Part shown: positions 1 through 64,000 of the stretch, one piece after another | Position numbering within the stretch: position 1 is the first letter of the stretch | Layout: each line of letters starts with the position of its first letter | NCBI GenBank assembly: GCA_965242925.1 | Contig: CBDEUM010000012.1 | Span: forward strand, 173,857-237,856 | Reading direction: 5' to 3' | Origin: Roseibacillus sp. | GTDB taxonomy: Bacteria; Verrucomicrobiota; Verrucomicrobiia; Verrucomicrobiales; Akkermansiaceae | Length of the DNA: 64,000 nt | Program-made: the position numbers and the translations under genes | Notes under the pieces: generated by a model | Told to the model about the DNA's origin: nothing | Databases searched by the model: none | The model's input: the letters and a program-made list of their open reading frames with translations, nothing else

Positions 1-890
1 ACAAGAAACGAGCTGAAGGCTCCGGCCAGGATCCCAACCGCGAAGATGTACTTGGCGCTCGAACCGAAGAGCGGCTCCAGCTGGCTCGCCACATCCCCCA
101 CACTCTTGAGCTGAGCTGCCTCCGGCGTACGGTAAAACACCATGATCGAGGTAACCAGGATCACAGCGGTTACTCCGCCCAGAATCGAGATTCCCACCAC
201 CGAGTCAATCATGCCCTTGCGCAGGTCGCGCAGTCCCCAGCCCTTCTCCCTGACAAGATAAGCCTGGAAGAAGGCTCCTCCCACAGAGAAGGTCGTGCCC
301 ACCATTCCTATCAGGGGCAACCAGTCCGCAGGCGGATCCGACTCCATCACCCGTTCCACGGGATCCGCCACCATCACGGTCAACAGATTGATCAGGAAGA
401 CCACTATCATGAGCGCCATCAGGATCTTCATGGCCTTCTCGACAAGCCCGTAGAGACTGCGCATGGCGTAAAGCGAGAAGATCACGAGAGCGTTCACCAG
501 AACCACGATCAGGATCCGCGCCCCACTCGAATCCAGGGGGCCGTCAGTGCTGTCGAAGAGCGGTTCCAGCCCACCCACCACCGCAATGTTGTTACTGGAC
601 TGGAAGAGCGCCACGATGAGGAACAGCGTAGCCGCAACGGCAATTGCGAATGAACGGTTCAACCGCCGGGTCAGTTCATCACAGAGACTGTGCTTATATA
701 CCACCCCCAGGCGGGCGGAGAGCGCCACCATCCCGATCATGAGGGCCACCGCCACCACCAACACAGGCACTCCAAGCCAACCGAACTGCGCTCCCACCTT
801 GGAACTGGTGAGAATGCTGCCCGGTCCAAGAACGACTGCCGCCACGATAATGGCTGGCCCAACCGACTTCAGCGTTTCACGAACATTCAT
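1..890 (-). CDS. NRAMP/SLC11-related membrane transporter (3' end runs off the window)
   Basis: Not in ORF track. Manual translation from ATG 890: MNVRETLKSVGPAIIVAAVVLGPGSILTSSKVGAQFGWLG...; later PLIGMVGTTFSVGGAFFQAYLVREKGW; many hydrophobic segments. Confidence 0.8.
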   Translation of the reverse strand, partial: MNVRETLKSVGPAIIVAAVVLGPGSILTSSKVGAQFGWLGVPVLVVAVALMIGMVALSARLGVVYKHSLCDELTRRLNRSFAIAVAATLFLIVALFQSSNNIAVVGGLEPLFDSTDGPLDSSGARILIVVLVNALVIFSLYAMRSLYGLVEKAMKILMALMIVVFLINLLTVMVADPVERVMESDPPADWLPLIGMVGTTFSVGGAFFQAYLVREKGWGLRDLRKGMIDSVVGISILGGVTAVILVTSIMVFYRTPEAAQLKSVGDVASQLEPLFGSSAKYIFAVGILAGAFSSFL

Positions 891-939
891 CGTCACACTC
901 CGCACTCGCCATTCTCCAATATCCGGCCGGAATAACCAA

Positions 940-1848
940 TCACGAATAACCGATAACTTCCCTCGGCCGCTCCCAGCAGAGATCTGCGATTTCTCCGTTC
1001 TCCAGACCAATTCCACGCAAAACTCCCGCCACCCCGGGCATGGTCGTGGTCGATCCCACGAAGTGCGCACCATCCGGCGCACGCGCGATCATGTCCTCCC
1101 CGATTTCCAAATCCCACCCCGCCAGAGTGTATTTCCCCGGACCGGCCCGTGCTGCCGAGATCGCATCGGTCACCATGAGAGAACGCTCTATTCCCGCCGC
1201 CCGGAGATAATTCCGCAGGGCAAAGGGCGGCACATGCACTCCATCCCCTATGAAGCAGATCCAGAGATCTTCCGAGAGACTGAGCACTCGCTCCACGATG
1301 TTGTCGTGCCGTTGCAACTGCATGGGACAACCATTTCCAAGGTGCGTGAACATTGAGAGCCCCGCATCAATGGCCGCCCGGAGTTGATCGAGGGACGGGT
1401 CACAGTGTCCGGCGGAAACCACGATGCCCTCTCCCGCCAGAAAGCGGGTGGTCGCAAACCCCTCATCACATTCAGGCGCCAGGGTCACTATTCTGGTGAG
1501 ATCCCCTGCCGCTTCCAGCAGCTCCTTCATGGCATCCACTGTGGCGGGCCGGGTCCAATCGCGCGGGTGGGCTCCGATGAACCCGTCGGCCTGATTCAGA
1601 AATGGGCCTTCGATATGCAGCCCCACAAGCACCTTCCGCACCACCTCATCTTCCTCACGCGCTCGAACCAACCTCTGGAGTTTTCCTTTCATGCTCTCAA
1701 TAGAGTCCGTGATTACCGTTGCCAGGGCGCCGGTAGTCCCATCCTCCTGCATGGCCTCGCAGGCCACGCGGGCCTGCTCGGTTGTCAGAAAATCGGAATT
1801 GAAATCGATTCCTGCGTATCCATTGACCTGGAGATCGAAGTAGCTCAT
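940..1848 (-). CDS. nagA: N-acetylglucosamine-6-phosphate deacetylase
   Basis: DLQVNG, LHIEGPF, GAHP, TLAPE, AGH, THLGNG, DGVH, VTDA motifs. Confidence 0.92.
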   Translation of the reverse strand: MSYFDLQVNGYAGIDFNSDFLTTEQARVACEAMQEDGTTGALATVITDSIESMKGKLQRLVRAREEDEVVRKVLVGLHIEGPFLNQADGFIGAHPRDWTRPATVDAMKELLEAAGDLTRIVTLAPECDEGFATTRFLAGEGIVVSAGHCDPSLDQLRAAIDAGLSMFTHLGNGCPMQLQRHDNIVERVLSLSEDLWICFIGDGVHVPPFALRNYLRAAGIERSLMVTDAISAARAGPGKYTLAGWDLEIGEDMIARAPDGAHFVGSTTTMPGVAGVLRGIGLENGEIADLCWERPREVIGYS

Positions 1849-2591
1849 TGCTGAAGTAAGCTGGCCGCCGGCTCGTCGAGAAAGAGCATGCAGTCGCCAT
1901 GATCCTGCAGGATTGTGGCGGGCACGTCGGGACTCACCTCTCCCTCCACTGTCTTCTGTACCGCATCCGCCTTCCGGTCATCAGGCACCGCACAGATGAT
2001 CCGGTCTGCCTTGAGGATCTGCTGCACGGACATCGATATTGCGTGGGTGGGCACGGCAGCAAGATCGGGGAACCATCCTTCTCCCACCTGCTGCTGGCGG
2101 CACACCCCGTCAAGTTCCACTACGAGGTAGGGTTCCTCGGTCTCAAAGTCCGCGGGTGGATCGTTGAAGGCAATGTGCCCATTCTCGCCAATTCCGATGA
2201 AAGCGACCACCGGCGCTTCTCCTGCCAGTACTCTCCCCATCCGCACACACTCCATCCGGGCCTCGTTCTCGCCCTCGATGGCGTGAAAGGCCTTCAATTT
2301 CCCAGGGAGCCTGGCAACGAAGCGTTCCCGCAGAAACCTGCTGAAAGAGGCCGGATGGTCCGCCGAAATGCCGATATACTCGTCCAGGTGAAATAGCGTC
2401 ACCCCCTCCCAGGCAATGTCCGGCTCCCTTGTGAGTGCCTCCACCACCTCAAACTGGGAAGCTGCCGAGGCCATCACGATCCGGGCCTCCCCACAATCCG
2501 CCAGAGCCTCCCGGATCTTCTCTGCCCCGGCGGCCGCTGCCGCCGCTCCCATCTCGCCCTTCGTTGCAAAGATCCTAGCCTCCATCTCCAC
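1845..2591 (-). CDS. nagB: Glucosamine-6-phosphate deaminase
   Basis: FHLDEY, HPASF, GIGENGHIAFNDP, PATILQDH; 4-bp overlap with nagA; exact start uncertain. Confidence 0.9.
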   Translation of the reverse strand: MEMEARIFATKGEMGAAAAAAGAEKIREALADCGEARIVMASAASQFEVVEALTREPDIAWEGVTLFHLDEYIGISADHPASFSRFLRERFVARLPGKLKAFHAIEGENEARMECVRMGRVLAGEAPVVAFIGIGENGHIAFNDPPADFETEEPYLVVELDGVCRQQQVGEGWFPDLAAVPTHAISMSVQQILKADRIICAVPDDRKADAVQKTVEGEVSPDVPATILQDHGDCMLFLDEPAASLLQQ

Positions 2592-2684
2592 CCTACTTTG
2601 ACACCATCTTTAAACCTCCACCAACCAATAACTCAATAACCGGCTTGTCCTTCGCTCCTTCAGGACGGAAGGATAAGCACGAAC

Positions 2685-4295
2685 ATGACCTCCGACTTTC
2701 TAGTCATCGGCAGTGGCGTGGCCGGCCTCTCATTTGCCATCAAGGCTGCCGAACACGGGTCCGTCACCCTGATCACCAAGAACGACGCTCTCAATTCCAA
2801 CACCGCCTGGGCTCAGGGTGGAATCTCAGCCGTCCTGCCCGACGGCCTGTGCGACCGGAATGACAGCATCGAGAAGCACGTGGACGACACCCTCGACGCT
2901 GGAGCGGGTCTCTGCAACGAGAAGAACGTACGCACCATCATTGGCGAGGGCGCACAGACCATCGAGGAACTGGTGGCCTGGGGCACCACCTTCGACAGCG
3001 AGGGTAACCGATACTCCCTCGGACGGGAAGGTGGGCACTCCGAGCGCCGCATCCTCCACTCCAAGGACACCACCGGTCATGAGATCGCTTCCTCTCTTCT
3101 GGAAACCGCTCGCAACACTCCCCGCCTCTCCATCCTCGCGGATCACATTGCCATTGAACTCATCACCACCGGCAAACTGGGTAGTGTAACCGATGACCGC
3201 GTGTTGGGCGTCTATGCCCTTGAAAAGGAAACCGGCGAGGTCCGTGTCCTTCGCTCCGACCGTGTCGTGCTGGCTACCGGCGGTTGCGGAAAAGTCTACC
3301 TCTATACCACCAACCCGGATTCCGCCACTGGCGACGGAGTGGCCATGGCCTGGCGCGCAGGCGCTACCATCGCCAACATGGAATTTGTTCAGTTTCATCC
3401 CACCTGCTTCTACAATCCTGCCGCCATAGGACCGGAGGCCCGCTCCTTCCTTGTCTCCGAGGCCTTGCGTGGAGAAGGCGCAACGCTGCTCAACGAGAGG
3501 GGTGAGGACTTCACCCTTAACTACGACAAGCGCGGCTCTCTTGCTCCCCGTGACATTATCGCCCGCGCAATCGATACCGAGATCAAGAAGACCGGGGCTC
3601 ATTGCGTCTACCTTGATGTCACCCACAAGCCGAAGGGTTTCGTCGCACAGCGATTCCCTTTCATCTACCAGACTCTCCTCGAATTCGGTCACGATGCCGA
3701 GGTGGCCCCCATCCCGGTCGTGCCTGCTGCTCACTATCAATGCGGTGGCGTGGTTGCCACACCTGACGGCACTACCTCCATTCGTGGTCTGTTTGCCATC
3801 GGCGAGGTAGCCTGTACGGGACTGCACGGGGCCAATCGGCTCGCCTCCAACAGTCTCCTGGAAGGAAACGTCATGGCCCGCCGGGCCCTCGCGAAAATCC
3901 TTCACCACTTCCCGCCCGGGAAGGACGCTCCCACCCCCTCTATCCCCGACTGGGAACACGGGGATACCGCTCCGCCCGATGAATTGGTCAACATCTACCA
4001 CAACTGGGACGAGATCCGCCGCACCATGTGGGACTACGTCTCCATCGTCCGCACGGACAAACGACTCCTCCGGGCCAGTTTCCGCCTCCGGAACCTCGAC
4101 CGGGAAGTGCGCGAGTTCTACTGGGGATACCGCATCAACGCCGACATCCTGGAACTCCGCAACCTCGTGGCAGTGGCCTCACTGATCGTCGACTGCGCTC
4201 TCCGTCGCAAGGAGTCGCGCGGCATCCACTTCACCCTCGACTTCCCCCAACCGAACCAGCAGTACCAACACGATACCATCATGCGGCGATTCTAG
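2685..4295 (+). CDS. nadB: L-aspartate oxidase
   Basis: GSGVAG FAD motif, AQGGI, EGGHSERRILH, QFHPT, PAAHYQCGG, GLHGANRLASNSLLE, ESRGIH. Confidence 0.96.
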   Translation: MTSDFLVIGSGVAGLSFAIKAAEHGSVTLITKNDALNSNTAWAQGGISAVLPDGLCDRNDSIEKHVDDTLDAGAGLCNEKNVRTIIGEGAQTIEELVAWGTTFDSEGNRYSLGREGGHSERRILHSKDTTGHEIASSLLETARNTPRLSILADHIAIELITTGKLGSVTDDRVLGVYALEKETGEVRVLRSDRVVLATGGCGKVYLYTTNPDSATGDGVAMAWRAGATIANMEFVQFHPTCFYNPAAIGPEARSFLVSEALRGEGATLLNERGEDFTLNYDKRGSLAPRDIIARAIDTEIKKTGAHCVYLDVTHKPKGFVAQRFPFIYQTLLEFGHDAEVAPIPVVPAAHYQCGGVVATPDGTTSIRGLFAIGEVACTGLHGANRLASNSLLEGNVMARRALAKILHHFPPGKDAPTPSIPDWEHGDTAPPDELVNIYHNWDEIRRTMWDYVSIVRTDKRLLRASFRLRNLDREVREFYWGYRINADILELRNLVAVASLIVDCALRRKESRGIHFTLDFPQPNQQYQHDTIMRRF

Positions 4296-4441
4296 GGCCA
4301 ATCCTCCCGGATCCCCCCTCGCTGGAAAGAGTGGGGATGGAGAAAAGAGGTTCCCTGTCCATCAGCAGGTCTCCCGCCGGGCGGATGTCCCAAGCCCATC
4401 ATTGCGTCGCCTTGAATGTTTGCTTTAGTAGGGCCGCCAGC

Positions 4442-6688
4442 ATGCCTGTTTTCTCCCGCCTGATCCTCCCCGCACTCTTCGCTCTCTGCGGTTCCCTTCG
4501 GTCAACCGCCCAGGACGACATCGAAAACGCCATCTCCACCATGCTGGCCGGGATGAGCCTGGAGGAGAAGGTCGGCCAGATGACCCAGCTCACCCTGGGT
4601 GCCCTTTCCAGCGGAGAGGCCAATTCCGGAAATCCGGATGGACATCAACTCGATCCCGAAAAACTCCGTCACGCCATCGTGAACAAACACGTGGGCTCCA
4701 TTCTCAATGTCCACAACATGGCCTTCAGCGCGGAGCACTGGCACAAGATTCTGACTCAGATCCAGGACCTGGCTACCAAGGAGACCGGGAACAAAATCCC
4801 CATCCTCTATGGAATCGACAGCGTCCATGGAGCAAATTACCTGCGGGGGGCCACCCTCTTTCCCCATAATCTGGGGCTTGCCGCCACGCGCAACAGGCAA
4901 CTGGTGGAGCAATGTCACGCCATAACAGCCCGCGAAACCCGCGCCGCCGGTATTCCCTGGAACTTCGGGCCCTCTCTCGACGTGGGTCGACAACCGCTCT
5001 GGTCCCGCTACGTCGAGACCTTTGGCGAAGACGTCCACATTGCCAGCGTGATGGCCGTTGCCGCGGTGCGCGGCCTGCAGGGCGACTCGCTTTCCTCCCC
5101 CCGCTCCGTTGCCGCCACCGCCAAACATTTCCTAGCCTACAGCTTCCCCGCCAGCGGGCGGGATCGCACTCAATCTCTCCTCCCCGAACGCTACCTCCGC
5201 GAGCATTTCCTTCCCCCCTTCATGCACGCGGTGGAACAGAATGTGCAGGCGATCATGGTGAACTCCAGTGAAGTGAACGGCCTGCCCGTACACGCCAATC
5301 ACAATGTGCTCACCAAGCTCCTGCGCGGTCAGATGAAGTTCAGGGGAGTGGTAGTCACTGACTGGGAGGACGTAAGGAAACTTCACAGCCTTCATCGGAT
5401 CGCGCCCACCATCAAGGAGGCCGTCCGCCTCTCGGTGGAAGCCGGCATCGACATGTGCATGGCACCGGACGATTTCCACTTCACCGACAACCTGATCGGA
5501 CTGGTCAGTGAGGGGCTCATCCTGGAAGAAGCGCTCGACACCTCCGTTCGCCGTATCCTCCGGCTCAAGTTTGCCCTCGGTCTCTTCGAGAATCCCTATC
5601 CCGACCCTGCCGCTGCCGGTGAAATCGGCAAGGAGGATGCACACGCACTTTCCAGGCAGGCCGCCCGCGAGTCTCTCGTTCTCCTCAAGAATAATGGAGT
5701 CCTCCCCCTGTCCAAGGAAAGCAAGATCCTGCTCACCGGACCCGGTTGCCACTCGTTGTCCGCCCTCCATGGAGCCTGGTCCTACACCTGGCAGGGGACA
5801 GATGAGACGGCCTACCCGGAGACCCTTGACACCGTCCTGGAAGCCTTCAATGCCCACCACGGTCGGGACAACGTCCTCTGGGCGCGGGGAGCGCAGTGGG
5901 ATGGATCCACTGACTTCGATTACGCTCTGCGCAAGGCACGGAATGCCGATGTCATCGTGTGCGTCCTGGCGGAGAAACCCAGCACTGAAACCCCCGGGAA
6001 CATCAACGACCTGGCCATGCCCGAAAACCAGTTGCGCCTGGTAAGACGCCTCGCCACCGGAAAGCCCCTTGTCCTTGTTCTCCTGGAAAATCGCCCCCGC
6101 CTCATCACCAGGGTCGCAGGCCTTTGCCATGCCATCATCTATGCCGGGCAGCCGGGGCCCCACGGTGGCGGCGCGCTCTACGAATTACTGACCGGACAGT
6201 TCAATCCCTCGGGACGGCTTCCTTTCACTTACCCCCGCGATCCACACAACCTCCTCCCTTACGATCACAAGCACAGTGACAGTGTTGGTCCGGACGGGGA
6301 CACCCCCGGATTCAATCCTCTCTACGAATTCGGACACGGACTGAGCTACACGACCTTCAAATACGACAAACTTGAGATAGCACCCGGACCTCTCACCCAA
6401 GTCGACAGTCTCAATCTGTCAGTGGAGGTCACCAATACCGGCCCACGCAAGGGAACGGAAACCGTCCACGTTTTTGTCCGTGACCTGTTTGCTGAGATCG
6501 TTCCCCCGGTCAAACGCCTCCGGGCTTTCAGCCAAATCGAACTCTCACCCGGTGAAACCAAGACCGTCACCTTTGACATCCCCGCCATCGATCTCGCCTA
6601 TTTCGGTCCGAAAAACTATCCCATTCTGGAACCCGGGGAGTTTGAGGTGATGATCGCCGACCAGAAGGCCACCGTCACCGTGCAGTAG
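4442..6688 (+). CDS. Secreted GH3 beta-glucosidase (BglX-like)
   Basis: Signal peptide from ATG 4442; LEEKVGQM, DSVHG, ETFGED, KHF, VTDW nucleophile, NPSGRLPFT, FGHGLSYTTF, C-terminal Fn3-like domain. Confidence 0.92.
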   Translation: MPVFSRLILPALFALCGSLRSTAQDDIENAISTMLAGMSLEEKVGQMTQLTLGALSSGEANSGNPDGHQLDPEKLRHAIVNKHVGSILNVHNMAFSAEHWHKILTQIQDLATKETGNKIPILYGIDSVHGANYLRGATLFPHNLGLAATRNRQLVEQCHAITARETRAAGIPWNFGPSLDVGRQPLWSRYVETFGEDVHIASVMAVAAVRGLQGDSLSSPRSVAATAKHFLAYSFPASGRDRTQSLLPERYLREHFLPPFMHAVEQNVQAIMVNSSEVNGLPVHANHNVLTKLLRGQMKFRGVVVTDWEDVRKLHSLHRIAPTIKEAVRLSVEAGIDMCMAPDDFHFTDNLIGLVSEGLILEEALDTSVRRILRLKFALGLFENPYPDPAAAGEIGKEDAHALSRQAARESLVLLKNNGVLPLSKESKILLTGPGCHSLSALHGAWSYTWQGTDETAYPETLDTVLEAFNAHHGRDNVLWARGAQWDGSTDFDYALRKARNADVIVCVLAEKPSTETPGNINDLAMPENQLRLVRRLATGKPLVLVLLENRPRLITRVAGLCHAIIYAGQPGPHGGGALYELLTGQFNPSGRLPFTYPRDPHNLLPYDHKHSDSVGPDGDTPGFNPLYEFGHGLSYTTFKYDKLEIAPGPLTQVDSLNLSVEVTNTGPRKGTETVHVFVRDLFAEIVPPVKRLRAFSQIELSPGETKTVTFDIPAIDLAYFGPKNYPILEPGEFEVMIADQKATVTVQ

Positions 6689-6749
6689 GGCTCCGGAAGA
6701 GCAGAGGGAGCCATTGACCCCTATGCTACGGTATCCCTAACACCATCCT

Positions 6750-7562
6750 GTGTCCCGTCTTCTCCTCATCGCCATCCTGATGCCGCTCTGGGCCTCCCTT
6801 CCCGTCCCGGCCCAGGAAGGGCCATTGGTCACCTCTCCCACCAAGGCCCCGCCCAATCCCTATCAGTACCGCAAGACCGTTTACCCGTGGCGCCGGAATA
6901 TCACCGCCACCATCTTCTGGATCGGTGAAAAACCAAGCGGACAAAATACCACTTCCAATCACCACTCCTCCTGGGACGGCAAGTGGGCCAAGAACTACGG
7001 CGGATACGACGACCCGGATCCAAAGGCACGGCAAAACTTTGCCCCCAGGGCCTTCCGCCCCGGTCTCAATCCGTTCTACGTGGCTCTCCCCTACAACGAC
7101 TGTCTCAACCACCGTCGGCACCGCCCCGAAGCCTCCCGGGTAATCCCCTGGTTCTCTCGCTACAATCCACCACCGGGTGAGAGCATCTGCAAGGGCCGTT
7201 GGATCCAGCTCTACTACCGTGGCAAGATCTGCTACGCCCAGTGGGAAGACTGCGGGCCCTGGGTCACCGACGACTGGAAATACGTCTTCGGTGGGCAACC
7301 CCCACACAACAACAGGGCCGGCATTGATGTCTCCCCCTCCGTCCGCGACTACCTCGGCCTGAAGTCCGGCGAGAAATTGCACTGGCGATTCGTGGAGTTC
7401 GGCGGGGTTCCCCGAGGACCGTGGTCATGGTATGGATCCAACAACCCCTTCGTCGACCCGGAGGTCGATCCCGACGTGGCAGTGGTACGCCGACTTTACC
7501 GGTATCTTGAGCAGAAGAAACTGGAAGAGTTCCGCAGGAAGAACAATCAGCTGCCACGGTAG
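6750..7562 (+). CDS. Exported hypothetical protein, possible RlpA/DPBB-like fold
   Basis: Signal peptide; WEDCGP...AGIDVSP resembles the D-x-GP...IDLS pattern of double-psi beta-barrel proteins. Confidence 0.6.
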   Translation: MSRLLLIAILMPLWASLPVPAQEGPLVTSPTKAPPNPYQYRKTVYPWRRNITATIFWIGEKPSGQNTTSNHHSSWDGKWAKNYGGYDDPDPKARQNFAPRAFRPGLNPFYVALPYNDCLNHRRHRPEASRVIPWFSRYNPPPGESICKGRWIQLYYRGKICYAQWEDCGPWVTDDWKYVFGGQPPHNNRAGIDVSPSVRDYLGLKSGEKLHWRFVEFGGVPRGPWSWYGSNNPFVDPEVDPDVAVVRRLYRYLEQKKLEEFRRKNNQLPR

Positions 7563-7633
7563 AAATTCCGCGCTCCCTTTTTACGCAACGACGCATGGGG
7601 GATGTCCCCGGTGCCACCAGAGCACTGCCAATC

Positions 7634-8917
7634 TCACGCGCGCTCCAACAGGTTGCGAAGGTGCAGGATAATACGCGCCGTCGCGCCGCGATGTTGTTCG
7701 AGCACTGCCGTGGCCCTGGAGGTGAGCGTCCGCCGGTATTGTGCCGACTCCAGAACAGCGCGCAGGCCCTTCGGAAGATCCGATTTGGAGACACTCTCGA
7801 CAGCCGATTCGGCGCGAAGCTCCGTGATGAGCGGCTCAAAGTTCTCCATGTGCGGACCACAGACTACCGGAGTGCCGACTGCGATCGCCTCGACCGGATT
7901 CTGTCCTCCCCGACTCAGGAAACTCTTACCGATGACCACCACGTCCGCATGAGCGGTCCAGTCCAGCAACTCACCGGTGGAATCCACCACCAAGACTGCC
8001 TTCTCAAGTTTACCCGGACCCTTGAAGCAGCTCCGCAGAACCACTTCGAAACCGGCAGCTTCCAGATCAGCTCGAACTGTATGTCGGCGCTCGGCGTGCC
8101 GCGGAAGAATCACCGCCAACCCTCCCGGAACCTGTCTCACGGCCTCAGCAATCAGGCGTTCTTCACCGGCGTGACTACTGGCGACCACAACAACCGGACG
8201 CCCCGGACCGAAGGCATCTATCATCTCCTGGAACTCAACCCGTTTGACCGGGCATTCCAATCCTTCCAGATCAAACTTGAGACTGCCTGTCACCACCAGT
8301 GCCTCGGGCAGGACGCCTATGTTCGACCATCTCTCTGCATGCTCGGCCACCTGCGCGCACACCAACTTCAATTGACCGAACAGGGATGCGGTGATTACCC
8401 GGAAGCACTCGTAGCGGCGGGCCGATCGTGGCGACAGGCGGGCATTCACGAGAGCTGTCGGAATTCCCCGGCGGTTGGCGACATGCAGGAGGTTGGGCCA
8501 GAGTTCGGAGTCTATCAGCACAATCAGCGCCGGTTCAAAGCGGTTGAAGATGTGGCGGATGATCGGGGAAAGATCGAGTGGACTGTAAATCACCCGCACC
8601 CCATCGGGAGCTTCCGTCTCCGCCAGTTGAAATCCCGTGGAGGTCGTGACCGCGATCACGAATTGCTCCTCCGGATGTAGCTTCAGCCACTCTGCAACCA
8701 GGCGAAGCGCCATCCTGACCTCACCAACACTGACGGCATGGACATAAATCGCACCGACCGGCTCAAATTCAGCGGGACGCTGGAACATCCCCAGTCGCTG
8801 AAGAAGCCGCGTATCGAGTCCGCCCCGCCGGGCCATTCTGAGCAGCCATGCTGGCGCAGCGAGAAGCAGAAACAGGGGAAGCAGCCAGTTGTAGAGTAAC
8901 CGCACCGCCATGTTCAT
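7634..8917 (-). CDS. waaA: 3-deoxy-D-manno-octulosonic acid (Kdo) transferase
   Basis: HAVSVGE, ELWPN, NARLS, GSLKFD, ASSHAGEE, PRHAER, GGQNPVEA, GPHMENF; start at ATG 8917 or 8911 rather than 9001. Confidence 0.93.
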   Translation of the reverse strand: MNMAVRLLYNWLLPLFLLLAAPAWLLRMARRGGLDTRLLQRLGMFQRPAEFEPVGAIYVHAVSVGEVRMALRLVAEWLKLHPEEQFVIAVTTSTGFQLAETEAPDGVRVIYSPLDLSPIIRHIFNRFEPALIVLIDSELWPNLLHVANRRGIPTALVNARLSPRSARRYECFRVITASLFGQLKLVCAQVAEHAERWSNIGVLPEALVVTGSLKFDLEGLECPVKRVEFQEMIDAFGPGRPVVVVASSHAGEERLIAEAVRQVPGGLAVILPRHAERRHTVRADLEAAGFEVVLRSCFKGPGKLEKAVLVVDSTGELLDWTAHADVVVIGKSFLSRGGQNPVEAIAVGTPVVCGPHMENFEPLITELRAESAVESVSKSDLPKGLRAVLESAQYRRTLTSRATAVLEQHRGATARIILHLRNLLERA

Positions 8918-8928
8918 GGGCGGGAAAC

Positions 8929-9486
8929 CTATCGGGACTCCTCCCGAGCGTAAAACAGAATCGCGCTGCTCCCGTACTGCCGCCGGTCGATCATCTTCCA
9001 CCCGGGCGCGGCTGGTTCCTCCCCCTCTGCTTCCACCTCCAGCACAACCAGACCACCGTCTGACAATCGTGACGGAAGGGCCGCATCTTTCATGAGAGCC
9101 CCGGCCAGGTCGTAATCCGCGCTGGCCGCATAGGGTGGATCCGCCAGGATAAGATCAAACACCGCGGAGCAACTCCCCAGATAGGCGAAGACATCGCGCT
9201 GATGCACCGTACCCTGCCCTGCAAGTCGCGCCTTCCCCAGGTTTTCCCTGAGGATCCTACCGGCCGCTCCGCTTGCTTCCACGAAGACGGCTTCCTTCGC
9301 CCCCCGGCTCAGAGCCTCGATTCCCAGCGCTCCGGAACCCGCAAAGAGATCCAGGACCCGCGCGTCTTCCAGACGGACCTGCAGAATTGAAAAGAGGGCT
9401 TCCCGGAGCCGATCCGTGCTGGGCCGGGTCCCCCGAGCCGGCACCTTCAAGCGCATTCCCCGTGCTATGCCTGCAATCACTCTCAT
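8929..9486 (-). CDS. rsmD: 16S rRNA (guanine966-N2)-methyltransferase
   Basis: MRVIAG, TRPSTDRLREALF, LDLFAGSGALGIEALSRGA, DPPY. Confidence 0.95.
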   Translation of the reverse strand: MRVIAGIARGMRLKVPARGTRPSTDRLREALFSILQVRLEDARVLDLFAGSGALGIEALSRGAKEAVFVEASGAAGRILRENLGKARLAGQGTVHQRDVFAYLGSCSAVFDLILADPPYAASADYDLAGALMKDAALPSRLSDGGLVVLEVEAEGEEPAAPGWKMIDRRQYGSSAILFYAREESR

Positions 9487-10976
9487 TGGGAAAGGAACTG
9501 GTCCTGATGACTGGGCGCAACATCCCGCTTAGTTTCTTCCGTCTCGTTCTTCAAAAAAGCCATCATCCGGTTCCATGCCTGGGACACCTCCATATCCTCG
9601 CCTTTCCGTCCCACGTCAACCACCGCCCGGTCCAGCGTTCCCTGCAGCTGAAAATCACGATAGTGACGATCGGATGTGACGAGCGGCGCCAACCAGGAGC
9701 GCGTCCAACCGCCGGTCAACATTGCCCCCACTGCGAATCGCGTGATGGTCGCGGCACGGTCCTGATCAGCCACCACGCGCAGCACTCCCCGAACCCGGCC
9801 ATCCGGAACGATCATTCCATTACCGAGAAAAGAAAGTTGCTCGCTGTGGAGTCGACCGTCAATGACCTGAAAGGTTCCTCCCCGCATGCTGGCAGTCAGT
9901 TTCCCGTGCTCAAACTCCACCTTGTCACCCCACACCGCATGAGTCAGACCGAGACCGGACGCCTCCAGCTCAAGGTTTCCTCGCCAGCTATTGAGAGAGG
10001 TCAGGGTCCCTCCCAGGCTTCCCTGCATATGAACGCGTCCAGCCTCCACTCCCATCTCAGACCACGGAGCCATCGGCACACTATTCATCCGCATCGGCCC
10101 GACCGGCACTTCAATTTTCACCAGGAAACGGGGCGTCCCCCTCATTCGGATTGAACCTTCGCTACGAACGGACAGGCCTTCCCAGTCGTACTCGGTCGGT
10201 GCCAACCGAAGAAAGGGACGGTGCCATTCGATCCGATTGCGCCAGGCACCGCTCAGGACCCGGCCTCCGAGAGTGAGCCCATCGCATTCGATCCAGCCCG
10301 GAGCATCCTCTCCCTGCAGAGGCACCTTTCCCCGGAGGTTATGCAGAACAAACCCGCCTTTGCCCTTACCTTTACTGGAGTAAACGCCTATCTCACAGCG
10401 ATCCAGGATGACCATGGACCGACGACCCGCAGGGGGACGACCCCGCTCCGGGGCCCTGACAGGCTGACTCCCCGATTTCTTCCCTCCCGGCTTCGGACCG
10501 GTCTCACTTTTCTCTCCTCCCGGTGCCGGGAGCGGCTCCGGAGAAGCAGTGGTTTCCTTCCCCGGCGTCTCCCCCCCGGGCAGGAGAGCCAGCAGTTCCA
10601 TGGGAATGGCAATCGTTCCCCGTCGTATCCGAATCTCGCGCAGCTCAAGTTCTCCCTTCGGGAGAGCATCCCAGTAAACCTGCACGTCAACATCGGCCCG
10701 GCAGAGCGCCCGAACCGTCATGCCGATCTCCTGATTGCGGATCTCCGCGGTAACATCCCGTATCTGAATTCCCGTCCACGGTGTCCAGGAAAGAGATCCT
10801 ATGTTCCATTCGAAATCCGATCGGCGTTCCAGTTTGTGCTCGAACCAATTTCGGACCACGCGTGTCTGCAGCATCAGATTGGAGACAATGAGCAAACCGA
10901 GCGAAAGCACCGACAAGGGCACCAGAAACCAACGGATGATCACAATGCCCGCAGATGTTTTCTCGCGCGCCTTCAA
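9483..10976 (-). CDS. AsmA-like hypothetical envelope protein
   Basis: N-terminal TM anchor followed by long beta-rich region; overlaps rsmD start by 4 bp. Confidence 0.55.
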   Translation of the reverse strand: MKAREKTSAGIVIIRWFLVPLSVLSLGLLIVSNLMLQTRVVRNWFEHKLERRSDFEWNIGSLSWTPWTGIQIRDVTAEIRNQEIGMTVRALCRADVDVQVYWDALPKGELELREIRIRRGTIAIPMELLALLPGGETPGKETTASPEPLPAPGGEKSETGPKPGGKKSGSQPVRAPERGRPPAGRRSMVILDRCEIGVYSSKGKGKGGFVLHNLRGKVPLQGEDAPGWIECDGLTLGGRVLSGAWRNRIEWHRPFLRLAPTEYDWEGLSVRSEGSIRMRGTPRFLVKIEVPVGPMRMNSVPMAPWSEMGVEAGRVHMQGSLGGTLTSLNSWRGNLELEASGLGLTHAVWGDKVEFEHGKLTASMRGGTFQVIDGRLHSEQLSFLGNGMIVPDGRVRGVLRVVADQDRAATITRFAVGAMLTGGWTRSWLAPLVTSDRHYRDFQLQGTLDRAVVDVGRKGEDMEVSQAWNRMMAFLKNETEETKRDVAPSHQDQFLSQ

Positions 10977-10989
10977 AAGGGGTGAGGCG

Positions 10990-11706
10990 CTATTTGCCGG
11001 GCATGGGGAACCTGATCACCATGCTCCGGTCAAAGAGGATTCTGCCCGAGGGGGAAGTCGACTGCAGCCGGTAGACCAGAAGCCCCCACCGGGTTGCCAC
11101 CAGTGTCCCGATCCCGAAATTCTCCTTGGTCTTTCCCAGGCTGTCCTCCTCCTGAAACCTCCACTCGTGTCCCGTCCACTTACCCAGAATGCTGCGGGGA
11201 TCCGCATCAATGTCCTTAAGGCGGACGAGCTCTCCATTGGGTGATTTGACCACGTCCTTCCCCTCCTGGTAGCGCAACAGGGAAATAGATGCGCCCCTTC
11301 CTGACACCCGGACCATCCACTCCCCCTTTTTCGTCTGCTCCAGCCGCACCACCACGTTTCCGTCCTTCAATGGAACCAGCTTCCGCTCATCCCACAACCT
11401 GTTATAGGTATCGTAATCCTCCTTGGTGAGCCCGAGCTTCTCGTGGAAAGGCAACGGAACACCGGGTCTGGCATTCTTGGAGTAGGTCTTGAACCACTCC
11501 GGGTCTGCCTGCGCAGCCTTCTCGACCTTCCTCACATACCCGTTGATTTCCTTGGGAGGTTCCACCACCACCACCTGTCCACGCGCAGCCACCCCGGGGG
11601 TCAGATACTTCCCGAGAACTACGGGAACCTTCTGGCCGATCGCTCCCTGGGAGAGGATCACAAGAACGCTGCATACCATGCCCACTGACTGGATGATTTT
11701 TTTCAT
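10990..11706 (-). CDS. Exported hypothetical protein
   Basis: Signal peptide MKKIIQSVGMVCSVLVILSQGAIG; co-directional with neighbours. Confidence 0.7.
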   Translation of the reverse strand: MKKIIQSVGMVCSVLVILSQGAIGQKVPVVLGKYLTPGVAARGQVVVVEPPKEINGYVRKVEKAAQADPEWFKTYSKNARPGVPLPFHEKLGLTKEDYDTYNRLWDERKLVPLKDGNVVVRLEQTKKGEWMVRVSGRGASISLLRYQEGKDVVKSPNGELVRLKDIDADPRSILGKWTGHEWRFQEEDSLGKTKENFGIGTLVATRWGLLVYRLQSTSPSGRILFDRSMVIRFPMPGK

Positions 11707-11818
11707 TTCAAGGCGGGGTCAGGAGTCCGCCGGAGGATGGCACTACGAGTACCCTCCTGCCAGCATGGCAACTCCTTACCACCACTGAGTCACCCCCGCA
11801 ACCAGACTGATCGCAAAC

Positions 11819-12892
11819 TCAGGGTTGGACCGCGGATTCGCTCTCTTCGATTTGGATCCAGGAGCTTGCCAGCACCTTCTCCACCAGCACCGAGCGCCGG
11901 GATCCTGTGTCCGGAAGGAACCGCAGGCGCAGGCGCAATGGGAGTTGTCCCTTCCTGTTCCCCAGCAAAGCGGTCAATCCACGCCCGTGCGCGCTCCCTT
12001 TCTCAATGTATCCAAAAAGGAACTCATCCTCGTCCCGAAAGGTGAGTTTCAGGGACTGGTAGCGTTCCTTGTCCGAAAATTCGTATCCGTAGAACGTATC
12101 CAGTGCCGCATTAACCCGAAAGTCCATCGCCTCGGTCGGCTTTTTCTCCAGGTAGTCCGAGATTGCCATCGGCTGATAGCTCACTTCCGATTCCCAATCA
12201 AAACGCAGTTCTCCGTCCGCACAATCCTCCACGAGCAGCAACCGTGCATCTGATTTCCCTTCGACCATCCCATCGATCACGAAAAACGGATAGTTCTCCA
12301 CTTGGGTCGGCTTGATATCCCCGACCGCCTCAAAGCGGGCACTTGTCAGTTCGTGACGCCGGTAATACTCCCTCATGAGCGGCAGAACCCGTGCCCGATG
12401 CCTTACATACCTTGATTTCTCCTCCACCGAGGTGGCAGCCAGATACTTCCTGGTCACCTGCTCTACCCTCTCCAGGAGTTTTTCAGCATCCCCGTCTTGC
12501 TTCATCCTCACCTCCTCCTTGACCACGTTCTTCTCGGTCACCGCCTTCTCTCCTCTTATCAACATGAATAATCCCCCCAGTCCCATTACGAGAAGCAGCA
12601 CTCCGATCAGGACCAGCCACCCCATCGGCGTGGTTTTCTCCGATTCTCTTTCATCAAAGTCCCAGGCAACCCCGAGTTCTTCGGCCGCCGCCTCCGGATC
12701 GGCCTCCATCTCTTCCATGGGCTTCAGTTCCCGGTCCACTTGCATGCGAACCTTCTCCTCCCCCATCAGGGATAGCGGCGTATCAAGCTGTTGCCCCGGA
12801 CCGCTCTCGGGCCCGGGCAATCGGACTACTTCCTGATCGGGAGCAGGCGTACCTTCCTGCTCTCCTCCACTGGGTCGACGCTGGTTCGCCAT
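11819..12892 (-). CDS. Hypothetical single-pass membrane protein
   Basis: Acidic N-terminus, one TM helix (WLVLIGVLLLVMGLGGLFMLI), globular C-terminal part with FDWES. Confidence 0.7.
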   Translation of the reverse strand: MANQRRPSGGEQEGTPAPDQEVVRLPGPESGPGQQLDTPLSLMGEEKVRMQVDRELKPMEEMEADPEAAAEELGVAWDFDERESEKTTPMGWLVLIGVLLLVMGLGGLFMLIRGEKAVTEKNVVKEEVRMKQDGDAEKLLERVEQVTRKYLAATSVEEKSRYVRHRARVLPLMREYYRRHELTSARFEAVGDIKPTQVENYPFFVIDGMVEGKSDARLLLVEDCADGELRFDWESEVSYQPMAISDYLEKKPTEAMDFRVNAALDTFYGYEFSDKERYQSLKLTFRDEDEFLFGYIEKGSAHGRGLTALLGNRKGQLPLRLRLRFLPDTGSRRSVLVEKVLASSWIQIEESESAVQP

Positions 12893-13013
12893 CGCAGGAA
12901 CCCAATGTGCTCCAAAAACCCTCCGCTGGCAACCCTAGACCCTGCCTGCGAACCTCGTAAATATATGCAACATCACTGGTCGGATCCCCTGCCATACCCT
13001 ACAACCCGCTCTC

Positions 13014-14153
13014 ATGAGCCTCTCCCGCCCGCCCCGAGTTCTCATTGCAACTGCGGGCTTTGGCGACGGACACAATACCGCCGCCCGGGGGCTCGCCAAG
13101 GCCCTGGAAGGTCAGGCTGAGTCCCTCGTAACCGATCCCTGCGAGGAGGCGGCCCCCTGGCTCAACAACGTTCTGCGCAATGGTTATCGCTTCGTGACCA
13201 CCTACCTGCCCCGCACCTGGAAGCGAATCTACAACAGCGTGGAACACCACGACTTCTCCCGTCAGAAAATCCCGTTCATGCGTAATGTGGAAACCGCGTT
13301 TGCAGCACAGGTGAAGAGGTTCAATCCGGATGTGATCGTCTCCACCTATCCGCTCTACCCCTACTTTGTTGAACGCTACATCAAAGGTGGTGGCCGCCCC
13401 TGTCCCATGGTCACCATCGTCACCGACTCCATCGAGATCAATGCCTCCTGGCGCAAATCCCCAACTGATTTCTGGCTTGTCACCGACCGGGAAACAAAAA
13501 GCTCATTGATCGAACAGAAGCTGCCGGAACAAAAAATCATCGAGACAGGATTTCCGGTGGATCCCATCTTTGACAAGCTGTCGCCGGTCCCGACAGACGA
13601 CCACGCCAAACCCTTTCGAGTTCTTTACTTTCCCACGGCGAGCAAGTCTTCCCTGATCCCTACGGCCCATACCATCCTGGAACATCAACCCTGGCCCATC
13701 GAGCTTACCATTGTGCTCGGACGAAATTTCCGGCGACTCTACCACCTCGCGCGGAAACTCGTGGACGCTTACCCCAATCGCGTCCGGATCAAGGGATGGT
13801 CCCGAAGGGTTCCGGAACTGCTCTGCGAGCATCACCTGGTAGTGGGCAAGGCCGGTGGCGCCACCGTTCACGAATCCATCGCCGCGTGCTGCCCCATGCT
13901 GATTCAGCACCTCGTGCCCGGGCAGGAAGAGGGCAACCTCGAACTACTGCGCCGGATTGGAGCTGGTGACCTCGCTGAAACCGGACCAGCCCTGGCCGCC
14001 GCACTGCGCGATCTCCTTTCCGACCGGGCCTCTCACTGGCACAGGCAGAAACACCGCCTCGCCCTCCATGCGCGTCCGGCGGCTTCCAGGGTGGCCGCCG
14101 GCTTTGTTCTGGAACTCGCTGCAAAAGCCCGGTCCAGTCCGGCCCCTAACTGA
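13014..14153 (+). CDS. MGDG synthase/UgtP-like diacylglycerol glycosyltransferase (GT28)
   Basis: TAGFGDGH, VSTYP, IVTD, GFPV, GKAGGATVHE, PGQEEGN. Confidence 0.85.
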   Translation: MSLSRPPRVLIATAGFGDGHNTAARGLAKALEGQAESLVTDPCEEAAPWLNNVLRNGYRFVTTYLPRTWKRIYNSVEHHDFSRQKIPFMRNVETAFAAQVKRFNPDVIVSTYPLYPYFVERYIKGGGRPCPMVTIVTDSIEINASWRKSPTDFWLVTDRETKSSLIEQKLPEQKIIETGFPVDPIFDKLSPVPTDDHAKPFRVLYFPTASKSSLIPTAHTILEHQPWPIELTIVLGRNFRRLYHLARKLVDAYPNRVRIKGWSRRVPELLCEHHLVVGKAGGATVHESIAACCPMLIQHLVPGQEEGNLELLRRIGAGDLAETGPALAAALRDLLSDRASHWHRQKHRLALHARPAASRVAAGFVLELAAKARSSPAPN

Positions 14154-14168
14154 TCCACCCCCATCACC

Positions 14169-14816
14169 ATGCCTGTGCCGCCCACTGCCGCCCTCTTCGA
14201 TATCGGAAATGTCCTCGTAGAGGTTGATTTTGCCCGGGGATTGACTCCGCTTGTCTCCCCGGAAGCTGGCCCACCCCACCTGCGCCTGCGGAGCCTGCTG
14301 GAAAAGTGCAATGAACTGGAGACCGGCCAGGTCGCGCCCGACGAGTTCATCGCCATGGCCTCTGAATGCCTCGCTTTCACCGGTCCGGCCGAAGAATTCC
14401 GGGACGCCTGGAATTCCATTTTCCGTCCCCTGCGCTCGATGTGGTCAGTCGTGTCCTTCCTCAGATCACTCCGCCTGAAGCTCATTCTCTTCTCCAACAC
14501 CAACTGCATGCACATTGAGTGGCTTCTCACGAACCACGAGATATTCGAGGAGTTCGGAGGGCGGGTCTTCTCCCACGAAGTGGGTTTCACCAAGCCCGAC
14601 CCGGCCATCTACCACCACGCCATCACCGAATTCAACCTCACCCCGGAGGAGACGCTCTACATCGACGATCTCCCGGAAAACATCGCCACCGGCCACACCC
14701 TGGGACTGCGATGCCACCAGTATTCACGGGAGAGACACCACGAATTCATTGCCTGGCTCGATCAGGAATTCGGCCTGCCGGGCGGGGGGGCACACGGCAC
14801 AATGGCCCCCACCTAA
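14169..14816 (+). CDS. HAD-superfamily phosphatase (YihX-like)
   Basis: FDIGNVL, SNTN, KPDPAIY, YIDDLPEN. Confidence 0.88.
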   Translation: MPVPPTAALFDIGNVLVEVDFARGLTPLVSPEAGPPHLRLRSLLEKCNELETGQVAPDEFIAMASECLAFTGPAEEFRDAWNSIFRPLRSMWSVVSFLRSLRLKLILFSNTNCMHIEWLLTNHEIFEEFGGRVFSHEVGFTKPDPAIYHHAITEFNLTPEETLYIDDLPENIATGHTLGLRCHQYSRERHHEFIAWLDQEFGLPGGGAHGTMAPT

Positions 14817-16234
14817 TCCCTGGTCTTTTCGGCAAAAAGCCGCTGCATGGAGTCGAGATACTCCGAAACCGGGCCTTGATGACGGCGGGGTTTGGTTTGC
14901 AGTTTCTCCTTCAATTCGACAAAGCTCTCGAAGTCGCCCGTGAGTTGCTTTGAGTTGGTGATACGGTACCACTCAAGGTAGTCGCGAGCCCGGTTCCCAA
15001 GGGAACGAAGCCGCTCGCGTTCCTGGGCAAGTTCCTGCAGACGCTCCCCAATCTGCTCATCCCGGTCTGAGGCAATCTCACCCAGAAGAGTGAGATACTC
15101 CACTAACACCGGCCGATGGGACGGGAAGGCACGATACAGGAACTGCCCGCCCCGTTCCACCACCGGGCGAATGGAAGCCTGCCGTTGCTTGAGAGGGAGC
15201 GCGAGGAGATCGCGGAACTGATCGGTCCCAACTTCGATCAGATTCCCGGAGGGATCATTGAAACGCACCACCAGAAGAGCCTGCAACTCCTTCTCCGTCT
15301 CCCCGATGGTGAGGACATGGGGAAACGGCTTCTCGGCCATCTGTGCCAACTGGAGGGCCCACCACTTGGAAAAGCTCTCGGGGCCCAGGTTCATGCCCGG
15401 AAAATGCTTCATCAGCAGCGCCATCTCATCCCCCTCAAAGGTGGACAGTTCGCGAAGCATTGTCCGCATCGACTTCCGCCCGCCATTCTGCTCAAGGAGG
15501 GACATGACCAGTGCCCCGGAAGAAGCCCGGAAGGCCGCCCGTGCAATCGAATCCATCTCCTCAAGCGGTCTCATCTCAAGGAGTTTCTTCACGGGGTAGA
15601 GTTCATTCTTCCTGAAGAGGGCCGCATAGAGAGCGTGCTCGCGCTCGCCACGCTTCCAGCGAAAACTCTCAAGCATACCCTCCACCAGCCAGCCCGGAAC
15701 ACCCAACGATCCCACCGCCTCATCTCCCCTCCCCCGCAATCCATACTCGATCAGGAGGAGCTCCAGGAGGGCAGGTTCCAAGCCAACGGGCTTTCCCCGG
15801 GCCAGGAACACATCGAGTTGCAGGCGGTAGCCTCCAGGCACATGAAAAAAGTTCGTCTTCATGGGGGACTCACCTTCACGAAGCTGGATCGCAATGGCAT
15901 GTTCCCATCCCTCCTCGTCCTTCCCGATCGTCTCCAGAAGAGCCCCCCGGGTGCTTTCCGCTACCGAGGCGATGGCCCCCCGGGTGACGAAGTCGGCCCC
16001 GTGTACCACGAACTGCCGCGATTCACTCTCGGTCCGCTGAGAGGGAGCCTTGGACTCCTCCTCACCCACCAGTTCCAATGCGATGGAAGGAGCAGGCTGT
16101 GGGGCGGCCTCCGGGATGACTTCCCCCGGGCGCTCCGGCAGCGGGTCGGGGCGCACCTCTCCCTGACCCAGGGCAATGACCGAGATGCCGAATATCCACG
16201 GGGCACTGGCCAGACCTGGACGGAAATACTTCAC
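14813..16234 (-). CDS. Exported hypothetical protein
   Basis: Signal-like N-terminus; PGWLVEG resembles a gluzincin-type segment but no HExxH is present. Confidence 0.65.
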   Translation of the reverse strand: MKYFRPGLASAPWIFGISVIALGQGEVRPDPLPERPGEVIPEAAPQPAPSIALELVGEEESKAPSQRTESESRQFVVHGADFVTRGAIASVAESTRGALLETIGKDEEGWEHAIAIQLREGESPMKTNFFHVPGGYRLQLDVFLARGKPVGLEPALLELLLIEYGLRGRGDEAVGSLGVPGWLVEGMLESFRWKRGEREHALYAALFRKNELYPVKKLLEMRPLEEMDSIARAAFRASSGALVMSLLEQNGGRKSMRTMLRELSTFEGDEMALLMKHFPGMNLGPESFSKWWALQLAQMAEKPFPHVLTIGETEKELQALLVVRFNDPSGNLIEVGTDQFRDLLALPLKQRQASIRPVVERGGQFLYRAFPSHRPVLVEYLTLLGEIASDRDEQIGERLQELAQERERLRSLGNRARDYLEWYRITNSKQLTGDFESFVELKEKLQTKPRRHQGPVSEYLDSMQRLFAEKTRD

Positions 16235-16345
16235 AAGGAAAAGGAAGCACCCTCATGCCCCAGAACCCTCTCCATTGCAAGGAGCCAGGCGATCAAGTCG
16301 TTCCCTCCCCAGGGACAGCACCCTTCACGGAATGATTCGCCCGCC

Positions 16346-17147
16346 TTATTCGGCGAACCGGACTGACAGACTACCATCAGTCTTCCTGAGGGGGGGCTCT
16401 TCCGGTGGGGACAGCTCCATTACACCGTCCGAAACCTTGATCTGAAACTTGCCGCGGAACATGTCCCACACCTGCTTGGTCTCCTCAGCGTAGGCTTCCC
16501 GGAGGGCGGTAAAGGAGGGTCCTATCAACCACACGAATCCGTTAATCACACGGGTCCGCCCCCACCTCCCCGTCCTCTTCTTATTTAGGAGCTGCGTAGA
16601 AACCTTTCCATCTTCATCCTTGGTCTGCCGCGGAAACAGGAGCATCGAGACCGTGTGCCGCTTGTCCCACCAGGTGATCTCTCGCTCAATGATCACCTCG
16701 ATGACGCCCTCCTCCAGTTTTATCCACGCCCCACGCGCAGTGACAAAACTCTTGAACCAGCCCTCCTGCTCGAACTTGAGAGTGCGACGGATGTAGTTGT
16801 TGATCTCTTCTTCCGTAATCCGCACCCCATGCTTGTTCTTGGCCGCATTCTCAAGAACAGTGCCAAGATTGCGTCCTCCCAACAGAGGGAGCGGGGAATC
16901 ATTCCGATCCTTCTGATACCCCTCGATATCGGAGAGATCCTGAGGATCAAAGGAGAGATAGGCCAGACCCCCAATCACCACCAGGCCCAACAGAGATACA
17001 AAGAGGAGATTCTTGAAGAAGGTGCCTTTCTTGGTGGGTGGGGGCGCCTTACGCTTCTCCTTGCTCGAATCCTTGCTCGAATCCTTGCTCGAATCCTTTC
17101 CTCGTCTTCAGCCATCGCTCATCCTTGTCTTTCTCGTCTTCAGCCAT
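16346..17147 (-). CDS. Hypothetical membrane-anchored protein with a disrupted 5' end
   Basis: Open frame 16346-17048 including TM (LLFVSLLGLVVIGGLAYL); likely ATG (MAEDEKDK) at 17147 or 17115 is separated from it by repeats and an in-frame TAA. Confidence 0.55.
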
Positions 17148-17153
17148 CGCTCA
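17058..17153. repeat. 12-bp tandem repeat x3.4 plus a 21-bp direct repeat
   Basis: (TCCTTGCTCGAA)x3 at 17058-17093 plus partial copy; CTCGTCTTCAGCCATCGCTCA at 17101-17121 and 17133-17153. Confidence 0.9.
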
Positions 17154-17192
17154 GTGGGGAGTATTCCGTATCCCGCGGACACTGTCGAGAAA

Positions 17193-17540
17193 TCAGAGTT
17201 GGGCTGACAGGGTCACAATGTCACTCGTCCTTGGCCGCGCCACCTCCCCGCCACCGGCATCTGTCTTCGAGCCGGATGCGGAGGACTCACCTGATTTGGA
17301 TTCTTTGGGCTTCGCGGCCTCCGATTCCTTCTTGGCTCCGCTCTTGTAGGACTCGCTGCGGTAGTCCGTCTCGTAAAACCCCCCTCCCTTGAAGATGATG
17401 CCAGCCCCGGTGCCCAGCAACCGTTTCACCGCTCCATCACAATCCTCCTTTGGACAGTCTTTCAGCTTCTCGTCATTCATGCTTTGGAAGTACTCGAACT
17501 CGTGTCCGCACTTCTCGCAAACGTAGTCGTAGGTCGGCAT
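17193..17540 (-). CDS. FmdB-family zinc-ribbon regulatory protein
   Basis: MPTYDYVCEKCGHEFE...CPKEDC...FKGGGFYETDY; true stop may be TGA at 17221 if one G is missing near 17246. Confidence 0.9.
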   Translation of the reverse strand: MPTYDYVCEKCGHEFEYFQSMNDEKLKDCPKEDCDGAVKRLLGTGAGIIFKGGGFYETDYRSESYKSGAKKESEAAKPKESKSGESSASGSKTDAGGGEVARPRTSDIVTLSAQL

Positions 17541-17667
17541 GAGGGTGGGTTACAAAGCACCAAGACCGCCCCTTGGCAAGAGGGATGTCCCGTGGATCCG
17601 CTTGCATCCGCCCGAAAGGCTGGAACAATGCAGTCCCCAACCGCTCTTTCGCGAAATCCGCCAACCC

Positions 17668-20046
17668 GTGAGCCAGGAATCGAGCCAGCGCACCTCCACC
17701 TCTCCTGCTTGGAATCGTGCACTCACCCTGGCCTGGCTCGCTGGAGCCCTTGTCCTCCAGGTTCCCTTCCAGCGCATTCTCAAATTCGGACCCGGAAATC
17801 TTGGCTACAATATCCTGATGGGAGCGGCCGCCATCACCCTCGGCGTGGTGATGCTCGTCGGCCTTACCCATTTTTACCGTCGTCTTTTCGAAAACAGCTC
17901 CAACGAATATCTAGCATATCGCCTCACCCTGGGAACTCTCGGAACTGCCAACTTCATCCTTCTCGTCACTCTGTTCCCGGTTGTTCCCTATGGCCTCTAT
18001 TGGGCAGCCCTGGCCACCCTCGGCGCCTGGTTGGTCATTCTCTTCATACAGGTCTGCAACTCCCTCCGAAAACCGGGCAAGGAGCAGATCCGCCATGTCA
18101 TCCCCTCCGGTATCCGGCACAAGTCCTGGCCCTTCAACGGTGCCTTCTGGGTGCTGGTTCTGGTCCTGCTTCTCGTCCGCGATCTGACTTCCTTCGCCGA
18201 GATCAAGGACAAGACCGTGTGGGAATCCCTCCTCCTCATTCTGGGCCGCGTCCTTTCCCTGGGCGGCTTCACGATGGCGGCAATCCTGATCTCCCACGCC
18301 CTTCTTGCCTTTTCCCCTCCCTGCACCCGCTGGCCGGTCATTGCTGGAATCGTTCTCATTCCTCTCGTGGTCCTGGCCGACTCCGCCGCCAACCTGTACT
18401 GGCAGCAACCCCTGGTGGATCTCGTCAACAATCTTACTCTCGACGGCAAGTTCGATATGCGCGTGGAACTGGAGGCCGCGGGAATCAGGCAGTCCCCCCT
18501 GCAGGTCACTCTGGCCGTGCTCGGAGTAATAGCCCTCGCCAGCGGAGCCTACTTCGGTCTGCAGAGACTCTCCCGCAAATTCAATCTCCGCCTGCGCACT
18601 TCGCGAGCTGTTCTCATATTTGGCGGACTGTGGATGGGTGCGATCCTCCAGCAGTCCCTCAGCATGGTGAGCGTGCGCAAGGAAGTCTGGCAGGCCGAGC
18701 ATGCCACCTTTTCCATCCATCTGGGCCTTCTCCGGCCCGATCCCGGCCTCGAAAAACTCTCTGTTCGCTTCATCCTCACCCAAACCAAAAGTGAGGAAGA
18801 ACACCTCCTGTCCGATCCCCTTCCCTCTCTCGAAAGGAAGCCTGATATCTATATCGTGATGGTGGAGACCTGGCGCGCTGATACCGTACGTCCCCCGATC
18901 ATGCCCTTCCTCTCCCGCTTCGCGAAGGAGGAGTGCCAGCAGTTTGACATCACCTTTTCCGGATCCAACTGCACCCCGGTCTCCTGGTATACCCTCTTTC
19001 ACAGCAAAATTGGCATCGGCTGGCGCGACGCCCTGGGAGAGGCCGGGGAACCGGGCGGCTTCAAGGGGTCCTACCCCATCCGCCTTCTCCACAAGCTCGG
19101 CTACCGCTGCAGCGTCCGGGCGGTATGCGATCTGGCCTACAAGCAGATGTGCGACCTTAATTTCGGGACTGAGCACAAGTTTGCGGAGCAGTTTCTCGAT
19201 GCCCCTTTAATTCCGGGCGGCCTCGGAATTCCGGAACGCGAAATGGTGATTCTGGATGATCTCAAGACCCAGCTGGAAAACACGCCCAAGGGTGGCAACC
19301 TGCACTTCATCTCCCTCGACTCGGCCCACTACAACTACTACTGGCCCGACAAGGACTTCATTCCTATTCACCGGGACTGCTCCACCATCGACTTTGGTGC
19401 CCTCAAGCCCACCCCGGGACAGATCCGGGAAGTGGTCAAGCGCTACGAAAATGCGGTGAACTGGATTGACCGGCAGATGGAGGAGTTCATCACCTATCTC
19501 AAGAAGCAGGGCCGCTACGACAACTCGATCATCATTCTGACCGGAGATCACGGGGAGGAATTCCAGGAAAACGGGGCCTGGTTCCACTGTTCCAGCCTGC
19601 GGCGGGAACAGGTCGAAGTGCCTATCATGATCCGATGGCCCGGGTGGGTGCCGAACCAGCCTCGACAGGCTCTCGTCTCCCACATGGATGTCATGCCCAG
19701 CGTCCTCGATGCGCTGGGTCTGGATCCCAAGTACTTCCAGGGGCTGGCCGGCTACTCCGTTCTGAGTGATCACCCCGGGGAAGCTCTCCTCAGCACGCGC
19801 TGGCCCGGCAAGTCCGGCATTGGCGTGTGCCTTGTGGCCGACGGAAAGAAAGCCAACTTCAAGGCTACCAAGCTCTGGCTCGACGGAATTCCGGAGACTC
19901 TGTTCTTCATGGGATGGACAGACTTCGGCGACCACCCGCTCAATCCCCTGGAGATCCGTAGAACCCGCCACTGCCGCGATACCCTCCAGGATCAATACCC
20001 GCACTCCATCGAGCGTCATTTTGACCGATTTCAGGTGGCCGAGTGA
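17668..20046 (+). CDS. Membrane-anchored sulfatase-fold protein (YejM/PbgA/LtaS-like)
   Basis: Multiple N-terminal TM helices, then PDIYIVMVETWRAD, SGSNCT, SAHYNY, TGDHGEEF, SHMDVMPS; no CxPxR; start GTG 17668 is a guess (ORF opens at 17539). Confidence 0.75.
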   Translation: MSQESSQRTSTSPAWNRALTLAWLAGALVLQVPFQRILKFGPGNLGYNILMGAAAITLGVVMLVGLTHFYRRLFENSSNEYLAYRLTLGTLGTANFILLVTLFPVVPYGLYWAALATLGAWLVILFIQVCNSLRKPGKEQIRHVIPSGIRHKSWPFNGAFWVLVLVLLLVRDLTSFAEIKDKTVWESLLLILGRVLSLGGFTMAAILISHALLAFSPPCTRWPVIAGIVLIPLVVLADSAANLYWQQPLVDLVNNLTLDGKFDMRVELEAAGIRQSPLQVTLAVLGVIALASGAYFGLQRLSRKFNLRLRTSRAVLIFGGLWMGAILQQSLSMVSVRKEVWQAEHATFSIHLGLLRPDPGLEKLSVRFILTQTKSEEEHLLSDPLPSLERKPDIYIVMVETWRADTVRPPIMPFLSRFAKEECQQFDITFSGSNCTPVSWYTLFHSKIGIGWRDALGEAGEPGGFKGSYPIRLLHKLGYRCSVRAVCDLAYKQMCDLNFGTEHKFAEQFLDAPLIPGGLGIPEREMVILDDLKTQLENTPKGGNLHFISLDSAHYNYYWPDKDFIPIHRDCSTIDFGALKPTPGQIREVVKRYENAVNWIDRQMEEFITYLKKQGRYDNSIIILTGDHGEEFQENGAWFHCSSLRREQVEVPIMIRWPGWVPNQPRQALVSHMDVMPSVLDALGLDPKYFQGLAGYSVLSDHPGEALLSTRWPGKSGIGVCLVADGKKANFKATKLWLDGIPETLFFMGWTDFGDHPLNPLEIRRTRHCRDTLQDQYPHSIERHFDRFQVAE

Positions 20047-20092
20047 CGCCTCTCCTGCTCGAATCCAGCCCCACCCCGAATCCCGATCTGGC

Positions 20093-21064
20093 ATGAATCG
20101 TTTTTTCACCCTGTTTCTCATCTGCACCGTTCCGGCACTTCCCGGGTCCGCCTTTGCGAAAGAAAAGGTCGTCAGGGTTTTCATCCTGGCCGGACAATCG
20201 AACATGGAAGGCCACGGCCGCATCGCCGGGGAACAGAAAGGAACCCTTGAGACCGTCTCCCGGGACCCTGCCACCGCAAGCCGCTATCGGCACCTGCACA
20301 GGAACGGCAAGTGGATCACCAGGAAGGATGTGTGGATCACCTGGCTCGACCGAAAGGGCAAACTGGGGGTGGGAGGTTGGGCTGCCAAGGGGGCCATCGG
20401 TCCCGAACTGGGCTTCGGCTGGATGGTGGGCGACTTCCTCGACGACCCCGTCCTCCTCCTGAAGTTCGGACCGGGTGGAACCAGCCTGGCCGGACCCTGG
20501 CGCCCCCCCAGCTCCGGACCCCACCCCGGTGGCAAGCCACGGGGAGACGACATCGGCAGTCAGTACGATTACCTCATCGCAAGCGTGAAACAGCGCATGG
20601 TCAACCTGGCAACGGAGTTCCCGGAACTGGCAGATCACCGCCCCCAACTCGCGGGCTTCGGCTGGCACCAGGGATGGAATGACGGCTGCAGCAAACCTGA
20701 CTGCCTCGAATACGAAACGAACCTGGCTCATTTCATCCGCGATGTGCGCAAGGCCCTCAACTCTCCCGGCCTGCCCTTCGTTATCGCGGGAAGTGGATTT
20801 GGCGGATGGGAACAGAAGATTGACCGCCGTCTCATGATCATGAAGGCACAGGAAGCCATCGCCAAACACGACGAATTCAAGGGTGACACCCGCTATGTGG
20901 AAACGCGGAGCTTCTTCCGCGATGGCCCCGTCTCTCCCCGCCCCATCCGTTACCACTGGTGTTGCAATGCCGAGAGTTACTGGTTGATCGGGGAGGGGAT
21001 GGGCCGGGCCATGGTAGAACTGCTGGGCGGGCCCAAGGCTCCCCCTAATGCTGCCGGGCCCTGA
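20093..21064 (+). CDS. Secreted sialate O-acetylesterase-like (SASA/SGNH) carbohydrate esterase
   Basis: Signal peptide; FILAGQSNMEG, IGPELGFG, GGTSL, WHQGWND, YHW. Confidence 0.85.
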   Translation: MNRFFTLFLICTVPALPGSAFAKEKVVRVFILAGQSNMEGHGRIAGEQKGTLETVSRDPATASRYRHLHRNGKWITRKDVWITWLDRKGKLGVGGWAAKGAIGPELGFGWMVGDFLDDPVLLLKFGPGGTSLAGPWRPPSSGPHPGGKPRGDDIGSQYDYLIASVKQRMVNLATEFPELADHRPQLAGFGWHQGWNDGCSKPDCLEYETNLAHFIRDVRKALNSPGLPFVIAGSGFGGWEQKIDRRLMIMKAQEAIAKHDEFKGDTRYVETRSFFRDGPVSPRPIRYHWCCNAESYWLIGEGMGRAMVELLGGPKAPPNAAGP

Positions 21065-21146
21065 TCCGCCCGGGCACGGGCATCAATCGGATCAAGGCAT
21101 CTTCCCCGCGGCTTGCCTCTTGCCGTTCCTCTGCTTGGATGACCGG

Positions 21147-21926
21147 GTGCTGATCACCCTGACTACCGACTTCGGAACCAGCGACTGGTTTACAGGCTCC
21201 ATGAAGGGTGTGATCTCAGGGATTGCCCCGGCCACCCGCATTATTGATATCACGCACCAGATCCCCCCTGGTGATCTGGTTGACGGAGCCTTCACCCTGG
21301 CTGCCTCAACGCCCTACTTCCCTGCCGGCACGATCCACGTCGCAGTGGTCGACCCGGGAGTGGGGAGTGCCCGCCGGGCCATCACCCTGCGCACCCGGCA
21401 CGCCATTTTCATCGGCCCCGATAACGGGGTGCTCTCCTGGGCCGTAAGGGAACAGCAGATCGAGGAAATCCGGGTCCTCAATAATGAGGACTGGTTCCTT
21501 GAACCCGTAAGTCACACTTTCCACGGGCGCGACATCTTCGCCCCTGCTGCCGCCCGCCTTGCAACCGGTGCCAGCTTCGATGAAGCAGGAGATACGATTG
21601 AGGATTTCGTGCGTCTCCCCTGGCCGGAAGTGGTGGAAGGGGACAACGAGGTGCGGGGCGAAGTTGTCCACATCGATCGCTTCGGCAATGCCATTTCCAA
21701 TCTGCCCGCCTCCGTCTTCCCCCGGGATCTGCTGGATAGCGGAGGCATCACCACAATGTGCGGCGGACGCCCCGCTCCGCTCCATCATTCCTATATGGAC
21801 GTAAACCTCGGCAAGCCTCTTGCCCTCCTGGGATCAAGCGACCTCCTCGAACTCGCCATCAATGGCGATGACTTCGCCGAACAGAATGGTATTGAAGTAG
21901 GCTCGCCCGTACATGCCAGATGGTAA
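21147..21926 (+). CDS. DUF62 SAM hydrolase (SAM hydroxide adenosyltransferase)
   Basis: LTTDFG, VVDPGVGSARR, GPDNG, TFHGRDIF, IDRFGN, LELAIN. Confidence 0.9.
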   Translation: MLITLTTDFGTSDWFTGSMKGVISGIAPATRIIDITHQIPPGDLVDGAFTLAASTPYFPAGTIHVAVVDPGVGSARRAITLRTRHAIFIGPDNGVLSWAVREQQIEEIRVLNNEDWFLEPVSHTFHGRDIFAPAAARLATGASFDEAGDTIEDFVRLPWPEVVEGDNEVRGEVVHIDRFGNAISNLPASVFPRDLLDSGGITTMCGGRPAPLHHSYMDVNLGKPLALLGSSDLLELAINGDDFAEQNGIEVGSPVHARW

Positions 21927-21962
21927 GGGCGAGGGACCCCCGCCCGTCCTGCCATGATCCCG

Positions 21963-24900
21963 CTACTCCACGCGGGCACGGTAGAACCGCCGCTCCTGAC
22001 CAGCTGCGCCGGGATCGAGTTGGGAGGTGGACGACCCCGTCGCCAGAATGCCTGACGACGCGTCAACCCAGTTCACCATGTCCGAACTCGCTTCCAGGGT
22101 GTAACTCTTGCCCGGAACACTGCTCCAGATGACCGTCAGGAATCCGGTAACCGGATTCCTGCTCAATCTGATGATCCTGAAGATGGACGAAGAATCGAGG
22201 GGGTCAGTCCCTGCCTGCACTTCCGCACCATCCAGAGACCCGTCAGAGTCGGTATCGGGATTGAGGGGATTCGTTCCTGCCAGGGCCTCATTGGTGTCAC
22301 TCAAGCCATCCCCGTCAGTGTCGAGGACAACTCCCGCTCCCGGAGTTCCACCCACGATTGCACTGGCTCGCCAGTTGGCCGGGTCGTTATAGTCACCCTC
22401 GGTATCGATGACTTCGAGGGAAGGCCCCTGTCCGGCCGGCGCAACCGGCCAGGGTGCCACCGTATCATAGTTGAAATCGTGAATGATGTTGCCTGCGTCG
22501 TCGCGCAGAACAATCTTCTCTCCGCTGTTGGACAGAGATCCCCCCGTCCACTCGCCCATGACGCGGACGGCACCTCCGTATTCCGCCTGGAAGGCGGCAG
22601 TATCGGCCACCAGCACGACATGTTCGTCAGGATCGAGAGTGAGCGCACTGAAGGTGAAGGCATCAAAGGGATCACCCCCGTCGAAACTCACCCCGTCGAG
22701 ATTCAACGGAGTGTTGCCGGTGTTGACCAACTCGACGAACTCCAGAATGTTCCCTCCGGTGGGCTCATACATGAGCTCCGTAACCCGGAGATGGTTTACC
22801 GCCGGACCGGATGCCGAGGGATCGACCACCATCACATAGTCGAACCTGAAGCGGGACGCCCGCGCGGTATCATTGGCTGCAAAAAGGCCCCCCCGGCCCA
22901 TCGTGGAGGAGTCCGGTATGGAACGCGAGTAAATCGTGGTCCAGACACCAGGCTCCAGACGTCGCTCAAAACGCAGGTTTCCGCCCTCACGCCGGATGCG
23001 AATCACCGCCGTTCCCCCGGAGTAACTCCGGTTATAGAGCTGCGTATAGGAGCCTCCGCTGGAGCGCTTGACCCGCAGGGCGTTGCCATCCTCCATGCCG
23101 AAGACATAACGTGATGAGGTTGCACCTTCCTGAACCTCCAGAATAAGACCAGCCATGAAGTCCCCACGCTGAACCGAATCCAGCGTCATATCGGTCTGCA
23201 GCGTGAAGTCCCCACTGTCCGGAACCTCACGCCACATGACCGGGTGGGAGGGATTGGATCCGGTGAGGGGCCTGGGCGCGCTGTCCCCCAGCTTCACTAT
23301 CAAATTACCCGGCCGGTCATTGAGGGAATACCACGAGCCTCCGCTGTAGTCATGACGCACCTCCATATTCTCGAGAGTCCACCAACTCTCCAGCAGGCGG
23401 TCGGTGAAGGGGCTCCAGCCGGAATCGGCATAAACAGAGACCTCCCGTACTTCCGAGGACCCTCCTCCATTGGCGTCGGAGGCGGTTACCGTGATATCGT
23501 AGAGTCCCGGATTCCCGAAGATCACTTCAGAGGTATCGACGGTGGGATTTGTCAGGGTCGCCCCAGCTTCCGGATTCACGCTCCACGAAAAGCTCAGATT
23601 CGTTCCTTCCGGATCGTAACTGCCGGTGGCATCCAGATCGAGGTCATCGACCACGGACACGTTGAAGGAGTCCGGCCTGGAATCCACATCCACCACAGGG
23701 CGGGCATTCCCGGACTTGTTCACGTTGACGGTATCGGTGTGCACCACGTTTCCGTCGCGGTCGAGTCCCTGGATGGTGAGAGTCGTGAGACCCTGCCTGA
23801 GCTGGATCGCGTTGATCGTCCAGCTCGTTTCCGAATTGAAAACGCACTCCGCCTCCGGATGACCAAGAATCCCCACTGTAAAAACATTGTAGGGGCTGGT
23901 GCCTCTGAGGGAGAGAGTCTGTCCGCTCGTTCTGATTGTCCCACCTCCGCCCGAAGTCACGTTGAAGGCCATGTTCAGCGCAGTCGATCCGATCGCACTG
24001 CTCCGGGCGTTGTTGGCCCGTCTGTTGTTGAAGTTGTTGTAGGTGGAGGCATTTGCCGAGTAGGAACCGGAAGCCGCCTCCTCCAGAGTGAACCAGGTGC
24101 TCAACCGTCCCGATCCGGCGGTGTAGTTGTCGACCATCTCACCAATATAATAATTGAGACGCTGCCGGACATATGGCTTAAGAAAGAAGTTCCGCACACC
24201 CGTCAGGTTCCCGATGAACTCTGCCGAGCTACTGCCGAAGGTGAGATCAGAATCCCACTGGGCCAACTGCCACTTGCCATCGGAGTAACGCCGCAGGAAA
24301 TACCCGTTCTTCCCACGGTTGCGGGTAAGAGTATCCCAATCATCGCACCACCCACGGACCGCCGCATTGGCAGCCATCAGATCAATGTCCGCCATTCGTT
24401 CAATCTCCGGCCGGGAGAACGTGTCCTGGCCGACCAATTCCACCCAGTTGATGAATGAAGAATAATCATACTCGTCCTCCCGGGAACGTTTAATCCACTC
24501 CGCATGGTAACGCTCCGGTTCACGGGTTCCCTTGTAACTCCAATCCGCATTCCTCTGTCCCCGACTCCAACTGTCCTCAAACCACCACTCGTCGTCGATG
24601 CGGTAGAGTTCCCCTTTTTCACCCTGATCCCAGTTGCGCTTGAGAAAATCGTTGGCGTTCGGTTCCACATCTTCACGCAGAGACGCGCTGCTTCCGTTGA
24701 CAATCACGCGAACAAACTCGTTCTCGTTATAGGCATGCCCGAGGAGGTAGAGCCAGTAACGGATGATCCGGTTGTGATAACCCTTGCTGCCTCCCGCATC
24801 ATTGTCAATCGAGCGCCGGGTGTAACCCCGGAAACGGCGATCCCTCGGTGATTTCCACTTCGCACGCGACAGGCTCTCCCCCTCCGATCGCGTCCACGGA

Positions 24901-27900
24901 CTCCCGCTCTTGCGGATCTCCGAGTTGTAGATGACCTCACTCTCATTGCTGATGAAAGTCGCATTGAAATACTGGTTCGAAAGACGTGGGAAGGCATAGT
25001 TGTTCTTTGACTCTCCCGATGCTCCCCCACCGAGATAATCGATATCACGGGTCGAGATCACGAATCTCTGCGTGCGCAGGTCACTTGCAATGTTGCTGTT
25101 ATCAACCACGTAGAGAGCTGGAGCACCAGGCGCCAGTCGGGGCACATGATTCGTGCCTGCCGCAGAGGCGGCCTCCACGTAAAACTGGGTGATGGTATTA
25201 TCGCTGCGGGACGGAAGAGTCGTGCTGTAGATTCCGTCACTTGCCACCAGGTCGCCATTGACACCGCTGTCATTCATGACCTGGGTTCCCCATGAATTGC
25301 TCCAGGTGGCGTTGTCCAACCGATGCCGCAGGTTAACGGAAGTCAGGGGACGCACAGATTCCACCCGCACCGTAATGGCAACTGAATCCGAGGAGGTGGG
25401 CACCGCCGGACTGTGCATGATCTCCGAGAGTGTGGGCAGGGGACTGGCTTCCGTCCGGGAGTTGGATGCTCCCGGCGTCCCCAGGTTCCGCGGAATGGGT
25501 AACCGGATGATATCCCCGAAGCTACGATCCCAGGTATGCACAATCAGGGTGGGTTTGCCATACACCCAGCGGGCCTGGCACTCCCATACCAGGTCGTCAT
25601 TGTCTGAGATGGAGGTCACATCAATCTCGCAGCGATTCGCCTTCACATCTCCGTGACCGGTCGAGACGATGCGGAATTCGTTCCCGGACATGTAACTCTG
25701 GTAATGAGTGCCCTGGCACAGCCAGCCGTTGGAAGCATTTCCGTTGGTAACCACTCTTTCTCCGTCATTCGGAAGAAAATTGGATCCGGCTCCGTTTTCT
25801 CTCAGGCTCATATTGCGCAGCGCGATGTGGGCATCTCCCACCGCATGCACGTGGAGTTCCTTGTAGTTTGAACTGCCCCCCCGTGAGTTGTTCTGCAGGT
25901 ACCGGTCGGAAATGGTGTAGGTCTGGAAGGTTGATTTTCCGGACTCATCCGAGTCGGCCCACGCACTCGCCTTTGAGTTGTCCATGTCGGGATTCCGCAA
26001 CTCGAGACTGCTTCCCAGTCCACCCGCCAGGAAGGGCCATTCACCACCGGTGGCATAGTGCACTTCGTCCGCAAGGTTGCCCCACGAGTCAATGAGTCGG
26101 ACGCACTCTCCACTGTTGCTGAGATTATCGGTGAAGGGACCGAGGACGCGTGCACCTGGATGGGCCTGCCGGGTATACTCAGGGTTGGAGGCAACCACCA
26201 GGTATTCCCCCGGAGCAAGGCTCGTGCCACCAGGAAAGGCGTATGTTACTCCCTCGTCGATTCTCCATCCCCCCAGATCGATTGCGGAGCCAGAGTTGTT
26301 ATACAGTTCAACATACTCCCCATCCCGCTGGCTCGAAGGAGGCTCCACCATCAACTCGGTCATCACGATACCCGTTTCCCTGGTGGGATTGTTGAGAGCA
26401 TCCTTACTTCCCACCACCGAAGAGTAAAACTCCCCCGATCCATCCGGGTAGGCCGCCGAGTAATCCCTCCCGGATGCCTGCTCCACAACGGCGGCATCGA
26501 TCACACGGTTTCCTGCGTCGATGAGCCAGAGCACTTCGTCGCCACCTCCCGTGGAGAAGGAAACCGGCCAACTCCTGACTCCCTGGGGCGAAATCGATCC
26601 AGTGAGGGGAACCTTGTCAGTGAAATCACGGCGACTCGAAAGAAAGAGTCCCGACATGTTCTGGGTGACGCTGCTGCCATTATGGAGTTCGATCCAGTCG
26701 ATATCCCCTCCGGCATCGTAGTGCACTTCATTGATGGCAAGCACGGTCCCGAGTTCCGAGGCACTTGAGTTGGCCGCATCCCGCGTGGGCGAGGTGAAAA
26801 GAAACCAGCTGCCTGATCCTGATGGCTTGCGTCCCAGGGAACGTCCATCGATGGGCATGGCGGTATCGACCCCGTTCACGATGGTGGACCCGTCACTCTG
26901 GGTCAGATAGACCACGGTGGGACTGCCCACCGTGAGGCCGGCCTCCGAGTAACCGAGGGAGACGAGACCGCCCGCCGGCACGTTGAGCGCACCTGGGATC
27001 TGGTACTTGGTCAGGTTGCTCACCGAGTTACTGAGATACCAGCCCCCGATATCCATATCCGTCCCGGTGGGATTGTAGAACTCCACGAATCCCGTTCCGT
27101 TCTGCGGAAGCACCTCGTTGATCACGATACTCGGTGCATTCGGAGTGGAAATATTCACCCGCGCGCCGAAGACCACGTCCGAACTGCTTGTTCCCGTCTG
27201 ATGCACCTCAACCGCAAGAACATTGGTCCCCACCACCAGCGACGGAGCACTGCTGGTAACAACGGCTTCCTCTTCGCTGGCATCACTAATCGTGCGACTG
27301 GCGGTGGTGGTATGACTTGCGCCCTCGCTCACTCCAATACCGCCCAGCCATTGACCATTGAGCCAGAAGCCCGCCCCATCATCGAGAATGGTGTCGATCG
27401 AGATGCCCGTGCCCACCACCGTGCCGTTGAATTCAAAGGTGGTCCGGAAGTAGTAGGTGAGGATGTCGTTTCCCGGAGAGTTGGGATTTTCGAACGGGGT
27501 TGTAATTCCAGGAGAGGGCACCACTGAAGTTTCATAGCCGAAGAGTCCCGGACCGCTGTCCCACCCTGCATCATTGAAACCCACCTCTTTCCAGGATATG
27601 CCCTGGTTGGATCCGTCATCGAGATACTTCCAGCTGTGGTCGTAATTGATGTAGGGAGCCCCTACCGAAAGATCGACTTCCGGATTGGAATAGGGCTCCT
27701 CTGCGGCAGTCGGCTCCCCCGTTCCGGGAGTTCCCCCAGGCGCGCTGCTAGGGCCCCAGAGACGATAGTCATCGATGGCATAATTGTCGTTCTTCAGAAC
27801 CAGGCTGTGCCCGCCCCCATCCGCTTCAATGGACCACGGTGCCCGGTCATCGTAGCGGAGAGTACATACCATCGCACCGTTCTTGTCGCGCAGGTTGATT

Positions 27901-28265
27901 CGCTCGCCTTCGTTGGCCATGGAACCGGTCCAGGGACCGAAGACCCTTACCGATCCGGGCAGACTGTAGGCGGCCCGGAAGGCGGCTGGATCAACCCCAC
28001 AGATCACGATGCGTTCCCAGGGTTTGAGAAAATTGCTCTCGTGGTCGCCATCGTTGTATCCCGGGAAGTCGTATGCGACCGCCCCGCGCATACGCCACTG
28101 CGCGATATCAAAAACCGTCGCGGTGAGGTTCTCGACTTCCAGAAATTCGTAGAGGCCTGCCGGGGGATGATACATCACCTCGCTGACGACAACCTGCTCT
28201 GCCTTGATCTGTGAGAACGAACCGACTGCCATCAGGACAGTGGGGATCAACAGGTGGATTTTCAT
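21963..28265 (-). CDS. Large secreted lamin-tail-domain / CotH-like kinase / PKD-like protein (about 2100 aa)
   Basis: Signal peptide MKIHLL...; repeated (I/V)(S/N/T)E(V/L)MY...E(F/Y)(I/V)EL LTD starts; GELYRIDD, DWDT...KNGYF, QWDSDLTFG; DxDxDG repeats and RFYR end. Confidence 0.85.
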   Translation of the reverse strand: MKIHLLIPTVLMAVGSFSQIKAEQVVVSEVMYHPPAGLYEFLEVENLTATVFDIAQWRMRGAVAYDFPGYNDGDHESNFLKPWERIVICGVDPAAFRAAYSLPGSVRVFGPWTGSMANEGERINLRDKNGAMVCTLRYDDRAPWSIEADGGGHSLVLKNDNYAIDDYRLWGPSSAPGGTPGTGEPTAAEEPYSNPEVDLSVGAPYINYDHSWKYLDDGSNQGISWKEVGFNDAGWDSGPGLFGYETSVVPSPGITTPFENPNSPGNDILTYYFRTTFEFNGTVVGTGISIDTILDDGAGFWLNGQWLGGIGVSEGASHTTTASRTISDASEEEAVVTSSAPSLVVGTNVLAVEVHQTGTSSSDVVFGARVNISTPNAPSIVINEVLPQNGTGFVEFYNPTGTDMDIGGWYLSNSVSNLTKYQIPGALNVPAGGLVSLGYSEAGLTVGSPTVVYLTQSDGSTIVNGVDTAMPIDGRSLGRKPSGSGSWFLFTSPTRDAANSSASELGTVLAINEVHYDAGGDIDWIELHNGSSVTQNMSGLFLSSRRDFTDKVPLTGSISPQGVRSWPVSFSTGGGDEVLWLIDAGNRVIDAAVVEQASGRDYSAAYPDGSGEFYSSVVGSKDALNNPTRETGIVMTELMVEPPSSQRDGEYVELYNNSGSAIDLGGWRIDEGVTYAFPGGTSLAPGEYLVVASNPEYTRQAHPGARVLGPFTDNLSNSGECVRLIDSWGNLADEVHYATGGEWPFLAGGLGSSLELRNPDMDNSKASAWADSDESGKSTFQTYTISDRYLQNNSRGGSSNYKELHVHAVGDAHIALRNMSLRENGAGSNFLPNDGERVVTNGNASNGWLCQGTHYQSYMSGNEFRIVSTGHGDVKANRCEIDVTSISDNDDLVWECQARWVYGKPTLIVHTWDRSFGDIIRLPIPRNLGTPGASNSRTEASPLPTLSEIMHSPAVPTSSDSVAITVRVESVRPLTSVNLRHRLDNATWSNSWGTQVMNDSGVNGDLVASDGIYSTTLPSRSDNTITQFYVEAASAAGTNHVPRLAPGAPALYVVDNSNIASDLRTQRFVISTRDIDYLGGGASGESKNNYAFPRLSNQYFNATFISNESEVIYNSEIRKSGSPWTRSEGESLSRAKWKSPRDRRFRGYTRRSIDNDAGGSKGYHNRIIRYWLYLLGHAYNENEFVRVIVNGSSASLREDVEPNANDFLKRNWDQGEKGELYRIDDEWWFEDSWSRGQRNADWSYKGTREPERYHAEWIKRSREDEYDYSSFINWVELVGQDTFSRPEIERMADIDLMAANAAVRGWCDDWDTLTRNRGKNGYFLRRYSDGKWQLAQWDSDLTFGSSSAEFIGNLTGVRNFFLKPYVRQRLNYYIGEMVDNYTAGSGRLSTWFTLEEAASGSYSANASTYNNFNNRRANNARSSAIGSTALNMAFNVTSGGGGTIRTSGQTLSLRGTSPYNVFTVGILGHPEAECVFNSETSWTINAIQLRQGLTTLTIQGLDRDGNVVHTDTVNVNKSGNARPVVDVDSRPDSFNVSVVDDLDLDATGSYDPEGTNLSFSWSVNPEAGATLTNPTVDTSEVIFGNPGLYDITVTASDANGGGSSEVREVSVYADSGWSPFTDRLLESWWTLENMEVRHDYSGGSWYSLNDRPGNLIVKLGDSAPRPLTGSNPSHPVMWREVPDSGDFTLQTDMTLDSVQRGDFMAGLILEVQEGATSSRYVFGMEDGNALRVKRSSGGSYTQLYNRSYSGGTAVIRIRREGGNLRFERRLEPGVWTTIYSRSIPDSSTMGRGGLFAANDTARASRFRFDYVMVVDPSASGPAVNHLRVTELMYEPTGGNILEFVELVNTGNTPLNLDGVSFDGGDPFDAFTFSALTLDPDEHVVLVADTAAFQAEYGGAVRVMGEWTGGSLSNSGEKIVLRDDAGNIIHDFNYDTVAPWPVAPAGQGPSLEVIDTEGDYNDPANWRASAIVGGTPGAGVVLDTDGDGLSDTNEALAGTNPLNPDTDSDGSLDGAEVQAGTDPLDSSSIFRIIRLSRNPVTGFLTVIWSSVPGKSYTLEASSDMVNWVDASSGILATGSSTSQLDPGAAGQERRFYRARVE

Positions 28266-28472
28266 GTGAGATTTTTCTGCGAGGGGTGACGTTCTGACAC
28301 CACGGACCTTTAGAATATCGTCACTCTGCATTCGGGCAAAGTTGAATGATCACGCCAATTCCTGCTAATTCAGCCATCTTTACCCCAGAAGAGGCACCCG
28401 GTCAGCCCCCCCAAGGCGGCGGCATGACCCTGGTTAAATCAGCGCTTCCATCACGACCCTGCCTCCCCTGCA

Positions 28473-31400
28473 CTACTCAACAATCACGCGATAGAAGAGT
28501 TCGGTGGCCCCTGCCCCGTCATGAGGAATCATGGTGGTGCCCTCCGTGGCCTCCACGGTAGAAACATCCGTCCAACTTCCCTCCGTCAGGTCCGGGCTCA
28601 CCTGCAGGGTGTAGCTCCGCCCCGGAACGCTGTGCCATGTCGCCTGGGTGGCACCTCCCACGCGCACCACTTCGATAAGGCGAAAGACCGAGAGACGGTC
28701 CAGGGGATCGGTCCCGGCCGCCACCTCTGCGCCATCGAGCGCTCCATCGCCATCGGTGTCAGGATTGAGAGGATCCGTTCCGATCGCCGCCTCTTCGCTA
28801 TCGTCCAGTCCATCATTATCCGGGTCACCGAGGGACACTTCACCGGGTGTTCCGCCCACCTCCACACTGGCACGCCAGTTGGCAGGATCATTATAGTTTC
28901 CTTCCGTGTCGATCACTTCCAGGGAAGCCCCCAGTCCATCCGCTTCAATTGGCCAGGACGGTTGATCAGAATACTGGAAATCGTGGATGATGTCTCCCTG
29001 CGGATCAATGAGCACGATCGACTCGCCACCATTGCTCACACTGCCATCCGCCCATGCCGCCAGAACCCGGATGCTTCCCCCGTAGATGGCCTCGAAGTCG
29101 AGTTCGTCGGCCACCACCACAGCCACCTCACCAGGTGCCAGGTCGATATCGCCGAAAACCAGTTCGGCAAAGGGATCGCCGTCCTGGAACTGTACCTGAG
29201 AGAGATTGATGGTGGCGTTCCCGATATTCATCAGTTCGATGAACTCCAGATCGAACCCGTTTCCGAGATCGAGAGGATTATACATAATCTCCGTGATCCG
29301 CAGTGAGTCCACGGCCGGGCCGATCGCCGAGGCATCTGCCACCATGAAGTAATCAAACTCAAAACGGGCCATGATGGGCGCGGGCGTAGAGGCAAAGATT
29401 CCCGTCTGCGTGAGGGTGGATTCGGCCGCCATCCCCGCCACGTGAAGGGACTCCCAGACACCCGGGCTGGTCCGATAGTCGAAATGGAGGTCATCCCCCA
29501 CCCGCCGGATGCGGACCACCGCGCTGTCTTTGACCCAGGAGATGGAGGCCAGGCGCGTCTCGGTCGTTCCCACGATTTTCTTCACCCGGAGGAAATCTCC
29601 GTTTTCCATGCCCACCGCATAAATCACCTGCTGTCCATCTTCCTGCGCCTTGAGGATCAGGCCCGCGATGAATCCTCCCTGCTGAATGTTGGAAAGTTTC
29701 ACGTCGGTCTGCAGCAGGACGTCGCCAGTCCCGGAAACATCACGCCAGAGGACCGGATAGGCCGGTGTCTGACTGCGCATCGACTTGGCCACGTCGTCGT
29801 TCAGTTTGAGGACCAACTGACCCGGTCGATCACCGAGAGAGTACCAGGCGCTCCCGCTGTAATCATGACGCACTTCCACGTTCTCTTCGGTCCACCCCTC
29901 CGAGAGCGTCTCATCGGTGAAGGGATGCCAGCCGGATTCCGCGTACACTGCAATCTGCCGGGTGGCCACCGTTTCACGCTGGTCGTCATCTTCCACCGTT
30001 GCGGTGAGGAGATAGAGCCCCGGTTGAGGGAACTGAACGTTAACACGATCAGGAGATGGATTGTCCAGGACCGCCCCTTGATCTACTTCCCAGGAGAAGG
30101 TGAGGCCCGTGCCCTCCGGATCAAAACTCGCGCTCGCGTCCACCACCAGGGTCTCGTGCATGCCGATGTTGAAGGAAGACGGCGTGCTGTTGAGATCCAC
30201 GACTGGAGGTGCATTACCACTCTTGTTGATGCTGAAAGTGTCACTGTCCACTATCAGGCCTTCCGAATCGAGCGCCTCGAACTCAAGGGCATTGCGCCCT
30301 TCCCTCAGGTAGATGCCCGAAACCGTCCACTCAGCCTGGTCGGTGAACTGGATCACCGCCTCCGGGTGCCCGACCACGCGGATATCGAAAGCCCGGTGAT
30401 TGCTTGTCCCCTCCAGGTCTATGACATTCTCCGAAGTGTTGGAGGGGCCACTCACTTCAAAGCGCGCGTTGGAGACCGCGCTTCCAATCTCGTTGTTCAT
30501 GGCATAGCTCACCCGCCCGTTGTTGAAGTTGTGGTACCTGCTCGGGTTGATGGAGACTCTCCGGTTGGAGCGCGTTTCCAAGTCGAACCAGGTCTCGAGG
30601 CGCTCGGAATCCTTGGTGTACTTTTCCACCATCTCACCGATGTAGTAGTTCACCCGCTGCTCGACATAGGGCTTATAGAAGAAGTTGCGCACGCCCGGAA
30701 GGCCCCCGATGAAGGGAGCCGAGGTATTCCCAAAGGTGAGATCGGAGTCCCACTGCAGCAGGATCCACTTGCCATCGCTGTACCTGCGCAGGAAATAACC
30801 GTTCTTGCCCCGGTTGCGGGTAAGGGTATCCCAGTCGTCGATCCAGCCCCGCACCACTGCATTGACCGCCATCAGATCAATGTCCGCCATACGCTCCACT
30901 TCCTCGCGGGTGAAGCGGTTCTGTCCCACCGCAAAGACCCAGTTGAGGAAAGACCCGTAATCGTATTCATCCTCCCGGGAACGTTTCATCCACTCGGCGT
31001 GGTACATGTTGGGTTCAACACTGCGACCGTCCACTCCCCAGTCGGCATTCTCCTGAGAGCGGCCCCAACCGTCGTCGAACCACCACTCGTCATCGATGCG
31101 GTAAAGCTCCCCCTTCTCTCCCTGCTCCCAGTTGCGTTTCAGGAAATCGTTGGCGTTGGTCTCCACGTCTTCCCGGATCATTGCCGGTCCGTTGTTGATC
31201 ACGATTCGAATGAACTCGTTTTCGTTCGAGGGATGCCCGAGAAGATAGAGCCAGTAGCGCGTCAGACGGTTGTTGTGGGACCTGCCCTGCACCGGGTCGT
31301 CATCGATCGCACGGCGGGACCAGCCCCGGTAACGCCTGTCCCGGGGACTCTTCCACTTGAGGCTCTTGCCCTGCGAGGTGCTGAAACCGTCGGAGCGCTG

Positions 31401-33827
31401 CCACGGACTCCCGGCCTTGCGAAACTCGGCATTGTAGATGATGTGCCGTTCGTTGGCGATGAAGGTGCAGTTGAAGAACTGGTTGGAGAGGCGGGGAAAG
31501 GCATAGTTGTAGGAGGAACCCTGTCCCGTATTCCCCAGGGCCTGCACGCTACGGGCAGACAGGATGAAGCGCTGGCTCCGCAGATCCCGTGGGACTGCGG
31601 TGGTATCAACGATGAACATGGCTGGTCGCGCCGGCGCCAGACTCGGCATCACGGTGGCATCTCCGTTCCCGTTGTCGCTCTCCACGTAGAACTGCGCAAT
31701 CGTGCCATCCGAGGCATACTGGTCCAGGGTGGCCGTATAGATTCCGTCTCCCGCCACGTTGTCCCCGTTGGTCCCATCATCCACCATGAGGGTCGTGCTC
31801 CAGGGCGAATTCTGGTTCGTGCTGTCGAGGCGATGGCGCAGATTAACGGTGGGCACGGTGGCAGAATCCACTTTCACTGTGACCTCCACCGAATTGCCAC
31901 GCGGAACGGCCGGACTGTGAATGAGTCCGCTCAGAGTAGGCACCGCCGCGGAAATCAGCGCCGAATTGGGTGCTCCCGCGGTCCCCAGATCCCTGGGCAC
32001 GGGCAGCCGCAGCACCCCACCGAAGGAACGGTCCCAGGTGTGCACGATCACGGTAGGCTTTCCGTAGACCCACCGGGCCTCGCACGCAAATGTCAGGGAA
32101 TCCGACCTGTTCATCCCGGTCACGTCGATCTCCACCCGGTTGGCCTTGATGTCCCCGTGACCGGTCGAGACAAGATGAAACTCGCGTCCCTCCATGTGGC
32201 TGAGGTGTTGGGTTCCCTGGCAGAGCCATCCGGTTGATCCCTGGCCGTTGTTGCTGACCCGCTCCCCGTTGCTCGGCAGCAGATTGGGTCCCACCCCTCT
32301 CACGGAAAAGTTCATGTTCCGCATTGCGATCTGGCAATCGCCCACGCCATGCATATGCAACTCCTTATAGCTGCTCTCCTGACCCATCGTACGCAACCGA
32401 TCGTAGCGGTCCGTGATGGAAAAGCTCGTCCACTCTCCCTTCTCTGACTCGTCGGAATCCCTCCAGGCAGTGGGGACGGAGTTGTCCATCTCCGGATGAC
32501 GCAGTTCGAGGGAACTGCCGAGGCCGCCCGCTTTCTCGGGCCAGTCCCCGCCGGTATGGTAGTGAACCTCGTCCACCAGGTTGCCCCAGGCATCCTCAAT
32601 GCGGAGGAGTTCGTTGTTATTGCTCAGGTTGCCGCTGTACTGACCGATGATGCGGGCCTGCGGGAAGGCGGCCCCCGTAATGCGCTGATTGGCAGCAATG
32701 ATGACATGCTCGCCGGAGTCGATCACAGCCCCATCCGGGAAGCGGAAGCTCACTCCCTCCGAGATCTGCCAGCCACTCATGTCCACGCCGGAACCTCCCT
32801 TGTTGTAAAGCTCGATGAACTCACCATCACGATGCCCGGAAGGCGGCTCTACCATGAGTTCATTGATGACCACCCCGGTCTCACGATCCGGATTGTTCGG
32901 AGCGTCCCGGCTTCCCTGGGCAGAGGAGAAAAAGTCGGACGATCCATCGGGGTAAGCCGCGGCGTGATCACGCCCCGTCTCCCGGTCATAATCCACCGCA
33001 CTACGCACGACATTGTTGGAATCGACGAGGAAGGCCACGCTGTTGTTGGAGAACCCCACATCAAAGCTGAGGAAGCCATTCCCCGGCACTGATCCCGAGA
33101 TATTCACCTTGTCGCCAAATCCTCTGGCCCCGCTCAGGAAGAACCCGTCCACACTCTGGGGCGCCTGGGAGCTGTTGTGGATTTCAATCCAGTCGACATC
33201 CCCATTCTCGTCGAAATGCACCTCATTGATGAAGAGCGCGGAAACCACCGCACTGTCGGAATTGCCGGGAAATCCGCCCACTCTTGAACTGGAACCCCAG
33301 CTCCGGTAGTCATCAGTAGCGCGCTCGCTATCTGTCAGGACCAGACTGTGCCCCGCACCGTCGGGAGCAACAGGCCACGGGTACTCGTCATCGTAACGCA
33401 CCGACGCCACGATGACTCCGTTCTTGTCCCGTAACGTGATCCGCTCACCCGCGTTGTCCAGAGAGCCCGTCCATGGACCGAACACCTGGATCGCTTCCGA
33501 TACGCCGTAGGCGGCACGGAAGGCAGCAGGATCGCCCTCACACACCACAATCTTCCGTCGACCAATAAGGAAGGAATCCGTGGCAGCGGCGGGATCGAAT
33601 GCAGGGAAGGTGTAACTGACACCGCCGGTCACCTCCCATTCCGCAATATCAAAGACGGTAGAGGTAAGATTCTCGATCTCGATGAATTCCGGAAGCGGAG
33701 TTTCACCCTCTGGAACCATCTGCGGATGATACATGATCTCCCTGATGACAACCTGCTCGGCACGGAGGGATTGAGTGAACAAAGGGACACAAAGGAACGA
33801 TATGGTGATCGCGAGGGAACGTTTCAT
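28473..33827 (-). CDS. Large secreted lamin-tail-domain / CotH-like kinase protein, paralog of 21963-28265 (1784 aa)
   Basis: Same architecture; near-identical core (NANDFLKRNWEQGEKGELYRIDDEWWF, DDWDTLTRNRGKNGYFLRRYSDGKW, QWDSDLTFG). Confidence 0.85.
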   Translation of the reverse strand: MKRSLAITISFLCVPLFTQSLRAEQVVIREIMYHPQMVPEGETPLPEFIEIENLTSTVFDIAEWEVTGGVSYTFPAFDPAAATDSFLIGRRKIVVCEGDPAAFRAAYGVSEAIQVFGPWTGSLDNAGERITLRDKNGVIVASVRYDDEYPWPVAPDGAGHSLVLTDSERATDDYRSWGSSSRVGGFPGNSDSAVVSALFINEVHFDENGDVDWIEIHNSSQAPQSVDGFFLSGARGFGDKVNISGSVPGNGFLSFDVGFSNNSVAFLVDSNNVVRSAVDYDRETGRDHAAAYPDGSSDFFSSAQGSRDAPNNPDRETGVVINELMVEPPSGHRDGEFIELYNKGGSGVDMSGWQISEGVSFRFPDGAVIDSGEHVIIAANQRITGAAFPQARIIGQYSGNLSNNNELLRIEDAWGNLVDEVHYHTGGDWPEKAGGLGSSLELRHPEMDNSVPTAWRDSDESEKGEWTSFSITDRYDRLRTMGQESSYKELHMHGVGDCQIAMRNMNFSVRGVGPNLLPSNGERVSNNGQGSTGWLCQGTQHLSHMEGREFHLVSTGHGDIKANRVEIDVTGMNRSDSLTFACEARWVYGKPTVIVHTWDRSFGGVLRLPVPRDLGTAGAPNSALISAAVPTLSGLIHSPAVPRGNSVEVTVKVDSATVPTVNLRHRLDSTNQNSPWSTTLMVDDGTNGDNVAGDGIYTATLDQYASDGTIAQFYVESDNGNGDATVMPSLAPARPAMFIVDTTAVPRDLRSQRFILSARSVQALGNTGQGSSYNYAFPRLSNQFFNCTFIANERHIIYNAEFRKAGSPWQRSDGFSTSQGKSLKWKSPRDRRYRGWSRRAIDDDPVQGRSHNNRLTRYWLYLLGHPSNENEFIRIVINNGPAMIREDVETNANDFLKRNWEQGEKGELYRIDDEWWFDDGWGRSQENADWGVDGRSVEPNMYHAEWMKRSREDEYDYGSFLNWVFAVGQNRFTREEVERMADIDLMAVNAVVRGWIDDWDTLTRNRGKNGYFLRRYSDGKWILLQWDSDLTFGNTSAPFIGGLPGVRNFFYKPYVEQRVNYYIGEMVEKYTKDSERLETWFDLETRSNRRVSINPSRYHNFNNGRVSYAMNNEIGSAVSNARFEVSGPSNTSENVIDLEGTSNHRAFDIRVVGHPEAVIQFTDQAEWTVSGIYLREGRNALEFEALDSEGLIVDSDTFSINKSGNAPPVVDLNSTPSSFNIGMHETLVVDASASFDPEGTGLTFSWEVDQGAVLDNPSPDRVNVQFPQPGLYLLTATVEDDDQRETVATRQIAVYAESGWHPFTDETLSEGWTEENVEVRHDYSGSAWYSLGDRPGQLVLKLNDDVAKSMRSQTPAYPVLWRDVSGTGDVLLQTDVKLSNIQQGGFIAGLILKAQEDGQQVIYAVGMENGDFLRVKKIVGTTETRLASISWVKDSAVVRIRRVGDDLHFDYRTSPGVWESLHVAGMAAESTLTQTGIFASTPAPIMARFEFDYFMVADASAIGPAVDSLRITEIMYNPLDLGNGFDLEFIELMNIGNATINLSQVQFQDGDPFAELVFGDIDLAPGEVAVVVADELDFEAIYGGSIRVLAAWADGSVSNGGESIVLIDPQGDIIHDFQYSDQPSWPIEADGLGASLEVIDTEGNYNDPANWRASVEVGGTPGEVSLGDPDNDGLDDSEEAAIGTDPLNPDTDGDGALDGAEVAAGTDPLDRLSVFRLIEVVRVGGATQATWHSVPGRSYTLQVSPDLTEGSWTDVSTVEATEGTTMIPHDGAGATELFYRVIVE

Positions 33828-34115
33828 CTTTCTGGGATCCTATAAAAAGGGGGAATAATGGATTTCGGCCGCCCAGTGGCCTCGACATTCATTTTTCCCG
33901 CACAAACCCTCATGTAAAGGTGGAAAGAGAGCAGTCTCGACAGTGTTCTTTTGAACAGTTTTTAAGGCGGATCCGGCCGGAATACCTGTCACCCATCCAC
34001 TCGCCTCCCGCAAGGATTTCTTGCAATCGCTTGAAGAAAAACAAATCTGGCAGGCCCCTCCTCTCCACCCTTGGCCCACGTGAACGAGTGAGTAGGCAAA
34101 TTCGGGTTGAGATGA

Positions 34116-34128
34116 GATAATGATTATT
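34116..34128. promoter_or_regulatory. Candidate Fur-box-like operator
   Basis: GATAATGATTATT = GATAAT-N-ATTATC inverted repeat with one mismatch, in AT-rich divergent intergenic region, about 43 bp upstream of 34172. Confidence 0.35.
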
Positions 34129-34171
34129 TAACACCAACTACGCGGAAGACCGACCGGATCCGCTCCCTGTC

Positions 34172-36640
34172 ATGAGATTTCCAATCCTGCTTTTGCACAT
34201 GGGCTCCCGTCAGGGTGCCTTATTGCTCGCCGCCCTCATCTTCACAGTCCCCCCCGCCGCCCTGGGCCAGGAGATCGACTTCGCCCGCGAGGTGCTCCCC
34301 ATTCTCTCCAACAAGTGCTTCGTCTGCCACGGACCGGACACCAAGAAGAAGAACCAGCTCCGTCTCGATTCCCACGAGCATGCCACTGCCGACCGCGACG
34401 GCTATCACGCTATCGATCCCAAGGATCCCGCCGAGAGCGAGATGCTCGTGCGACTGCACGACAAGGAAGATCCCATGCCGCCCGAGGATGCCGAGAAGCA
34501 GCTGTCCGATGCCGAACGGAAGATCCTGATCCAGTGGGTGAAGGAAGGAGGAACCTACGCCAGACACTGGTCCTTCGTCCTACCCCGACGCACCGATCCG
34601 CCCAAGGGCGTCACTTCACAGGCTCCCATCGATCGTTTCGTGGAAGCCAGGCTCAAGGAAAAATCCGGCGGCAAGGTGGGTTTCGCCCCGGAGGCTGATC
34701 GCGCCACCCTCGCCCGGCGAGCCGCTCTCACCCTGACTGGCCTCCCCCCGGAACCGGCTGAACTCGCCACTTTCCTTGCCGATGACAAAGCCGACGCCTA
34801 TCCCCGCTTCCTCGACAAGATCACGCAAAGTCCGCGTTACGGAGAGCATCAGGCCCGCTATTGGCTCGACGCCGTGCGCTACGGCGACACCCATGGACTC
34901 CATCTCGACAACAAGCGCGGGATCTATCCCTATCGAGACTGGGTTGTCCGCGCCTTCAACAAGAACCTCCCACTCGACGACTTCATCCTCTGGCAACTGG
35001 CTGGTGATCTCCTTCCAAATCCCTCCATCGAACAAAACGTGGCCACGGGCTTCGTCCGCATGAACCCCTCCACTGCTGAGGGCGGTGCCATTCCGGCCGA
35101 GTTTCAGTGCAAGAACAATTTCGATCGCACCGAGACCCTTGGAACAGTCCTGCTCGGAATGACAATGACCTGTGCACGCTGCCACACCCACAAGTACGAC
35201 CCCATCACACAAACCGAGTATTACCAGCTCCTCGCCTTCTTCAACTCCACTTCGGAGTCCCCCATGGATGGCAACAAATACGAATACGGGCCCGTCATGA
35301 AGGTTCCTGCTGATCAGGATGCCTGGGATGAATTGGAAACTTTAGCTGCCGATCATAAGGCCCTCCTGCAAGACGCAACCCGCAAGCATGCCGCCCTGCT
35401 TGCGGGTGCCGAGAAACAACAATGGGGGAAATCTTCGGACCGGGACAAGCTGAACCGGATTGCAGACCCCAAGGGCCCCTTCAAGGATTCCCCGCTCCAT
35501 CAGAAGGCCTCAACCCTGGCCCAGCGTTTCAACGAAGCAGAGAAGCGCTTCACTCCTACCCTCGTGGCTCGCGAACTGGGCAAGCCTCGTCCTACCAAGA
35601 TGCTCCTGCGCGGCGAGTACGACCGCCCTGTCGGCGAACCGGTGCAACCTGATATCCCTTCGGCCATGGGAGCGCTTCCCGAGAATGCCCCGCGCAATCG
35701 CCTCGGACTCGCCCAGTGGCTCATCTCCCGTGAAAATCCGCTCGTCGCCCGCGTCCTCGTCAACCGTATCTGGCAACGGATCTTCGGTGAGGCTATCGTG
35801 CGCTCGCCTGAGGACTTCGGCCTCCAGGGCAAGCAACCTACCCACCCGGAACTGCTCGACTGGCTCGCGGTCGAACTGCAGGAAAGCGGTTGGGATCTGC
35901 AGCACATGCTCCGTCTCATCCTCACCAGCAGGACCTTCAGACAGCAGTCCGCTCACCGGAAGGTCGCCTTTGAAGATCCCGAAAACCTCTGGTATTCACG
36001 GGGACCAAGTTACCGCCTCGACGCAGAAGTTATTCGCGACATGGCTCTCTGGTCCAGCAAGCTCCTCGACGGACACATGGGCGGGGAAGGAGTGAAGCCC
36101 TACCAACCCGCCGGCCTCTGGAAGGCGCTCATGCACCCCGGCAGCAATACCAAGAACTACGTCGCCGACAAGGGGAGCAAACTCTACCGTCGCAGCCTCT
36201 ACGTTTACTGGAAGCGCACCAGCCCCCATCCCATGATGATCCTCTTTGATGCCCCTGACCGCGAGTCGAGTTGTGTCCGCCGCTCGCGTACCAACACCGC
36301 CCTGCAGTCACTGGGGCTTCTCAATGAAACGCAGCGCATTGAAATGTCCCGCATACTGGCGGAGCGCCTTGTTACCGAGGCCAGGGACGACGACAGCCGA
36401 ATGGATCTCCTCTTCACCCTGGCGGCCAGCCGGCCGCCCACCGACGCCGAAAGAACAGCCTGTGACACCCTTCTGGAAAAAATGCAGGCCCGCTACCAGT
36501 CTGCGAAGGAAGATGCCCTTGCCCTCCTCTCCACCGGCAACTCACCCCGTAACGAAATGCTCAACCCCGCCGAGGTGGCCGCCTGGAGCCAGGTGGCGAC
36601 TACGGTCCTCGCAAGCGATGTGGCCCTCCTGCTCCGCTGA
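34172..36640 (+). CDS. Planctomycete cytochrome c + DUF1549 + DUF1553 (PSD1) protein
   Basis: CFVCH heme motif, WLDAVRYGDT, YRDWV, CARCH, NPLVARVLVNRIW, PTHPELLDWLA, RRSLY. Confidence 0.92.
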   Translation: MRFPILLLHMGSRQGALLLAALIFTVPPAALGQEIDFAREVLPILSNKCFVCHGPDTKKKNQLRLDSHEHATADRDGYHAIDPKDPAESEMLVRLHDKEDPMPPEDAEKQLSDAERKILIQWVKEGGTYARHWSFVLPRRTDPPKGVTSQAPIDRFVEARLKEKSGGKVGFAPEADRATLARRAALTLTGLPPEPAELATFLADDKADAYPRFLDKITQSPRYGEHQARYWLDAVRYGDTHGLHLDNKRGIYPYRDWVVRAFNKNLPLDDFILWQLAGDLLPNPSIEQNVATGFVRMNPSTAEGGAIPAEFQCKNNFDRTETLGTVLLGMTMTCARCHTHKYDPITQTEYYQLLAFFNSTSESPMDGNKYEYGPVMKVPADQDAWDELETLAADHKALLQDATRKHAALLAGAEKQQWGKSSDRDKLNRIADPKGPFKDSPLHQKASTLAQRFNEAEKRFTPTLVARELGKPRPTKMLLRGEYDRPVGEPVQPDIPSAMGALPENAPRNRLGLAQWLISRENPLVARVLVNRIWQRIFGEAIVRSPEDFGLQGKQPTHPELLDWLAVELQESGWDLQHMLRLILTSRTFRQQSAHRKVAFEDPENLWYSRGPSYRLDAEVIRDMALWSSKLLDGHMGGEGVKPYQPAGLWKALMHPGSNTKNYVADKGSKLYRRSLYVYWKRTSPHPMMILFDAPDRESSCVRRSRTNTALQSLGLLNETQRIEMSRILAERLVTEARDDDSRMDLLFTLAASRPPTDAERTACDTLLEKMQARYQSAKEDALALLSTGNSPRNEMLNPAEVAAWSQVATTVLASDVALLLR

Positions 36641-36682
36641 CTCTTCCGCCTCCACTCCAGAAACTGAAAACCATGCCCTGAC

Positions 36683-38179
36683 ATGAATCTTCACGACCAC
36701 CAACTCTCCCTCACGCGCCGCCAGCTCTTTGGGCGCTCCGCCCTCGGACTTGGAACCGCGGCCCTGACACAGATGCTGCCCCACCAACTGCTGGCGACCG
36801 AGGGAAAGGCCGACCTCAATGGCGGAATTCACCATCGTGCCACTGCCAAGCGCGTCATCTACCTCTTCATGAGCGGGGGGCCCAGCCACCTCGACACCTG
36901 GGACTACAAGCCCGGGATGCGTGAGATGTTTGGCCAGGACCTGCCCAAGCATATCCGCGACGGACAACGGATCACAGGGATGACCGCCGGGCAGAAAACG
37001 CACCCGGTCTGCCCTTCCAAGTACAAGTTTACCAAACATGAAAACAACCAGGAGGGTCTGTGGGCAAGTGAGCTGCTTTCCCATACCGCCAAGGTCGCCA
37101 AGGAGCTCTGCGTGGTGAACAGCACCTACACCGAGGCCATCAACCACGATCCCGCCATCACTTACATCCAGACCGGCAGCCAGGTCCCCGGGCGTCCCAG
37201 CCTGGGCGCCTGGCTCAGCTACGGACTGGGCAGCATGAACAGGGACCTGCCCGGCTACATCGTCATGCACGCCAAAACCAGCTTCCCCGAGCAAAGCCTT
37301 TTCAACCGCCTCTGGGGTCCGGGCTTCCTGCCTGCCGAGCACCAGGGTGTCCTCCTCCGCAGCCAGGGCGATCCGGTCCTCTACCTCAGCAACCCCAAGG
37401 GCACCTCCCGCGAGGATCGCCGCGCCCAGCTCGACACCCTCGCTGCCCTCAACAGGAGCCAGCACGAGAAGTCCCTTGACCCTCAGACCCTCGCCCGCAT
37501 CAAGCAGCACGAGTTGGCCTTCCGCATGCAGACTTCCGTCCCTGAACTGATGGATCTCACCAAGGAAAGCGACAAGACCTTCGAACTCTACGGCGAGGAG
37601 GCTCGCCAGGCCGGCACTTTCGCGGCCTGCTGTCTCAATGCCCGCCGTCTCTCCGAGCGAGGAGTCCGCAATATCCAGATCTTCCACCGCGGATGGGATG
37701 CCCACGGTGGCCTGCCCCGCGAGCACGAATCCCAGTGCAGGGACATCGACCGCGCCTGCTACGCCCTCATCACCGACCTGAAACAGCGCGGGATGCTCGA
37801 TGAAACCCTCGTCGTCTGGGGCGGAGAATTCGGCCGCACCTCCTACTGCCAGGGCAAACTCACCAAGGAAAACTACGGACGCGATCATCACCCCCGCTGC
37901 TTTACCACCTGGATGGCCGGCGGCGGCATCAAGCCCGGTATCACCTACGGAAAGAGCGATGACTATGGCTACAATATCGCCAACCCCGACGGAACCCCCA
38001 TGTTGCCCAAGCCAGAGAAGGACAAGTGGACTCCCGGCACCATGCACATCCACGACCGCAACGCCACTATCCTGCATCTTCTGGGTATCAACCACCGCCG
38101 CCTCACCTACCGCTACCAGGGACGCGACTTCCGCCTCACTGATATCCACGGTCACGTGCTGAAGGATATCCTTACCTGA
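36683..38179 (+). CDS. DUF1501 family protein
   Basis: Tat-like TRRQLF, AKRVIYLFMSGGPSHLDTWDYKP, WGGEFGRT, GRDHH, GRDFRLTD. Confidence 0.92.
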   Translation: MNLHDHQLSLTRRQLFGRSALGLGTAALTQMLPHQLLATEGKADLNGGIHHRATAKRVIYLFMSGGPSHLDTWDYKPGMREMFGQDLPKHIRDGQRITGMTAGQKTHPVCPSKYKFTKHENNQEGLWASELLSHTAKVAKELCVVNSTYTEAINHDPAITYIQTGSQVPGRPSLGAWLSYGLGSMNRDLPGYIVMHAKTSFPEQSLFNRLWGPGFLPAEHQGVLLRSQGDPVLYLSNPKGTSREDRRAQLDTLAALNRSQHEKSLDPQTLARIKQHELAFRMQTSVPELMDLTKESDKTFELYGEEARQAGTFAACCLNARRLSERGVRNIQIFHRGWDAHGGLPREHESQCRDIDRACYALITDLKQRGMLDETLVVWGGEFGRTSYCQGKLTKENYGRDHHPRCFTTWMAGGGIKPGITYGKSDDYGYNIANPDGTPMLPKPEKDKWTPGTMHIHDRNATILHLLGINHRRLTYRYQGRDFRLTDIHGHVLKDILT

Positions 38180-38373
38180 GGATTGCCGGAGGGCAGGCAT
38201 CCGCCGGACACCACCCGTAGCGGGCATGGTCACGGTGGGCTTGAGTCGTCGTTGAACAGACCGGGCAGGTGACGGCCCGGAATCTGTTCCCTGCTGGCGG
38301 CTCAGTGAAACTGCCCTTCTCAGCTTTACACCTCTCCTTCCACGCTCGATACTGCAGAATCGCCTTCGCGGAC

Positions 38374-39819
38374 ATGTCCCGACTTCCGCATTATCATCCC
38401 ACCCGCCGCACCGTCCTCCAGGCGGGTTCCATCGGTCTCATGGGGCTGGGGATGAACCACCTGGGGCTGATTCGCTCGCTGGCAGCCGCAGGGACCAGAA
38501 CCAGCAGCGCCAGGGCCCGTAACGTCATTTACATCTTCCTCTCCGGTGGACTTGCCCAGCACGAGTCCTTCGACATGAAGCCGGAGGCGCCTCGCGAGAT
38601 CCGAGGGGAGTTTAGTCCCATCAAGACCAGGACCCCAGGTCTCCATATCTGCGAGCACCTCCCCGAATTGGCCAAGCGCAGTGAGATGTGGTCGCTCTGC
38701 CGCTCTCTGACCCACCCCTCGAACGAACACTCGCAGGGCCATCACATCATGCTCACCGGGCGTAGCGAAATACCGCCCAACTTCAGCCCCAGCAAGCCAC
38801 AGGAGAGCGATTGGCCATCCCTCGCGGCCCTGGCAAACGAGCTGCTTCCCCGACGTGGCAACCTCCCTCCCGCGATTGTTCTCCCCGACAAGATCAAGCA
38901 TCGCACCGGCCGCATCATTCCCGGGCAGTTTGCCGGTCAACTGGGTGCCAAGAAGGAGCCCTTCTGGATTGAAGCCTCCCGATTTGACCCGAACTCCTAC
39001 GGCGCCTATCCGGACTACCTTTTCCACCACGCCCGGGGAAAAGAAGACGGCAGCAAATACAGTTTCGATTCTCCCGCCTTTTCGCTTCCGGAGGGATTGG
39101 ACTTCCGCCGCCTGCGCGATCGGGTGAGCCTCCTAGAAAATCTCAATCAGCAGAGCATTCACCTTGAGAAGGCCGGCGAAACCCATCAACTCGACCGTTA
39201 TCAGGAGATGGTGGCCAACCTCCTGTTGGATCCCACCGTCAAGGATGCCTTCGATGTGCACTCCGCCGATCCCGCATTACAGGAACGCTATGGACGGAAT
39301 TCCTTCGGCTGGTCCCTCCTTCTCGCCCGCCAACTGGTCGAGTCCGGGGTGCGCCTGGTACAGGTCAACCTCGGCAACAATGAAGCCTGGGACACTCACC
39401 AGGCCGCTTTCCCCAATCTCCGGAACTACCTCCTCCCTCCCATGGACCGCGCCGTCTCGGCCCTCCTTGATGACCTCAGCGAACGCGGACTGCTGGAGGA
39501 CACCCTCGTGGTGATGGCCAGCGAGTTCGGACGCACCCCGCGCATCTTCAAGATCCCCAAGGCCAAGCTTCCCGGCCGCGATCACTGGGGGGCGGTCCAG
39601 ACCGTTTTCTTCGCCGGGGGCGGTGTAGAGGGTGGGCGCGTCATCGGTTCGTCCGACCAGAAGGGCGAATTCCCTGCCAGTGATCCCCAGAAGCCGGAAG
39701 ATCTCGCCGCCACCATTTACGACGCCCTGGGCCTGCCCCCCAGCATCAGGTGGCATGACCCCGAGCAGCGTCCGCACTTCCTCTATCACGGGAAACCCAT
39801 GGCCGGGCTGTTCTCCTGA
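38374..39819 (+). CDS. DUF1501 family protein
   Basis: TRRTVL, IFLSGGLAQHESFDMKP, WDTH, SEFGRTP, GRDHW. Confidence 0.9.
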   Translation: MSRLPHYHPTRRTVLQAGSIGLMGLGMNHLGLIRSLAAAGTRTSSARARNVIYIFLSGGLAQHESFDMKPEAPREIRGEFSPIKTRTPGLHICEHLPELAKRSEMWSLCRSLTHPSNEHSQGHHIMLTGRSEIPPNFSPSKPQESDWPSLAALANELLPRRGNLPPAIVLPDKIKHRTGRIIPGQFAGQLGAKKEPFWIEASRFDPNSYGAYPDYLFHHARGKEDGSKYSFDSPAFSLPEGLDFRRLRDRVSLLENLNQQSIHLEKAGETHQLDRYQEMVANLLLDPTVKDAFDVHSADPALQERYGRNSFGWSLLLARQLVESGVRLVQVNLGNNEAWDTHQAAFPNLRNYLLPPMDRAVSALLDDLSERGLLEDTLVVMASEFGRTPRIFKIPKAKLPGRDHWGAVQTVFFAGGGVEGGRVIGSSDQKGEFPASDPQKPEDLAATIYDALGLPPSIRWHDPEQRPHFLYHGKPMAGLFS

Positions 39820-39863
39820 TCGGTTCCTCCGCAGGCAACCCCTGACCCCGGGCCAACTGACCT

Positions 39864-40502
39864 CTACTGTTCCTCCACCCCGGGACCGTCACCCGGATCT
39901 CTGCCAACCAATTTCGACGAACCAACCCCGAACATGGTGAGAGATTCCAGGGTGGCATGCATGGAGGCCTGCAGGGGGTGGACTCGTTCCCTGGGAACCA
40001 ACTGCACCTGTCCAATGGTGGCAGCCGGTACCGAGGGCAGGAAGACTGCCACTTTTCCGTCAGCCAACTCTTCGATTTCAAATCCAACCGCCCGCGAATC
40101 GGAGCCGTAGAGATCCACCAGCACAGGACGAAACTGTCGTTCTTCCTCATGCCCGAGATACTGGTGAATCAGGGTCCGGATCATGCTGTATCCCGGAATA
40201 CGCTCGAGAAGAAAGCGCTCGATCCAGCCCCGCATCGCTGATCCCCACCGCGTCCTGACCGCGACCCCCGTAAAGTAGCAGAGCAGAAATACGGCCGACA
40301 GAGCCATGGCGATTACCGAGTAGCGCAAGAAGATGGAGTCAAAGGGAAGCTTCTCCACCACGGGGAGCAGAAGCGACCTGAAGAGAGAGGTAATCTGCCA
40401 GAGGGCAAATCCGATAATCCCGATCGGAACCACCACCAGTACGGCACCCATCAGCGTTGTCTTCAAAAACCCGAGGGGCTTTCCATCCTTGTCAACGGCC
40501 AT
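39864..40502 (-). CDS. DUF502 family membrane protein
   Basis: Two TM helices, ERIPGYSMI, VFLPSVP; start ATG 40502 preferred. Confidence 0.75.
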   Translation of the reverse strand: MAVDKDGKPLGFLKTTLMGAVLVVVPIGIIGFALWQITSLFRSLLLPVVEKLPFDSIFLRYSVIAMALSAVFLLCYFTGVAVRTRWGSAMRGWIERFLLERIPGYSMIRTLIHQYLGHEEERQFRPVLVDLYGSDSRAVGFEIEELADGKVAVFLPSVPAATIGQVQLVPRERVHPLQASMHATLESLTMFGVGSSKLVGRDPGDGPGVEEQ

Positions 40503-40613
40503 GACGTATTTCTGCACGAATCGACTGGAGTGTCGACGCTTTGGAGCAGATCCTCCCTTTAAAGCGGCTTCAACCTGAAGGAGGCAGTTTCTCCTCAGGT
40601 CTATCAGCCTCAA

Positions 40614-42644
40614 TCAGTTCCTCCCCTCTAATCCGCCTTCCGTTCCTTCAGCCTGCGCCGGCTCATACCACTCGCCGCGCAGCCAATCAACGATGAAGCC
40701 GATTTCCTCGTCGCTGATTTGAGCCGGCCGTTCAAGCGATCCATCCTCCCTGTATTTCGGGCCGAAAATGGACATGCGGTCATTTCGTTTCCCGTAGAAA
40801 CGCTTGTGCGCGGGATTCCTGATGAAGGCAATTTGCCACTCCCGGTTGCCATAGCCCGTCAGATCGATGCCCTTCTCCCCTTCCCCGTGGTAGACGTGAC
40901 AGTCGGTGCATTCAATCGAAAGCAATTCACGACCCTCCTCGACAAGTTCTGCATCAGCCGCATCTAGCACGCTCTGGGCCTTGAGTTTGGCTTCCGCAGA
41001 AAGGGCCACTGCCATCGCGTGAACCTCTTCGGGAGGAAGATCCCCAAAGCTGTCACCCTTGAGAAACTTCAACATCTTGCTGCCTTCCATGAGCTTGGTT
41101 GCGCCCAGGAGATCACGATGCGCGAAGGACTCCGCATTCAGAATATTCCTGGACCACTCACGCCCCGCGAAGCCTTTCAGATCGGAGGCGCTCTGCCTGT
41201 TCTTGACCGGTTGGCCCGTTCCGTCGTGCCCACCGTAAACATGGCAGGAGGCGCAGTTCTTCGCAAAAAGATTGGGCCCCTGGATAAGCGGATCGTTGCG
41301 CAGCAAGCTGATCGCCCCCTCCGGCGGGATCCCGTCGGGCGACTTGGCGAGCACCTTGACCCGGTCGGCTTCACGATGGGCTACCGCCACTGCCGCCTGA
41401 TGCCCGGCACTGGTCCAGTCATGCGTAAAGGCCACCAGCGTGTAATGCACGAACCCTCCCAGCACTACCACGAGGAATACGAGGTTGAACATGTGCCCCA
41501 TCCGCTTGCGGCCAATGAAGGGCATCAGGAAGACAACCGTCGCCACCACGCCCGGAATGACGAAAGCGCCCGTCATCAGGTCGAAGTCCTTGAGCAGGGC
41601 AAAGAGGGCCATGAAATACCAGTCCGGACGGGCCGCGGAGTAGTTTTCCGATGGATCAGCGGGCGCGCTCAGCTCCGTTCCAACCTGGCTCACGAAAAAG
41701 AGGATCCCGCCCATCACCACTGCACAGGCAATGGCATCCCGCAGGACCTGGTCCGGCCAGAAATAAGCGTCCCCGCGACGGGGGCGGGCGTTGTCCTCTT
41801 CCTCCAGGCCTCTCTTGCGCACGTAAAGATAGAGCACCCGCAACAGACAGAGCAGCGTGATCACTCCGGGCACGATTCCCACCAACGGCTTGGAGCCCTC
41901 CGGGAAAGCCTCCCAGTTGATCCCAACCATCACCATCGCAAAACCCATCGTAAAAAGGGAGACCCACCAGAAGGGGCGGGTGGAGGCGGCTGTCTTGTGT
42001 GCCGCCGGTGTGATCCCGTGCTTCCGGAACAGATAGATGTGCAGCACGATGAGACCGATCAGGAGGGCCGGCAGCACCCCGGCATGCAGGGCAAAGAAAC
42101 GGGTGAGGGTATGATGCCCTGCCTCGTTGCCGCCGATGAGAAGCTGCTTGAGATAATCTCCGATGAGGGGCGTGTTCCCCACGATGTTGGTGGCTACCTC
42201 GGTAGCCCAGTAGCCTTTCTGGTCCCAGGGCAGGAGATAGCCGGTGAGCCCGAGACCCATCGTCACTCCCAGGAGGGCGAGGCCAAACCAGAAGTTGAAT
42301 TCCCGCGGGGCCTTGTAGGCCCCGTCCACAAGCACCTGGACCAGATGAAGGACCAGTAGCACGATCATGAACTGCGAAGTCCAGTGATGAATCCCCCGTA
42401 GCCAGTCGCCGCCTTTCACGTTCTCCTGGAGATGATAAACGCTCTCCCACGCCGAGTTCGCACTCGGACTGTAGAACATCCATAGCATGATCCCGGTAAT
42501 GAACTGGACCAGGATGGCAAAGGTCAGGGTGCTCCCCCACACATAGCGCCAGCGCGCCCCGCCAGGGATATTTTCGAAAAGGGCCTCTCGGGTGAGCCGC
42601 CGGATTCCGGTACGGTTGTCGATCCAGTTCAGCAGGTTCTTCAT
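40614..42644 (-). CDS. Cytochrome b (b6 + subunit IV) fused to a c-type cytochrome region with two CxxCH motifs
   Basis: RGIHHW, VLHL, TGYLLPWDQKGYWA, TRFFALH, PDWY (PEWY equivalent), CASCH and CTDCH. Confidence 0.92.
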   Translation of the reverse strand: MKNLLNWIDNRTGIRRLTREALFENIPGGARWRYVWGSTLTFAILVQFITGIMLWMFYSPSANSAWESVYHLQENVKGGDWLRGIHHWTSQFMIVLLVLHLVQVLVDGAYKAPREFNFWFGLALLGVTMGLGLTGYLLPWDQKGYWATEVATNIVGNTPLIGDYLKQLLIGGNEAGHHTLTRFFALHAGVLPALLIGLIVLHIYLFRKHGITPAAHKTAASTRPFWWVSLFTMGFAMVMVGINWEAFPEGSKPLVGIVPGVITLLCLLRVLYLYVRKRGLEEEDNARPRRGDAYFWPDQVLRDAIACAVVMGGILFFVSQVGTELSAPADPSENYSAARPDWYFMALFALLKDFDLMTGAFVIPGVVATVVFLMPFIGRKRMGHMFNLVFLVVVLGGFVHYTLVAFTHDWTSAGHQAAVAVAHREADRVKVLAKSPDGIPPEGAISLLRNDPLIQGPNLFAKNCASCHVYGGHDGTGQPVKNRQSASDLKGFAGREWSRNILNAESFAHRDLLGATKLMEGSKMLKFLKGDSFGDLPPEEVHAMAVALSAEAKLKAQSVLDAADAELVEEGRELLSIECTDCHVYHGEGEKGIDLTGYGNREWQIAFIRNPAHKRFYGKRNDRMSIFGPKYREDGSLERPAQISDEEIGFIVDWLRGEWYEPAQAEGTEGGLEGRN

Positions 42645-42672
42645 CGAGGAAGGGAATCAGGAGTTGAACAGG

Positions 42673-43341
42673 TCACGAGACCACCTTCTTTTCGGAGATG
42701 CCGGCCTTGAATTTCTGGAAGCGGACCCAGATTTCCCCCTCCTCCAGCTTCTCCTGGTCAACTTCCAGAACGTCCAGACCGCGCTTGGCCTGGGTGTTGT
42801 CAGGAGCAAGGCTGCCATCCGTCCGGAAGCTGCTTTCGTGACAGGGACAATAGTAATGTGCCCCATAAGCGCCCTCCCTGCGGTACTCCACTGCACACCC
42901 GGCATGCGGACAACTCGCGCTGAAGACCACTACCTTCTTCTCTGCAACACGCTGGGCGTAAACAAGCCCCAGCGGAAGATCCTTGTAGGTGGTCCAGGCA
43001 TCGGTCTTGTCCGCAATCACCTTGAAGGCCTGAGGAGGACCACCCGCTTCCAGGCTGTCGAGGGTTGTCAGACGTGCCAGAATCCCCCCCGCCTTGCTGC
43101 TGAAAAGCGGACTGAGCACCACCCGCAACCCTACCATGGTGGGCGCCGCCACGATCGCACTCCCGAGCGCAATGCTTAAGAATTCCCGTCGTGGGGGACT
43201 TGCATCCTCGGGAGACGCAGGCTCAACCGGATCCTCTCCTTCCTCTTTCAGCTTTTCGTGCGCCCCCCCATCCTGCACCCCACGAAGCGCCTCAGACATC
43301 GGCACATCGGCAATATCGTCATCTGGATCGTTAATGGACAT
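42673..43341 (-). CDS. Rieske 2Fe-2S subunit of a Rieske/cytochrome b complex
   Basis: Tat motif RREFL + TM helix; CPHAGC and CPCHES; directly upstream of cytochrome b. Confidence 0.92.
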   Translation of the reverse strand: MSINDPDDDIADVPMSEALRGVQDGGAHEKLKEEGEDPVEPASPEDASPPRREFLSIALGSAIVAAPTMVGLRVVLSPLFSSKAGGILARLTTLDSLEAGGPPQAFKVIADKTDAWTTYKDLPLGLVYAQRVAEKKVVVFSASCPHAGCAVEYRREGAYGAHYYCPCHESSFRTDGSLAPDNTQAKRGLDVLEVDQEKLEEGEIWVRFQKFKAGISEKKVVS

Positions 43342-43487
43342 CGTTTGTTCCGAATGATACGGCCGGGACTCTACCGCTAAATCACTTTCATCTCAAGGCC
43401 GCCGCGTGATCGCACGATCTCAACTCTCAGACTGAAGATCTTCCAATGCAGATTCTCTCCAATGGGAGCTCTCAATCCTGAAATCCA

Positions 43488-44802
43488 TCAAATACCCCAC
43501 CCCTTCCGCGGCTCACTCCTGATGAGTTGATCGGCTTCCGGGTTCCCCTTGGCTTTCAGATTCTCCGCGTCCCACTCAATTTTTCTGCTGCTCCGCAAGG
43601 CCACATTGCCCAGCAGGACCATCTCGGTGAGAGGCACGGAATACTCGAAGTTCGAGAGGCAGAGAGAGCCTCCCTTGCAGGCCTTGATCCACTCCTTATA
43701 GGGGTTGTCTCCCACCCGCGGGAAGATCGGATCGGGATCCTCGTAATTCAACTCCTTGCCCTCCGCCAGCACGCGGAAGCCATTCGGGTTCCACTCCCGG
43801 AAGGCGATGGTGGCCTTTGACCCGACGATGAGACTGCCATTCTTGGGCAGGCTCTTCTCCCCTATGATATCAGGACTCGGCTTCTTGCCTCCATCATACC
43901 AGGTCAGGCTCACCGGCGGCTTTTCACCCCGGGCGGGAAACTCATAGCGGATCACGCTCCACTTCGGCGCGGTGTCCTTGTTCACACCCGAGACATCGGC
44001 CATCACGCTGGTAGGCGCACCAAGGTCCAGTGCCCAGAAAGCGGCATCCATATTGTGACAACCCATATCCCCAAGCGCCCCCGTCCCGAAGTCCCAGAAA
44101 CCACGCCATTTGAAGGGATGGTACCCGTCGTGATAAGGGCGCTCCGGAGCGGCTCCCAACCACAGATCCCAGTCGAGATACTCGGGCACCGGCTTGGAAC
44201 CCTCGGGCCGATCCATTCCCTGCGGCCAGATCGGTCGGTCGGTCCACACGTGTGCCTCCTTCACCTCCCCTATGATCCCGGCCCGCACCACTTCCACCAG
44301 CTTGCGCGTGCTGCTGTAGGAGTGCCCTTGGTTACCCATCTGCGTGATGACTTTCTTTTTCCGGGACAGCTTCAGCATTTCACGGGCCTGCCAGACATTG
44401 TGCGCGAGCGGCTTCTGCACGTAGACGTGCAACCCCAGCTGCATTGCCAGCATGCTGGCCGGAAAGTGATGATGATCCGGGGTGCTGACCGTCACCGCAT
44501 CAAGCTTATCGCCGATTTTCTCCAGCATCACACGATAGTCGCTGAAAGTCTCCGCCTTGGGAAACCTCCCCTTCCGGGCGCGCAACGTCCGTTCGTCGAC
44601 ATCGCAGAGCGCGACAATGTTTTCGCTCATTACGCCCTCACTGTCCGCGGTTCCCTTGCCGCCCGCACCAATCACACCGATATTAAGCTTTTCGTTTGGG
44701 GAAACCTTGCGCCCGAAGAGCGAACCGCTGGGTAGGATCAAGGGACCGGCAACTGAAGCGGATGTTCCAAGAAAATCGACGACGGGACAGATTGGCTCTC
44801 AT
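43488..44802 (-). CDS. Tat-exported Gfo/Idh/MocA oxidoreductase (apparent +1 frameshift in signal peptide)
   Basis: IGAGGKG, TPDHHH, VQKPL, QMGNQ, GDMGCH; deleting one base of the run at 44772-44775 restores MRANLSRRRFLGTSASVAGPLILP. Confidence 0.88.
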
Positions 44803-44946
44803 TGATGGCATTCGATGAATTTCAGGACTTGAGGTCAAGCTGTTGGAGCACCGACTCCCCTCACATGAGTCCGCTACGAGGGCAGGCCAGGACCGCCTGA
44901 CAGAATCCGTCTTACCATTGCTCGCCCGATGGAGCCGCTCCACCCG

Positions 44947-45909
44947 CTACCGGGAAAGATTCTTTTCTCCCTCTTCCCCCATCCTGGCCTCCAAGGCCTC
45001 GTTACCACCCACCACGTAGTCACTCCGTGACTCCCGGGCCAGTGCTGCCATGGCACAGCCCCTTTTCAGGGCAAGATCCACCTCGTCCTCCAGAAGCGAG
45101 TAAAGCACACCAGCTGCAAAGGCATCCCCGGACCCGATCGGACTGACCACCTCGGACAGGAAGGCCCCGTGGTCACACAAATGGTCGTCAAGCAGGGCCC
45201 GGGCCCCAAGCGCACCCCGGGTGAGAACCACATTGGCAATTCCAAAATCATCCTGAAGGCGGTGCAATTCGTCGTCGGGATCTCCCGTGCGTTCCCATAC
45301 CGTCCCCAGATCGTCCTGCCCGATGAAGAGCACGTCGATTCCGCTGATGATGGAGGATAGAACCTCGCGGGCCCGGGCCGGCTCCCAGAGCTTGGCACGA
45401 TAGTTCACATCGAAGGAAACCCGCACCCCGGCCTTGCGCGCCAGCCGTACCGCTTCCGACACGGTGTGACGGCAGTTCTCCGAGAGGGCCGGGGTGATCC
45501 CGGTGGCATGAAAGAAGGTGCTTTGCTGCAGGGCCGTCAGATCTACTTCCTGGATCTTGAACGATTCCACCGCCGCCCCCGCCCGGTCGTATGTGATCAT
45601 CGTCCGGTTCCCGCCAAGCCCGGCTTCCACCCACATCTGTTCGTTACGTCCACTCTCGCTCCAGAAGACGGAGGAGACGTCCACGCCGTGGGCGCGAATC
45701 CCCGAGACAATGCGCTCCCCAAGGGATGTCCGTGCCACCTTGGAGTGCCAGGCTACCCGCTTCCCCAGTCGCGCGAGCGCGATCGCGCAATTGGACTCCG
45801 CCCCCGCAATGTCGAGACGGATGCCTTCGCTTGAAAGGAGAGGCGCCCCCGGCTCGGTGGTGAGGCTCAACATCGTCGAACCGAGGGTGGTGAGATCCCA
45901 GGTTTTCAT
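44947..45909 (-). CDS. PfkB-family sugar kinase (KdgK-like)
   Basis: AGAESNCAIALARLG, GITPALS, SFDVNYRAKLW, IGSGDAFAAG. Confidence 0.88.
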   Translation of the reverse strand: MKTWDLTTLGSTMLSLTTEPGAPLLSSEGIRLDIAGAESNCAIALARLGKRVAWHSKVARTSLGERIVSGIRAHGVDVSSVFWSESGRNEQMWVEAGLGGNRTMITYDRAGAAVESFKIQEVDLTALQQSTFFHATGITPALSENCRHTVSEAVRLARKAGVRVSFDVNYRAKLWEPARAREVLSSIISGIDVLFIGQDDLGTVWERTGDPDDELHRLQDDFGIANVVLTRGALGARALLDDHLCDHGAFLSEVVSPIGSGDAFAAGVLYSLLEDEVDLALKRGCAMAALARESRSDYVVGGNEALEARMGEEGEKNLSR

Positions 45910-45982
45910 CTTATGCGAGGTCCACGCTACCCGGATCGTCCATTGTCGGATTCCACCGGAATGAAAAGGAAGGCGTCCGCAC

Positions 45983-47875
45983 CTAGGAGTGGGGCGGGTC
46001 CACCCGATCCAGACTGGCAGGAGCCACCACCGGTGCCTGACGGTCGTCCTGGCCTTCGACCTCCGCCGCCAGCGGCATGACCGCAATACCGGCAGCCGCG
46101 GCACCAGCCAGAAGCTGCTTGCGCTTGTTGGAGTGTCCGAAACGCTCCCGGCGAATGACCAGCGAGTTCCTGTCGTGGACGCGGTAGATCACATTCCGCA
46201 CCTCGTCATCGCGGAAGAACTCACCACCCGCCTGGAAAATACGGTACCAGAGATGATAATCGTCGGCCCCGAGACCAACCGCGCGCTCCTGGTAGTTGCC
46301 CGCCTTGAGAGCAATCTTCGTCCGCATGGTAACCGACGAATGGGGCAGCATGTTGTCGTCCGAGTTACCGGTGAACATGGTCTCCAACGGCTTGTTGGGC
46401 CAGTGCAGGCGCGGGGCAATCTCTCCTTCCTGCAGGGTGTTGAGAAGGCAACCGTAAACATCCACCCCCTTCAGGTCCAGGGTCTGGACCGCCCGCTCAA
46501 GGTAGGTGGGCAGGAGCTGATCATCGTAGTCGAGGGGTTTGTAGAACTCCGTCTCGCACCGTTCGAGAGCCTGGCGGTGCAGCCAACTGCAATGTTCGAT
46601 GTCGGCCTCGAGACCAGTGCATATCAGCGGCAGGTCATAGCGCGCGGCGAGCTTCTCGCCCAGCGACCACGGTCCATCTACCAGGAGAACAGTCTTGAAC
46701 CTGCGGTAAGTCTGGGTCGCGACACTATTGATGGCTTCGTCAAGATAGGAAACATCCACCCCGTCGTGGATGCGGACCCCGAAAGTCACACGAGCGTCTT
46801 CATGCTGCAGTCCGGTATGAGTAAGCCGCGCCAGGACCGGGCGATAGGAGCGAGCGTAGTTGGAACCAAGGGAGAGCTGATCCATGGAGGCGAGACACTT
46901 GACCGGGTCGAGCCTGGCCGCCTTGAGGATGGCACGGTGCGCCACCTTTGCCAGTCGCCTGGGATTGTCATTCCAGTCGATGAGGTAACCATTCTGTCCG
47001 TTCCTGATAAAATCCGCGATGCCACACGTTTTCGTCACCACTACCGGGATGCTGCAGCTCAGGGCTTCCGCGGCGGTGAGGAGAAATCCTTCCTTTCGGC
47101 TATTGCCCAGCAGAACGTGGCAACCCTCCAAACGATGGCGATAACTCAGAGCATTGAAGTCGAGAGGCCTGATATCGAACCGATCCATCACCCCCAGCTT
47201 GCGCGCCAGTTTCATGACGGCCTCCATCGCTTCACTCTGCACCCGGAGAGTGTAGTCCAGACCCGCGGTTTCAGCGCCAGTCCAGGCCCGCACCACAAGA
47301 CGTGGGTTTTCGGCGAGGAGGTAGGGCAGAGTCATCAACCCCTTGTCTTCGAGTGGACGTCCCATCCAACCCACCACGATGCGTCCCTGGGGATCGTAAT
47401 TCCCCTTGGCCATGCAGAACTCGGTCACCGGCGGAGGGAGAATCCCACCATCCACATGATCATTCTCGTCAATCCACTGCCCGTAGCGATCCATCACCTT
47501 TTGCGAAACACCCGCCACCGTCATTCCCCGACGACCCGCATACGCCTTGCTGAAATAACGCCAACCCGCCTCGTCCCAGGAATGGAGCACCAGCGAGGTC
47601 GGTCTCTCCGGCAGGCCCTCAAGGTTGCCGTAACTCAAGAACCACGCACTCGGGTCATTGGGTGCCACCCGGGTGATCTCGCCACACGCGAATCCGTCCT
47701 CGACTGCCCTGTCGAGGAGCGGCGTGTCATCGGACTGGCAATAGAGCGTGGTCCGATCACGAACCCACGCCGGCAATGTTTCAATGTAACGCAAGACCGC
47801 TGTCTGGGCCCCTCCCAAGGCCATATTGTGACTCACGAAGCAGGGAGAAATCTGAGGGAGCATGGTGTGCGACAT
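45983..47875 (-). CDS. Bifunctional glycosyltransferase (GT4-like + GT2-like)
   Basis: GGAQT, GWMGR...DKG, SRKEGFLLTAAEAL, NGYL (GT-B) then EAINSVATQT, LDYDD, DDYHLW (GT-A). Confidence 0.85.
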   Translation of the reverse strand: MSHTMLPQISPCFVSHNMALGGAQTAVLRYIETLPAWVRDRTTLYCQSDDTPLLDRAVEDGFACGEITRVAPNDPSAWFLSYGNLEGLPERPTSLVLHSWDEAGWRYFSKAYAGRRGMTVAGVSQKVMDRYGQWIDENDHVDGGILPPPVTEFCMAKGNYDPQGRIVVGWMGRPLEDKGLMTLPYLLAENPRLVVRAWTGAETAGLDYTLRVQSEAMEAVMKLARKLGVMDRFDIRPLDFNALSYRHRLEGCHVLLGNSRKEGFLLTAAEALSCSIPVVVTKTCGIADFIRNGQNGYLIDWNDNPRRLAKVAHRAILKAARLDPVKCLASMDQLSLGSNYARSYRPVLARLTHTGLQHEDARVTFGVRIHDGVDVSYLDEAINSVATQTYRRFKTVLLVDGPWSLGEKLAARYDLPLICTGLEADIEHCSWLHRQALERCETEFYKPLDYDDQLLPTYLERAVQTLDLKGVDVYGCLLNTLQEGEIAPRLHWPNKPLETMFTGNSDDNMLPHSSVTMRTKIALKAGNYQERAVGLGADDYHLWYRIFQAGGEFFRDDEVRNVIYRVHDRNSLVIRRERFGHSNKRKQLLAGAAAAGIAVMPLAAEVEGQDDRQAPVVAPASLDRVDPPHS

Positions 47876-48185
47876 GGTAAGGATCGGTGAACTGTCGGGG
47901 GGCGCAGAGTTTACCGAACTCGGCCGCCGCTGGCAACAACCACGCGACGTGCCCTTATATTCCTACGGTGGTAATTCAGTCCAAAATATTCAAATTTCGT
48001 GCCAGAACCCCATTTTCCCCGGTTTTCCCCCGCTCTGTCACTACATGAAGTGACTCGCAGCCAACGCGCCCCAACTAGGAAGGATCGTTCTGTAAAATGC
48101 GGAAAAATGTTCAAGTGAAGACAATGGTGCTGTCACGCTGTAGAATTCCTCTCGGCTGATTTAAACTGTTCCCAAGTTCGCCCCC

Positions 48186-50798
48186 ATGAAGCCCTGCCCC
48201 CTCGTCACGGTTCTCTGCCTCGTGTTCACGACGGCAGGGAATCTCGTGGGCGGGGAGAAACTCCACTGGTCCTTTCAGGAACTGCGGAAACCCGACCTGC
48301 CTTCTCCCTCACAGGATGGCTGGGGGCACAACGAGATCGACCGATTCGTGAGTGGTCCCCTGCGGGCAGCGGGACTGGAACCCAGCTCCCGGGCCGACCC
48401 TCTCACCCTTCTCCGTCGCCTCACCCTTGACCTCACCGGCCTCCCCCCGACCCTCGGGGAAATCGAACGCTTCGAATCTGCGGTGGAGGACCAGGGTCCG
48501 GATCAGGCCTACCTTGGGCTCGTCAATCGCCTTCTTGCTTCACCTCATTACGGGGAACGCTGGGGACGGCACTGGCTCGACGTGGCCCGCTACGTACAGG
48601 GCAAGACCAAGGTGGCCGCGGTGGCCCGTACCGACATGGCTGAACCCTACCGCGATTACGTGGTGCGCTCTCTCAATGCCGACAAGACCTTTGACCGATT
48701 TGTCCTCGAGCAGCTGGCCGGCGATCTCCTTGCGCGGGATCCTGCCACCGGGCAGGACCCCGAAGACGAGCAGTCCTACTTGGCCCTGATTTCCGCTCCC
48801 GGCTTTCTCTCCATCGGTCCATGGTTCGCAGACTGCGCCGATCCCAACTCGCTGCGCATGGACATCATCGACGAACAGATGACCACCACAACCCAGGCGT
48901 TCCTCGGCCTCAACTTCGGCTGCGCCCGTTGTCATGACCACTTCTTCGATCCCATCCCCACCCGGGACTACTACGCCCTGGCCGGGATTTTCGGGAGCAC
49001 CCGGATCCTGAAGGAGAACAGCGAGAACTGGCGGGACGGACGCTACCGGTTGACGCAACCCGAGGCCTCTGCGGAGCGGGTCGAGGCGGAACAACACGTC
49101 CGTGAAATCATCGCCAACCTGCGCCAGGACCGGTGGGAACACCTCATGGATGCTCGCGAGGGATTCGTGACCCGGCAAGTCGAGGCCCGGGGCAACTTCT
49201 ACCGCCAGGCTCTCGGGAGCCTCCCTGCCATGCCGAGTGTTCAGATCGAGGCGGAGGACTATAAGGGGCAAAACAACGTCCGCCGGATCGAACTGGGCGA
49301 TGAGATGGTGGTGGAAACGCAGCGGGAACGCCTGCAATGGGTCGGCTGGCGCCCTGATCTTCCCGAGGCCGGAACATACACCCTCCTGATTCGGTGCGCA
49401 GCTCCGGAGTCCTACCGCGTGGAACTCAAGATCGACGGCAAATCCGTGGCGGAAGATCTCGCTCTCCCCGCTACCGGTGGCTGGGAACCCGAACACTTCC
49501 GCTGGGTCAGTCTCGGTCACTACCTCTTTCGCAAGGGGAAGAACGACGTGCGATTCCGGGCACAGGATCACTCCTATCTTCCACGTCTCGACAAACTGCG
49601 CTTTGTCCGCACCCCACCCCAACGGGGGAAATGGCTCAATGCCGCTGTGAAGAAATTTGATGTTAACAAATCGATCCTCTCCGAACTGCAATTCGTACCC
49701 CGGGCCTGGCCCCCCGGCATTGCGGATCTTGAACGGTTCCTCATACCTCCCGCCCTGCCCCGGCTCGACGCAGAAATTGCAGCGCTCCACGACCTCCACC
49801 CTCCATTGCCCCGCATGCTCGCGGTGACCGATGCCACCGAGACCCGGAATGAACCCGTCCACCGCAGCGGTGACGTCTACGACGTGGAGAAGGAAGCCGT
49901 CCCGCGCGCCGTTCCCTCCTTCGCCAGAAACCTTCTCCGCAGCCCGACGATTCCGGGCAACGCGAGCGGACGTCTCCAACTCGCGCAGTGGATAACAGAT
50001 CCCAAGAACCCACTCACCGCCCGCGTGATCGCCAACCGTCTCTGGCAAGGGCACTTCGGGACCGGCATCGTGGCCACCCCGGGCGATTTCGGAATACAGG
50101 GAGCCCGTCCCAGCAATCAACCTCTCCTCGACTTTCTTGCCACCAGACTCATCGAAGAGAAATGGTCTCTCAAGGCCCTTCACCGTCTCATCGTCACTTC
50201 GGCAACCTATCGCCAGAGCAGTGCTCAGGTAGCGGCCAAGGCGGTTCTTGATCCCGATAACAGACTTCTCTGGCGCTTTCCCCGCCGCCGACTGGAAGCA
50301 GAGGCTCTCTACGACTCGATGTTGAGTCTTGCCGGCAAGGTCCCGCGCCAACCCGGCGGACAACCCCTCGACAACAACAGGTCGAAAGACCGGGCGATGT
50401 ACATTCTCACCTCGGGACGCTCCCCGCTGGGGATGGGCATTGAGATCCGCAAGATGCTCCACCTCTTCGGCTATGACCCCTCCGGGGTTCCCGTGCACCA
50501 GCGCGACCATTCGAGGAATGCCCCCCAGTCACTCTTCTGGCTGAACAACAAGCTGCCCCGCTATTACGCCACCAGGCTCGCCGAGCGCCTCCGCGCCCTG
50601 CCCGACCTCAACGACGAACAACGCGTCACGATCGCCTTCCGCATGATCCTCGGTCGCTCTCCCGGCCCAACGCTGATGGAGCAGACCTTCACCTACCTCG
50701 ATCACTGCCGGATCGTGCAGGACCTCGGCGAAACCGAATCGTGGGCCCGGGTCTGTCTCGGGCTCTTCTCCTCCGACAGCTTCAGTTATCTCGAATGA
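48186..50798 (+). CDS. DUF1549/DUF1553 protein with inserted CBM6/CBM35-like domain
   Basis: HWSF, YGERWGRHWLDVARY, CARCH, insert IEAEDY...AGTYTL...TGGW...LDKL, NPLTARVIANRLW. Confidence 0.88.
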   Translation: MKPCPLVTVLCLVFTTAGNLVGGEKLHWSFQELRKPDLPSPSQDGWGHNEIDRFVSGPLRAAGLEPSSRADPLTLLRRLTLDLTGLPPTLGEIERFESAVEDQGPDQAYLGLVNRLLASPHYGERWGRHWLDVARYVQGKTKVAAVARTDMAEPYRDYVVRSLNADKTFDRFVLEQLAGDLLARDPATGQDPEDEQSYLALISAPGFLSIGPWFADCADPNSLRMDIIDEQMTTTTQAFLGLNFGCARCHDHFFDPIPTRDYYALAGIFGSTRILKENSENWRDGRYRLTQPEASAERVEAEQHVREIIANLRQDRWEHLMDAREGFVTRQVEARGNFYRQALGSLPAMPSVQIEAEDYKGQNNVRRIELGDEMVVETQRERLQWVGWRPDLPEAGTYTLLIRCAAPESYRVELKIDGKSVAEDLALPATGGWEPEHFRWVSLGHYLFRKGKNDVRFRAQDHSYLPRLDKLRFVRTPPQRGKWLNAAVKKFDVNKSILSELQFVPRAWPPGIADLERFLIPPALPRLDAEIAALHDLHPPLPRMLAVTDATETRNEPVHRSGDVYDVEKEAVPRAVPSFARNLLRSPTIPGNASGRLQLAQWITDPKNPLTARVIANRLWQGHFGTGIVATPGDFGIQGARPSNQPLLDFLATRLIEEKWSLKALHRLIVTSATYRQSSAQVAAKAVLDPDNRLLWRFPRRRLEAEALYDSMLSLAGKVPRQPGGQPLDNNRSKDRAMYILTSGRSPLGMGIEIRKMLHLFGYDPSGVPVHQRDHSRNAPQSLFWLNNKLPRYYATRLAERLRALPDLNDEQRVTIAFRMILGRSPGPTLMEQTFTYLDHCRIVQDLGETESWARVCLGLFSSDSFSYLE

Positions 50799-52228
50799 AC
50801 CAGCACCATCATGAGGAGACAGGCAGCGCTCCTGTCCTGCCCTGGTCCCGGAGAGGATTCATGGGCTTCAGCGGCTTGGCCCTCTGCGATCTCCTTGCCC
50901 GCCAGTCCTGCCGGGCATCAGATAGCGGAACCTCTCCCGGTTCCAGCAAACTCGAACCTCACTTTCCCGCCCGCGCGAAGCGCATGATCTTCATCCTGCT
51001 CGACGGCGGACTCTCCCAGGTCGATTCCTACGACTATAAGCCGCGCCTGCAGGAGGAGCACGGCAAACCCCTCCCGGCCTCCATCCGATCACCCAGGTTC
51101 ACCTTCGCCCAACGAGGCCACATCATCGGGTCGCCCTTTCAATGGACGCAGTGGGGCGAGAGCGGCTGGTGGGCCAGCAATCTCTTCCCGAAGGTCAACG
51201 GCGGATGGATCGACAAACTCTGTTTTCTCCACTCGCTGCACCATGAAAACGAGGATCACATCACCGCCATGTCGATGCTCAACACGGGTGTTCCCCGCGA
51301 GGTGCGCCCCGCCCTGGGCAATTGGCTCCTCTACGGCCTGAGCTCCGATAACGGCAACCTGCCCGGCTATGTTGACCTCACGCCCAAGGACGGCAGGACG
51401 TCCCCCACCGGCTTCCTTCCCTCCTCCTTCGCCGGTGCGCCCATCCTGAAGCCCTCAAGGAAAGGCGAGGCCCTGAAGTGGGACAACCTGACGGCAGGAT
51501 TCGGAGCCCAGCGCGAGCACCTCGACTTCATCCGGGACGTCAACGAAGAGCACGATCCCCTCCTCGCCGAGTTGCGTAATCGCGAACTCGCCTTCCGCAT
51601 GCAGAGCGTGGCCCCGGACATTATGGACCTCCAGAAGGAATCGCAGGCCACCCGCGACCTCTACGGAATCGGCGGTGACCACACCGACGAGTTCGGCCGC
51701 ACCCTGCTGCTGGCCAGGCGCTTTGCGGAGTCCGGAGTGCGCTTCGTGACCGCCACCCATTCCACCTCCCGCTACGGGAACCTCTGGGACCAGCACGCTG
51801 GCCTGGAAAAGGGCCACCGGGGCAATGCCCAGGCGGTGGACCAGCCCATCGCGGCCCTCCTTCACGACCTGGAGGCCCGGGGCCTGCTGGAGGATACTCT
51901 CGTCCTCTGCGGGAGTGAGTTCGGCCGCACGCCCAGCAGGGAAATCTTCGACGGCCAGATGGGCCGCAGCGACGACGGCCGCGACCACAACCCACACGGC
52001 TTCACCATGTGGATGTGCGGCGGGGGCACCAGGGGCGGCTATCACCACGGTGCCACCGATGACTACGGCTACCATGCCGTGAAGGACAGGGTTTCCATCC
52101 ACGACCTGCATGCCACCATCCTCCACCTGCTGGGGATCGACCACGAGCGACTCACCTTCCACCACTCCGGGCGCGACTACCGTCTTACCGACGTCTTCGG
52201 CAAGGTTGTAAAGGAGATCGTCTCCTGA
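50795..52228 (+). CDS. DUF1501 family protein
   Basis: SRRGFM Tat-like, GGLSQVDSYDYKP, WDQH, EFGRTP, GRDHN; 4-bp overlap with upstream gene. Confidence 0.92.
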   Translation: MNQHHHEETGSAPVLPWSRRGFMGFSGLALCDLLARQSCRASDSGTSPGSSKLEPHFPARAKRMIFILLDGGLSQVDSYDYKPRLQEEHGKPLPASIRSPRFTFAQRGHIIGSPFQWTQWGESGWWASNLFPKVNGGWIDKLCFLHSLHHENEDHITAMSMLNTGVPREVRPALGNWLLYGLSSDNGNLPGYVDLTPKDGRTSPTGFLPSSFAGAPILKPSRKGEALKWDNLTAGFGAQREHLDFIRDVNEEHDPLLAELRNRELAFRMQSVAPDIMDLQKESQATRDLYGIGGDHTDEFGRTLLLARRFAESGVRFVTATHSTSRYGNLWDQHAGLEKGHRGNAQAVDQPIAALLHDLEARGLLEDTLVLCGSEFGRTPSREIFDGQMGRSDDGRDHNPHGFTMWMCGGGTRGGYHHGATDDYGYHAVKDRVSIHDLHATILHLLGIDHERLTFHHSGRDYRLTDVFGKVVKEIVS

Positions 52229-52261
52229 AGCCCCCTCGCCAGTTTTCCCTGCCGCACTTCC

Positions 52262-53050
52262 TCATTCCACCGGCTTGAGCACGATGCGCCTGATGTCCAT
52301 GATACCCCGGGCCTTCTTGAGGACCTTCACGCTCAGTTGCTGCGGAGCCGCCTTTGCAAAGGTCACTTCCCCGAGGGAAACATCAATCCAGTTCTGGTAG
52401 CCACCGGTGTCCTTCACCGTGAACTCCAGGGAAGCTCCCGCCGTCTCCAGGACCGCCTTGCTTCCCCCCGCGCCCCGGCCGCATCCCTGGGTGAGAATAA
52501 CCTCATACTTTCCCGCGGTCGCCACCGTGTAGTTCCATACCGGATAGTCCTCCGGGTTTCCCCAGAAGCCTATGCAGAGCTTCTTCGGATTTGGTTCGTA
52601 GCGGAGCGTCACTCCCGAGATCCGGCAGTCCCGGGCGTCCAGCTCAATGGCCTTGCCCTTCTCCGGCACCACCGGCTTGCCCTCGCAGGCCGGCACCAGT
52701 CTCAGCGCGGTCACTCCCCCTGCAGTCCCATTCAATTCGATGACACAGGGCCCGGCCTTCTTCATGTAAAATTTTCCCAGATGACCCGGACCGGCCGGGA
52801 ACCCCACAAATTCCTGCCCGTTGAGCTTGGCCTGCAGACCGGCATCTGCGGTCCCCTCAATCATGAGATCGTACATTCCCCAGCGCGTGGCGCGAAACCT
52901 GGCCGTTACCTTCCCCCCGTCCGCACTGAAGTCCGCCCTGGGTATCATCACCTCCCCGCTTTTTTCGTAAGCCGGCTTGGCCCCGATTTCCGGGAGCATG
53001 AGCGACAGGATGAGCCCGGAGACTATCAGGAGGCGCGTCAAAAGATCCAT
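52262..53050 (-). CDS. Exported beta-sandwich (CBM-like) protein
   Basis: Signal peptide; LRYEP...CIGFW...W, GKYEV, TGGYQNW, MDIRRIVL pattern typical of galactose-binding-like domains. Confidence 0.65.
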   Translation of the reverse strand: MDLLTRLLIVSGLILSLMLPEIGAKPAYEKSGEVMIPRADFSADGGKVTARFRATRWGMYDLMIEGTADAGLQAKLNGQEFVGFPAGPGHLGKFYMKKAGPCVIELNGTAGGVTALRLVPACEGKPVVPEKGKAIELDARDCRISGVTLRYEPNPKKLCIGFWGNPEDYPVWNYTVATAGKYEVILTQGCGRGAGGSKAVLETAGASLEFTVKDTGGYQNWIDVSLGEVTFAKAAPQQLSVKVLKKARGIMDIRRIVLKPVE

Positions 53051-53162
53051 GAACCCAAGTGTTACCGGGTGGGCGATCCTTGCAATCTCCTATTTCGAGC
53101 CCTTCCGGAACAGATAGCAAAATCCTTCTGATCCCACCCTCCCTGTCATAGACTCCCCTCCG

Positions 53163-54155
53163 ATGAAGCTCCTTCCTCGCACCTTCCTAGCCCTCCTCCC
53201 CTTTTCGACTTCTCTCGACGCCCAGCCTGCGGAACAGGACCTGCGCCTCGGCCTCATCGGACTCGATACCTCCCACGTCATTGCCTTCACTTCCCGCTTT
53301 AACGAAAAGGACAACCCCAACCATGTCCCGGGCGCAACAGTAGTGGCTGCCTTCAAGGGTGGCAGCGCGGACATTCCCTCCAGCATCAACCGGGTTCCGG
53401 GATACACCAGGACCCTCACCGAGAAATATGACGTCAGAATCTACAACGATATCGCGAAAATGTGCGAGGAGGTCGATGCCATTCTCCTTACCAGCCTCGA
53501 CGGGCGCCCCCATCTTAAGCAGGTCAAACCGGTCATTGCAGCGGGCAAACCGGTCTTCATCGACAAACCGGTGGCGGGCTCCCTGAAGGACGCGGTCGAG
53601 ATCTTCCGGTTGGCCCGGGAGGCGGAAGTTCCCTGCTTCAGCAGTTCCTCCCTCCGTTGGTACACCGGGGTAGTGGAAGTAGCCACTGCCGACATCGGGG
53701 AACTCCGCTCCGCCATCTCCTATGGCCCGGCAACCCTCGAGCCTCACCATCCCAGCCTCTTCTGGTACGGCATCCACCCCACCGAATCGCTCTTCACGGT
53801 GATGGGACCGGGCTGCCAGAGCGTGGTGGCCACCGAAAGCAAGGGCACCATCGTGGTGACCGGCAAGTGGGCCAACGGCTCCATCGGCACACTACAGGGA
53901 ATCCGCAGCGGCAAGACCTCCTACAAGGTCACCTCCTTTGGAACCAAGGCCATTGCGGAACAGAAATCCGGGGGCGACTACACCCCCATGCTCCGGGAGA
54001 TCGTGAAATTCTTCCGCACTGGCAAACCTCCGGTCCCTCCCCAGGTCACCCTTGAGATCTACGCTTTCATGGAGGCCGCCGACGAGAGCATTCGCCAGGG
54101 CGGAAAGCCCGTCTCCATCCCGGACTATCTCAAGAAAAACGGGTGGGATAAGTAG
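53163..54155 (+). CDS. Exported Gfo/Idh/MocA oxidoreductase
   Basis: IGLDTSH, DGRPH, FIDKP, SSSLR, WYGIH. Confidence 0.88.
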   Translation: MKLLPRTFLALLPFSTSLDAQPAEQDLRLGLIGLDTSHVIAFTSRFNEKDNPNHVPGATVVAAFKGGSADIPSSINRVPGYTRTLTEKYDVRIYNDIAKMCEEVDAILLTSLDGRPHLKQVKPVIAAGKPVFIDKPVAGSLKDAVEIFRLAREAEVPCFSSSSLRWYTGVVEVATADIGELRSAISYGPATLEPHHPSLFWYGIHPTESLFTVMGPGCQSVVATESKGTIVVTGKWANGSIGTLQGIRSGKTSYKVTSFGTKAIAEQKSGGDYTPMLREIVKFFRTGKPPVPPQVTLEIYAFMEAADESIRQGGKPVSIPDYLKKNGWDK

Positions 54156-54287
54156 CACCCTGAACGGCCACGCACCCCTCCAGAGGGGACCGGTATTCCA
54201 ATTCTGGGGAACCCCTGCTCATTGCGCACCGACGCTATCTCCTTGAAATCTCACCCTTCCTCACCGGATAGTGCTCCCGCCGCCTTC

Positions 54288-55574
54288 ATGCAAAAGACAT
54301 CTCTCATCCTCCTCCTCGCCCTGTGCGCATCTCCTGCCGGGATGGCCCAGTTCTACAATGACTACGAACTGGAGCCCCATGGATACTTCAGCAAGGACGC
54401 GAAGGACCCGACCACCCTCCTCATGAAGCGTATCCAACGGGGTGAAGTCCTGATCACGGAAGCGAATGGCAAACCCCTGGTCGAACGCTTCCTCAAGGAA
54501 CTCAAACTCGACAAGGACACCCAGGTTCTCGTCTTTTCCAAGACCAGCCTGCAACGACGAGCAGTCTCCTACAACAATCCGCGCGCCATCTACTTTAACG
54601 AATCGGTCTACCTCGGATGGATGCCAAACGGGAGAATCGAAATCGCGAGCTTTGACCCGGAACTCGGACCTTTATTCTACTTCCAGCGCCAACTGGATGA
54701 CAAGACCTCTCCCCTCTTCGCCCGGACGCGATCCTGCCTCGGATGTCACGCCGGGGATGCCACCAATTTCCTTCCCGGTTCCCTGGGCCAATCTGTCTAC
54801 CCCGACCGGTCAGGCCGCCCCCTCAGGACCATTGACGACTATCGTCGCTCCGGCCATCACATTCCTTTCCACCAGCGCTACGGCGGCTGGTTCGTAAGTG
54901 GCAATCACGGGGCCATGCGACACATGGGCAATGCCATTGCCACCCGCGAGAACGGGAAGCTCTCCATTGACCGGGAGCAATTTGCCAACCTGGAGAAACT
55001 CGACCGATTCTTCCGCCCCGATGCCTACCCCTCCCCTGGCAGCGACATCGCGGCTCTTCTCGTCTTCGACCACCAGATCACCATGCACTACCGACTGGTG
55101 GAGGCCGCCTACCGGGGCCGCCAGTCTCTCTTTGACAGCAAGCTCGATCCCGGGGAGACCGATGTAAGCAAGCTGGCCAAGGGCCGCAGTATGGAGGAAT
55201 TCATGGAGGGCCGCGACAAGGTCATCGACTACATGCTCTTCCGCGAGGAAAGCACCATTCCAAAGGTCTCCTGCGATCCCGGCTTCCGGCACGCCTTCAC
55301 CGCCAACCGACTCCCTGACCCCAAGAAACGCTCCCTCAAGGATCTCCGGCTCGATGGAAGGATCTTTGAAAACCGCTGCAGCTACATGATCTACTCGCCC
55401 ACCTTCGAGCACCTTCCGCCCATGTTGAAGGGCGCGATCTACAGACGGATTCACGAGATCCTCACGGCGAAGAAACCGGTCGAGGGTTTTGAGTATCTCG
55501 AGCAGGACGAGAAACAACGCATTCTCGAGATCCTGCACGCCACCAAGGACGATCTTCCCGCCGGATGGCTATGA
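54288..55574 (+). CDS. Exported hypothetical protein with one CxxCH motif
   Basis: Signal peptide; LVFSKTSLQ, PRAIYF, CLGCH, RYGGWFV, CSYMIYS. Confidence 0.75.
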   Translation: MQKTSLILLLALCASPAGMAQFYNDYELEPHGYFSKDAKDPTTLLMKRIQRGEVLITEANGKPLVERFLKELKLDKDTQVLVFSKTSLQRRAVSYNNPRAIYFNESVYLGWMPNGRIEIASFDPELGPLFYFQRQLDDKTSPLFARTRSCLGCHAGDATNFLPGSLGQSVYPDRSGRPLRTIDDYRRSGHHIPFHQRYGGWFVSGNHGAMRHMGNAIATRENGKLSIDREQFANLEKLDRFFRPDAYPSPGSDIAALLVFDHQITMHYRLVEAAYRGRQSLFDSKLDPGETDVSKLAKGRSMEEFMEGRDKVIDYMLFREESTIPKVSCDPGFRHAFTANRLPDPKKRSLKDLRLDGRIFENRCSYMIYSPTFEHLPPMLKGAIYRRIHEILTAKKPVEGFEYLEQDEKQRILEILHATKDDLPAGWL

Positions 55575-55648
55575 TTGGATCTGCACGCTCAAATCAAGGC
55601 ATGGCTATTCACCTGTATTTGTGGTAGCGACTTGGTGAATCGTAACTC

Positions 55649-56824
55649 ATGAAGTCACTCCCCAAACTCATCCTGATTCTCGGACTGTTAATCGCTCCCC
55701 TCGCAGCGCAGGACTCCGGGACAAAGGACCCTGAATCGGTTCCAATCCGCTACCAGGTCCCCGCCCTCATGATGGTAACCTGGGCGGAGTGGCCGGAGGA
55801 ACCTGCCCAGCAGGACGTGATGGCCCAGTTCATCAAGTCCCATGGCTTCAACGCGGTGGAGGTTGAAGTGAATCTCCTGGAGATGTGCCGGCGCAATGGG
55901 CTCTATGCCCGTCTCGGTGCGGGAGACATCAATGAACTGCACAAGCAGGCTGCCGGTCTCAAGGACGACAAGAATGTCTTTGCCTACTTCATTTCCGACC
56001 GACGCCGCAAGAACTCCTTCCCTGGCTTTGCAAACATCGCCCGCGCATTCGCGGAGGCCGACCCCAACCATCCCACCATCTTCATCAACCGGGCAATATG
56101 GGGGGAATACTACGAATTCGTCAGCACCGTGAAGCCGATGCTGTTGGACTACTATCACTATCACTGGGACGGACGACGCTATCCCGACCGGCGCTACATC
56201 TACCTCCGCTCCATCTGCGAACTGGCCCAGAAGAACGGGATCCCGGCCATGCGCTGTGTCGGGGCGGGAGTCTCCCTCCCCCAGCTTCGCCACACCATGT
56301 ACACCAGCCTCGCCTACGGGGTGCAGGCCTTCCACTTCTGGCCCCCCTGGATGTTCAGCTACGAGAAGAAGGACGACAAGCCGGTGCTGGTGGACGGGAA
56401 GATCGTGCCCCGCGTCAACGTCCCCCCGCTGGCCGAGGTGGCCCGTGGCATTCAACCGCTCGGCCCCACCCTGGCCGGACTCCGGTCCACCGGTGTCTAC
56501 CATACCAAACCCTTCCATCCCGAGGCCCCCGGGGCAGCGGAGTTCCCCAAGGATCACTGGGTCCAGGCCACGGGCGAGCATCTCGTAGTGGGAATGTTTG
56601 AAAACGAGAAGAAGCGCTCGCATTTTCTCGCCGTCAACAGCGACATCACCACGGAGCGCACCAGCCGCCTCACCTTCCAGGCATCCGTCTCCCTTGTGGA
56701 GCGTCTTGATCGAAAAAGTGGTGACTGGCAGAACGCTCTCACCCCCTCCAAGGACAAGGCCGTCCTCTCCGTGAAACTGCCTCCCGGAGGAGGCGATCTC
56801 TTCCGGATTACGAGGACGAAGTGA
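55649..56824 (+). CDS. Exported hypothetical protein, possible glycoside-hydrolase-like barrel + beta domain
   Basis: Signal peptide; GFN, DPNHP..FIN, DYYHY, YTSLAYG pattern. Confidence 0.6.
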   Translation: MKSLPKLILILGLLIAPLAAQDSGTKDPESVPIRYQVPALMMVTWAEWPEEPAQQDVMAQFIKSHGFNAVEVEVNLLEMCRRNGLYARLGAGDINELHKQAAGLKDDKNVFAYFISDRRRKNSFPGFANIARAFAEADPNHPTIFINRAIWGEYYEFVSTVKPMLLDYYHYHWDGRRYPDRRYIYLRSICELAQKNGIPAMRCVGAGVSLPQLRHTMYTSLAYGVQAFHFWPPWMFSYEKKDDKPVLVDGKIVPRVNVPPLAEVARGIQPLGPTLAGLRSTGVYHTKPFHPEAPGAAEFPKDHWVQATGEHLVVGMFENEKKRSHFLAVNSDITTERTSRLTFQASVSLVERLDRKSGDWQNALTPSKDKAVLSVKLPPGGGDLFRITRTK

Positions 56825-56860
56825 CCACTCGGACTGGCGGACAAGAAGAGCGGTTGACCC

Positions 56861-57508
56861 TTACCGCGGTTTGAGCAGGGCCCGGCAGGGCGCCCCATCC
56901 GCTCCCTTGATCTTGAGCGGCAGACAGATGAGATCGTAGTCACCCGGTTCGACGTCCTCGAGACGAAGCCCCTCGATGACCCAGATGCCGGCCCCCAGCA
57001 TGACCTGATGCACCTCTACCACGTCCTTTCCAAAACCACCGATGCTGAGATAGTCCACCCCCACCGTCATCACTCCCGCCTCGGCCAAAACCTTCCCGGC
57101 GGCTTCACTGATAGAGACGAAGTTCTTGTCGAAGACCGGGGCCATGTCCCAGCTCCTGGTCGTATTGTGCGTCTTGAAGATGATGCGCTCACCCTGCTGC
57201 AGATTAAGCCCTTCCAGATCGGACGGCGTGATCTGGTCCTCGACATCCATGCCAATCACGCGGCACGGACCGATCGTCGCCTCCAGCGGCATCTCGTCCA
57301 TCCCCGCACCCCCCGGAACGAAGTGGCACATGGCATCCATGTGGGTGGCGGTATGGGCACTGATCTCCAGCTTGGTCAGGTTGCAGGGCATCCCGTCCAC
57401 CCCCAGCTCGAAATGCCGGTAGATCTTCACCTCCGGGTCCCCCTCCCAGTGCACCATCCCGTTCTCCAGGGGAACGGTCACGTCAATCCATTCGCTGCTC
57501 ATCGCCAT
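56861..57508 (-). CDS. Cyclase family / kynurenine formamidase-like metallohydrolase
   Basis: HTATHMDAMCHF, VGVDYLS, H..ML..GI.VIEGL, LPLKIKGADGAPCRA. Confidence 0.9.
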   Translation of the reverse strand: MAMSSEWIDVTVPLENGMVHWEGDPEVKIYRHFELGVDGMPCNLTKLEISAHTATHMDAMCHFVPGGAGMDEMPLEATIGPCRVIGMDVEDQITPSDLEGLNLQQGERIIFKTHNTTRSWDMAPVFDKNFVSISEAAGKVLAEAGVMTVGVDYLSIGGFGKDVVEVHQVMLGAGIWVIEGLRLEDVEPGDYDLICLPLKIKGADGAPCRALLKPR

Positions 57509-57676
57509 CCTTCTGCCAGATTTCCCCGCCCAGGTCGACGGTCCCTTTCCGGTCCCCCGTCATTCGACTCCATGCCCCGGATTACAGTCACATCTTCCAG
57601 CGGTTTGTGGAAACGGAATGACAAATCGACGAAACGCCGCTTGACGCTCCTCGCATTCATTCCGCACAAGCACGGC

Positions 57677-59189
57677 ATGCGACTGCTCCTTCTTCTCCTG
57701 TTCCTCAGCCTGTCACACCGGGTGTCGGCCAACGAGCATCCCAACATCCTCTTCATCCTCGCTGACGACCTCGGCTACGGGGACGTCAGCTGTTACAATC
57801 CCGAGAGCAAGGTTCAGACCCCCAACCTCGACCGCCTCGCGAAGGAAGGACTGCTCTTCACCGACGCCCACAGCCCCTCCACGGTCTGCACGCCCACCCG
57901 CTACAGCATCATGACCGGGCGCATGGCCTTTCGTCTGAATTACCGTGGCGTCTTCACCGGCGTTGGGGGCCCCTGCCTCATCGAAAAGGAACGCCTCACC
58001 CTGCCCGGGATGCTGAAGAAGCAGGGCTACCGCACCGCCCTGTCCGGCAAATGGCATATTGGGATGACCTTCTTCGACAAGGACGGCAAGGCCATCAACA
58101 AGAACGGCCTCGAGGCGGTCCGGCGGGTCGACTACAGCCGCCCCGTTCCCGATGGCCCCATCCACCGCGGCTTCGATCACTTCTTTGGAACTGTTTCCTG
58201 TCCCACCACAGACTGGCTCTACGCCTACATGGAAGGCGACCGGATCCCGGTGCCGCCCACCGGTCAGGTCGACAAAAGTAAACTCCCAAAGCACGAATGG
58301 TCGTTCGACTGCCGCCCCGGACTCGTCGCCCCCGGATTCGATCTTGAGGAGGTCGACATGGTCTTCCTCGAAAAAAGCCTGCAGTTCCTCGATCAGCACG
58401 CGAAGAAAACTCCGAGGAAACCCTTCTTTCTCTTTCACTCCCTGCAGGCCGTGCATCTGCCCTCCTTCCCCGGCAGGGATTTCAAGGGAAAGACCGGGGC
58501 GGGACCGCACGGGGACTTCATCTTTGAATTCGACCATGTCATCGGGAAACTCCTGCAGAAACTCGACAAACTCGACCTCGCCGAAGGAGACCCTCGTCAT
58601 CGTCTCCAGCGACAACGGCCCCGAGGTCGGGACCGTGATCAACATGCGCAACAAGTACCAGCACGATGGCGCCCGGCCCTGGCGCGGCGTGAAGCGGGAC
58701 AACTGGGAGGGCGGGCACCGCGTTCCCATGGTGGCGCGCTGGCCGGGCCGGATTAAGGCAAACACCAGGACCAGCCAGACCGTCTGCCTCACCGACCTGA
58801 TGGCCACCTGCGCCGCCCTCACCGGGGCCAAACTGCCAGCCAACGCAGCCGAGGACAGCTTCAACATGCTCCCCGTTCTCCTGGGCAAGACCACCAAGCC
58901 GGTCCGGGAGCATACCCTCCACCAGACCATCAGCCTGGCCCTTGCGATCCGCCAGGGCGACTGGAAGTATCTCGATCACAAGGGGTCCGGTGGCAACAAT
59001 TATGCTCGTGGCGCCCTCCGGAAGTTTGCCATTCCGGACAATGCTCCCGACGCCCCGGGACAACTCTACAACCTCGCCAGGGATCCCGGAGAGAAGGACA
59101 ACCTCGCCGCCGGGAACCCCCAGTTGGTCAAGCAACTCAAGGCCAGGCTGGAGGAATTCAAGACGAGCGGTCGCAGCGCCCCCCGCTAA
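57677..59189 (+). CDS. Secreted arylsulfatase (apparent +1 frameshift near 58585)
   Basis: ADDLGYGD, CTPTR, GKWH, AVH in the first frame; ETLVIVSSDNG, K.DNWEGGHRVP, LYNL..DPGE in the second frame. Confidence 0.9.
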
Positions 59190-59361
59190 GGATAACACGA
59201 CAAATGTCGCGGACGGAATCGCTTTTACTCTCCTTGCTTAACACGCTGCCTCAACATACAATTTGAGCTTATTTCTAACACCTTAATATGTTAGAATCCA
59301 AGCTCTTCATGCCACTCAAGTTATAGTTGCTCTCCTGACACTGTGTAGTGTAACATTACCT

Positions 59362-59596
59362 ATGGCTGAAGTATCAGAAAAGAAAATACTCCCTGCGTTC
59401 CTGTTGTGCACTTTTCTCGGCATGCTGGGCGTACACAGGTTTTATGTCGGATCTTTAAAGCAGGCAGTGGGATTGCCCAAATACTCACCTTAGGAGGTCT
59501 TGGATCATATGGGCCCTGGTCGACTGGATTATGCTTCTATGTGGCTCCTTTAACAATTTGGACAAAGAGGGGAAAGTTCTTAAAGAGTGGACATAG
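59362..59596 (+). pseudogene. TM2-domain small membrane protein, frame disrupted, AT-rich
   Basis: Not in ORF track. MAEVSEKKILPAFLLCTFLGMLGVHRFYVG / KAGSGIAQILTLGGLG / IWALVDWIMLLCGSF..DKEGKVLKEWT* assembled across three frames. Confidence 0.8.
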
Positions 59597-59696
59597 GCTA
59601 AACGCTTCGGGAAAAGCGATGGCCTTGCGGCCCTTCCGAGCTCCGCCGGCTGAAGGCGCCTGATCTGGCCTACTGCAATCCTTTTAATCTTACGCC

Positions 59697-59733
59697 CCGG
59701 GGGTTCCGCAAAAGCGGAGCCCCCGGTTTTTTT
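59697..59733 (+). terminator. Rho-independent terminator
   Basis: 13-bp stem CCGGGGGTTCCGC-AAAA-GCGGAGCCCCCGG followed by T7. Confidence 0.85.
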
Positions 59734-59779
59734 GCAGGATTGATGCATGACGTCCGCCCTGCTTCCCTTTCCGCCGACC

Positions 59780-61132
59780 ATGAAGAGCCTCATCCTCACC
59801 GGCCTCCTCGCACTCGGTAGCCTGGCCCTCGCCGCCCCACCCAACGTGGTGATTTTCCTCACCGACGACCAGGGCACCCTGGATGCCAATTGCTACGGAT
59901 CGAAGGATCTCTACACTCCCGCCATGGACCGCCTGGCCACCACCGGGGTGCGCTTCACCCAGGCCTACGCGCATACAGTCTGCTGCCCGGCCCGGGCCCT
60001 CCTCATGACCGGTCGCCACCCCCAACGCTCCGGTGTGACCCACTGGACCCAGGGGGACCGCAAGGGCAGCGACAGCAGAAACAGGAACATGGCCGCTTCC
60101 GAGATCACCATCGCGGAAGTCCTCAGGAAGGCAGGCTACGCCACCGCCATTTTCGGAAAATGGCATCTCGGCGCCAGGGAAGGCCACGATCCGCTGGCCC
60201 AGGGATTCGATCACCACTTCGGCCACCTCGGCGGTTTCATCGACAACTACAACCACTTCTTCCTGCACGGGCAGGGCTTCCACGACCTCTACGAGGACAA
60301 CGTGGAGATCTTCAAACGCGACGAGTACTTCCCGGACCTGATGACGAATCGCGCCCTCGACTACATCGACGCCCATCGGGACAAGCCCTTCTTCCTCTAC
60401 ATGGCCTTCAACATCCCCCACTACCCCGAACAACACGACAAGAAGTTCGAGGAGCGCTACCAGGACCTGCCCATGCCGAGGCAATCCTACGCCCGCATGA
60501 TCTCCACCACCGACGACCGCATGGGCCGGATTCTCGACCGTCTTGAAAAGCGCAAGCTGCACGGGAACACCATCGTCATCTTCATGAGCGACAACGGTCA
60601 CTCCTCCGAGGAGGGTGCCCGGATCCGGGCCAATCACAAAAGCGGCATGAAGGAGGGACATTACTACCACGCCCATGGCGGCGGGGGGAACACCGGCAAA
60701 TGGAGGGGTTCCAAGGGGTCCTACTACGAGGGCGGCCTGCGTGTTCCCGCCATCATCAGCTATCCCGCGAAGCTCCCGAAGGGGGAGGTCCGCGACCAGG
60801 CCATCACGGCCGCGGACTGGTTTCCCACCATCCTCGACCTGTGCGAAATCGAGCGCCCCAAGGTGCAGCTCGATGGCCACTCGGTGCTTCCGCTCATCCA
60901 GAAGCCGGACTCCCCTTCGCTTCACCGCACCCTGCACTGGGGCTGGGGCAACGGCTGGGCCGTCCGCAAGGGCGACTGGAAACTCATCGGCAACGGCACC
61001 CAGCCACGGTTTCTCGGCAGCCTGGCCGGGGAGCACCCCGAGGCCTCGAACCATCTCAAAGAGAAACCGAAGCTGGTCCAGCAGCTGCTCCAACTGCATC
61101 AAGGCTGGGTTGAAGAAACGCGTCCCCGATAA
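59780..61132 (+). CDS. Secreted sulfatase
   Basis: Signal peptide; TDDQG, CCPAR...TGR, GKWHLG, PHYP, SDNG, KGSYYEGGLRVP. Confidence 0.93.
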   Translation: MKSLILTGLLALGSLALAAPPNVVIFLTDDQGTLDANCYGSKDLYTPAMDRLATTGVRFTQAYAHTVCCPARALLMTGRHPQRSGVTHWTQGDRKGSDSRNRNMAASEITIAEVLRKAGYATAIFGKWHLGAREGHDPLAQGFDHHFGHLGGFIDNYNHFFLHGQGFHDLYEDNVEIFKRDEYFPDLMTNRALDYIDAHRDKPFFLYMAFNIPHYPEQHDKKFEERYQDLPMPRQSYARMISTTDDRMGRILDRLEKRKLHGNTIVIFMSDNGHSSEEGARIRANHKSGMKEGHYYHAHGGGGNTGKWRGSKGSYYEGGLRVPAIISYPAKLPKGEVRDQAITAADWFPTILDLCEIERPKVQLDGHSVLPLIQKPDSPSLHRTLHWGWGNGWAVRKGDWKLIGNGTQPRFLGSLAGEHPEASNHLKEKPKLVQQLLQLHQGWVEETRPR

Positions 61133-61194
61133 GGAGTATCCCGGCACTCCCCACACAGTTGACTTATGCAACAAGCAACCTTTATTGAAGCAAT

Positions 61195-62862
61195 ATGAAC
61201 CCCACCCGCACCTGTCGTTACCTGGGGTTCCTCGGCTTGGGAATCGCCCTCACCATCTCCCTCTACATGGCTTGGACCTCCCTCCAGGGCGGGGCCGTAG
61301 CCGGGTGCTCCGGCGAGGGGAGCGGCTGTCACAGCGTCCTCTCCAGCAAATGGGGATACGTGCTCGGACTGCCGGTCAGTCTCACCGGCCTCCCCATTTA
61401 CGGGTCGCTGCTGTTCTTCTCCTTCGGTGCCTCCCCGCGATCCCGGGTGCTGCTCAACACCCTCTCGATCCTCGTGGTGGGAGCGGCTCTCTGGTTCGCG
61501 GCAATACAGCTCCTTCTCCTGAAGGCCTTCTGCCCGTGGTGCTGCACCACCCACGGATTCGCGGTGGCGGGCACCCTCCTCCTTGCTTTCTCCCGCCGGA
61601 CCGAACCGGTACACAGGCGGCCTGTCCTGGTCGGGGCCCTGGCCCTTCCCGCCCTCTGTGGTTTGATCGCTCTCCAGATCTTCGGCCCCGCCCCGGACCA
61701 GTCCCAGCGGGCCTCCCTGGGCAGCGCCGGTGCCCAGCAGGGTGCTGATCATCTCGTCTCCCTGCATGACGGACAGTTCGTCCTGAACCCGGCGGACCTT
61801 CCCGTCATCGGCTCTCCCGAGGCCCGCCATGCGGTCGTCGCCCTTGGCGATTACACCTGCGCGTTCTGCCGCAAGCTGCACGGGCAATTGAAGCAGACGG
61901 TCGAAGCCTACCCGCCCGGCCAGCTCTGCGTGATCGAACTGCCGGTCGCCCGGGATGCCAGGGGTGCAGAAATTCAGCGGCTCATGCTTTCACTCTGGCG
62001 CAGTCACCCGGAGACCAGGACGGCCCTGGACACCAGGATCTATCAACGCCGCCTTTCCATCGATCCAAAGGCCATCCGGCAGGCTGCTGAGGCCCTCCTC
62101 GGGGAGGAGGCTGTCAGCGCATCGCTGCGGGACCACGGTCAGTGGGCCGAGGATCAGATTTCCCTCGCTTCGCGCGTCCTGGAGGCCAACCGCAAGTTGA
62201 CCGGAGCCCCTCACCTCCCCCAGTTGATCGTCGGGGAGGAAGTCAACATCGGAGCCTCGCGTGATCTCGAGACCTACCTCGATCTCTTCGCGCGCAACCT
62301 TGATCTGAAAGCTCCGAGCGAGGAAGCGCTGGCCCGGGCAACCACGATCACCCCCTCTGCTCCACCGGCCCCTCCCACCGTGGCTTCTCTCGCACCCACT
62401 ACCGGGATCCTGTGGTCGACCCTTGAGCAGGGACCCGGACGTTCTCCCCGTCATCCGGAAATTCTGTGGCCCGCCCCCAGCACCATCCCGCACTCCCATG
62501 CCTCCCGGAAAGACAAGGACGGCGAGGACATCCCAGCCGGCTACTTCGCCTGGATGATGGAACACTTTGAAATGCCTGACGAGATCCTGCTGGCCGCTCC
62601 CACTGCCAACCCGGATGGGGATACCAGCAGGAACGGACTGGAGTACTGGTGCCGTCTCGACCCCAAGCAGAACGACTCCCGACCGGGTTCAGTGCACCGG
62701 GATTCAAAGGGCAACTTGGTCTACGCCCTTGAACTTCGGGATGACGATTTGGTGCCGGACGGGTTCTTCCAGTTCTCCGACGACCTGTGGTTCGCCCGCC
62801 CCTCCCTGGCCCCGTTCTCGGGGCCAGTACAAGCGATCCCGACCCGGAAGACGGGCTCCTGA
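61195..62862 (+). CDS. VKOR-family disulfide-bond protein fused to a DsbA/thioredoxin-like domain plus C-terminal extension
   Basis: VKOR loop cysteines GCSGEGSGC..VLSSKW..LGLPVS and TM CPWC; DsbA-like GDYTCAFC; then Pro/Thr linker and NPDGD..NGLEY...DP. Confidence 0.88.
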   Translation: MNPTRTCRYLGFLGLGIALTISLYMAWTSLQGGAVAGCSGEGSGCHSVLSSKWGYVLGLPVSLTGLPIYGSLLFFSFGASPRSRVLLNTLSILVVGAALWFAAIQLLLLKAFCPWCCTTHGFAVAGTLLLAFSRRTEPVHRRPVLVGALALPALCGLIALQIFGPAPDQSQRASLGSAGAQQGADHLVSLHDGQFVLNPADLPVIGSPEARHAVVALGDYTCAFCRKLHGQLKQTVEAYPPGQLCVIELPVARDARGAEIQRLMLSLWRSHPETRTALDTRIYQRRLSIDPKAIRQAAEALLGEEAVSASLRDHGQWAEDQISLASRVLEANRKLTGAPHLPQLIVGEEVNIGASRDLETYLDLFARNLDLKAPSEEALARATTITPSAPPAPPTVASLAPTTGILWSTLEQGPGRSPRHPEILWPAPSTIPHSHASRKDKDGEDIPAGYFAWMMEHFEMPDEILLAAPTANPDGDTSRNGLEYWCRLDPKQNDSRPGSVHRDSKGNLVYALELRDDDLVPDGFFQFSDDLWFARPSLAPFSGPVQAIPTRKTGS

Positions 62863-64000
62863 CCTGGATGGCAACGGACCCTTCCCCGAAACCGGGTCCC
62901 ACCCGCTTCGCGCGGGCGGACTTCAGGATCGACTGGCCGGCAGATTCCCAATGTCTCCAGCACTGCGCGGCTGTCGCGGTGGCCACCTGTCAACCGGACA
63001 GCGAACAAATCCGCGCCACATTTCAGGCCTGCCTTGCCACCTGCTCCCGGGGCATGTGCGCCGAGATTTTTGAACCGGTGTGTGGATGCGACGGCCAGAC
63101 CTACGGCAATGCCTGCGCGGCGGCCAATGCCAATGCTGGAGTGGAGTATCTGGGAGCCTGCGGGGAGCCTGAATGCACCAGCAATGACGACTGCGATGAG
63201 GCCGACTACTGCTTCTCCGAAGACGGTTGTGACGCCCCGGGAGTCTGCCAACCGCGACCGGTGGTCTGCACCCTGGAATTCAACCCGGTCTGTGGATGCG
63301 ATGGGCAGACCTACGCCACTGCCTGCGTGGCGGCTGCGTCCGGGGTGAATATCGCCAGCCGGGGAGCCTGTGAAGTCAATGGCGGATGCAACAGCAATGC
63401 CGACTGCGACGAAGCCGACTACTGTTTCTCCGAAGATGGTTGTGACACCCCGGGAATCTGCCAGCTACGACCGCGATTCTGCACCCGCGAGTTCAGGCCG
63501 GTCTGTGGATGCGACGGCAGAACCTACGGCAATGCCTGCCAGGCGGCTGCAGCCGGGATGAATGTCGCCAGCCAGGGAGTCTGCGAGGTGACCTGCGACA
63601 GCAATGCCGACTGCGACGAGGCCGACTACTGCTTCTCCGAAGACGGTTGTGACGCCCCGGGAATCTGTCAACCACGACCGGAGATCTGCACCCTGGAGTT
63701 CAACCCGGTCTGTGGATGCGACGGCAGGACCTACGGCAATGCCTGCGCGGCGGCCGGGGCCGGGGTGAATGTCGCCCGCCGGGGAGCCTGTGAAGTCAAA
63801 GCCGAGTGCGACAGCAATGCCGACTGCGACGAGGCCGACTACTGTTTCTCCGAAGACGGTTGTGACGCCCCGGGAATCTGCCAGCTACGACCGCGATTCT
63901 GCACCCGCGAGTTCAACCCGGTCTGTGGATGCGACGGCAGGACCTACGGCAATGCCTGCACGGCGGCTGCGGCCGGGGTCAATATCGCCAGCCGGGGAGT
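62745..64000 (+). CDS. Cys-rich tandem Kazal-type serine protease inhibitor array (partial; probable -1 continuation of 61195 ORF)
   Basis: Not in ORF track. Stop-free frame from 62745 to window end: CAEIFEPVCGCDGQTYGNAC...GAC then four modules such as CTSNDDCDEADYCFSEDGCDAPGVCQPRPVVCTLEFNPVCGCDGQTYATAC...GAC. Confidence 0.88.
63174..64000 (+). repeat. Intragenic tandem repeat, units of 213/207/213 bp
   Basis: Units start at 63174, 63387, 63594, 63807; shared GCCGACTACTGYTTCTCCGAAGAYGGTTGTGAC and CCGGTCTGTGGATGCGA. Confidence 0.92.

Follow-up and report, generated by a model that had tools for sequence, protein, structure and literature searches.

A single Roseibacillus gene joins a VKOR–thioredoxin oxidase to a Kazal array and may encode a self-oxidising periplasmic protease inhibitor

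Results

Two reading frames that form one gene

The window, the whole stretch of 64,000 nucleotides of Roseibacillus sp. DNA that was analysed, ends in two overlapping open reading frames on the forward strand. The first, at 61195-62862 (+), encodes 555 aa and is the first part of the gene within the window. A first-pass annotation made from the sequence alone had read this ORF as a VKOR domain followed by a DsbA-like domain, and this reading is confirmed by Pfam matches to VKOR and Thioredoxin_4, by the Cys pair C38/C45 and by CPWC and CAFC motifs. The second lies in the -1 frame from 62745 to 63998 (418 aa, 0 stops, 49 Cys), with a TGA at 62742-62744, and overlaps the first by 118 nt. It agrees with its earlier description as open to the window end, Kazal-containing and holding more than 45 Cys, and five Kazal matches fall within it. 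An independent start at ATG 62868 would give MATDPSPKPGPTRF..., which, as the annotation had also observed of a signal peptide, lacks a hydrophobic leader.

Contig C12 ends where the window ends, so that the truncation of the Kazal array stems from the assembly and is not biological. A further contig of the same assembly, C27, overlaps the window end at ~99% identity with one G more, reading GGGGG for the window's GGGG, and both parts of the gene thereby fall in one frame. Past the extra G, this frame continues for 480 aa in C27 and closes with ...GACPEIRVPDR and a stop (nt 1442-1444 of C27). The same G, to be put in behind 62819, is present in the contigs of all three other public runs with cover (X1, X2 and X4, from three studies), and a single X4 contig covers 61900-63100 unbroken. 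In our ortholog alignment (A1), the window protein diverges from all orthologs and from C27 immediately past ...APFSG; the last 13 codons of the 555-aa ORF (from ~62821) are an out-of-frame read-through to a false stop. The missing base that the annotation had suspected is thus real in C27 and the three runs, but it lies in this G-run and not in the C-runs (GCCCGCCCCTCCCTGGCCCC, 62794-62813) that had been pointed out. We conclude that 61195-64000 of the window and the start of C27 are one gene of ~943 aa or more in this marine bacterium, and that its split into two ORFs comes from a single-base error in the G-run or from a rare variant of it. The fifth Kazal module is not alike in C12 and C27, and the module number in this genome, five or more, is thus unsure.

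Table 1. Features of the fusion gene within the window
Feature	Positions	Strand	Details
VKOR four-helix core (aa 10-135)	61222-61599	+	loop Cys C38/C45; active site C113-P-W-C116
TM5 (aa 144-162)	61624-61680	+	hydropathy 2.32; preceded by basic loop SRRTEPVHRRP
DsbA/ScsC-like thioredoxin-fold domain (aa 186-354)	61750-62256	+	C222-A-F-C225
Pro/Ser/Thr-rich linker (aa ~372-440)	62308-62514	+	A1 columns ~375-445, poorly conserved
Beta-sandwich module	62515-62939	+	opens with TSP3-like NPDGD..N.LEY; spans the frameshift
Frameshift site	62820-62823	+	GGGG in window; GGGGG in contig C27 and other runs' contigs
Cys-rich head and first Kazal-like unit	62940-63161	+	10 Cys; loop C-A-E-I-F-E
Four further Kazal modules, 69-71 aa each	63162-64000	+	ends at 63371, 63584 and 63791; last cut by contig end

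Conservation of the fusion within the genus

The gene forms one uninterrupted frame of 925-1239 aa in 11 of 19 same-genus genomes, and three more hold pieces of it cut by contig ends. Profile searches of the kind proposed at first pass found VKOR together with 5-9 Kazal_1 stretches in each of the nine orthologs tested. The order sulfatase > fusion gene < pntB < pntA > gfo joins the end of C12 to the start of C27, and pntB is found downstream of the gene at 11 of the 12 orthologous loci. Of 41 relatives searched, 14 have Kazal_1 matches, and each of these 14 belongs to the same genus as Roseibacillus sp.; bar two small fragments, these matches sit on fusion-gene contigs in open frames of fusion-gene lengths. 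The genome itself likewise has Kazal domains at the fusion locus only. The single VKOR, DsbA-like and Kazal polypeptide envisaged by the annotation is therefore borne out by the C27 overlap, the three runs, the 11 intact genomes and synteny. The opposite arrangement, with orthologs ending near 62862 and an unlinked Kazal gene, was sought among the relatives and not found.

It is very improbable that GGGG is instead the true allele, in which case the gene would be broken, phase-switched (leaving a 555-aa VKOR–thioredoxin protein without the array) or read by ribosomal frameshifting. The window itself reads GGGG, and a second assembly, of a different species (P0019), likewise carries a one-base shift, ~7 codons upstream; the evidence on the allele at 62820-62823 comes from assembled contigs, the raw reads of run X21 having no cover there. 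These points are outweighed by the GGGGG of C27 and the three runs, and by a fusion protein that is in frame in 18 of 19 database clusters. Moreover, a run of four to five G is short for phase variation, and no homopolymer or conserved slippery sequence is present at this place in the orthologs, for which reason programmed frameshifting was rejected. In annotation terms, a single gene underlies both the two-ORF call here and the shifted call in P0019, which are artefacts or variants of it.

The VKOR–thioredoxin part

Pfam VKOR (PF07884) matches aa 16-125 of the 555-aa protein with 60.3 bits (cut-off 27.5), and phmmer matched Synechococcus VKOR (4nv6/3kp9) over aa 13-167. Hydropathy places the transmembrane helices of the core at 10-30, 56-74 and 90-108; the fourth helix, 113-135, is weaker and below threshold. 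A fifth, TM5, has a counterpart at 143-163 in an AF2 model of an ortholog, itself a low-confidence model. Based on the basic loop before TM5 and the positive-inside rule, this helix should put all downstream parts on the periplasmic side.

For the domain that follows, Thioredoxin_4 (PF13462) matches aa 203-313 with 27.4 bits (cut-off 23.2); across the nine orthologs two are below E 0.01, and L015 and L016 score under 23.2 bits. Its best PDB matches are the ScsC/DsbA-like 6nen, 4xvw and 6mhh (E 2.4e-12 to 4.5e-12), of which 6nen and 4xvw match aa 184-354 at E 2.4e-12; 4gxz follows at E 2.5e-10. The CAFC motif of this protein is CGFC in the orthologs. The six Cys C38, C45, C113, C116, C222 and C225 are conserved without exception in all 17 sequences compared, whose mean column identity is 57%. 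NCBIfam profiles gave no match above cut-off. The invariant Cys, the five hydrophobic helices and the likeness to known structures argue for a VKOR–thioredoxin part that is catalytically competent. At 89.9% completeness, the genome also holds a second, short VKOR–thioredoxin protein of 392 aa and no DsbB match.

The linker and the beta-sandwich module

Between the oxidase and the Kazal array lie a linker and a beta-sandwich module. The full-length AF2 model of the ortholog has pLDDT <50 over 382-536; this model is poor as a whole (pLDDT 59.6, pTM 0.31, from a 17-row alignment) and uninformative on domain contacts. The module modelled separately reached pLDDT 84.4. Foldseek with this model found no PDB entry at E <= 0.001, the best being CBM21 (E 2.8e-3) and Ig-like sandwiches, and we therefore name it only a beta-sandwich of unassigned role. 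Among 1.84 billion representatives, 35 relatives match it at E <= 0.001, mostly at their C-terminal end, with Temptin_C, He_PIG, FG-GAP or Ig domains on the N-terminal side; elsewhere it is a C-terminal module of Verrucomicrobiota surface proteins. In the protein atlas, this middle module matched Verrucomicrobiota clusters only, and the whole protein matched ordinary VKOR–thioredoxin clusters with a score of 0.76, below the level that counts.

The linker raises the question of whether the chain stays whole. The protein could fold itself as one chain and then be cut, in the Pro/Ser/Thr-rich linker or past the beta-sandwich, freeing a soluble periplasmic or secreted inhibitor and leaving an N-terminal part that had served as signal-anchor and single-use foldase. 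A linker that is long, disordered and poorly conserved would suit such cleavage, as would the array's lack of a leader of its own, given that the standalone arrays of other phyla are secreted with signal peptides. Nevertheless, we identified neither a cleavage motif nor a signal of the sortase or rhomboid type nor a dedicated protease, and we consider cleavage unlikely. It would in any case be a variant of the anchored form that we propose below and not contradict it.

A ten-cysteine Kazal module

The -1 frame matches Kazal_1 over five stretches (E 1.3e-35, 121.6 bits, cut-off 21) and Kazal_2 (E 1.7e-20, 73.3 bits, cut-off 22.8); we take these families, PF00050 and PF07648, to be MEROPS I1. 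Each of the four modules that follow the head consists of a 4-Cys knot and then a 6-Cys Kazal domain, and their loops read CTLEFN, CTREFR, CTLEFN and CTREFN. The modules match the sequences of ovomucoid 1yu6 (E 6.6e-13) and of the leech-derived tryptase inhibitor LDTI, 1an1 (E 3.6e-8).

Across 51 modules, all 10 Cys are invariant. In the reactive loop, P2 is Thr in 45 of 51, P1' is Glu in 41 and P2' is Phe in 39, and P1 is R in 24, L in 15, F and A in 4 each, P in 2, and V and D in 1 each. The resulting loop, C-T-[R/L/F]-E-F, aligns to CTLEY of ovomucoid and CPKIL of LDTI. Classical Kazal domains have six Cys, paired 1-5, 2-4 and 3-6. Here Cys is retained at the other five classical positions, Ala takes the place of the fifth, and an extra Cys stands two residues past the third (PVCGC) in all 51 modules. 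The pairing of this CGC variant may accordingly differ from the classical map; likeness of the module to LDTI and other non-classical Kazals is confined to its matches.

Comparison with known proteins

The nearest described relatives of the oxidase are VKOR–thioredoxin fusions: according to one paper (PMC13486548), the bacterial VKOR of Synechococcus forms a fusion with DsbA, and its plant counterpart is LTO1. The Roseibacillus protein shares with the Synechococcus fusion (3kp9, 4nv2, 4nv6) the VKOR core, the loop Cys pair, the CxxC, the extra transmembrane helix and a CxxC-bearing thioredoxin fold, here predicted to be extracytoplasmic. Its thioredoxin domain is nearer to ScsC/DsbA-like proteins. 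Whereas the Synechococcus protein and LTO1 end after the thioredoxin domain and act on other proteins, the Roseibacillus protein adds ~560-850 aa of linker, beta-sandwich and Kazal chain.

Outside the genus, the nearest VKOR–thioredoxin relatives are proteins of related Verrucomicrobiota with a C-terminal DUF1573 extension (G040, G037; P0020-P0022; 36-38% identity). This extension is also C-terminal and periplasmic; it consists of one or more Cys-poor, Ig-like DUF1573 domains and is not disulfide-rich, the whole proteins having 8-13 Cys each. A C-terminal passenger on this VKOR lineage thus need not be a client.

The array, in turn, has at least 3763 relatives at E <= 1e-5 among the best 8000 candidates scored. 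Standalone bacterial arrays (Planctomycetota, Phycisphaerae, Polyangiaceae, Myxococcota MAGs), named in databases 'Kazal-type serine protease inhibitor domain-containing protein', are built of the same ~70-aa 10-Cys module at 45-55% identity, with a shared core of a 4-Cys knot and a PVCGCDGxTYxNxC Kazal. They differ from the Roseibacillus array in bearing a signal peptide at the N-terminus and, in many cases, a dockerin-like start, and VKOR was found in none of the 120 matches listed in the 231-735 aa class. Their loops are mostly unlike CT[RL]EF: in these arrays and in an archaeal fusion described below, loops such as CPDVWD and CPRIFD occur, with Asp, Thr or Gln often in the P1-equivalent position. 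Common serine proteases accept such residues poorly at P1, and inhibition may not be a general property of the module family. By comparison, turkey ovomucoid third domain and LDTI share with the Roseibacillus modules the PxCGxDGxTYxNxC core and the reactive loop (C-T-L/R-E-F vs CTLEY); the modules depart from them in the fifth Cys moved to CGC, the added 4-Cys knot and the bacterial host.

One further protein combines the same elements. P0181, from a Candidatus Heimdallarchaeota MAG (1438 aa), carries on one chain VKOR, a thioredoxin domain with CxxC and a run of 12 Kazal modules of the same 10-Cys type. Its VKOR–thioredoxin part has no significant BLASTP similarity to that of Roseibacillus (best E 0.055), and its thioredoxin domain is classical (PF00085) and not DsbA-like. 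Moreover, an additional CxxC domain stands at its N-terminus and a TM anchor at its C-terminus, and the beta-sandwich module is lacking. A metagenome scan with its N-terminal 544 aa found no close relative and one weak thioredoxin match. P0181 is a single record, and it suggests that a VKOR, thioredoxin and Kazal fusion arose independently in an archaeon.

Discussion

On balance, we favour the proposal that the fusion is a membrane-tethered, self-oxidising periplasmic protease inhibitor, encoded by one gene in the order VKOR, TM5, thioredoxin domain, linker, beta-sandwich and Kazal chain. What the sequences show is the single gene, this domain order, its conservation and, in the genomes searched, the confinement of Kazal domains to the fusion; a periplasmic topology, oxidation in cis and protease inhibition are what we infer from the sequence. 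In this mechanism, TM5 would export the DsbA/ScsC-like thioredoxin domain, the flexible linker, the beta-sandwich and the 10-Cys Kazal chain into the periplasm. The CxxC of the tethered thioredoxin domain is then expected to oxidise the Cys of the C-terminal chain as it crosses the membrane, with ~25 disulfides to form here and up to ~45 in a nine-module ortholog. We propose that the thioredoxin domain would be reoxidised by the VKOR loop Cys and CPWC, from which electrons would pass to membrane quinone. The folded array would remain anchored to the inner membrane and could there block serine proteases in the canonical (Laskowski-type) manner, with multiple heads and Arg, Leu or Phe as P1 residues.

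Such an array may guard the periplasm as ecotin does. Ecotin is a periplasmic broad-range serine-protease inhibitor of E. coli that is thought to shield the envelope from outside proteases. The analogy is functional only, ecotin being a soluble dimer of unrelated fold with one disulfide. A protease gene adjoining the fusion gene was sought and none was found; the genome's nine PF00089 and three PF00082 matches are located away from it.

A less likely alternative is that the fusion is real and its Kazal chain neither inhibits proteases nor is the client of the attached oxidase, serving as a follistatin- or agrin-like module for binding, scaffolding or adhesion. Such a chain might position a general-purpose 'extended' VKOR–thioredoxin oxidase or recruit its substrates, perhaps proteases. 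The grouping of the oxidase core fits this alternative, since it falls at 100/100 support with the Cys-poor DUF1573-carrying relatives of another family, away from the short housekeeping forms, as do the P1-equivalent residues of related arrays and a beta-sandwich that surface proteins share. The module is also reminiscent of the follistatin FS module, which joins an EGF-like part to a Kazal domain and has 10 Cys, the same number that stands here in ~70 aa. The match to follistatin 1lr7 is a weak one, by phmmer only (E 0.0033, query 205-260), and no Pfam follistatin-N match reached E <= 0.1. Opposed to a purely binding role are the Roseibacillus loops, which keep a C-T-x-E-F pattern resembling that of ovomucoid; P1 is R, L or F in 43 of 51 modules. 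Furthermore, the probably independent archaeal fusion speaks for a specific link of oxidase with array, and for Kazal chains, which need disulfides, the tethered oxidase is the nearest catalyst.

Returning to the self-oxidising inhibitor, we advance a broader idea more tentatively, with somewhat less than even confidence: that such proteins form a class of self-oxidising clients, in which a quinone-coupled VKOR–thioredoxin oxidase is tethered to the disulfide-dense protein that it folds. This class would have arisen twice, in marine Verrucomicrobiota and in an Asgard archaeon, and would represent the first natural fusion of an oxidative foldase to its own substrate in the searches made. As an alternative to DsbB/DsbA, VKOR–thioredoxin fusions are textbook material, and to our knowledge all those described act on separate client proteins; a fusion with its presumed client built into the same polypeptide would be a novelty. 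The first-pass annotation had called the architecture undescribed. Titles and abstract starts in the literature on VKOR with Kazal, which gave mammalian gene lists throughout, and on Kazal domains in Planctomycetes and Verrucomicrobia indeed yielded no description of this architecture, but the proteins themselves are already in public databases, unannotated.

The fusion provides a natural test bed for how a membrane oxidase deals with dense, ordered disulfides during export (~25-45, in repeated small knots), for co-translocational oxidation, and for the ability of one catalyst both to form and to proof-read such knots. From a practical perspective, a self-folding inhibitor cassette could aid bacterial production of disulfide-rich proteins. 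More broadly, the gene is a Rosetta-stone link between oxidase and Kazal chain, strengthened by the probable second fusion in the Heimdallarchaeota MAG, and it bears on the many prokaryotic Kazal arrays, for which we found no functional study in the literature. If true, the self-oxidising client would give a handle on the role of thousands of prokaryotic 10-Cys Kazal arrays.

One gene carries both the VKOR-Trx part and the Kazal array

The window ends with an ORF for a VKOR–thioredoxin (Trx) protein, followed one base back by a frame encoding Kazal modules (table). The first-pass annotation, made from sequence alone, took the two to be probably a single polypeptide, with a base possibly missing within 62745-62862. 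The Kazal frame encodes 418 aa with no stops and 49 Cys, and matches Kazal_1 in five stretches (E 1.3e-35). Because the window (C12:173857-237856) ends where its contig, C12 (237856 nt), ends, the array is cut there. A tblastn search of both parts against the whole assembly found the window-end sequence repeated at the start of a second contig, C27, where aa 464-543 of the VKOR ORF tail align to C27:2-241 (98.75% identity), the Kazal frame aligns to C27:209-1411 (95%), and the two share one frame. Base-level alignment of window GTTCTCGGGGCC with C27 GTTCTCGGGGGCC has just one gap, one base long, ahead of the point where the repeats diverge. The extra G behind 62819 is also present in all three public sequencing runs covering the site (X1, X2 and X4, from three studies; contigs aligned to 61900-63100), and one X4 contig spans that whole interval uninterrupted; raw reads of run X21 have no coverage there. 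In our protein alignment (A1), the window protein departs from all orthologs and from C27 exactly after ...APFSG.

The missing base falls inside the interval first proposed, in the G-run at 62820-62823 and not in the C-runs (62794-62813); these runs, and an ATG at 62868 that opens no leader peptide, are as first described. No ortholog has a homopolymer at the site (for example TCAGCGGCC or TCTGAGGCC), making a conserved slippery site unlikely, and the split appears from these alignments to be an error or a rare variant. Taken with the intact ortholog frames, the C27 and run contigs bear out the central proposal, and the VKOR-Trx and Kazal parts almost certainly constitute one gene. On C27 the open frame covers 480 aa between the start of the contig and a stop codon at nt 1442-1444, contains 51 Cys and has the C-terminus ...GACPEIRVPDR. 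Summing 463 + 480 gives 943 aa for the whole protein in its C27 form. Module spacings are 70, 71, 69 and 71 aa at the C12 end versus 70, 71, 69 and 69 aa on C27; the fifth module differs, so the true gene may hold more than five.

In a public assembly of another Roseibacillus-type species, the same gene is called in a shifted frame (P0019, 932 aa). The shift begins about 7 codons upstream of the site seen here (...FTDTET then LPFLRQNLL...) and continues through out-of-frame Kazal DNA. Two independent assemblies hence carry one-base shifts near the same junction, which may be coincidence or may reflect real on/off variants.

Features of the fusion gene and its surroundings (window positions; fusion-protein domains follow ortholog numbering from the alignment)
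Feature	Position	Strand	Description	Source
PSCyt2/PSD1 (DUF1549/DUF1553) gene, then DUF1501 gene	48186-52225
Sulfatase gene	57008-58753
Sulfatase gene	59747-61132
VKOR-Trx ORF	61195-62862	+	555 aa	ORF finder
Kazal frame	62745-63998	+	one base back (-1), open after TGA 62742-62744
Frameshift site	62820-62823	+		alignment with C27
Domain 1			VKOR with TM1-4
Domain 2			TM5
Domain 3	to about aa 370		Trx domain
Domain 4			P/S/T-rich linker, poorly conserved
Domain 5	62515-62939		about 130-aa module, begins NPDGD..N.LEY
Domain 6			10-Cys head including first Kazal-like unit
Domain 7			four to eight more modules, 69-72 aa each

Orthologs and gene order

When the 555-aa protein was searched against 41 related genomes, close matches (60-93% identity) were found in 14 of the 19 same-genus genomes. 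The intact orthologs that the first-pass annotation had called for exist: in 11 of these genomes a single open frame of 925-1239 aa holds the match without interruption, and the matches of G006, G013 and G016 are pieces cut by contig ends. The remaining five genomes have only a short paralog or a weak match. Pfam finds VKOR and 5-9 Kazal_1 stretches in all of nine long ortholog frames, and Thioredoxin_4 at E <= 0.01 in seven of them. Gene order is also conserved, running sulfatase, fusion gene, convergent pntB-pntA and a Gfo/Idh/MocA oxidoreductase, with pntB downstream in 11/12 orthologous loci; joining the C12 end (sulfatases) to the C27 start (pntB, pntA, gfo) reproduces it. A collection of 5.8 billion proteins yielded 22 at E <= 1e-5 among 7999 scored. 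Eighteen combine VKOR and Kazal, each at 55% identity or more, under the sole name 'uncharacterized membrane protein'; the rest are the frameshifted P0019 and three proteins with DUF1573.

Farther upstream lies a PSCyt2/PSD1 and DUF1501 pair, typical of Planctomycetota-Verrucomicrobiota. Long antisense frames of 494, 262 and 195 aa opposite the sulfatase and VKOR genes (for example 59690-61174 and 61099-61887, minus strand) look like the usual shadow frames of high-GC DNA.

The VKOR-Trx part and its lineage

Pfam places VKOR at aa 16-125 (60.3 bits, cut-off 27.5) and Thioredoxin_4 at aa 203-313 (27.4 bits, cut-off 23.2) of the 555-aa protein. The Cys positions agree with the motifs first reported, namely the VKOR loop pair (C38/C45), CPWC (C113/C116) and the CAFC of the DsbA-like domain (C222/C225), and these catalytic Cys are invariant in 17/17 aligned sequences. 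Hydropathy gives helices at 10-30, 56-74, 90-108 and 144-162, with the CPWC helix (113-135) between them under the threshold, and a basic loop, SRRTEPVHRRP, precedes the last. The Synechococcus VKOR-Trx protein has this same five-helix layout and aligns with aa 13-167 (4nv6, E 9.9e-5; 3kp9, E 1.7e-3); everything after TM5 would be periplasmic. The nearest structures to the Trx domain are ScsC/DsbA-like (6nen and 4xvw, E 2.4e-12; 4gxz, E 2.5e-10).

In a maximum-likelihood tree of 29 VKOR-Trx cores, which omits the fused genes of G003, G008, G011 and G018, the Kazal-bearing cores group with two DUF1573-bearing proteins of another family (100/100), apart from short housekeeping forms (100/100), although the exact place of the two DUF1573 rows is unsure given long branches and a midpoint root only. 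Given this separation, the fused gene did not arise by recent copying of the housekeeping gene and belongs to a lineage of 'extended' VKOR-Trx proteins with varying passengers. The DUF1573 extensions are Cys-poor.

Three loci in related Verrucomicrobiota (L047, L048 and L049, in G040 and G037) encode VKOR-Trx proteins extended C-terminally by DUF1573 / HYDIN-type Ig domains; these make up a second class of extended VKOR protein, so far undescribed. The G037 protein has lost the Trx CxxC, retaining just ...SSRC..., and failed the motif filter for the tree.

The middle module

At E <= 0.001, a search of 1.84 billion representatives yields 35 relatives of the module between linker and array. Most of them carry it C-terminally, behind Temptin_C, He_PIG, FG-GAP, ASPIC or Ig domains, and the atlas clusters are Verrucomicrobiota hypotheticals, one with TSP3_bac in 11%. 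An AF2 model from a 33-row alignment (pLDDT 84.4) predicts a beta-sandwich with flanking helices, whose best Foldseek match is only CBM21 at E 2.8e-3; we treat it as a putative spacer or surface-type module. The full-length model (pLDDT 59.6) is too weak for domain contacts. Outside the fusion, the family (P0143-P0175) is found at the C-terminus of Verrucomicrobiota surface-type proteins. Its members begin with a TSP3-like Ca-binding motif and end with RFxR......P, and no Pfam model covers them; within Verrucomicrobiota the domain may serve in sorting or anchoring.

The Kazal modules

We aligned 51 modules from nine proteins (the C27 copy and eight orthologs), excluding first units and leaving out G018 (near-identical to G005), G008 (masked stretch) and G011 (start not fixed). 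Ten Cys are invariant in 51/51, within the consensus C-N-[TS]-N-A-D-C-x3-D-Y-C-F-S-E-x-G-C-x2-P-G-x-C-x-x-[RK]-P-x-x-C-T-x-E-F-x-P-V-C-G-C-D-G-x-T-Y-G-N-A-C-x-A-A-x-A-G-V-N-V-x3-G-x-C. The second half aligns with ovomucoid (1yu6, E 6.6e-13) and LDTI (1an1, E 3.6e-8; phmmer against PDB), such that CT[L/R]EF lies against ovomucoid CTLEY and LDTI CPKIL, the reactive-site loops of those two inhibitors, in which P1 is the second residue past the Cys. The P1-equivalent residue is R in 24 modules, L in 15, F in 4, A in 4, P in 2, V in 1 and D in 1, while P2 Thr (45/51), P1' Glu (41/51) and P2' Phe (39/51) are kept. Within the Kazal half, variation is greatest at P5, P4, P1 and P3', the pattern expected of Kazal contact residues. 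Unlike classical Kazal domains, the modules lack the fifth Cys and have a new one two residues after the third, so their disulfide map is probably not the classical one.

Kazal modules are tied to VKOR in this lineage

Two VKOR genes are found in the source genome G000 (89.9% complete), the fusion gene and a 392-aa VKOR-Trx on contig C14, and DsbB has no match there. Kazal_1 matches this genome at C12 and C27 only. Across the 41 relatives, the 14 genomes with Kazal_1 all belong to the same genus (13/19 besides G000; 0/21 outside it). All but two of the matches listed are on fusion-gene contigs in open frames of the same lengths, the exceptions being frames of 53 aa, where a contig of G006 begins, and of 36 aa, in G015 (E 3.5e-4). 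The tie of Kazal to VKOR is lineage-specific.

Elsewhere, standalone secreted arrays built of this module abound (3763/8000 scored candidates at E <= 1e-5), from sources including Planctomycetota, Phycisphaerae, Polyangiaceae and Deferrisomatales. VKOR is absent from all 120 matches listed, and the four inspected have signal peptides. Some carry further domains, a Kunitz domain (PF00014) in P0134 and dockerin (PF00404) among P0038, P0042 and P0104; such pairings hint at an inhibitor or cell-surface role for at least part of the family.

When the array was searched against longer proteins, 17 of the 120 matches listed (of 811) had VKOR: 16 Roseibacillus-type proteins and P0181, a 1438-aa protein whose NCBI source is a Candidatus Heimdallarchaeota MAG. 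P0181 comprises an N-terminal CxxC domain, VKOR at aa 222-328 (CPLC), a classical Thioredoxin (PF00085, WCNFC) and 12 modules, followed by a Ser/Thr stretch and, at the C-terminus, a TM helix. BLASTP against the window VKOR-Trx protein gives only 13/52 identities around CxxC (E 0.055), and a metagenome scan turned up no close relative of its N-terminal part. VKOR and Trx come from different lineages in the two fusions, so that P0181, a single record, is probably an independent counterpart in one Asgard MAG.

Proposed mechanism

We propose that the array's Cys would be oxidised by the protein's own Trx-VKOR relay, with quinone as acceptor, and that the array would inhibit serine proteases. Three observations weigh against a simple client-in-cis logic: the nearest relatives have Cys-poor DUF1573 passengers, many related arrays have non-inhibitor-like loops (e.g. 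CPDVWD), and no protease gene adjoins the locus. Proteases are encoded elsewhere in the genome (9 PF00089 and 3 PF00082 matches). On balance we lean slightly toward the full mechanism, a self-oxidised, tethered inhibitor.

Titles and abstract openings in the literature, covering VKOR and bacterial Kazal domains, yielded no paper that describes the VKOR-Trx-Kazal architecture. The VKOR fusions described in passages of PMC13486548 are DsbA-type (Synechococcus, plant LTO1), and those passages mention none with an inhibitor. What the genomes point to here is a bacterial Kazal array appended to a VKOR-Trx fusion, apparently confined to a clade of marine Roseibacillus.
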